Shown piece after piece: positions 1-25,625 of a DNA stretch of 25,625 nucleotides; the stretch's first letter is position 1, and each line of letters starts with the position of its first letter. Location of the stretch: positions 1 to 25,625 of IMG/VR virus record IMGVR_UViG_3300023180_000361; one strand, given 5' to 3'. The notes under the pieces are model-generated. The model did no database searches. It saw only the letters and a program-made list of their open reading frames with translations, and had not been told where the DNA came from. The position numbers and the translations under genes are program-made. Source of the DNA: a virus. Its lineage: Duplodnaviria; Caudoviricetes.

Positions 1-85
1 TGAGGGGGAAAAAGGGGGGGGGGGGGGGATCGGTAGTCATCGGCCATATAAATCGACCAGATATTTGGTTTATTGCGGCTTTCAT
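1..85 (-). CDS. Start of a downstream ORF, truncated by the window edge (MKAAINQISGRFIWPMTTDPPPPPFFPL...)
   Basis: ATG at 83-85 overlaps the methyltransferase stop (ATGA coupling). The frame stays open to the window edge and contains a C15 run read as Pro5. Confidence 0.4.
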   Translation of the reverse strand, partial: MKAAINQISGRFIWPMTTDPPPPPFFPL

Positions 86-918
86 ATCAATCCCTCTGAA
101 AGAATGCGGAATGCCATTGCTGCACATTGCGGAACTTGTCCGTTTCCAATGGCTTTAATTCGGTCCACCCGATGGGCCAACCCATGAGCCACTCGACCCA
201 CGATGGGTTCAGTTGTGCTCCTGTGCATGCAATTTGATTTGTCAACCCCTGCTGTTTGCTGTTCGGCCCTCGCCCCTTCCACTCCGATTGAGTTGGTGTT
301 GGCCACTTCTGCTGGGTCTGTGTGCCACCATAAGCTACCGCATTGGGGAGTTGGTCTAGCCTGCTCTTTCCGTCTTTCCTTGTTAGTCCTTCCGGTGCAT
401 TGGTTCCCTTGTAATCTCGGGTGCATGGTGTGGGCCAATACCCACATTCGGTCTCTTTTATGCGGCGCACCAACGTGCCAAGCTCCCAGCACTCCCCATC
501 TCGCGTCATACCCCATCGAGGCCAGGTCTTTGAGGACGGTTGATAGTCCTCTGGTCCTAAGCAACGGGGAATTTTCAATAAACGCAAATCTAGGCCGAAC
601 CTCTCCAATAACTCTCGCCATTTCCGACCACAAGCCACTGCGTTCACCAGTGATTCCTGCCCCCTTCCCTGCTGCGCTGATGTCCTGGCAGGGAAATCCT
701 CCGCAAACAATGTCAGCTGTCCCTCGCCACGGTCGTCCGTCAAATTCTTTGATGTCTCCAAAGATCGGGAACTCTGGCAGTATTCCGTCCCGCTGGCGTG
801 CTCTGAGCACATCTTGACAGTATGGTTCGATTTCAACGGCAGCGACTGTGGTGTGACCGAGGAGCATCCCCCCGAGGATTCCCCCACCTGCTCCGGCAAA
901 TAAGTGTAATTCTCGCAT
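82..918 (-). CDS. DNA (cytosine-5)-methyltransferase, main (alpha-type) polypeptide
   Basis: Motif I LFAGAGG, motif IV GGFPCQD (catalytic Cys), motif VI ENSP, motif VIII HKRDRMW and motif X IKAIGNGQVPQ are present. No motif IX in this frame. Confidence 0.93.
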   Translation of the reverse strand: MRELHLFAGAGGGILGGMLLGHTTVAAVEIEPYCQDVLRARQRDGILPEFPIFGDIKEFDGRPWRGTADIVCGGFPCQDISAAGKGAGITGERSGLWSEMARVIGEVRPRFAFIENSPLLRTRGLSTVLKDLASMGYDARWGVLGAWHVGAPHKRDRMWVLAHTMHPRLQGNQCTGRTNKERRKEQARPTPQCGSLWWHTDPAEVANTNSIGVEGARAEQQTAGVDKSNCMHRSTTEPIVGRVAHGLAHRVDRIKAIGNGQVPQCAAMAFRILSEGLI

Positions 919-923
919 TTCAT
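87..923 (-). CDS. Alternate-frame methyltransferase partner polypeptide (beta-type; motif IX-like segment and WPTP repeats)
   Basis: 278-codon ORF lying almost entirely over the MTase gene. It has a motif IX-like LNPSWVEWLMGWPIGWT (162-212) and two WPTPxxxx[YW]KG repeats. Its ATG overlaps the stop of the upstream mini-ORF. The actual start could be internal. Confidence 0.7.
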   Translation of the reverse strand: MKCENYTYLPEQVGESSGGCSSVTPQSLPLKSNHTVKMCSEHASGTEYCQSSRSLETSKNLTDDRGEGQLTLFAEDFPARTSAQQGRGQESLVNAVACGRKWRELLERFGLDLRLLKIPRCLGPEDYQPSSKTWPRWGMTRDGECWELGTLVRRIKETECGYWPTPCTRDYKGTNAPEGLTRKDGKSRLDQLPNAVAYGGTQTQQKWPTPTQSEWKGRGPNSKQQGLTNQIACTGAQLNPSWVEWLMGWPIGWTELKPLETDKFRNVQQWHSAFFQRD

Positions 924-973
924 TCTTTCTCGCGCCAGTAATACGGACCCGGCTCTGTTGGTAGTTTACTCAT
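920..973 (-). CDS. 17-aa mini-ORF or gene remnant (MSKLPTEPGPYYWREKE)
   Basis: GGGAGG ribosome-binding site upstream. PTEPGxY-W resembles a common small phage protein N-terminus. Its TGA overlaps the ATG at 923 and lies 1 nt before the ATG at 918. Confidence 0.45.
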   Translation of the reverse strand: MSKLPTEPGPYYWREKE

Positions 974-1034
974 TCCAAAAGTCCCTCCCTAAGTCTCGGA
1001 AATCGACAACGGATTCCAAAATCATATAGGGTTT

Positions 1035-1102
1035 AAAAAAAAAGGGGGGGGGTGTTAAATGTCATGAGCCCCGCTGGGGACGGACCCCTCCCCACCACCC
1101 CC
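1035..1102 (-). other. G-run cluster followed by C9-T9 at the 3' end of the terminase small subunit gene (terminator-like or packaging-signal candidate)
   Basis: Minus strand reads GGGGG-TGGT-GGGG-A-GGGG-TCCGTCCCCAGC-GGGG ... CCCCCCCCC TTTTTTTTT. Confidence 0.4.
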
Positions 1103-1765
1103 TTCCGCTGCTTTTCCACCTGGACTGAGCTGCTTCTGTTCTCCATCAACGACTTGAGCGTCCAGAACCACTGATTGGTCATCAGATGTTCGTGCCTGAT
1201 CCACCTTCAATCGTTCGGCGTGAAGTGTTTGTAGTAAAGCAGATGGACCGTGAGCGTGGGTGTGATTCATTTGTCCATCCACCCTCTTCGTCTGAGCATA
1301 TTCTTTCGGATGCACCCTTTCCAACAGGTCCAAAGCCAGCCTCGGACTCTTCTCCATTCCCTGGTAGATCACGTTAAGCAGCAGGTTTTTATTGATCGAC
1401 TTTGCCCTGTCGCATGCGGTCTCGAAGTCAGCGTGTTTGCTTTTCCATTTGCTGAGTGTGCTCGGAGTGATGTGGACAAGCGCGGCAGCGTCTTCCTGAG
1501 TCATACCGATGGCGATCATTCTCAATATGGGCATGACAGACTCTCTGTTATATGTCTGATTGGATCTGACACCGTCCATGCTGGCATCGATGGCAGACTG
1601 AGGGCAGATAGCTGAGATTGCGTCCTGGTGAGGAGCGAGTGCCTTTGCCAGCCCACATGACTGCCCTGAATTGTTTTTGATTGAGATGGCGCGTTGGTCA
1701 TCATTGATTCGTTTTCGGGTGAGTCCACCTTTCTCCCCCTTCCTCTTCATTGGTCTTTTCTCCAT
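1055..1765 (-). CDS. Putative terminase small subunit (HTH)
   Basis: HTH-like segment MTQEDAAALVHITPSTLSKWKSKHADFETACDRAK, then ALDLLERVHPKEY and a low-complexity Gly-rich tail. It lies after the replication genes and has GGGGG upstream of the ATG. Confidence 0.65.
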   Translation of the reverse strand: MEKRPMKRKGEKGGLTRKRINDDQRAISIKNNSGQSCGLAKALAPHQDAISAICPQSAIDASMDGVRSNQTYNRESVMPILRMIAIGMTQEDAAALVHITPSTLSKWKSKHADFETACDRAKSINKNLLLNVIYQGMEKSPRLALDLLERVHPKEYAQTKRVDGQMNHTHAHGPSALLQTLHAERLKVDQARTSDDQSVVLDAQVVDGEQKQLSPGGKAAEGGGGEGSVPSGAHDI

Positions 1766-1852
1766 ATTACCCCCTAGATCGCTTCAGAATCATGCCTGAC
1801 GCATTTGCGTTGTTAAGTAGTGTCATCATACCATTCACAATAGATCCCATGC

Positions 1853-2116
1853 TCACAGAGGCTTTCTGAGTGATTTCCTGAACACGCGCCGCCAGATCTC
1901 GAGCCAGACGCATTCGTCATCATGTTGGTGTGGATCGGGCTGTTCAACCAGGACGATGATGTGCCCGGCGCGGTCCATGTCTTTGGCGATACGGTTGAGG
2001 ATCCAGAGTTCGTTCTCCGGGTGACAGGCGTATGTCATGGGTCGATACCCCAGCTCCTCTGCTCGCTGTTGGGTGAGCACATCTCGCTCGATGCCATTCA
2101 GGAGGATCGTGTTCAT
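1853..2116 (-). CDS. Hypothetical protein
   Basis: 87-aa ORF with ATGA coupling to the upstream DnaC-like gene. Confidence 0.7.
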   Translation of the reverse strand: MNTILLNGIERDVLTQQRAEELGYRPMTYACHPENELWILNRIAKDMDRAGHIIVLVEQPDPHQHDDECVWLEIWRRVFRKSLRKPL

Positions 2117-2739
2117 CTGTTTCGCAGGTTGTAGTCTGTGGTCTGTATGTCGGCGACGATGCCTTTGTCGCGGATGAGCCGGGATGCGATGCGTTTCTCT
2201 GTTTTGGCGATTGCCATCATGGACAGGTTACTGGTGAGGATCGTCCATTTGCCTACACGGCACCCGAGCAGTGTGTTGATCTTCTCAAGCGTCCAGTCGG
2301 ACTGACGTTCGGCCAGGACATCGTCGAGGACGAGGTATCGCCAGCGTTGCATGTCGCCGAAGCGACTGTAGAGGCTGGCATCAGTTCGCATGTCATCCAT
2401 GAGTTTGGGCCAATAAACGAAATGCGGTAGGTAGTTTGCCCGTCCCTGGAAGTCTGGTCGTTTTGAAAGCCACGCCCAAAGGCGTTTGGCGATGTGTGTC
2501 TTTCCAGCTCCGCTGCTCCCCAGCAGGGATAGCCAGCGAGGTTTGTCTCCCGCCTTGACGGCAATAGCCCACTCAGCTGCTGCACGAACCATGCGCTCGA
2601 CGTTGTCATCGACCAGCTCAATTTTGAACCACTCGGCCCACGCCTGCGTATTCACTTCCGTCTGTCTCGTTGGCTGTTCCTGTGTTCCGGGAGATCGCTG
2701 GAACAGATCCCCGACGATTTGTGCTGTTGTTGTTTTCAT
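2113..2739 (-). CDS. DnaC/IstB-like AAA+ helicase loader
   Basis: Walker A GSSGAGKT, Walker B LVLDD, TILTSN and RIASRL motifs; follows the replication initiator gene. Confidence 0.88.
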   Translation of the reverse strand: MKTTTAQIVGDLFQRSPGTQEQPTRQTEVNTQAWAEWFKIELVDDNVERMVRAAAEWAIAVKAGDKPRWLSLLGSSGAGKTHIAKRLWAWLSKRPDFQGRANYLPHFVYWPKLMDDMRTDASLYSRFGDMQRWRYLVLDDVLAERQSDWTLEKINTLLGCRVGKWTILTSNLSMMAIAKTEKRIASRLIRDKGIVADIQTTDYNLRNR

Positions 2740-3355
2740 GATTGGACTTCCATGGTTCGTTCTGGATGACGAACCACCATTTGATGGGTTCCTTGTTTTT
2801 GTTGAGCCAAAGGTTGTGACCTTCGTAGTAATTGAAAAAAGCCTCTCCAGTGGATGAAGGAATTCTGCGTTTTTCGCAGAATGACAAAACCTCCTCCAGG
2901 GTCGGAAGTGCTTTGGCTTCCTTCTTTTTTGTACATGTAGTACTTTTAGTATTTAGTCTTTTGTCTTTAGGGATAACGTTTCGATCAGGTTTTTCTGATC
3001 GGTTTTTCTGAATTTTTGTTGATTCCCTGACACTTACGGCAAATTTTGCTGCCTTTTCCAAACGATTTTGGTGCGCGATTTTGTTCGTAATATGCTCACT
3101 TTTTAGCACAAAGTTGTCTCCCGAAAGCTCACAAGTAATAAGGTTTGAGGCTTTCAAAGACTCCAAAACGGCAGCTGTTTTTGATGCCCGAAAACCCCAC
3201 AGTCGGGCTAGAGATCGCTTGTTCACGGTCAGTTCACCTGGAGTATCATTGGCGCACAATGCTGGCATTAATTCCACCCATGCCCCCTTCTCTTCAGTCG
3301 TCAGCATACGGGTGGACAATGCCCATTCATCGAAATACAGTTTTATGTATTTCAT
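2618..3355 (-). CDS. Phage replication initiator (YdaU/DUF1376-like N-terminal winged helix)
   Basis: N-terminus YIKLYFDEWALSTRMLTTEEKGAWVELM and C-terminal PTLEEV...FFNYYE...W domain. Start placed at 3355 because of ATGA overlap with the upstream ORF. Initiator-then-loader gene order. Confidence 0.8.
   Translation of the reverse strand: MKYIKLYFDEWALSTRMLTTEEKGAWVELMPALCANDTPGELTVNKRSLARLWGFRASKTAAVLESLKASNLITCELSGDNFVLKSEHITNKIAHQNRLEKAAKFAVSVRESTKIQKNRSEKPDRNVIPKDKRLNTKSTTCTKKKEAKALPTLEEVLSFCEKRRIPSSTGEAFFNYYEGHNLWLNKNKEPIKWWFVIQNEPWKSNHENNNSTNRRGSVPAISRNTGTANETDGSEYAGVGRVVQN
2920..3070. other. Candidate lambda-type replication origin within the initiator gene
   Basis: AT-rich, strand-asymmetric tract at about 2920-2970; direct repeat GGTTTTTCTGA at 2988-2998 and 3001-3011; inverted repeat CGATCAG/CTGATCG at 2982-3001. 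Confidence 0.5.
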
Positions 3356-3597
3356 TCCTCCTCCTCCTCTTTGCATGGCAGGTTCCTTCGCCTGGAAGCC
3401 GCACGTTTCTCGGCATGCCAGCCAATCTCCATGCCGCGCTTTGCAAAGAATTTTCGAAACGCTCTCTGGAACTCAGAGGCGTTGACAACATGGTTTGGGT
3501 GAGTGTCTCCGGAGAAGTCCGCCCTCATTGGTTCAGGTTCACGCACGGCTAAAAATAGTAGGGTTGAGCCAGGTCTCCAATCGACGAGATCTCCCAT
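3352..3597 (-). CDS. Hypothetical protein
   Basis: 81-aa ORF filling the gap between neighbours and coupled to the initiator start. Confidence 0.6.
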   Translation of the reverse strand: MGDLVDWRPGSTLLFLAVREPEPMRADFSGDTHPNHVVNASEFQRAFRKFFAKRGMEIGWHAEKRAASRRRNLPCKEEEEE

Positions 3598-3923
3598 GCT
3601 TTGGGTTGGTGTATTGAGGGCATGTCGCGAAACTCGGCGTCGATTCGGCGGAATACCTCATCAAAATACCTATCTGTGTCGCGCCTGTTCTGAACGCTTT
3701 TGTGAGCGTGAGTAATAGTTGTGTGGTCGCGGTTCAATTCCCGCGCACACTGGTGATTACTCATGCCTTTTCGGCAGAGCATGACCATGAGAACCTGCCG
3801 AGCCATGGCAGCTTGTTCGATTCTGGATCTGCTCATGATCAACGCAGTATCTACCTGGAATTCAGCTCCTATGCTCTGCGCCATGCGCTCAATGACAGTT
3901 GTATAGCTTAGTGATGCGGTCAT
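3549..3923 (-). CDS. Stand-alone DnaA C-terminal (domain IV) HTH protein
   Basis: SRSRIEQAAMARQVLM...ARELNRDHTTITHA matches the DnaA domain IV signature (RQ..M, RDHTT[VI]). Confidence 0.85.
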   Translation of the reverse strand: MTASLSYTTVIERMAQSIGAEFQVDTALIMSRSRIEQAAMARQVLMVMLCRKGMSNHQCARELNRDHTTITHAHKSVQNRRDTDRYFDEVFRRIDAEFRDMPSIHQPKAWEISSIGDLAQPYYF

Positions 3924-4389
3924 AGAAATTTAATGGTGTTGAATCGTTGAACACAATTTCGTCTGGGGTGATTAAATCGACGCTGGTCTCCGATACATGC
4001 GAGTCCTCAATGCAGTCCGTAGCCGGGCGGCGGATCCGCCAGACGACTCCGCCCATCGATCGAACCCACTCGGACTCGATCGGAAATCGCACATCATCGA
4101 TGACAACAACTGCGTTCGGATCCTCGAGGCGACTGAGTTTGTCGGCGAGTTTGTCTACCCAGACCGTTGTGCCGAACAGCTGTTTTGCTGCCTCCCCCAC
4201 ACTCTGGTATACCGGGCGCAGAGTCTCTTTGCGGTCCTCTCGGTATTTTCCAAATATCTTCCCGACCTCGGACTTGATCTGGTCGGCAAACGAGAATCGG
4301 TAGCAGTGGTCGCCGATAATGTGTTGCAGGTGCTCGGCGGCGGATGATTTGCCCGAGCGTTTTTTTCCGCAAAGTCCAATTATTTTCAT
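3889..4389 (-). CDS. Deoxynucleoside monophosphate kinase
   Basis: MKIIGLCGKKRSGKS P-loop, SFADQIK, R..YQ..G and VVIDDVRF..E and H.SE motifs. ATG at 4389 preferred as the start. Confidence 0.9.
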   Translation of the reverse strand: MKIIGLCGKKRSGKSSAAEHLQHIIGDHCYRFSFADQIKSEVGKIFGKYREDRKETLRPVYQSVGEAAKQLFGTTVWVDKLADKLSRLEDPNAVVVIDDVRFPIESEWVRSMGGVVWRIRRPATDCIEDSHVSETSVDLITPDEIVFNDSTPLNFYDRITKLYNCH

Positions 4390-4403
4390 TTGTAAATTTT
4401 GGT

Positions 4404-4426
4404 AAAGGGGGAGCACTCGCTCCCCC
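4404..4426 (-). terminator. GC-rich hairpin; weak terminator or attenuator between resolvase and kinase genes
   Basis: GGGGGAGC-GAGT-GCTCCCCC (8-bp stem, 4407-4426) followed by only TTT on the minus strand. Confidence 0.45.
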
Positions 4427-4466
4427 AGATCGAAGCCAATGACCGGACAATCTGATTAAAAAACGA

Positions 4467-4799
4467 TCAGTGAGCTCGATCCGCCAACATGGCGAAGAAT
4501 GTGTCTGCGTCCATCATCACGGTGAAGGGCGCGTGGTTGCGTTTCGCGGCGATGACCCAGGGCAGACCCGATCTCTGGGCGTCTGATTTAGCCTGTGAGA
4601 TCCAGTCCTGGATGGGCCAACGCTCGCAGTGTTTAACCTCAAAGTGGAAGGGCAGCTCGGAGTGAACGTCAGCGGACGTTCCGTCTGGGGATTTTCCAGA
4701 GTATTGACAGGAACGATGAGCATCATACCCGTGCTCCCTGAGTTTGTCGCGCCAGGCGCGTTCACCCCGGGCCCCCTTCTGCTTTGAGTTAATAGTCAT
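4467..4799 (-). CDS. Putative Holliday junction resolvase (Hjc-like PD-(D/E)XK)
   Basis: NSKQKGARGER, AD and FHFEVKH motifs, plus WISQA..DA and KRNHAP. Confidence 0.8.
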   Translation of the reverse strand: MTINSKQKGARGERAWRDKLREHGYDAHRSCQYSGKSPDGTSADVHSELPFHFEVKHCERWPIQDWISQAKSDAQRSGLPWVIAAKRNHAPFTVMMDADTFFAMLADRAH

Positions 4800-5092
4800 G
4801 AGAACGGGATGTCGTCTTCTGTCACCGCGACAGGCGCAGGTTGTGCGACTGCCTCCGGGGCATCGTCGCGCCGCTGAATCATGATCGACAGGGTTTTATC
4901 CCCCGTTTGTTGATCCTGGTTCACCCAGCCACTAAAAGAGACAATGTCCCCCTTTTGGAGATCCTCTAGGATCTCAACCTTACTGTTGCCCAGCGATGGA
5001 GCAGCTGGGTTGTCACTGTTGTTTGCGAACATCTTCGCGTAAGCGATGCGTGTGTATGTCGCTCGAGGTTTCGAGCCTGGTGCTATAGCCAT
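4796..5092 (-). CDS. Putative single-stranded DNA-binding protein
   Basis: Small beta-rich protein with Pro/Ala linker and acidic EDDIPF C-terminal tip, in a recombination cluster. Confidence 0.65.
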   Translation of the reverse strand: MAIAPGSKPRATYTRIAYAKMFANNSDNPAAPSLGNSKVEILEDLQKGDIVSFSGWVNQDQQTGDKTLSIMIQRRDDAPEAVAQPAPVAVTEDDIPFS

Positions 5093-5095
5093 AGT

Positions 5096-6079
5096 CTATT
5101 TGGTCTTTCTGAGCATTGTTATGGGTTTGCCGGGTTTGATATATTCGCCGTCCAGCTCGCGCCCGGTTCGCAGCTGGTAAAGGGATTGAAGTTTTTTGAG
5201 GTTAACTGAGCAGCATCCGAGGAACTCCTCGGCATTCAGCGTGTCTTTGAGTGACTGCCACGCCCCCACCCCGTCCACTTTTGAGGATCCGGATCGAGTG
5301 AAAACTTTGTAGCCGGGGACATCTGTCCCGCCATCGACCCACTCCTTGATGCGAGCAGTTGCTCGCTCGCGCATGCTGTTAAGGAAATCGAGATCGTCTT
5401 TCAGATCAGCGACTTTTTTCGGATCAGACCAGACTGACTCCCAGTCCGTCTGCCAGGCCCGGAAGAGGGCACCTTTAACCTCACTGCAACCCTCGTACAG
5501 CTGGCAGCGATGACACTGAACTCCGAGCCCACGTTTGCCGCTTCCAACGTGGTCAAGGAATTTCTCGACCGTGCTCAGGATGGATGCTTTGGTGAAGTTG
5601 AAGCTACTGGTTTGACGGGTGTCCCAGTAGATGAAATGTAGTTCTACGTGCTCGATCTCTGGTCTATCCTGGAGGATGGCGTTGGCGTATCCAACTAACT
5701 GGATATATTGCTCAGGGTTTCCCTGACCTGATTTGCCATCGGCTACGTGGAGAGTGGTGCCATCTGACTGCCACACGCAGTCGGCGTGTCCGAAATATTC
5801 TGGGGACTCAGAGTGAAGCTCCAGCTCCCACTCCACTGTCGCCCCCTGGGCCAGTTCGTCGACGACCTCTACCGCCCATGCGGCGTGACTCAGTTCCTCT
5901 GGGTCAAAGTTCTGCGGAAGCTTCTGATCGGTTCCGAGGAGTTCCCAGTATTTATGGATCCGGGTCCCACGTTGTGCGGCTTGCGAGGATTCCCCTTCAA
6001 CCGCTTTGTAGTCGGCGCACCTCAACAGGTCGGGCCATTTGGAGCAACCAAATGGGTGATGTTTGCGTTCGTCGCTCAT
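5096..6079 (-). CDS. PD-(D/E)XK exonuclease, DUF2800/Cas4-like
   Basis: AAQRGTRIH, FGHADC, VADGKSG and QLVGYA motifs; N-terminal Cys plus CHRCQLYEGC cluster. Confidence 0.85.
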   Translation of the reverse strand: MSDERKHHPFGCSKWPDLLRCADYKAVEGESSQAAQRGTRIHKYWELLGTDQKLPQNFDPEELSHAAWAVEVVDELAQGATVEWELELHSESPEYFGHADCVWQSDGTTLHVADGKSGQGNPEQYIQLVGYANAILQDRPEIEHVELHFIYWDTRQTSSFNFTKASILSTVEKFLDHVGSGKRGLGVQCHRCQLYEGCSEVKGALFRAWQTDWESVWSDPKKVADLKDDLDFLNSMRERATARIKEWVDGGTDVPGYKVFTRSGSSKVDGVGAWQSLKDTLNAEEFLGCCSVNLKKLQSLYQLRTGRELDGEYIKPGKPITMLRKTK

Positions 6080-6576
6080 AGGTCCAGGTTGAATTTGGGT
6101 TTATTGCCTGGCACCACGCGAGCCGTAGTGACGGGGCGTCTATTTGTGGTGGCAGTTGGTTTGGACTGCACCCCGGCGGCGGCGTTACCGTCATCGTCGT
6201 TCTCCCCGGCGATCCCGAGGATGGACGCTAACGAGAAGCGTCTCAAATACGTGATAGTGGATCCCACTTTGTGCGGGTTTGACACATCGCATACCATGGA
6301 GAGGTCGCTCTGTATGTTTGCTCCCCCAGCGTGAGCCAGGACGGTGCGAATGTTTATTTTGCCGTCCACGATGCTGGGCATCTGAATGATGGCGATCCCG
6401 TGTTCGGAGAACACTTTGACGGGACCGTTCAATATGGAATCCAGCGTGACGTAGTTGCTGCGGAAATGAGGGTTTTTGCCCTCTTTGGTTACCGCTGAGA
6501 TTTTCAGCTGCGCTTTCGCGATCGCGCAAAAGAGATCGCTGGTGCCTGGCTGGGTGGGTGCTGTTTCTGTAGTCAT
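6076..6576 (-). CDS. erf: ERF-family ssDNA annealing protein
   Basis: KNPHFRSNYVTLDSI and the ERF signature GSTITYLRRFSLASILGIAGENDDDGN. Confidence 0.92.
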   Translation of the reverse strand: MTTETAPTQPGTSDLFCAIAKAQLKISAVTKEGKNPHFRSNYVTLDSILNGPVKVFSEHGIAIIQMPSIVDGKINIRTVLAHAGGANIQSDLSMVCDVSNPHKVGSTITYLRRFSLASILGIAGENDDDGNAAAGVQSKPTATTNRRPVTTARVVPGNKPKFNLDL

Positions 6577-6578
6577 TT

Positions 6579-6665
6579 TTACCAGTGTTTTTCATCCCCA
6601 ACGAATCCGCTGATGGCGCACACGAAGAGGAGCGTGATTAGGGTTAATGCGATGAGAGTGCTCAT
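6579..6665 (-). CDS. 28-aa single-pass membrane peptide (MSTLIALTLITLLFVCAISGFVGDEKHW)
   Basis: Translated by hand; below the ORF-track size cutoff. ATGA-coupled to the upstream gene and ends 2 nt before the erf ATG. Confidence 0.65.
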   Translation of the reverse strand: MSTLIALTLITLLFVCAISGFVGDEKHW

Positions 6666-6796
6666 TTACGTTTTCTGTTGATGGCGGACTGGAGCGTGTC
6701 AGCGACCCAGTCCCGAATGGTGACGCCCTTCTGAACCGCCAGCAGTTTGATCTGCTGGTGAAGAACGGAGGGGATTTGAATGTTTTTGATTTTCAT
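6662..6796 (-). CDS. 44-aa ribbon-helix-helix regulator (Cro-equivalent candidate)
   Basis: Translated by hand: MKIKNIQIPSVLHQQIKLLAVQKGVTIRDWVADTLQSAINRKRK. Beta strand, helix, G-x-T turn, helix pattern. Confidence 0.8.
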   Translation of the reverse strand: MKIKNIQIPSVLHQQIKLLAVQKGVTIRDWVADTLQSAINRKRK

Positions 6797-6804
6797 AGAT
6801 GCAT

Positions 6805-6818
6805 AATATGCGCCTATT
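6805..6818. promoter_or_regulatory. Operator/promoter repeat copy AATATGCGCCTATT
   Basis: Exact 14-bp copy of 7051-7064, just upstream of the 44-aa RHH gene. Confidence 0.65.
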
Positions 6819-7044
6819 AAGCGCAAATTTCAGCCCGAGTCTTTTGTGATAATGATTGCCATTTTACTTTGGCCAGGTTGAGGACATGCAGAACGAGTGG
6901 CTTGTTGACCGAGATTCCGTTGTTTATGAGTCCTTCGACGATTGACTGCTTAGTCTGACCCCATGAGCAATTGAACTCATAGGCATGAACGGCCTCTGCC
7001 GCTACGTTGTTGAGTATTGCCTCTCTGGCTTCCGTGTTTTCCAT
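6817..7044 (-). CDS. Hypothetical early protein (75 aa)
   Basis: First ORF of the leftward early operon, directly after the promoter at 7051-7079. Confidence 0.75.
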   Translation of the reverse strand: MENTEAREAILNNVAAEAVHAYEFNCSWGQTKQSIVEGLINNGISVNKPLVLHVLNLAKVKWQSLSQKTRAEICA

Positions 7045-7104
7045 GCGCCCAATATGCGCCTATTGTGCGCCTAGGTCAATAGAAAATTAAAATTATTTTT
7101 CTAT
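7044..7104 (-). promoter_or_regulatory. Leftward early promoter with tandem operator repeats
   Basis: TTGACC (7079-7074), 17-bp spacer, CATATT (7056-7051), then 6 nt to the ATG. TGCGCC occurs at 7044, 7055 and 7066. Inverted repeat ATAGAAAA-N10-TTTTCTAT at 7079-7104. Confidence 0.7.
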
Positions 7105-7121
7105 CTTTTTCTTTTCGTTCG

Positions 7122-7364
7122 ATGATGTATGGTCTGAGCGTGAGTTTACCTGTTAGAGCAAAAAACAAAGCCAATTTCAATGCCTGGATTGATACCAGTG
7201 CGAAGGAGGCTCTTTCGCGCCTGGCAAAGAAATCTCGCAGATCCCGCACCCAGGTTCTGGAGCTGTTGATTCTGGCGGAAGCAAAGCGTCAGATTGCTCA
7301 ATCACCCGACTCAGAATACGCTGCGGAGTTGACTGCTCTTCTCGAGCAATTCGGCGCAGAGTAG
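7122..7364 (+). CDS. Ribbon-helix-helix (CopG/Arc-like) repressor candidate
   Basis: KANFNAWIDTSAKEALSRLAKKSRRSRTQVLELLI fits the RHH pattern. It is the only convincing plus-strand gene and is divergent from the early operon. Start may be GTG at 7140. Confidence 0.8.
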   Translation: MMYGLSVSLPVRAKNKANFNAWIDTSAKEALSRLAKKSRRSRTQVLELLILAEAKRQIAQSPDSEYAAELTALLEQFGAE

Positions 7365-7449
7365 CGATGAGTGACGGGTGAACCTTCATACTGTTCATGT
7401 GAACAGCAACCGTAGGACAAAAACCGTCCAACCCCTTATTTGATCGCAT
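7177..7449 (-). CDS. Possible third RHH protein, antisense-overlapping the repressor
   Basis: NSMKVHPSLIATLRRIAREEQSTPQRILSRVIEQ has an RHH-like pattern. The start overlaps the end of the upstream ORF; alternative ATG at 7398. Confidence 0.4.
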   Translation of the reverse strand: MRSNKGLDGFCPTVAVHMNSMKVHPSLIATLRRIAREEQSTPQRILSRVIEQSDALLPPESTAPEPGCGICEISLPGAKEPPSHWYQSRH

Positions 7450-7897
7450 ATTTTTTTATCAACGATTCGATCGCATGCAGTTTGTCCCGGCCAATGTATC
7501 GGGCGTTTCTGGGGTGATTTGGCATGGGCCGGGTGATCTCCTCTGCGTGAGCCCAGCCCAGGATCTCGATTTCCGGGAACCCGGTAGCCAGAACGAATTT
7601 GTAGCCGGGTTTGAGTTCTTTGGGGGATGCAATCAGCTTGTGAGCTTTGGCAGACCATTTGACTTCAATATCCGGAGGCACGTCCACAGTCGAGATTGCG
7701 CCAAACTGTGCGCCGTTTCCTATAGCAATGTTCATGAGTAGTTCGGCCAGGAAGGAGGCCTGGCGGTTTCGCATCGCACCGGAGAGTGGGTGCGTGTTGA
7801 ACATGGGGTTTGTTTTGGATCGCCTGGTGAGCGCAGGTGTTTCCCACACCTCGAGCCAGACGGTTGTGATGGTTGAGTGGTTAAACTGTAGTTTCAT
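7436..7897 (-). CDS. Hypothetical protein, possible PD-(D/E)XK nuclease-like fold
   Basis: FLAELL...VDVPPDIEVKW...FVLATG...EILGW. Start uncertain (TTG 7942 or ATG 7897). Confidence 0.6.
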   Translation of the reverse strand: MKLQFNHSTITTVWLEVWETPALTRRSKTNPMFNTHPLSGAMRNRQASFLAELLMNIAIGNGAQFGAISTVDVPPDIEVKWSAKAHKLIASPKELKPGYKFVLATGFPEIEILGWAHAEEITRPMPNHPRNARYIGRDKLHAIESLIKKYAIK

Positions 7898-7938
7898 GAG
7901 GTGCCTGACCCACCCATCGGGCCAGGCACCTGATCCTG

Positions 7939-8997
7939 TCAAGCCAGGATTTTAATTTCCACGGGTTTTTGATCGATCAAGTCAGCGTAGTATCGTGAGG
8001 TGATCTCCGGGGAGTGATGACCCAGATACTTTTGGGCAGCAAACAACCCCAGCTGGGTCGCTACGTTTGCGCCAAAATATTTACGAAGTTCATGGACAGA
8101 TTTGGATCCGCTGAAACCAGCTGCCCGAATGATTTTGGCGACAACGTCAGAATGGTCTCTCTGACGTGCCGTCATGGGGCCGGGCAGTATGTGGACTCGC
8201 TCCTCCTCAAACGACTTGAGGTGGTCGATCTGGTCTTTGGAAAGGGGGATGAGGCGCGACCTGCCACTTTTGGTGCTGAAATCCTCCTCCTCCTGAACCA
8301 TGAGACCGTGAGGAGTGATCCATGACCAGCGAGCAGCTGCGGCTTCTCCGCGCCGCAGACCGCAGTGCAGCATGAGCCAATAAGCCAGGTATGCGCCTGG
8401 ATCCGACTCTTTGAGTGCCTCGCACCGTTGGATGACCTTGAGCATTTTGTCCTTTTTATCGGAGACGGTGTATTGTTTCTGCCTGACTGGCAGTGGCTTG
8501 ACTGCTTTGAAACCGTCTACGCACTCGGGCAGTGACCTGGAATACGTGTCCACCATCCGGTCGCTGAACAGCTGTTTGACTGATCGAAGGATTGTGTTTG
8601 CCGTGATCGATGCCGTGGTTCTCGCCGAGTGCGCCGCACCATCGAGACGTAAACGGAAGAATGCGTTTGCGTTATCCTTTGTGAACACCTCCTCTACGGG
8701 GTGATCCCACGATAGGTCCAGTGTTTTCAGGAACATGGCGACGAACCCGCGCACCCCGCTGATGGTCGCCCGGCGGATGTGGAAGGCGTTTTTGGAGAAC
8801 TCATCGACCAGGTAGCGAACGCGCCAGACGGAGTCTGACTGCTGGAGGAGGAGGGTCAATTTCTGCTCGGCAATCTTTTTTGCCGCTTTTTTGCAGCGCA
8901 CCCCCGTTGAGACCGTCTGGACTGTACCCAAAACGGTGGTTTTCGCGAAATAGGTTTTTCCGCGCTTAAACAGATTTATTTTACACTCAAGCTTCAT
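7939..8997 (-). CDS. int: Tyrosine recombinase / phage integrase
   Basis: Catalytic residues in GLRRGE (R), TKSG (K), HELRKY (HxxR), LGH (H) and TSRYY (Y); adjacent to a tRNA 3' fragment. Confidence 0.95.
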   Translation of the reverse strand: MKLECKINLFKRGKTYFAKTTVLGTVQTVSTGVRCKKAAKKIAEQKLTLLLQQSDSVWRVRYLVDEFSKNAFHIRRATISGVRGFVAMFLKTLDLSWDHPVEEVFTKDNANAFFRLRLDGAAHSARTTASITANTILRSVKQLFSDRMVDTYSRSLPECVDGFKAVKPLPVRQKQYTVSDKKDKMLKVIQRCEALKESDPGAYLAYWLMLHCGLRRGEAAAARWSWITPHGLMVQEEEDFSTKSGRSRLIPLSKDQIDHLKSFEEERVHILPGPMTARQRDHSDVVAKIIRAAGFSGSKSVHELRKYFGANVATQLGLFAAQKYLGHHSPEITSRYYADLIDQKPVEIKILA

Positions 8998-9043
8998 GAC
9001 TAAGTCTTTCTTACTCAGCGAGAAGCAGATAGTGTATTAGTAA

Positions 9044-9091
9044 TGGTACACCCGTAGGGAGTCGAACCCCAAACCTCCTGATCCGTAGTCA
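9044..9091 (-). mobile_element. attP core: 3' half of tRNA-Arg(ACG)
   Basis: Minus strand TGA-CTACGGA-TCAGG-AGGTT-TGGGG-TTCGACT-CCCTA-CGGGTGT-A-CCA gives anticodon loop, variable loop, T arm, acceptor 3' strand and CCA. No D arm or 5' acceptor strand. Phage genes lie on both sides. Confidence 0.9.
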
Positions 9092-9123
9092 CATAAAGGT
9101 TTTCTGCCTCTCACTGAGATAAT

Positions 9124-9152
9124 ATATTAGTATGAAACTATAGAATAGTCAA
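9124..9152 (-). promoter_or_regulatory. Sigma70-type promoter reading across attP into int
   Basis: TTGACT (9152-9147), 17-bp spacer, TAATAT (9129-9124). Confidence 0.7.
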
Positions 9153-9219
9153 CTCCAGCGGGGTTTGGTGGAAACGCGTGATAATGCATCAGTATGATTA
9201 TGACTGGTTTGAGCGGGGC

Positions 9220-9268
9220 AAAAAAAATAGAGCGTCTGGGGTCCTGCAAAACCACGGTAGACGCTCTA
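9220..9268 (-). terminator. Second terminator-like stem-loop
   Basis: 10-bp perfect inverted repeat TAGAGCGTCT/AGACGCTCTA (9228-9237 / 9259-9268), 21-nt loop, followed by T8 on the minus strand. Confidence 0.6.
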
Positions 9269-9332
9269 GAAAAGTAATAGGCTGGACACTTATTACGGGA
9301 GAATGCTTACACAGTCAGAACTGGGATTCAAC

Positions 9333-9357
9333 AAAAAAAGCACCCGGATGGGTGCTT
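9333..9357 (-). terminator. Rho-independent terminator of the late operon
   Basis: AAGCACCC-N4-GGGTGCTT hairpin running into a T7 tract on the minus strand, about 40 nt after the last late gene. Confidence 0.85.
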
Positions 9358-9396
9358 GAGTTGCTGCTGGGCAAAGTATCTTTTTACCGATGAACC

Positions 9397-9600
9397 TCAA
9401 TCTTCCTCGTCCTTTGCCATCGCGCCTGAGATGGCACCAAAAATCCCCAGTGCTTCATGCTGGTTATTAAAGATATGTTTTCCATAGTAGCGACCGTCCG
9501 CTTTGGCTTGTTCGTTCAGGTATGCTGTTTGCTCGGCCTGGGAAAGCTTTTTGAACTCTTCCATGGAAATCTCTCGGAATGCTGGTTTATCTTCACTCAT
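9397..9600 (-). CDS. Small acidic hypothetical protein
   Basis: 67 aa, ATGA-coupled to the giant protein gene; last gene before the terminator. Confidence 0.75.
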   Translation of the reverse strand: MSEDKPAFREISMEEFKKLSQAEQTAYLNEQAKADGRYYGKHIFNNQHEALGIFGAISGAMAKDEED

Positions 9601-12600
9601 TGACTACCTCTTTTATTATCTCCTTTCGAAGCTACTTTCTTTTTGGGCTTTTTCAATGGTTTTTTCTTTGCCTTCTTCGCCAAAGGAATCGCCGACACCA
9701 GTTTCTTGAGGTCGCTCTTTATTGCTTTGGCCTCTTTGTCTTCCAGCAAACCGTCCAACGCCATGACATCGATGGGTTCAGACAGGCGCACCAGGAGGGC
9801 GTCTCTGCGCGATTTCAGCATTGGCCCTTCAGTCTCGGATGCTATTCGTCTGGACCTTCCAACAACATCCAGCCTCTCGTCCACTTTGCCTGGAGACCTC
9901 TTTGATGCCTTTTCCCTGGCAGCATCAATTCTGGACTTCCCTAAAGCAAACACTGCTCGAGCGAGAGTCTCGTTTGTCTCGAATACAGCATTGCGACCTG
10001 CTTCATCAACAGGGCGATCAAATGTCTCAATCACAATATCTGTGATGTCGTATTGAGGGACATCATATTTGTCACTGATGGACAGAATGGTGTCACGGTT
10101 TTCGAGGATAGCTTCCCGCATGTTCCCATCATAGAACTGATCGCCGATGAACATTCCTTCGGGAGTTTCAGTGAACCCCGTCAGAAACGTGTTCCCTTCG
10201 GCGTCTTTTAATGCTGCCAGATCTTCATAAAAAGCCTTCTTCTGAGCTGCGTCCAGTTTGCGTGTGTCGAACTGAATGGCAGTATTCATACCCGTTCCAG
10301 CAGCTCTTTCTTCGAGTGTTGCCGGGCGTATGATGTTACCGCCATCCTGATCCCAGGCTAGGGACAGAGCGTTCATAATCGTTTTTGTTTGCGATGGATC
10401 GCCTCTCAGTCCGATGACGATGTTTGGTGCAACATTTGCTGACCCCCCTTCTGAGTAACCACCCTGTCCAGTCCTGACCACGTTAATGAGTGCGTTACCC
10501 CCAGCCACGTCGATCGCGGCTTGAAGCTCTTCGGCTAACCCGTCCGCAACAGCTTCTGTCATCGCCTCAACACCCAGGTCTGCCTCGAGCGACTGAATCG
10601 CTTTCGCCTCTACGCTCGTTCCCATTGACGTTACCTCAATCGGTATTGTCTGATCTGCAACTGAATTAAATGTGTCGTTGATCAGTTCAATTGCACGGGC
10701 AGATTTCTCGTCCATGTTTGTTGCCCAGTCTTCCCCTGCAAACATCTTTTTGAGGGTTTCGGTAAACGTGTTGAGTCTGTCACCAAACAGTTCCAAATTT
10801 CGATTCGACAACAGCGGGTTGTCACGCTTTTCAACTGCCCACAAAATTTCTTGAGCGTTCCTAGCCTTCAGCTTTTCTTTGCCATAAAAGCCAGCCAGAC
10901 CCTGCAAATTCATTTCATCGGCAATCAATCCGTCGATCGTTTGCTGGGCATCGTAAACGGGTCCGGATCCACCCGGGGAAAGCCCCCCCTCGTCAGGTCG
11001 CTTATAATACGACCACTCAGTATCAGGATCAAACCCTTCAGCTTTGCGATCCTCCCATGACAATTTGTTCCAGTCTCTTTTTCCATCGATCTGAAATGCG
11101 CGAGCATACTGGTAGTCCAACTCCATGATACTAGTCGCCGGGCGGGTTTTCTGTGTGCCTTTGTCCGTTGTCACCATGATAGGAGACTCTTTCAGGGCTT
11201 TTTCGAAAAGAGGATCGTCGATGCGCCGTCTCTCACGTTGCTCAGGAACCGACCACTGGAACGGTTTGTCGCTTCCAGACTTTCTGCCTCGCTTGATTAT
11301 GTATGCCGGGTGAGCATAGCCTTTGGATGCCATATCCCACATGTCCACGGTAGCGAGTCCATCGAGAAATGTCTGGGTTTTCTCAGCTATCTCCTGAGTC
11401 ATCTCCCCGGATTTATGCAGTCCCAACGTCTGAGCGACACGTTTCGTCAGACGTTTGACCTCTGTCTGATCGCCATCGGCCCGAGCCATATCAATGAGGT
11501 CTGCCATGGCATTCAAATAAAAGTTGCGAACTTTATCATCCGCACCAACTGCATCTTCTGACAACACATCAAAGTGCTTCCCGTTATGCCAGTCGTTTGC
11601 CGTTTTCTGTGCGCCCCTCTGAGCGGTACCCATTCCCAGCTTGTATCCAGCGGGGGTGCCGAAAGGCGACATGAAGCTGCGAACTGATTTAGACGCATTA
11701 CTGCTGACAGATGATCGCGGAGACCCTAAAGCAATCAATCGGATGATGAGGTCAGCAGTGTCGTATTGGCTTCGACCTACTGGTCGGATGCTCTCGGCGA
11801 CATTCATTCCAACCTGAGCCATGTCCTCGTAGAACCCAGCACTTCGCTTTGCGAATTCGGGGTCTTCTTTGCGAACAGCAGCAATGCGATCGACCTGCTG
11901 CTTCACAATGTTCAAAACCTCCTTATAACTTTTGGGCACCCCAGCAATATTCTGATTAACGACACCCAGTCGAGCTGGTAGAGCAACGGAGTCCTTGACA
12001 GGATTTTTTGGGTAATCCGCTATGGAGAGGCCAACTTGTTTTTTCGCTTTATCCCCAACGTCCATTTTGCGGACGGAGGATTCACTGATAACCAGTGAGT
12101 CCAGATCAGAGGATTGTCCAGGTTCAAAAAGAAAACGATCCTCGCTTGAGAAAACTGGGTTCTGCACGAAAACCGTATTACCATAAACGATCGCCTTATC
12201 GCCTCCCACAACAGGAGAACCCGTAGCTCTGTCATAGAAATAACTGTGTCTCCTGGGATTCATAGCGACCTGCGTCCACGCTGATATGTCAGAGGGGATA
12301 TTGGTCGTATGAACGTATTTGCCTTCTACAGTGGCAATCGTTGACTTTGGAGCACCCTTTGAAATTTTCTCGGCAGCAACCTCATTGATTGTGAACACAG
12401 GCGATTCAACAGTCGCTATATTCGTATATCCAATAATTTTGCCAGCTCTCCCAGCCTCCTTTCCAGCCCACTTCTCATGCACAGACACAGGAAAAACCGG
12501 GTCTCCAGACTTGATGCTTCTTTCATACGCAGGAATGTCCAATCGCAAACCCACGTCAACGCCTTCAGGAAAGGCGACATTTTCTTTCACGTTGCCGACT

Positions 12601-15600
12601 TTGCTTGAGCTTATGTACTCTCGAATCTTGTCGAGCGTTACCAGATTGCTCATGGATGGAGGCTGAACCCTCTTGATCACTGCCCCCTCTCCAGTGTCTA
12701 ACGCACCCATCCCTCCAGGTTCATACCTGGGACCGGGGACAACTCTGGTTGTTGTGATGCCTTTGTTGACTGTTAATGGATATGGTTCCTGATACTTCAC
12801 AGGGTCGATCATTTCATACCCGTATTTTCCGGTCTCTGGAAACGCAAACTTTGAGTCGTCAGTGACGAAGTGCTTATCGACATCGGCATCGAACTCCTCT
12901 TTTGTTGCATAAAACTTTCGGGGACCGATAGTGACTTCCCCTACAACTCGAGCATCCGATCCTACTCCTGTTGTACGAATTATTTTTAAGCGTCTGCCTA
13001 CTTGAGAATCCAACCGAGTATTTGTGCGAGTCTCGATAGTCTTTTCTCCGTTGGCTATTAAGTCAGCAAACGGAACGCCATCCTCATTGCGAACATTGAA
13101 TCCTCCAATTTCACCAGGTTCAAAGTTCTCCTGGATCCGCCGATACGCATTCCTGTTCAGCGGCATCCGCTCCAACTGAGCTGGGGAAACGTCATTGATC
13201 GCATCGAGACGACGACCACGAATCAGATTGTCCGCGCGATCTGGATTCAGGTGCTCGAGCAGTATGCGCTGACGTTGTGCGTTGTTTCGAAACTGTATGT
13301 CTTTCTTTTTAAATCCCAGGAAGGCCGAAAGTACGTTGGCTTTCTTCCTGGCGATAGCTGGGTCACCCAACCCCTTCAGAACTCCCTCGGATGAATCCGG
13401 GTTCGCCATGTTGTTGAGGTATTGAACCAGGTCACGATCAAACGCTGCCCGGGTCGCCTGTGGATCTGCTTCCTGTGACCAGAGGTTCGTGATAGCTTTT
13501 CGCCTCTGCGGATCCTGCATGATTCGCACATATTTCTCAGAGAGATGCCCCAGATCGACAGTGTTGTAGAGCAGGTTTCCTGCTTTTGAAATGTAGAGAC
13601 CGAACGGTATCGAGGTTCGCAGACTGGATCCGATCTTCGATGAATACTCCGCACCAGTCTTTCCTTTTGGGACCAGGCGAGCGTTGTAGTCGATCACTAT
13701 CGGTTCCCCCCTGCGAATGCTCTCGTTCACCCGCTCCATCGTTTCGATCAGAGATGGCGGAAACAACCATCGGGGTGCGTTTCGGATTTTCGCCAGAGCA
13801 GCATCAGGGATGTAGTCTCCTGATATAACTTCAGTCTCTGGATCCCAGTTCATGGGAACCTTGTTGCCCCATCCAGCTTCCGGACGATAGTCCTGATCCT
13901 GAAAAACGGTGCGAAGGAAATTTTTCCTTAACCGCTCCTTTTTCCTCAGTTCCTTCTGGTTCTTCTCGATGACGAGTTTGCCACGGGCATCGAACTGGTA
14001 GTTGCCATCCTCATCAAGCTTCGCGATGAGCAGGTTTTTGGGGACCGACTTCGCATCCAGGCTCGATGTGTCTGTGATCGTTCCACTGTCAGACTCCGAC
14101 ACCTCCCCGCGAATTAATTTGCCGTCATCGTCCAGCTTCAAACGCTGCTGAAACTTGATAAGGTTGTTGATCTCTGCGGTCAGCTGGTTGTCGCCGTAGT
14201 CAACAGCTTTACCGGAACGATCCCTGAAAGTCTGACTCAGGACTTTAGGGTTTCCAGTATACCCCATGAAGGTCGCCAGAACATTGGCCAATCGCCCGAG
14301 GGGTTTGGCTACCTTGTTTGCATCAGTTTTGAGGTCGGCCCGGGTCAGATACAATGGGTCTTTGTCCGTCAGAAAAGACTCCCATATATCGGACATGATC
14401 TCGTCTTTGATGCGAGCATGCTTCCAGAATTGAGGATCCGCTTCAGGTGTGCCTGTTTGGTAGTTGTCAGCGAGCCGTTCATCATACGCACGTAGAAGCA
14501 TCTCATCGGACTGCTCAAAACGGCTCATGTAGTCTGAGTAGAATTTGTCCAGATCCTCCGATGTAAACTTTCGATTGATGTATTCCTGGATCGGCCTGAA
14601 GTAGTCCTGGAGCACGTCCAACCTTCCTAGGGCGTGAATACCCTCATGGATGATCGTGGTTGGTGTCATCTCATCGACATTGATCAGTGCGATCGGGCGT
14701 TTGCCTCCGTTGCGCGTATTCAAAAACTGGACACCACGCTTCAGACTGGGGATTTTATCCGCCGCAGAGTTGCTCGCGATCTTCTCGGCGTACTCGGTCA
14801 CGTTGTCCAGGTTGATATTATCGGCCAAACCTTCCGAACGAAGGTACTCAAAGAGAGTGTCAAATGACGATGAATCGGTGTAAACGAAGTTGACATCAGC
14901 TTCCCCTGTCGAAGCCAAAACCATCTGCTGCGCGAACCTCTCAAATACAGCCCAACGGGCGATCTGAGTATCGTCAAACCCCCTGTCTTTGATCTTCTGC
15001 TGGATCTCGGGTGTCTGTTTCAGCAACCAGTTGTTCGCTGCGGAGGCGACCTTCTGTTTATTGCCCCAAACTGCCTGGTCGTATGCTCCACCTCCGAACG
15101 CGATCATCCCGGATCCGATGATGTTCTGAGCAATCATTTCCTCGTCCATCGTGAGTGCAGATAGCCCTGCACCCGAAAGGGCACCCCCGGTTGCTCGAGA
15201 CATCCCGGCCAACATCACCTTTGTCGGTGACGAGAGGATTCGCAGTGCGGGAGATAGCCACGGGTAATCCGTGAAGACACCATGCCCCAGCTTCTCGGCT
15301 AGTTTGCGATTCTTCGGATCCACAAAGGTGTCTCGCGACATCGACAGGAACACGTTCTCATCCGATTTACGTGCGATCGCCCGAGATAGCCCAGACATCA
15401 TGTCGCTGACACGATTGACCGCGCCTCGAAACGCACTCAATGAACGTGCAGGATCCCCTACGAACGGGAGATCCTTTGCCTTATTCGTGACCTGCTCCAC
15501 TTCTTCCAGAGCTTTCCCGACCTTCGCGGTTCCAGATCCAGTTGCCCCAGCTGCTTCGCTGGTAGCTGATCTTATCATACTGGATCCGCTCTTCTTCATC

Positions 15601-16577
15601 GCACCTTTTGCGATAGCTGCCCCCAGGCCTTCACCTCCGAAATGGTAACTCGCTAGATTGGCAGTCGCCGGGTTAACCATGGAGAGAATTTGTGTCTCCA
15701 GTTCGCCAGCCGTTGAGACATCTTCTTCTGTGAAACCGGGTGACTGCTTCCAGTATCCCCCGGGCGCACCTGGCCCCGCAGAGAATCCGGTTGAGACAAA
15801 CTCGTTTGGTCTGGTTGCGCCAGACGCAACGAAAGATCCCACAACATCCCCGAGGATCGACGCTTCGCCTTCCTGGTATTTCACCTGATCTGCTAGCAGT
15901 TTATTCAGTGACCTGAATTTATTCCTGGCAGTCGTTTTTTCTGCCTCACTGAACTGCCCCCAGGTTTTCCGTTTCCGGCGACTCGCGCCAAACTTTGAAT
16001 ACCCGGCGGACTCACTCTCGTATCTGTCCAATGATTGAGCAAACCCAATGGATGCTCCCAAAACACCTAGTTCACTCGCACCACGTAGCGCACCTTCAGC
16101 GAGGGACGCAGAGATGCTTTGGTTGTCAGTATCCTGATCCTGGACCCAGTATCCCCCGGGCGCACCCGGCCCGGCGGAAACACCTGTTGGCACGAATCGA
16201 CCTTTAGGTGTGGCAGCAAACTTTGCCGTGTCCAATACACTCGTCGCATAATCCTTCACGATCGGGATCGCGGAGGAGATCATGCCGTCGATGACTTTGT
16301 ATGGATCGAACCCCTTCTCGATTGAGTATTCCAGGAATGTGTCAACCTGCTCGTCGGAGTATGCCCGGCCAGGGTTCTGCCTCATGGACTGATACAGACG
16401 TTCCGGATCGCCTGTCGAGAACCGATCGAACATGTCTCTCTCAGACAACACAACGTCATCGTCAGGCTCGACGTTTGATGCCGACATAATCTCTTCGATT
16501 GATATGTCGAATGAGTTCGTATCCTCCTCCTCGGAGGTCATAATGTCATCGATGTCGAGTGTTATATTATCTGCCAT
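9597..16577 (-). CDS. Giant internal virion / DNA-ejection polyvalent protein (~2,326 aa)
   Basis: Position of T7 gp16 / P22 gp16-like genes. Contains Gly/Ala-rich hydrophobic helices, HEGIH zincin motif (14634-14648), ASCH motif GEKTIETR (13026-13049) and an SP..N / K..NF / TVD.W / QE.LW domain. Start placed at MADNIT (16577). Confidence 0.85.
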   Translation of the reverse strand: MADNITLDIDDIMTSEEEDTNSFDISIEEIMSASNVEPDDDVVLSERDMFDRFSTGDPERLYQSMRQNPGRAYSDEQVDTFLEYSIEKGFDPYKVIDGMISSAIPIVKDYATSVLDTAKFAATPKGRFVPTGVSAGPGAPGGYWVQDQDTDNQSISASLAEGALRGASELGVLGASIGFAQSLDRYESESAGYSKFGASRRKRKTWGQFSEAEKTTARNKFRSLNKLLADQVKYQEGEASILGDVVGSFVASGATRPNEFVSTGFSAGPGAPGGYWKQSPGFTEEDVSTAGELETQILSMVNPATANLASYHFGGEGLGAAIAKGAMKKSGSSMIRSATSEAAGATGSGTAKVGKALEEVEQVTNKAKDLPFVGDPARSLSAFRGAVNRVSDMMSGLSRAIARKSDENVFLSMSRDTFVDPKNRKLAEKLGHGVFTDYPWLSPALRILSSPTKVMLAGMSRATGGALSGAGLSALTMDEEMIAQNIIGSGMIAFGGGAYDQAVWGNKQKVASAANNWLLKQTPEIQQKIKDRGFDDTQIARWAVFERFAQQMVLASTGEADVNFVYTDSSSFDTLFEYLRSEGLADNINLDNVTEYAEKIASNSAADKIPSLKRGVQFLNTRNGGKRPIALINVDEMTPTTIIHEGIHALGRLDVLQDYFRPIQEYINRKFTSEDLDKFYSDYMSRFEQSDEMLLRAYDERLADNYQTGTPEADPQFWKHARIKDEIMSDIWESFLTDKDPLYLTRADLKTDANKVAKPLGRLANVLATFMGYTGNPKVLSQTFRDRSGKAVDYGDNQLTAEINNLIKFQQRLKLDDDGKLIRGEVSESDSGTITDTSSLDAKSVPKNLLIAKLDEDGNYQFDARGKLVIEKNQKELRKKERLRKNFLRTVFQDQDYRPEAGWGNKVPMNWDPETEVISGDYIPDAALAKIRNAPRWLFPPSLIETMERVNESIRRGEPIVIDYNARLVPKGKTGAEYSSKIGSSLRTSIPFGLYISKAGNLLYNTVDLGHLSEKYVRIMQDPQRRKAITNLWSQEADPQATRAAFDRDLVQYLNNMANPDSSEGVLKGLGDPAIARKKANVLSAFLGFKKKDIQFRNNAQRQRILLEHLNPDRADNLIRGRRLDAINDVSPAQLERMPLNRNAYRRIQENFEPGEIGGFNVRNEDGVPFADLIANGEKTIETRTNTRLDSQVGRRLKIIRTTGVGSDARVVGEVTIGPRKFYATKEEFDADVDKHFVTDDSKFAFPETGKYGYEMIDPVKYQEPYPLTVNKGITTTRVVPGPRYEPGGMGALDTGEGAVIKRVQPPSMSNLVTLDKIREYISSSKVGNVKENVAFPEGVDVGLRLDIPAYERSIKSGDPVFPVSVHEKWAGKEAGRAGKIIGYTNIATVESPVFTINEVAAEKISKGAPKSTIATVEGKYVHTTNIPSDISAWTQVAMNPRRHSYFYDRATGSPVVGGDKAIVYGNTVFVQNPVFSSEDRFLFEPGQSSDLDSLVISESSVRKMDVGDKAKKQVGLSIADYPKNPVKDSVALPARLGVVNQNIAGVPKSYKEVLNIVKQQVDRIAAVRKEDPEFAKRSAGFYEDMAQVGMNVAESIRPVGRSQYDTADLIIRLIALGSPRSSVSSNASKSVRSFMSPFGTPAGYKLGMGTAQRGAQKTANDWHNGKHFDVLSEDAVGADDKVRNFYLNAMADLIDMARADGDQTEVKRLTKRVAQTLGLHKSGEMTQEIAEKTQTFLDGLATVDMWDMASKGYAHPAYIIKRGRKSGSDKPFQWSVPEQRERRRIDDPLFEKALKESPIMVTTDKGTQKTRPATSIMELDYQYARAFQIDGKRDWNKLSWEDRKAEGFDPDTEWSYYKRPDEGGLSPGGSGPVYDAQQTIDGLIADEMNLQGLAGFYGKEKLKARNAQEILWAVEKRDNPLLSNRNLELFGDRLNTFTETLKKMFAGEDWATNMDEKSARAIELINDTFNSVADQTIPIEVTSMGTSVEAKAIQSLEADLGVEAMTEAVADGLAEELQAAIDVAGGNALINVVRTGQGGYSEGGSANVAPNIVIGLRGDPSQTKTIMNALSLAWDQDGGNIIRPATLEERAAGTGMNTAIQFDTRKLDAAQKKAFYEDLAALKDAEGNTFLTGFTETPEGMFIGDQFYDGNMREAILENRDTILSISDKYDVPQYDITDIVIETFDRPVDEAGRNAVFETNETLARAVFALGKSRIDAAREKASKRSPGKVDERLDVVGRSRRIASETEGPMLKSRRDALLVRLSEPIDVMALDGLLEDKEAKAIKSDLKKLVSAIPLAKKAKKKPLKKPKKKVASKGDNKRGSQ
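15744..16196 (-). repeat. Internal duplicated peptide FV[PS]TG[VF]SAGPGAPGGYW[VK]Q
   Basis: 21-bp identical DNA ccagtatcccccgggcgcacc at 15750-15770 and 16146-16166, 396 bp apart. Confidence 0.9.
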
Positions 16578-17955
16578 TAGGAGTCCTGTATTCAGAAAGA
16601 GGTTTCGCACGTGTCTGCATGAATGCTCCGTTGTCCCAGATAAACACTCGTTCACCTGGTCTCACGATGCCACTGCGGATGTCCTGATAGAGGTTTTTGG
16701 ATGCTGCGTCTGCTGATCGGTAAACCATCGTCGGAGCGTTTGCGTATGCCTTCAGACGCTCGGAATACGTGTGAACTCTGTAACCATCGGAAGCCAGCCT
16801 ATCGAGCTTGTTGCGGATGCCCCGAGCGATCAGTGCTTGAGTCTGCGCCATCACCAGTTCATTTGCCTCCGGTGACTGCGATAGACTAGCGACAGTGCGT
16901 TTGTAGTTCTCGATGTCCTGGTCCGTCAAAACTCCGACCTCACCGAAAACGCCGCGAGCGAGCTTAGGAATAAGCTTTTGAACAGACGCTTTAAAATCAG
17001 ACGTTGATGCATCCTGTTGAGCCAGGCTCATCAGCGAGTCAACCAATGGTCCGATGCCCTTCCCTGTGGGTATATTGAGCGCATCCAATGCTCTGGAAGT
17101 GTCCTCGAGAAGTTCCATCGCGAGCATGGCATCCTCCACTGACTCGGTGTCGTTTTGGGACAACGCTTTTCCTGTGTATGATGCATCCAGCTTCGCATAA
17201 ATGTTCTTGTTGCTCGGATCGTTCACAAACTCGCGAGATCTCAGCATCTGACGCTCTTCAGGTGACATGTTGGACATGATTTCGCGTTCACCCTTCACGC
17301 CTTGAATAGCTCTCTCAGCTTTCTCGTAATCCTGAACAGACAAATCATACCCACTGGGTTCAATACCCAGTTTGCCCCACGTGATACCAGACTTTGACAG
17401 TTCGCCATTGATCTTGTTCCACCTCTTAAAGCCCATGATGCGGTCACGACCGGATGGTGTGTTTGGATCCGCATCGATGCCCCGTTCTGCCATCTGTTCT
17501 GCGAGCACTGCGAGATCTTTGCGACTCGCTTCTTTTCTCAGAAAGTCAACAGTGCCTTTTCGGTCTGCGTAGTTGGCAGCATAAACAGAATGGATGTTAT
17601 TCATGGACGCAGCGACATCCGGATGAACGACCTTTGCCCGGTATTCTGAAAACAGGTCTGCGTATGCGTTGACATCATCTGGATCCAGATCTTTGGCCTT
17701 CTTCACAAACTCGGAGAGAGCTATCTGGGATCCGTGCCGCTCCACAGCTTCGCGCTTTGACACCTCACGCTCCAACTCCATCTTCCGCTTGAGGCTTTGG
17801 ACCTGTAGTTGAGCCGCCTCATCGGCGACCTTAGCTCGAGCCTCGCTCTTCGCGTCGAGGTCCGCTTGACGTTCCTCCTGTCGCCGCGCCCGGGCATCGG
17901 CCCGGAGTTGTGCGGTCAGGTTTATCCCACTGTTAAATCCACTCGCAAAGCTCAT
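16567..17955 (-). CDS. Internal virion / ejection protein
   Basis: MSFASGFNSG N-terminus, charged coiled-coil region, LARGVFGEVGVLTDQD segment; middle of three internal-protein genes. Confidence 0.7.
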   Translation of the reverse strand: MSFASGFNSGINLTAQLRADARARRQEERQADLDAKSEARAKVADEAAQLQVQSLKRKMELEREVSKREAVERHGSQIALSEFVKKAKDLDPDDVNAYADLFSEYRAKVVHPDVAASMNNIHSVYAANYADRKGTVDFLRKEASRKDLAVLAEQMAERGIDADPNTPSGRDRIMGFKRWNKINGELSKSGITWGKLGIEPSGYDLSVQDYEKAERAIQGVKGEREIMSNMSPEERQMLRSREFVNDPSNKNIYAKLDASYTGKALSQNDTESVEDAMLAMELLEDTSRALDALNIPTGKGIGPLVDSLMSLAQQDASTSDFKASVQKLIPKLARGVFGEVGVLTDQDIENYKRTVASLSQSPEANELVMAQTQALIARGIRNKLDRLASDGYRVHTYSERLKAYANAPTMVYRSADAASKNLYQDIRSGIVRPGERVFIWDNGAFMQTRAKPLSEYRTPNGR

Positions 17956-17959
17956 ATTA

Positions 17960-18832
17960 TTAACCTACAATTGCCTTTCCGAACCCACTGACAAATGAAT
18001 TCTTAGAACCTTCCATCATTCCACCCAGCCCCCCTGTCAGACCAGTCATAGCGACTCCACCGACTGCTCCCAGAACCGTGTTCCATGGGTTGTTCTGAGC
18101 CTTCGCAATCGCGTTTTGTGACTGCTGTTGATAACTGTTCATCGCAAACTGTGTTGATTGTGCTCCCGCATTCGGATTGATACCAATGCCCTGTTGAATG
18201 CCCATTGGGTTGAAGGCAGCTGCCCCCTGCTGCGCTCCTGAGATCGCTCCAAACTGAGCGACTGGTGTCACCCCGGACAGGAAGCTGGCAGCGTTGGCCA
18301 ACCGCTGCTGACGAAGCCTGATCGCAGCATCTCCCAAAGCGAATGCTTCAGCCTGACCTGCGGCACTTCCCAGGATGTTTCCTCGCGCTGCTTGTGCTCC
18401 ACGCACACTTTGCTGAACCTGTGATCGCAGTTCATCACCGAGCCCATACCCCGCTTCCAGGTCTTTGATAGCCTCCTCGCCCAACATTTTTCTGACCTTC
18501 GTGCCGAGAGGATCGGACTGCTCGAGTTCTTTCATTCGTTGTGCGATAAATCGCTCACCGAATTTCTCCTGAGTGGAGATCTGTGCCTCCGCCAATGTGT
18601 CTGCTGACTCAGCCAAAAACTCCAACTGCTGCCTGGTCTGGTCGATGTCACCAAAACCCGTGAAATCGACAGTCTTTTCGTTGCCGTCCGGATCTGTATA
18701 GGTTGCTCGTGTCCCCATCCGGGCAGCGGCCTCAATCAGCTTTCTGACCGGGAGCGTCTCGATGTCTGCCTCTATGCCCTCACGGTTTGCTGCGGCATAG
18801 TCTGGTGGTGGTGGTGTTTTCGGTGATGACAT
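17960..18832 (-). CDS. Internal virion / DNA pilot-like protein
   Basis: PKTPPPPDY N-terminus, Ala/Gln-rich helices and a Gly-rich hydrophobic C-terminus (VLGAVGGVAMTGLTGGLGG). Confidence 0.7.
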   Translation of the reverse strand: MSSPKTPPPPDYAAANREGIEADIETLPVRKLIEAAARMGTRATYTDPDGNEKTVDFTGFGDIDQTRQQLEFLAESADTLAEAQISTQEKFGERFIAQRMKELEQSDPLGTKVRKMLGEEAIKDLEAGYGLGDELRSQVQQSVRGAQAARGNILGSAAGQAEAFALGDAAIRLRQQRLANAASFLSGVTPVAQFGAISGAQQGAAAFNPMGIQQGIGINPNAGAQSTQFAMNSYQQQSQNAIAKAQNNPWNTVLGAVGGVAMTGLTGGLGGMMEGSKNSFVSGFGKAIVG

Positions 18833-19227
18833 AAAAATCGCTTAAGTTGGTTGAATGTGTATTGCCTGAGTTTTCCTCCTCTGTGCGCCCAATAGGTCAT
18901 GTCAATAGCTCTGGGGTCAGACCTCTCAAATACGTCGAGCATATGATCAGCTGAGACACCGCAGATGGAGACCAGTTCGTGCAGATAAACATCCTGCCCA
19001 CTCCGATCCGAGCTTTGCCAAAATATCTTCTCAATGTCCCCGTCAAACTGATGGATTTGTTTGTAAACGCAGAACGAAGTGATCGCGCCGTCTGACTCCG
19101 TGACCATGAGTGTTCCATCGTTCGCGTGAAACTTGAGATGGTTGGCGATTTCTTCGTCGCTCCACCCGATATATACGCGCCCATTTCCGTGTCTTTTTGC
19201 AAAATCGATGACATCTTGAATCCTCAC
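18772..19227 (-). CDS. Hypothetical protein at the T7 gp13-like (GNAT-fold) position
   Basis: 151 aa between the nozzle and internal protein genes; assignment rests mainly on synteny. Confidence 0.55.
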   Translation of the reverse strand: MRIQDVIDFAKRHGNGRVYIGWSDEEIANHLKFHANDGTLMVTESDGAITSFCVYKQIHQFDGDIEKIFWQSSDRSGQDVYLHELVSICGVSADHMLDVFERSDPRAIDMTYWAHRGGKLRQYTFNQLKRFLCHHRKHHHHQTMPQQTVRA

Positions 19228-20930
19228 TTTTGACTGTCCATGGTCTCTAGGTATGCCCCCATGGTGACGTATCGCATCGCGATATAACGCTGCTCATTGT
19301 TGGTAAGCCCGGCTTCTGTTAGTTGTGTCTCCGGGCAGCTGGTCACACGCACCTGAAACTCTCTTCCAACATCGTTGCCGAGAAGCGATAGGTTGTGACG
19401 TATCACTCCTGGAGTCCCCAGGACAGAGGGCAGGATAAAATCCAACGTCAGGTCACCCGTCCCTGTCACAAGCAGTTGGCCCGATTCGATCGATTGAGGA
19501 TCCAAACCATCCACGATCAATTCCACGTTAACTCTCGCCTTCGACTTGAAGAACTCGAGTTCCGCAAAGTCGCATTGTTTAGGACTGATCGGATCATTGA
19601 ACGTCATCGCTCGGGTAACGATTTCAAACGGCACAGGCTGAAACGTCCCGTCAAGGTTGTCAGTGAAATCAGTCTCCACCGTGGCATCCTCGTCGATGTG
19701 GTCCCGGAGGTAGACGATGTTGTTGTAATTCGTGTCAGGCCAAATCAAGCGTCTACGACCGTTGAGTGGTTCATACACGTCGAACATGCTCGGCTTCCAT
19801 TCGGTCCAGATCCCGGCCCACGCTTTGGTGTTGGTATCGTAGACGATGGTCACATTTGGGACAGTAGAGTTGAGATACGGCACAGTAAGCATGTATCGAC
19901 CGCGCCAAAATGTGGCGCAGGATTTCTGTGCGTAAGACCAATTGATTTTCTCAATGATGTCCTGAATTGGCAGTGATAGAGGATCAGACGTTCCAATTTG
20001 ATCCTGTTGGTAAGCGGTCCCAATCGACCGAATGCCATCGCGGCTCAAAAAGAGGATGTCGTCACCAACTCGCACTGCGGACTTCTCAGCGAGACATCCA
20101 ACGCGATCTGAAACCATTTGGATCTCATAATTTGAGACTGTCAATGACGGGTCAGCATTAATTATGTGAACACTGTTTTCCTTTAAAACTGCGATCCTGA
20201 AATCCTTGAATGGAACCAGTGCAACCACTTTGTCCGATCGCCCATCACCTACCCGGAGGGAATTTGCCCCACCAGCGGGGAACACGTCACCCAAAGCGGG
20301 GTCACTTACATCCGGGAGGATGTCCGAGAAATGAACCTCATCGATGCCATTGGCGCAAACCAAACGAAACCTGTGCGCGGTCAGACACCGAACATCAGTA
20401 GGAGCGTCTGGATCAGTGACCTCGACGGCAACGTCATAGGTTGCGATTGAATCCACATCGTCCCAGATCGTGTTGCCGTCAGCGTCTACCAGTATGTCTT
20501 CACTACCGTTTTGGCGAACCGCGATGATGGACCCGTTGCTGTCAGTGAAAAACACTGCTCCGTTGATTTCTGTAACGCTGCACTTATGCGCCTGAACGGA
20601 GGAGTCGTAGACATCGTTGAATAGGATCCCCTGGACTGCTTCGGTGTGAAGGTAGACGTGCCCGTCAGCAAAAATCATCACCCCGTAGTCCCAGATCGGG
20701 GTCCGTAGGGCGATGATGGCATGAATGGTCCCATACACCTGAGTGTATAGGTAGTGAGCACCCCGGCGTGATTTAGTGATGCCGCTGGTCGAAAGCTCTA
20801 CGTTTTTTAGATAGGATGCGGACTGTTGGGGAATGGTGGATGCGCGACCATACGAGTTGACACCACCGATCAACGGTTGAGAGTCAAATGCCAAAGGATC
20901 ATCGGTTCCGTCATTGAAGTAAACTGGCAT
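19224..20930 (-). CDS. Tail nozzle / tubular protein B (P22 gp10-like DNA stabilization protein)
   Basis: 568-aa beta-rich protein with LKNVEL...KSRRG, VGCLAEKS...VGDDILFLSRDGIRS and PLSLPI motifs; follows the adaptor gene. Confidence 0.8.
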   Translation of the reverse strand: MPVYFNDGTDDPLAFDSQPLIGGVNSYGRASTIPQQSASYLKNVELSTSGITKSRRGAHYLYTQVYGTIHAIIALRTPIWDYGVMIFADGHVYLHTEAVQGILFNDVYDSSVQAHKCSVTEINGAVFFTDSNGSIIAVRQNGSEDILVDADGNTIWDDVDSIATYDVAVEVTDPDAPTDVRCLTAHRFRLVCANGIDEVHFSDILPDVSDPALGDVFPAGGANSLRVGDGRSDKVVALVPFKDFRIAVLKENSVHIINADPSLTVSNYEIQMVSDRVGCLAEKSAVRVGDDILFLSRDGIRSIGTAYQQDQIGTSDPLSLPIQDIIEKINWSYAQKSCATFWRGRYMLTVPYLNSTVPNVTIVYDTNTKAWAGIWTEWKPSMFDVYEPLNGRRRLIWPDTNYNNIVYLRDHIDEDATVETDFTDNLDGTFQPVPFEIVTRAMTFNDPISPKQCDFAELEFFKSKARVNVELIVDGLDPQSIESGQLLVTGTGDLTLDFILPSVLGTPGVIRHNLSLLGNDVGREFQVRVTSCPETQLTEAGLTNNEQRYIAMRYVTMGAYLETMDSQK

Positions 20931-21910
20931 CAGAATCCAAAATCATCACGGGTGTATGCCCCGTCTGGGTTTGGTTGAAGAACGCTCACGGCAGAAGACT
21001 GCCCCCTCTCCAGGTCTCGAACGATCTCGAGCAAACTGGACGCTTCACTAAATTTGATTTGTGCCTTCCCAAACTGCCTGGAACGCTCAAGCATGTCTCC
21101 CTCGGCAAACGCGATGAGAGCATTGTCAATACCACGGATCTGAGGTTCGTCGTAGTCGTTTCGAAGTGGACGAAGCCTTTTCTTACCGACCACAATCATA
21201 CACACCTGCTCACCTGAAACGTACTCAGGGACCAGACTCAGTCGTAGTCGGCACAGAGAATACCTCGTCTCCTCCGCCGGGATAACCTGGTCGGTAGCTC
21301 CGTTGGAGAATGTGATGGTCCCACTGGTCACAGGCTTTGAAACATAGTGGACCTCATCAAACTCCTGGGATCCGTATCGCGATGTGGTGCTGAGAACAAA
21401 TGTCTCGCTCACCGGGCGACCATCGAGGATGCCCTTGAAGTAAACTGTTTTGCCGTCATCGGCGGAACTGGATCGTGCTCTCAACATCACTCGAAACGGA
21501 TCCGATGAAGTAGACTTTCCGAACGCGATTGGCTCGATCTCGGTGTAGGAAGCTGGCACCCCCTCGGAGAACATTGCCTCCGGTTGAATCCGGACCAATG
21601 CCTGGAGATCACGGCAACTCATGAGAGTGGTTTCATACAGAACCGCGATTGGCCGGGCGATCTCGTAGGGCAGAGTAATCTCCTGCTCGTATGCGTAGGG
21701 GTTCACCGCATCCGTTGTGTACGGGTTGGAATCCGGACTGTCCTTTGTCGATAAACAGAACTGCTCGATCTTGATCGAGTCTTTCCATAGCCCGGTATCG
21801 TAGACCATCTCATGCCGTTGGCGAATGAAATCTTTGCAAATGGCAACGGAAGCGGAATCGGTTTTTCCAACTTTCTTACAAACGAAATCTGCTATGGATG
21901 CGAGTGTCAT
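20930..21910 (-). CDS. Head-tail adaptor / tail tubular protein A-like
   Basis: MTLASIADFVCKKVG N-terminal helix, ITLP..I..P and DEPQI...NALIA segments; immediately precedes the nozzle gene. Confidence 0.7.
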   Translation of the reverse strand: MTLASIADFVCKKVGKTDSASVAICKDFIRQRHEMVYDTGLWKDSIKIEQFCLSTKDSPDSNPYTTDAVNPYAYEQEITLPYEIARPIAVLYETTLMSCRDLQALVRIQPEAMFSEGVPASYTEIEPIAFGKSTSSDPFRVMLRARSSSADDGKTVYFKGILDGRPVSETFVLSTTSRYGSQEFDEVHYVSKPVTSGTITFSNGATDQVIPAEETRYSLCRLRLSLVPEYVSGEQVCMIVVGKKRLRPLRNDYDEPQIRGIDNALIAFAEGDMLERSRQFGKAQIKFSEASSLLEIVRDLERGQSSAVSVLQPNPDGAYTRDDFGF

Positions 21911-21911
21911 G

Positions 21912-23024
21912 CTACAAAATGCTAACAGTCCAAAAATGGCTTGAGCCTACAACAAAGGGGGTGCATGAAATCACTTTGCCTCGACCGATGTCTGCACTGT
22001 CTGTTATGTAATTCAGGACCGGGTTTGTTCCAGTGTCTTCGTTTTGAATGGAGAACAAATTTGCAGATGTGTTTTCGATTAAAATATCCAGCTTCTTTAC
22101 GCCTTCGATCAGATAAAATGCAGCATCCGGAAGCGTGACAGTGAATCTTCCTCCAGTCCAAACCCCCCCTCCGACGATGTCACATGTGTAAACAACAACG
22201 ACACCCGAATCCACTGACGCAGGGACAGTGTCAATCGTATGGGAAATGTTTGCAGTCGGACCTGCTGCGGTAACAGTTATCTGTGCCTCGAGCATCGATC
22301 CACCAGTGCTTAAGTCTGCCTTCGAGATTCGCTTCGTGGATCCGGTGGATGTGTCGTAGACGACCAGGTCATCGTCGTCCTGAATGGTTGATTGATTCAG
22401 TTGCTCAAGCGTGGGAATATTCAGGACACTCTCCTGTATCTCGGACCACAACATCCTTTTGGCAGTGGTTGTGCTCTTATCATAAACCATCACCTCATCG
22501 TCGGAGGCAATGTCGTTCGCGTCGATCAACCCGAGCCCGGTCATGGAGTTAAGCACCCCCTGAATCGTTGTGTGTTTGTTCACCCCGGCTACCGTGTCCT
22601 TGACCATCAGGAGATCACCGACAATTGGGTCTGTGTGCTCAACCAACCCACTTATCAATGTGTTCCCCAGGCTCGCGGATCCCAGCAAACCAAACGTCAA
22701 AGCGGTGTCGGCACCATTGCTGGTAAGCAGCATACCAGTTGTGCCCGGTGACAATTCCTCCCATGTACCCCCACTGCCTGACTGAATGATCGTGCCTGGC
22801 GCACTGGTCTCGCTGGAGATAATTCCCAATGAGACTGCTCCACTGGCAATGTGATTGGATGTGATTGCGCCATCCGCGATATGGCGCGACTCAATCACGT
22901 CATCCGAGAGCATCGATGATGTCACCGTGTCAGCACTGATGGTCGCATTGTTCACCATCGCGTTAAGCTTTGCAGCAGTGACCGTGTCGCCATCGCTGAA
23001 TACGTGTCCGGTAGTTAAACCCAT
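21912..23024 (-). CDS. Tail fibre / virion structural protein
   Basis: FSDGDTVTAAKLN start, IADGAITSNHIASGAV repeats and three D-x-[LV]-[MV]-V-x-D repeats. Confidence 0.7.
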   Translation of the reverse strand: MGLTTGHVFSDGDTVTAAKLNAMVNNATISADTVTSSMLSDDVIESRHIADGAITSNHIASGAVSLGIISSETSAPGTIIQSGSGGTWEELSPGTTGMLLTSNGADTALTFGLLGSASLGNTLISGLVEHTDPIVGDLLMVKDTVAGVNKHTTIQGVLNSMTGLGLIDANDIASDDEVMVYDKSTTTAKRMLWSEIQESVLNIPTLEQLNQSTIQDDDDLVVYDTSTGSTKRISKADLSTGGSMLEAQITVTAAGPTANISHTIDTVPASVDSGVVVVYTCDIVGGGVWTGGRFTVTLPDAAFYLIEGVKKLDILIENTSANLFSIQNEDTGTNPVLNYITDSADIGRGKVISCTPFVVGSSHFWTVSIL

Positions 23025-23025
23025 A

Positions 23026-23493
23026 TCAAATCAAATCCAAAAGTTTTCTGATGACCGGGAATGTCTTTTTGACTTTCTGATCCCTGACGATTCCCTTGAG
23101 CATGCCACTGACATCGATGTTGTTTTTCTTTAATTCCTCCTTGAACTGGTTCCCAGCATCGAGCGCACTTAGAGTCGCATCCTTATACTTTTTTGATCGG
23201 ATCGCTGCTCCAATCGTCAGCGTAGACATCACCAAAAATGTGACGAGCGAACCAAACGGGATCCCGATCTCGCCTGGAAGTTCCGCTGCTGCTCGGCTAC
23301 CAGATGAAACCACCCAGTTCGTCCGAGTTGTGACCACATCGATCGGGCCCATGGGAGTGTTTACCACGTTGGTGCTCGAAACGATTTGAGGAGTGTAGAA
23401 ACTATCCCCAATGCGTTTGAGTTGAGCGCACCCCGAGCCTAAAAAAAGAATCCCGATAACCCCAGCGACATACACATGAGTTTTAATTTTCAT
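23026..23493 (-). CDS. Putative lipoprotein with internal transmembrane segment (lysis or membrane-related)
   Basis: Signal-like N-terminus ending LFLGSG-C and a second hydrophobic stretch IPFGSLVTFLVMSTLTIGAAI; follows the holin candidate. Confidence 0.6.
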   Translation of the reverse strand: MKIKTHVYVAGVIGILFLGSGCAQLKRIGDSFYTPQIVSSTNVVNTPMGPIDVVTTRTNWVVSSGSRAAAELPGEIGIPFGSLVTFLVMSTLTIGAAIRSKKYKDATLSALDAGNQFKEELKKNNIDVSGMLKGIVRDQKVKKTFPVIRKLLDLI

Positions 23494-23662
23494 CTTTTTT
23501 GCGTTTATAATCGCGGTATGCGTGCATGACTTTGATTACGGCATACGCCAGTGACGCGAGCCCTATCCCGAGCTGGACGGCGATGTTGATCTGAGTCAGC
23601 GTGACGGTAACCCCGAGCAGACTCACGAACCCCAGTTTGGAATGCTCTGCCCAGTTCTGCAT
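23483..23662 (-). CDS. Putative holin (59 aa)
   Basis: Translated by hand: MQNWAEHSKLGFVSLLGVTVTLTQINIAVQLGIGLASLAYAVIKVMHAYRDYKRKKDEN. Hydrophobic segments plus a charged tail; TAATG-coupled to the upstream gene. Confidence 0.7.
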   Translation of the reverse strand: MQNWAEHSKLGFVSLLGVTVTLTQINIAVQLGIGLASLAYAVIKVMHAYRDYKRKKDEN

Positions 23663-23991
23663 TATTCGGAAGGTGCATCATCGGCAGGCTCATCCGTAGG
23701 TGCTGGCTCATCGGCTGGCACAACAGCAGCGTCAAATCCCGCCATAATATCAGCAACCGAATCCATTGTGATTTGGTTGGCCGCATTGTATGCAGCCACC
23801 GCATCGGACACCTGCATAAGCATGACTTCGGTGTTGGCACGGTTAACTGGTTCGTTCAATTCCTCACGTGCGTTCAGCAATGCTTTAGCTTTGCCGAGCA
23901 GTTGTAAGATGGTGCTTTTGCCGTTATCGGCTGCGAGCTGCGATTCAACGCCAGAGATTTGGCTTCTTAAGTAAGTAATTTTTGGGTCCAT
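23662..23991 (-). CDS. Hypothetical helical protein with acidic Pro-rich tail
   Basis: 109 aa directly after the tail fibre gene; tail PADEPAPTDEPADDAPSE. Confidence 0.7.
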   Translation of the reverse strand: MDPKITYLRSQISGVESQLAADNGKSTILQLLGKAKALLNAREELNEPVNRANTEVMLMQVSDAVAAYNAANQITMDSVADIMAGFDAAVVPADEPAPTDEPADDAPSE

Positions 23992-23997
23992 AGTGTT

Positions 23998-25623
23998 TTA
24001 TTGAATTTGGTAGGTCACAGAGAAACGCAGATAGGTGTTGTCCGTAAAGTTTGATTCGTCTAAGGGGGATGTCCCTGTGGCACCCCAATCATAAAGGTCA
24101 ATGGTAGTATCGTTGGCTGCAACTTGACCCGTTGGCACGCTTGTTAAGCCAGCCATATTGGCTGTGAGTCCCAAAAGCATTGACCCCATTGAGGTGCCAC
24201 CAACTGATGTGAACGGAAGCCCGGTTATTTTGGCAGCACCATTGCTGGAGCCTTTTAGCGATAGGTTGATAGCACCCCGAACAATGCACTGGTTGCCGAT
24301 GCGCGTATAAAATCCCGACGCAGACGATGCGGACAGTCCAACAGACCCACCTCCAAAACTTATGGAAGGAGTCCACGTTCCGGTTTCATACACTGGTTGC
24401 TCCCGCCCAGTCAATGTGACACTGGTTCCTGTGCCGACAAAGGCATTGTCGCTATTGTCATACAGTTTATTGGTGCTGGTGTCATAGCGTTCGCTGCGGA
24501 AGTCTGCGAGGGTTCCTATCTCTGTGATAGTTATATCGGTTATGTAAGTTATATCATCTCCGCCAACATCATCGAACACCTGAACCCCATCGTCGAACTG
24601 ATATATCTCTACTGTTGCATCCGTAGAGACCGCCTCAAACTCAATGGTATCCCAGGCATCCAGAGTTGACCCGAGAGCCGAATACTCGCTGGAGTTATTC
24701 CATCTCGCTTTAATGCCGTTAACATTTGATTGACCAGATGGAATATAATAGCTGAACTTTATTCGGTATCGTTTTCCTACTGTTGCACCTACATTGCGAT
24801 AAACGTAATGTATAGAACTGCCAGCAGAAGTGGTGATTTGCAGTAAATTTGATTTAGCATCAATCGGTCCAGATGCCTGTGATATTGAGGTATTAGAGAA
24901 CCCCCAGCTATCAGTGGTTGAAGTAAAATTACTTGTATAAACACCCCCATTCGCCCCACCCCATTCTTCAGAAAATCCCAAATCATTTCCGCGAGCAAGC
25001 TCGGCCACTTCGTCAGCTGACAATGCCCGATTGTAAACCCTCACAGACCTGACGTGCTGCTGCCCCCGAGTGTTGGAGAACCTGCCGATATAACCAACAG
25101 CACCTGTGTCGGACATACCACCATAATTGACATTCGGGAATCCAGTAGAGGCCACTGCTGACCCGTTGACGTAATGCGTCACATTGTCAGGTGCCGTAGT
25201 GCCAAACGTTGATGCATCCGCTCCCGTGTAAACAGAGGCAACGTGTAACCATTGACCGTCATATGCGGATAGAGTTGTGTCCGTATCGTTGTAGCAAGCA
25301 TCGCCCGTGGAATCAATCAGCTCCATCCTGAGTTTGTTGGTTGCAGAAATATAGCACGCAAACTGTCGCTTCGTTGACGCGGATTCGTGCAACCCGAAAA
25401 GAAACGTGTTCGCTACCGAATCTGCTTTCACCCACCCCTCAACAGTAAACGGGAGGTCATTTGTCCCATCTGTAAAAGCGAATTTTGGGTCTGCCGCAAC
25501 GGTTATATCCGAGCTGCTCCCGTCGAAATACAAAGCAGGTGCCGTGGTCTTCAGCGCATTAGCCTGTGCGTCCTCGTCTTTGGAGTTGACTTCCAAATTT
25601 GTTCGTGCACCAGCTGCTGTAGT
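23998..25623 (-). CDS. Tail fibre / receptor-binding protein with LamG (concanavalin A-like) domain, 5' truncated
   Basis: Frame is open to the window edge (TTAAGARTNL). LamG motifs ALYFDG, FTVEGWV, WLHVASVY, HYVNG and VRVYNRALSADEV; C-terminal YETGTWTP...GFYTRIGN fibre-tip domain. Confidence 0.85.
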   Translation of the reverse strand, partial: TTAAGARTNLEVNSKDEDAQANALKTTAPALYFDGSSSDITVAADPKFAFTDGTNDLPFTVEGWVKADSVANTFLFGLHESASTKRQFACYISATNKLRMELIDSTGDACYNDTDTTLSAYDGQWLHVASVYTGADASTFGTTAPDNVTHYVNGSAVASTGFPNVNYGGMSDTGAVGYIGRFSNTRGQQHVRSVRVYNRALSADEVAELARGNDLGFSEEWGGANGGVYTSNFTSTTDSWGFSNTSISQASGPIDAKSNLLQITTSAGSSIHYVYRNVGATVGKRYRIKFSYYIPSGQSNVNGIKARWNNSSEYSALGSTLDAWDTIEFEAVSTDATVEIYQFDDGVQVFDDVGGDDITYITDITITEIGTLADFRSERYDTSTNKLYDNSDNAFVGTGTSVTLTGREQPVYETGTWTPSISFGGGSVGLSASSASGFYTRIGNQCIVRGAINLSLKGSSNGAAKITGLPFTSVGGTSMGSMLLGLTANMAGLTSVPTGQVAANDTTIDLYDWGATGTSPLDESNFTDNTYLRFSVTYQIQ

Positions 25624-25625
25624 CG

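Follow-up and report, generated by a model that had tools for sequence, protein, structure and literature searches.

We find that the leader of the integrase gene (int) in this phage is a real feature that has been selected as RNA, and from modelled folds we consider it probable that it is an RNA switch of two states, which acts on translation and is set by recombination. The window analysed here, that is, the whole stretch of 25,625 nucleotides, is a 25.6-kb phage record. An attP core and three complementary segments in front of int (arm A, arm B and segment C) can be read directly from it, as can the recurrence of these segments with different sequences in relatives and an integrated layout of the locus in host contigs. 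A sequence-only reading of the window had proposed an RNA structure that spans attP and is confined to the unintegrated phage, with an integration-state switch on int as one possible role. The structure and its confinement are supported, and the idea of a switch stands; the mechanism differs, in that a hairpin between B and C over the start codon had been overlooked. This predicted hairpin suggests an effect on translation initiation rather than, in the first place, RNase III.

The attP core (9044..9091, minus strand) comprises the 3' portion of a tRNA-Arg(ACG), running from the anticodon stem through CCA, and lies 46 nt ahead of a tyrosine integrase gene (7939..8997, minus strand; 352 aa; PF00589, E 9e-12; phrog_1; start consistent with homologues), whose product has an N-terminus that we take to resemble an arm-binding domain. 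With virion-type genes on its upstream side and genes for recombination and replication on its downstream side (Pfam and PHROG matches), the site is in its unintegrated attP form. Consistent with the earlier assignment of the fragment to tRNA-Arg(ACG), a 47-nt pattern of the core (one degenerate position) matched 12 genome records, 11 of which are Verrucomicrobiota with a whole tRNA-Arg(ACG) gene at the pattern (including Pedosphaera sp. and SCGC AAA164-E04); the hosts of this phage family are likely Verrucomicrobia. The twelfth record (L038) bears the label Candidatus Microthrix, but its leader is the phage one seen in L007, and it probably represents a phage contig that was misbinned. Host identity starts 3 nt before the anticodon loop (9082..9088, minus strand), which is the predicted 7-bp crossover region, as in the anticodon-centred site class A, where, in the available text of the source, a tRNA 3' fragment in attP restores the gene upon integration (PMC4383910). 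The window has what marks this class, namely a tyrosine integrase adjoining the site and a piece of tRNA 3' sequence, identical to that of the host, that starts at the anticodon stem, and as far as that available text goes it is no different at the DNA level (PMC4383910); the attP/tRNA arrangement is, at that level, ordinary. Integrated forms with a restored whole tRNA were found in the relatives L054, L031, L035, L040 and L088, the window phage itself not being among them. ARAGORN called no tRNA in the window, and AU- or U-rich tracts come after CCA. Two viral contigs (L018 and L024) carry a whole tRNA-Arg(ACG) near 1471-1547 with flanks that are not host-like. One metatranscriptome contig (X4, 89 nt) runs through 9013-9091 and then into 10 letters resembling the host tRNA D arm, as at an integrated junction, but it falls short of a 31-letter bridging rule, may be an assembly chimera and was not used as evidence; positions 9110-9217 are uncovered by the assembled metatranscriptome contigs listed (13 runs), an absence that permits no inference.

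A predicted sigma-70-type promoter, TTGACT-17-TAATAT (9124..9152, minus strand), reads across attP into int. It is present as the sequence-only reading had it, at 9152-9124, and matches the consensus at 9 of 12 positions, which on its own is weak and at the level of chance (4 sites in the scan vs 2.8 expected from shuffles). Its conservation is a separate matter: TTGAC lies 115-190 nt upstream of the ATG in all 24 attP leaders vs 8% of 320 control windows, and the element is invariant in a 19-row alignment (A2). Further upstream, a 10-bp hairpin with a T run behind it (9228..9268, minus strand; inverted repeat I6, not called by the terminator scan) is terminator-like and may insulate the int promoter from upstream genes, and the scan itself placed an intrinsic-terminator-like hairpin behind the upstream gene block (9338..9357, minus strand). 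Three 16-nt direct repeats (75-88% alike) flank the core, at 9027-9042 just past CCA, at 9117-9132 on the -10 box and at 9179-9194 as a dyad upstream of the -35 box, the last conserved in close relatives, unlike the drifted -10 copy; they are candidate arm-type or repressor sites. Group-specific short dyads or direct repeats are found on or beside TTGAC in L007, L011, L013, L014, L047 and L058, and such elements at the -35 box are possible operators controlling the int promoter.

Arm A (9103..9118, minus strand), with which the attP transcript is predicted to start, is the strand complementary to arm B (9014..9029, minus strand). On the int-sense strand the two form a 16-bp helix (9118-9103 with 9029-9014) of 14 Watson-Crick and two G-U pairs that ends 16 nt before the int ATG, and in this the earlier description was reproduced. 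Folding 9125-9000, as that reading had suggested, gave -44.1 kcal/mol (z -4.78), and 0 of 200 shuffles were as good. The inner helices that it had listed were likewise all present in the window's minimum-free-energy structure: a phage octamer (9095..9102, minus strand; variable among relatives) paired with tRNA positions 9078-9071, the T arm (9070-9067 with 9059-9056), and 9052-9047 with 9036-9031. Their frequencies among 2000 sampled structures were ~1.0, ~0.5 and 0.92-0.97, respectively, with the native anticodon stem at ~0.2. All four helices occurred jointly in 0.48-0.50 of the structures, so the four-way junction that had been put forward is about half populated, and it is not kept in relatives, where 13 of 20 leaders have the T arm at 0.5 or higher and 8 of 20 the fourth helix. 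A search of window positions 8900-9650 against Rfam 15 returned three weak matches, all under the gathering score and none on the leader, and four related loci returned 0 matches. Neither A:B nor B:C is followed by a U tract, and intrinsic termination through either helix was rejected.

When the trailer after CCA is folded without the 5' arm, an 18-bp hairpin (7+5+6; -19.7 kcal/mol) encloses the AUG, and 0 of 100 shuffles were equally stable or equally closed. The downstream strand is segment C (8982..9005, minus strand), which spans the int AUG (8997-8995); the predicted pairs are 9019-9013 with 9005-8999, 9026-9022 with 8995-8991, and 9036-9031 with 8987-8982. The last of these involves a second switching hexamer in this lineage (9031..9036, minus strand), which pairs with the tRNA 3' acceptor strand (9052-9047) when the tRNA 5' half is absent, as in attP, and with coding sequence (0.99 in the modelled integrated form) once the acceptor stem forms. 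Because B is the common strand of both helices, A:B and B:C are mutually exclusive. Opening the region from -12 to +10 around the AUG, a ribosome footprint that is an assumption for leaders with no clear Shine-Dalgarno motif, is predicted to cost 4.4 kcal/mol in the attP form of the window vs 14.5 kcal/mol for the trailer alone and likewise for host tRNA plus trailer; with A shuffled (30 shuffles) the cost is 13.4 +/- 1.0 kcal/mol. For the window's other 25 ORF starts, the median is 5.4 and only one reaches 14.5. Predicted exclusive helices that share a strand, with one over the initiation region, are what a translational switch acting in cis consists of.

Protein and locus searches yielded 24 distinct attP leaders in eight groups, whose integrases share 43-100% identity with the query (duplicates and loci short of upstream DNA were dropped from the locus table). 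The groups are akin in the tree, from which L088 was left out for its stop at codon 2, and form three sister pairs and two single branches; five tRNA targets could be read from sequence, namely Arg(ACG), Arg(TCG), Lys(CTT), a tRNA with a CAT anticodon, and Leu(TAG). Groups with integrases 43-73% identical to the query have almost wholly different arm sequences. Across 21 leaders (not counting L044 and L045, which nearly duplicate the window, or L046, in which the core is replaced), the A:B duplex was better than 1000 shuffles in every case (p at most 0.004), and in every case the start region was cheaper to open with A than without it. The opening cost in the attP form was below that in the host-tRNA-fronted form in 16 of 16 leaders modelled. 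From its two G-U pairs the sequence-only reading had argued for selection on RNA, and this retention of the helix in 21/21 leaders bears it out, as does strand-neutral scoring of the eight group representatives, which gave 14 G-U against 0 A-C mismatches (p 6e-5), or 14 against 2 when the search was extended into the promoter (p 0.002). The sense duplex was stabler than the antisense duplex in all eight representatives.

The position of A is also informative. Counted from the start of the -35 box, its onset lies 33-39 nt downstream in 18 of 23 leaders (a helix table leaving out L044), and of the five outlying positions four come from a single group whose helices the neutral scoring extended into the promoter, whereas the distance from A to the core (anticodon loop) ranges over 4-14 nt and that from B to CCA over 7-20 nt. 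Since A is set by the promoter and not by the core, an RNA helix at the 5' end of the transcript fits better than protein sites phased to the crossover. The A:B helices are 10-19 bp long and start near the predicted 5' end, several being only 10-12 bp, and in every trailer fold B has a partner at or just ahead of the AUG, with occlusion by B:C above that of 100 shuffles (p<0.05) in 13 of 21 leaders. The balance is not the same in all leaders: in L056 the two states are 0.4 kcal/mol apart, shuffling of A was without effect in L051 and L056, and at equilibrium, with the start placed 35 nt past the -35 position, A:B falls under 0.5 in 6 of 20 leaders (L002 also left out of the 20-leader tests), a value that shifts with the assumed start. 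In nascent transcripts ending just past B, A:B is at least 0.52 in 20 of 20 leaders, and in the closely balanced leaders, such as L011 and L013, the co-transcriptional order (A, B, then C) would favour A:B. Covariation in A:B among the alignable groups 1-5 is thin (one two-sided, seven one-sided and six breaking changes, with three gaps), and so is that in B:C over all groups, peripheral helices included (five two-sided, 14 one-sided and 21 breaking changes, with four gaps). In L046 (560-710), promoter, A, B and C are retained and most of the tRNA core is swapped for unrelated sequence; this locus may have a new target, stem from recombination at a secondary site, or be an artefact of assembly.

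The integrated counterpart is represented in host DNA by L054, in which a host promoter and a whole tRNA-Arg are followed by a trailer with B:C and an integrase gene that is intact (350 aa), with no A and an opening cost of 11.0. In L031, L040 and L035 this layout precedes what remains of int (11.0, 9.1 and 7.5, respectively), and L088 has it behind tRNA-Ser, with int stopped at codon 2 and a cost of only 4.8. A clade of short integrases (~295 aa) that do not have the N-terminal 50-60 residues provides a comparison: the T-arm motif is found in 0 of 15 of its loci, and its start regions are open (2.2-6.9 in 10 of 10 rows). The members of this clade (L008-L010, L057, L059-L065 and L082-L085) are set among phage genes, carry no tRNA fragment, and perhaps show this integrase family employed in a resolvase-like way.

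One could thus envision the following sequence of events, in which the transcript start, the folds in vivo and the effect on translation are those predicted by the models. Upon infection or excision, transcription from the promoter would run through A, then the tRNA half, then B and finally C, and in the free phage A would take B before C emerges, leaving the AUG open for integrase to be made. Crossover in the anticodon loop would strand the promoter, together with A, at the distant prophage end, and would bring the host tRNA promoter and the tRNA 5' half ahead of B. In the integrated form, the tRNA would fold by itself and probably be trimmed off, and B would lie over the AUG, so that little integrase would be produced under read-through from the host tRNA promoter. 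Insertion into the host tRNA gene would probably turn integrase production off by itself. The likely purpose of such an arrangement is to supply integrase upon infection and after excision while keeping the lysogen stable despite an int gene behind a strongly transcribed tRNA gene; the supply of integrase for excision on induction is not accounted for by the model.

Alternatively, the A:B helix might act mainly as a nuclease signal or shield, with B:C secondary, which we think unlikely. RNase III could cut A:B and so remove B, freeing or destabilising the int mRNA, or the helix could hide the tRNA half from 3'-processing enzymes that would cut the leader. Helices of 10-19 bp near the predicted 5' end and the AU- or U-rich tracts after CCA would suit them, and lambda sib, in the part of its account available, is a precedent for position-dependent control of int (PMC5300877). 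However, nuclease action leaves unexplained the second partner that B finds at the AUG in all groups and in integrated loci. Several of the A:B helices, at 10-12 bp, are also short substrates for RNase III. Nuclease action could also operate alongside a translational switch. It is improbable, in our judgment, that the repeats are DNA sites for arm-type binding by the integrase, for an accessory protein or for a repressor, with RNA pairing as a by-product. Integrases with an arm-binding domain require arm sites, as is established for the lambda family, and this counts for such sites here, as do the partly direct repetition of A and C, the three 16-nt direct repeats flanking the core in the window, and the slightly greater likeness of A arms between groups than between shuffles (best 8-mer identity 5.25 of 8 vs 5.01, p 0.04). 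Against DNA sites stand the strand-specific excess of G-U over A-C mismatches, the greater stability of the sense duplex in 8/8 representatives, the positioning of A by the promoter instead of the core, and arms almost wholly different among groups whose integrases are 43-73% identical to the query. A folded single-stranded DNA form of attP (-18.6 sense vs -13.1 antisense) was considered and set aside, as it leaves C and the fixed distance to the promoter unexplained.

That the attP transcript is a small RNA that mimics tRNA, built on the four-way junction and with a function of its own, had been offered by the sequence-only reading as a second role, and to us it seems very improbable. The window's minimum-free-energy structure does contain four helices, and all groups keep the tRNA half enclosed; however, the junction is populated at only about 50% and is not conserved among relatives, no U tract or terminator after B would end the RNA before it continues into int, L046 retains A, B and C with most of the tRNA core replaced, and no Rfam family matched. 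There is also only a very small chance that the swap of promoters alone matters, in the style of Pcirc of ICEclc, and that the helices arise by chance. Such a swap has an established precedent, within the accessible text of that report (PMC5812530), and the promoter here is conserved. Chance helices are hard to reconcile with A:B duplexes at p at most 0.004 in 21/21 leaders and with the G-U bias, and integration sets a host tRNA promoter before int (as in L054). With that promoter in place, losing the phage promoter would not silence int unless transcription stops at the end of the tRNA.

Control of int by integration state is known. In lambda, integration separates sib from int, and sib acts via RNase III; IS10 and IS50, with their protection against read-through transcripts, are a further parallel. 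As described in the available portion of the source, sib is a cis element that controls int (PMC5300877), and the likeness to the window lies in a cis element across att that ties int expression to integration state. In that same portion sib is downstream of int, negative and active at the mRNA level, whereas the helix in the window sits 5' of the ATG, and A is predicted to be positive and to act on initiation through exclusive helices (PMC5300877). In ICEclc, per the accessible text, integration is at a tRNA 3' end, intB13 lies beside the att site, and excision brings the outward-facing promoter Pcirc before it (PMC5812530). The window is alike in its tRNA 3'-end target, in having int by the att site, and in a promoter that faces int from beyond the crossover, predicted here from consensus and conservation; ICEclc is, in the same text, a promoter swap only, whereas the incoming end in the window adds an RNA strand predicted to undo a start-codon hairpin (PMC5812530). 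A leader hairpin over the initiation region of a recombinase mRNA is described, in the available parts of both reports, for IS200, where it conceals the initiation region in the tnpA 5'UTR (PMC4513863), and for ISPpu9, where the antisense activator Asr9 has been proposed as a complementary opener of the hairpin in the tnp 5'UTR (PMC8450116), and in this they resemble the window. The opener there is a separate small RNA or absent, going by those parts, whereas the one in the window would be in cis, attached and removed by the enzyme's own recombination (PMC4513863, PMC8450116). No anti-sequester strand supplied across attP was found in full-text literature searched by title and opening of the abstract, a body of work with older and subscription papers mostly outside its scope, and an earlier description may exist.

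We lean, by somewhat better than even chances, toward a general form of this reading, a recombination-set riboswitch in which recombination swaps the 5' strand of the int mRNA and flips the start codon between open and buried, and which is portable, having been rebuilt from new sequences across at least five tRNA targets. In many prophages and islands int directly follows a tRNA gene and is exposed to host transcription, which could set off excision when it is not wanted. If the reading is true, it may be a common and overlooked escape from the host tRNA promoter for such elements, a protein-free solution in which mRNA folding reads the integration state; any element that integrates into a tRNA gene could be screened for it, and it would offer genome engineering a compact part for self-limiting integrase expression.

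Wider searches give some context for these loci. The relatives search found no match among 50,697 GenBank phages, and nothing turned up in two additional viral scans that used P0021 and P0014. Among 401 genomes of the host order, 76 had a match at E 1e-12 or better, and beyond G001's own short remnant these were distant integrases only (best 5.5e-43), with start-region opening costs that vary widely and start codons that are uncertain. Two distant integrases (L144 and L116) stand right behind whole tRNA genes, and the start region of L144 is very closed (21.9 kcal/mol at a putative start codon), which is a lead for generality. A duplex between host upstream DNA and the trailer was also considered; it consists mostly of promoter sequence and was scored with no null, and we regard it as uninformative.

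Some features of the surrounding phage genes may also be recorded. An ORF at 7436-7942 overlaps the int stop codon, has no Pfam or PHROG match at 0.001, and is probably co-transcribed with int. Beyond it, a divergent pair in window positions 6662-7364 looks like an RHH-based immunity switch: an RHH-like ORF (7122-7364, plus strand; weak RHH_1 match) faces a promoter at 7079-7051, GGCGCA-containing sites are repeated near it at ~7041-7075 and 6805-6820, and a second small RHH-like ORF lies at 6662-6826. On the other side of the site, a 2352-aa ORF (9597-16655) with one PF25735 (L5 gp82-like) domain at residues 1401-1496 probably encodes an internal virion protein.
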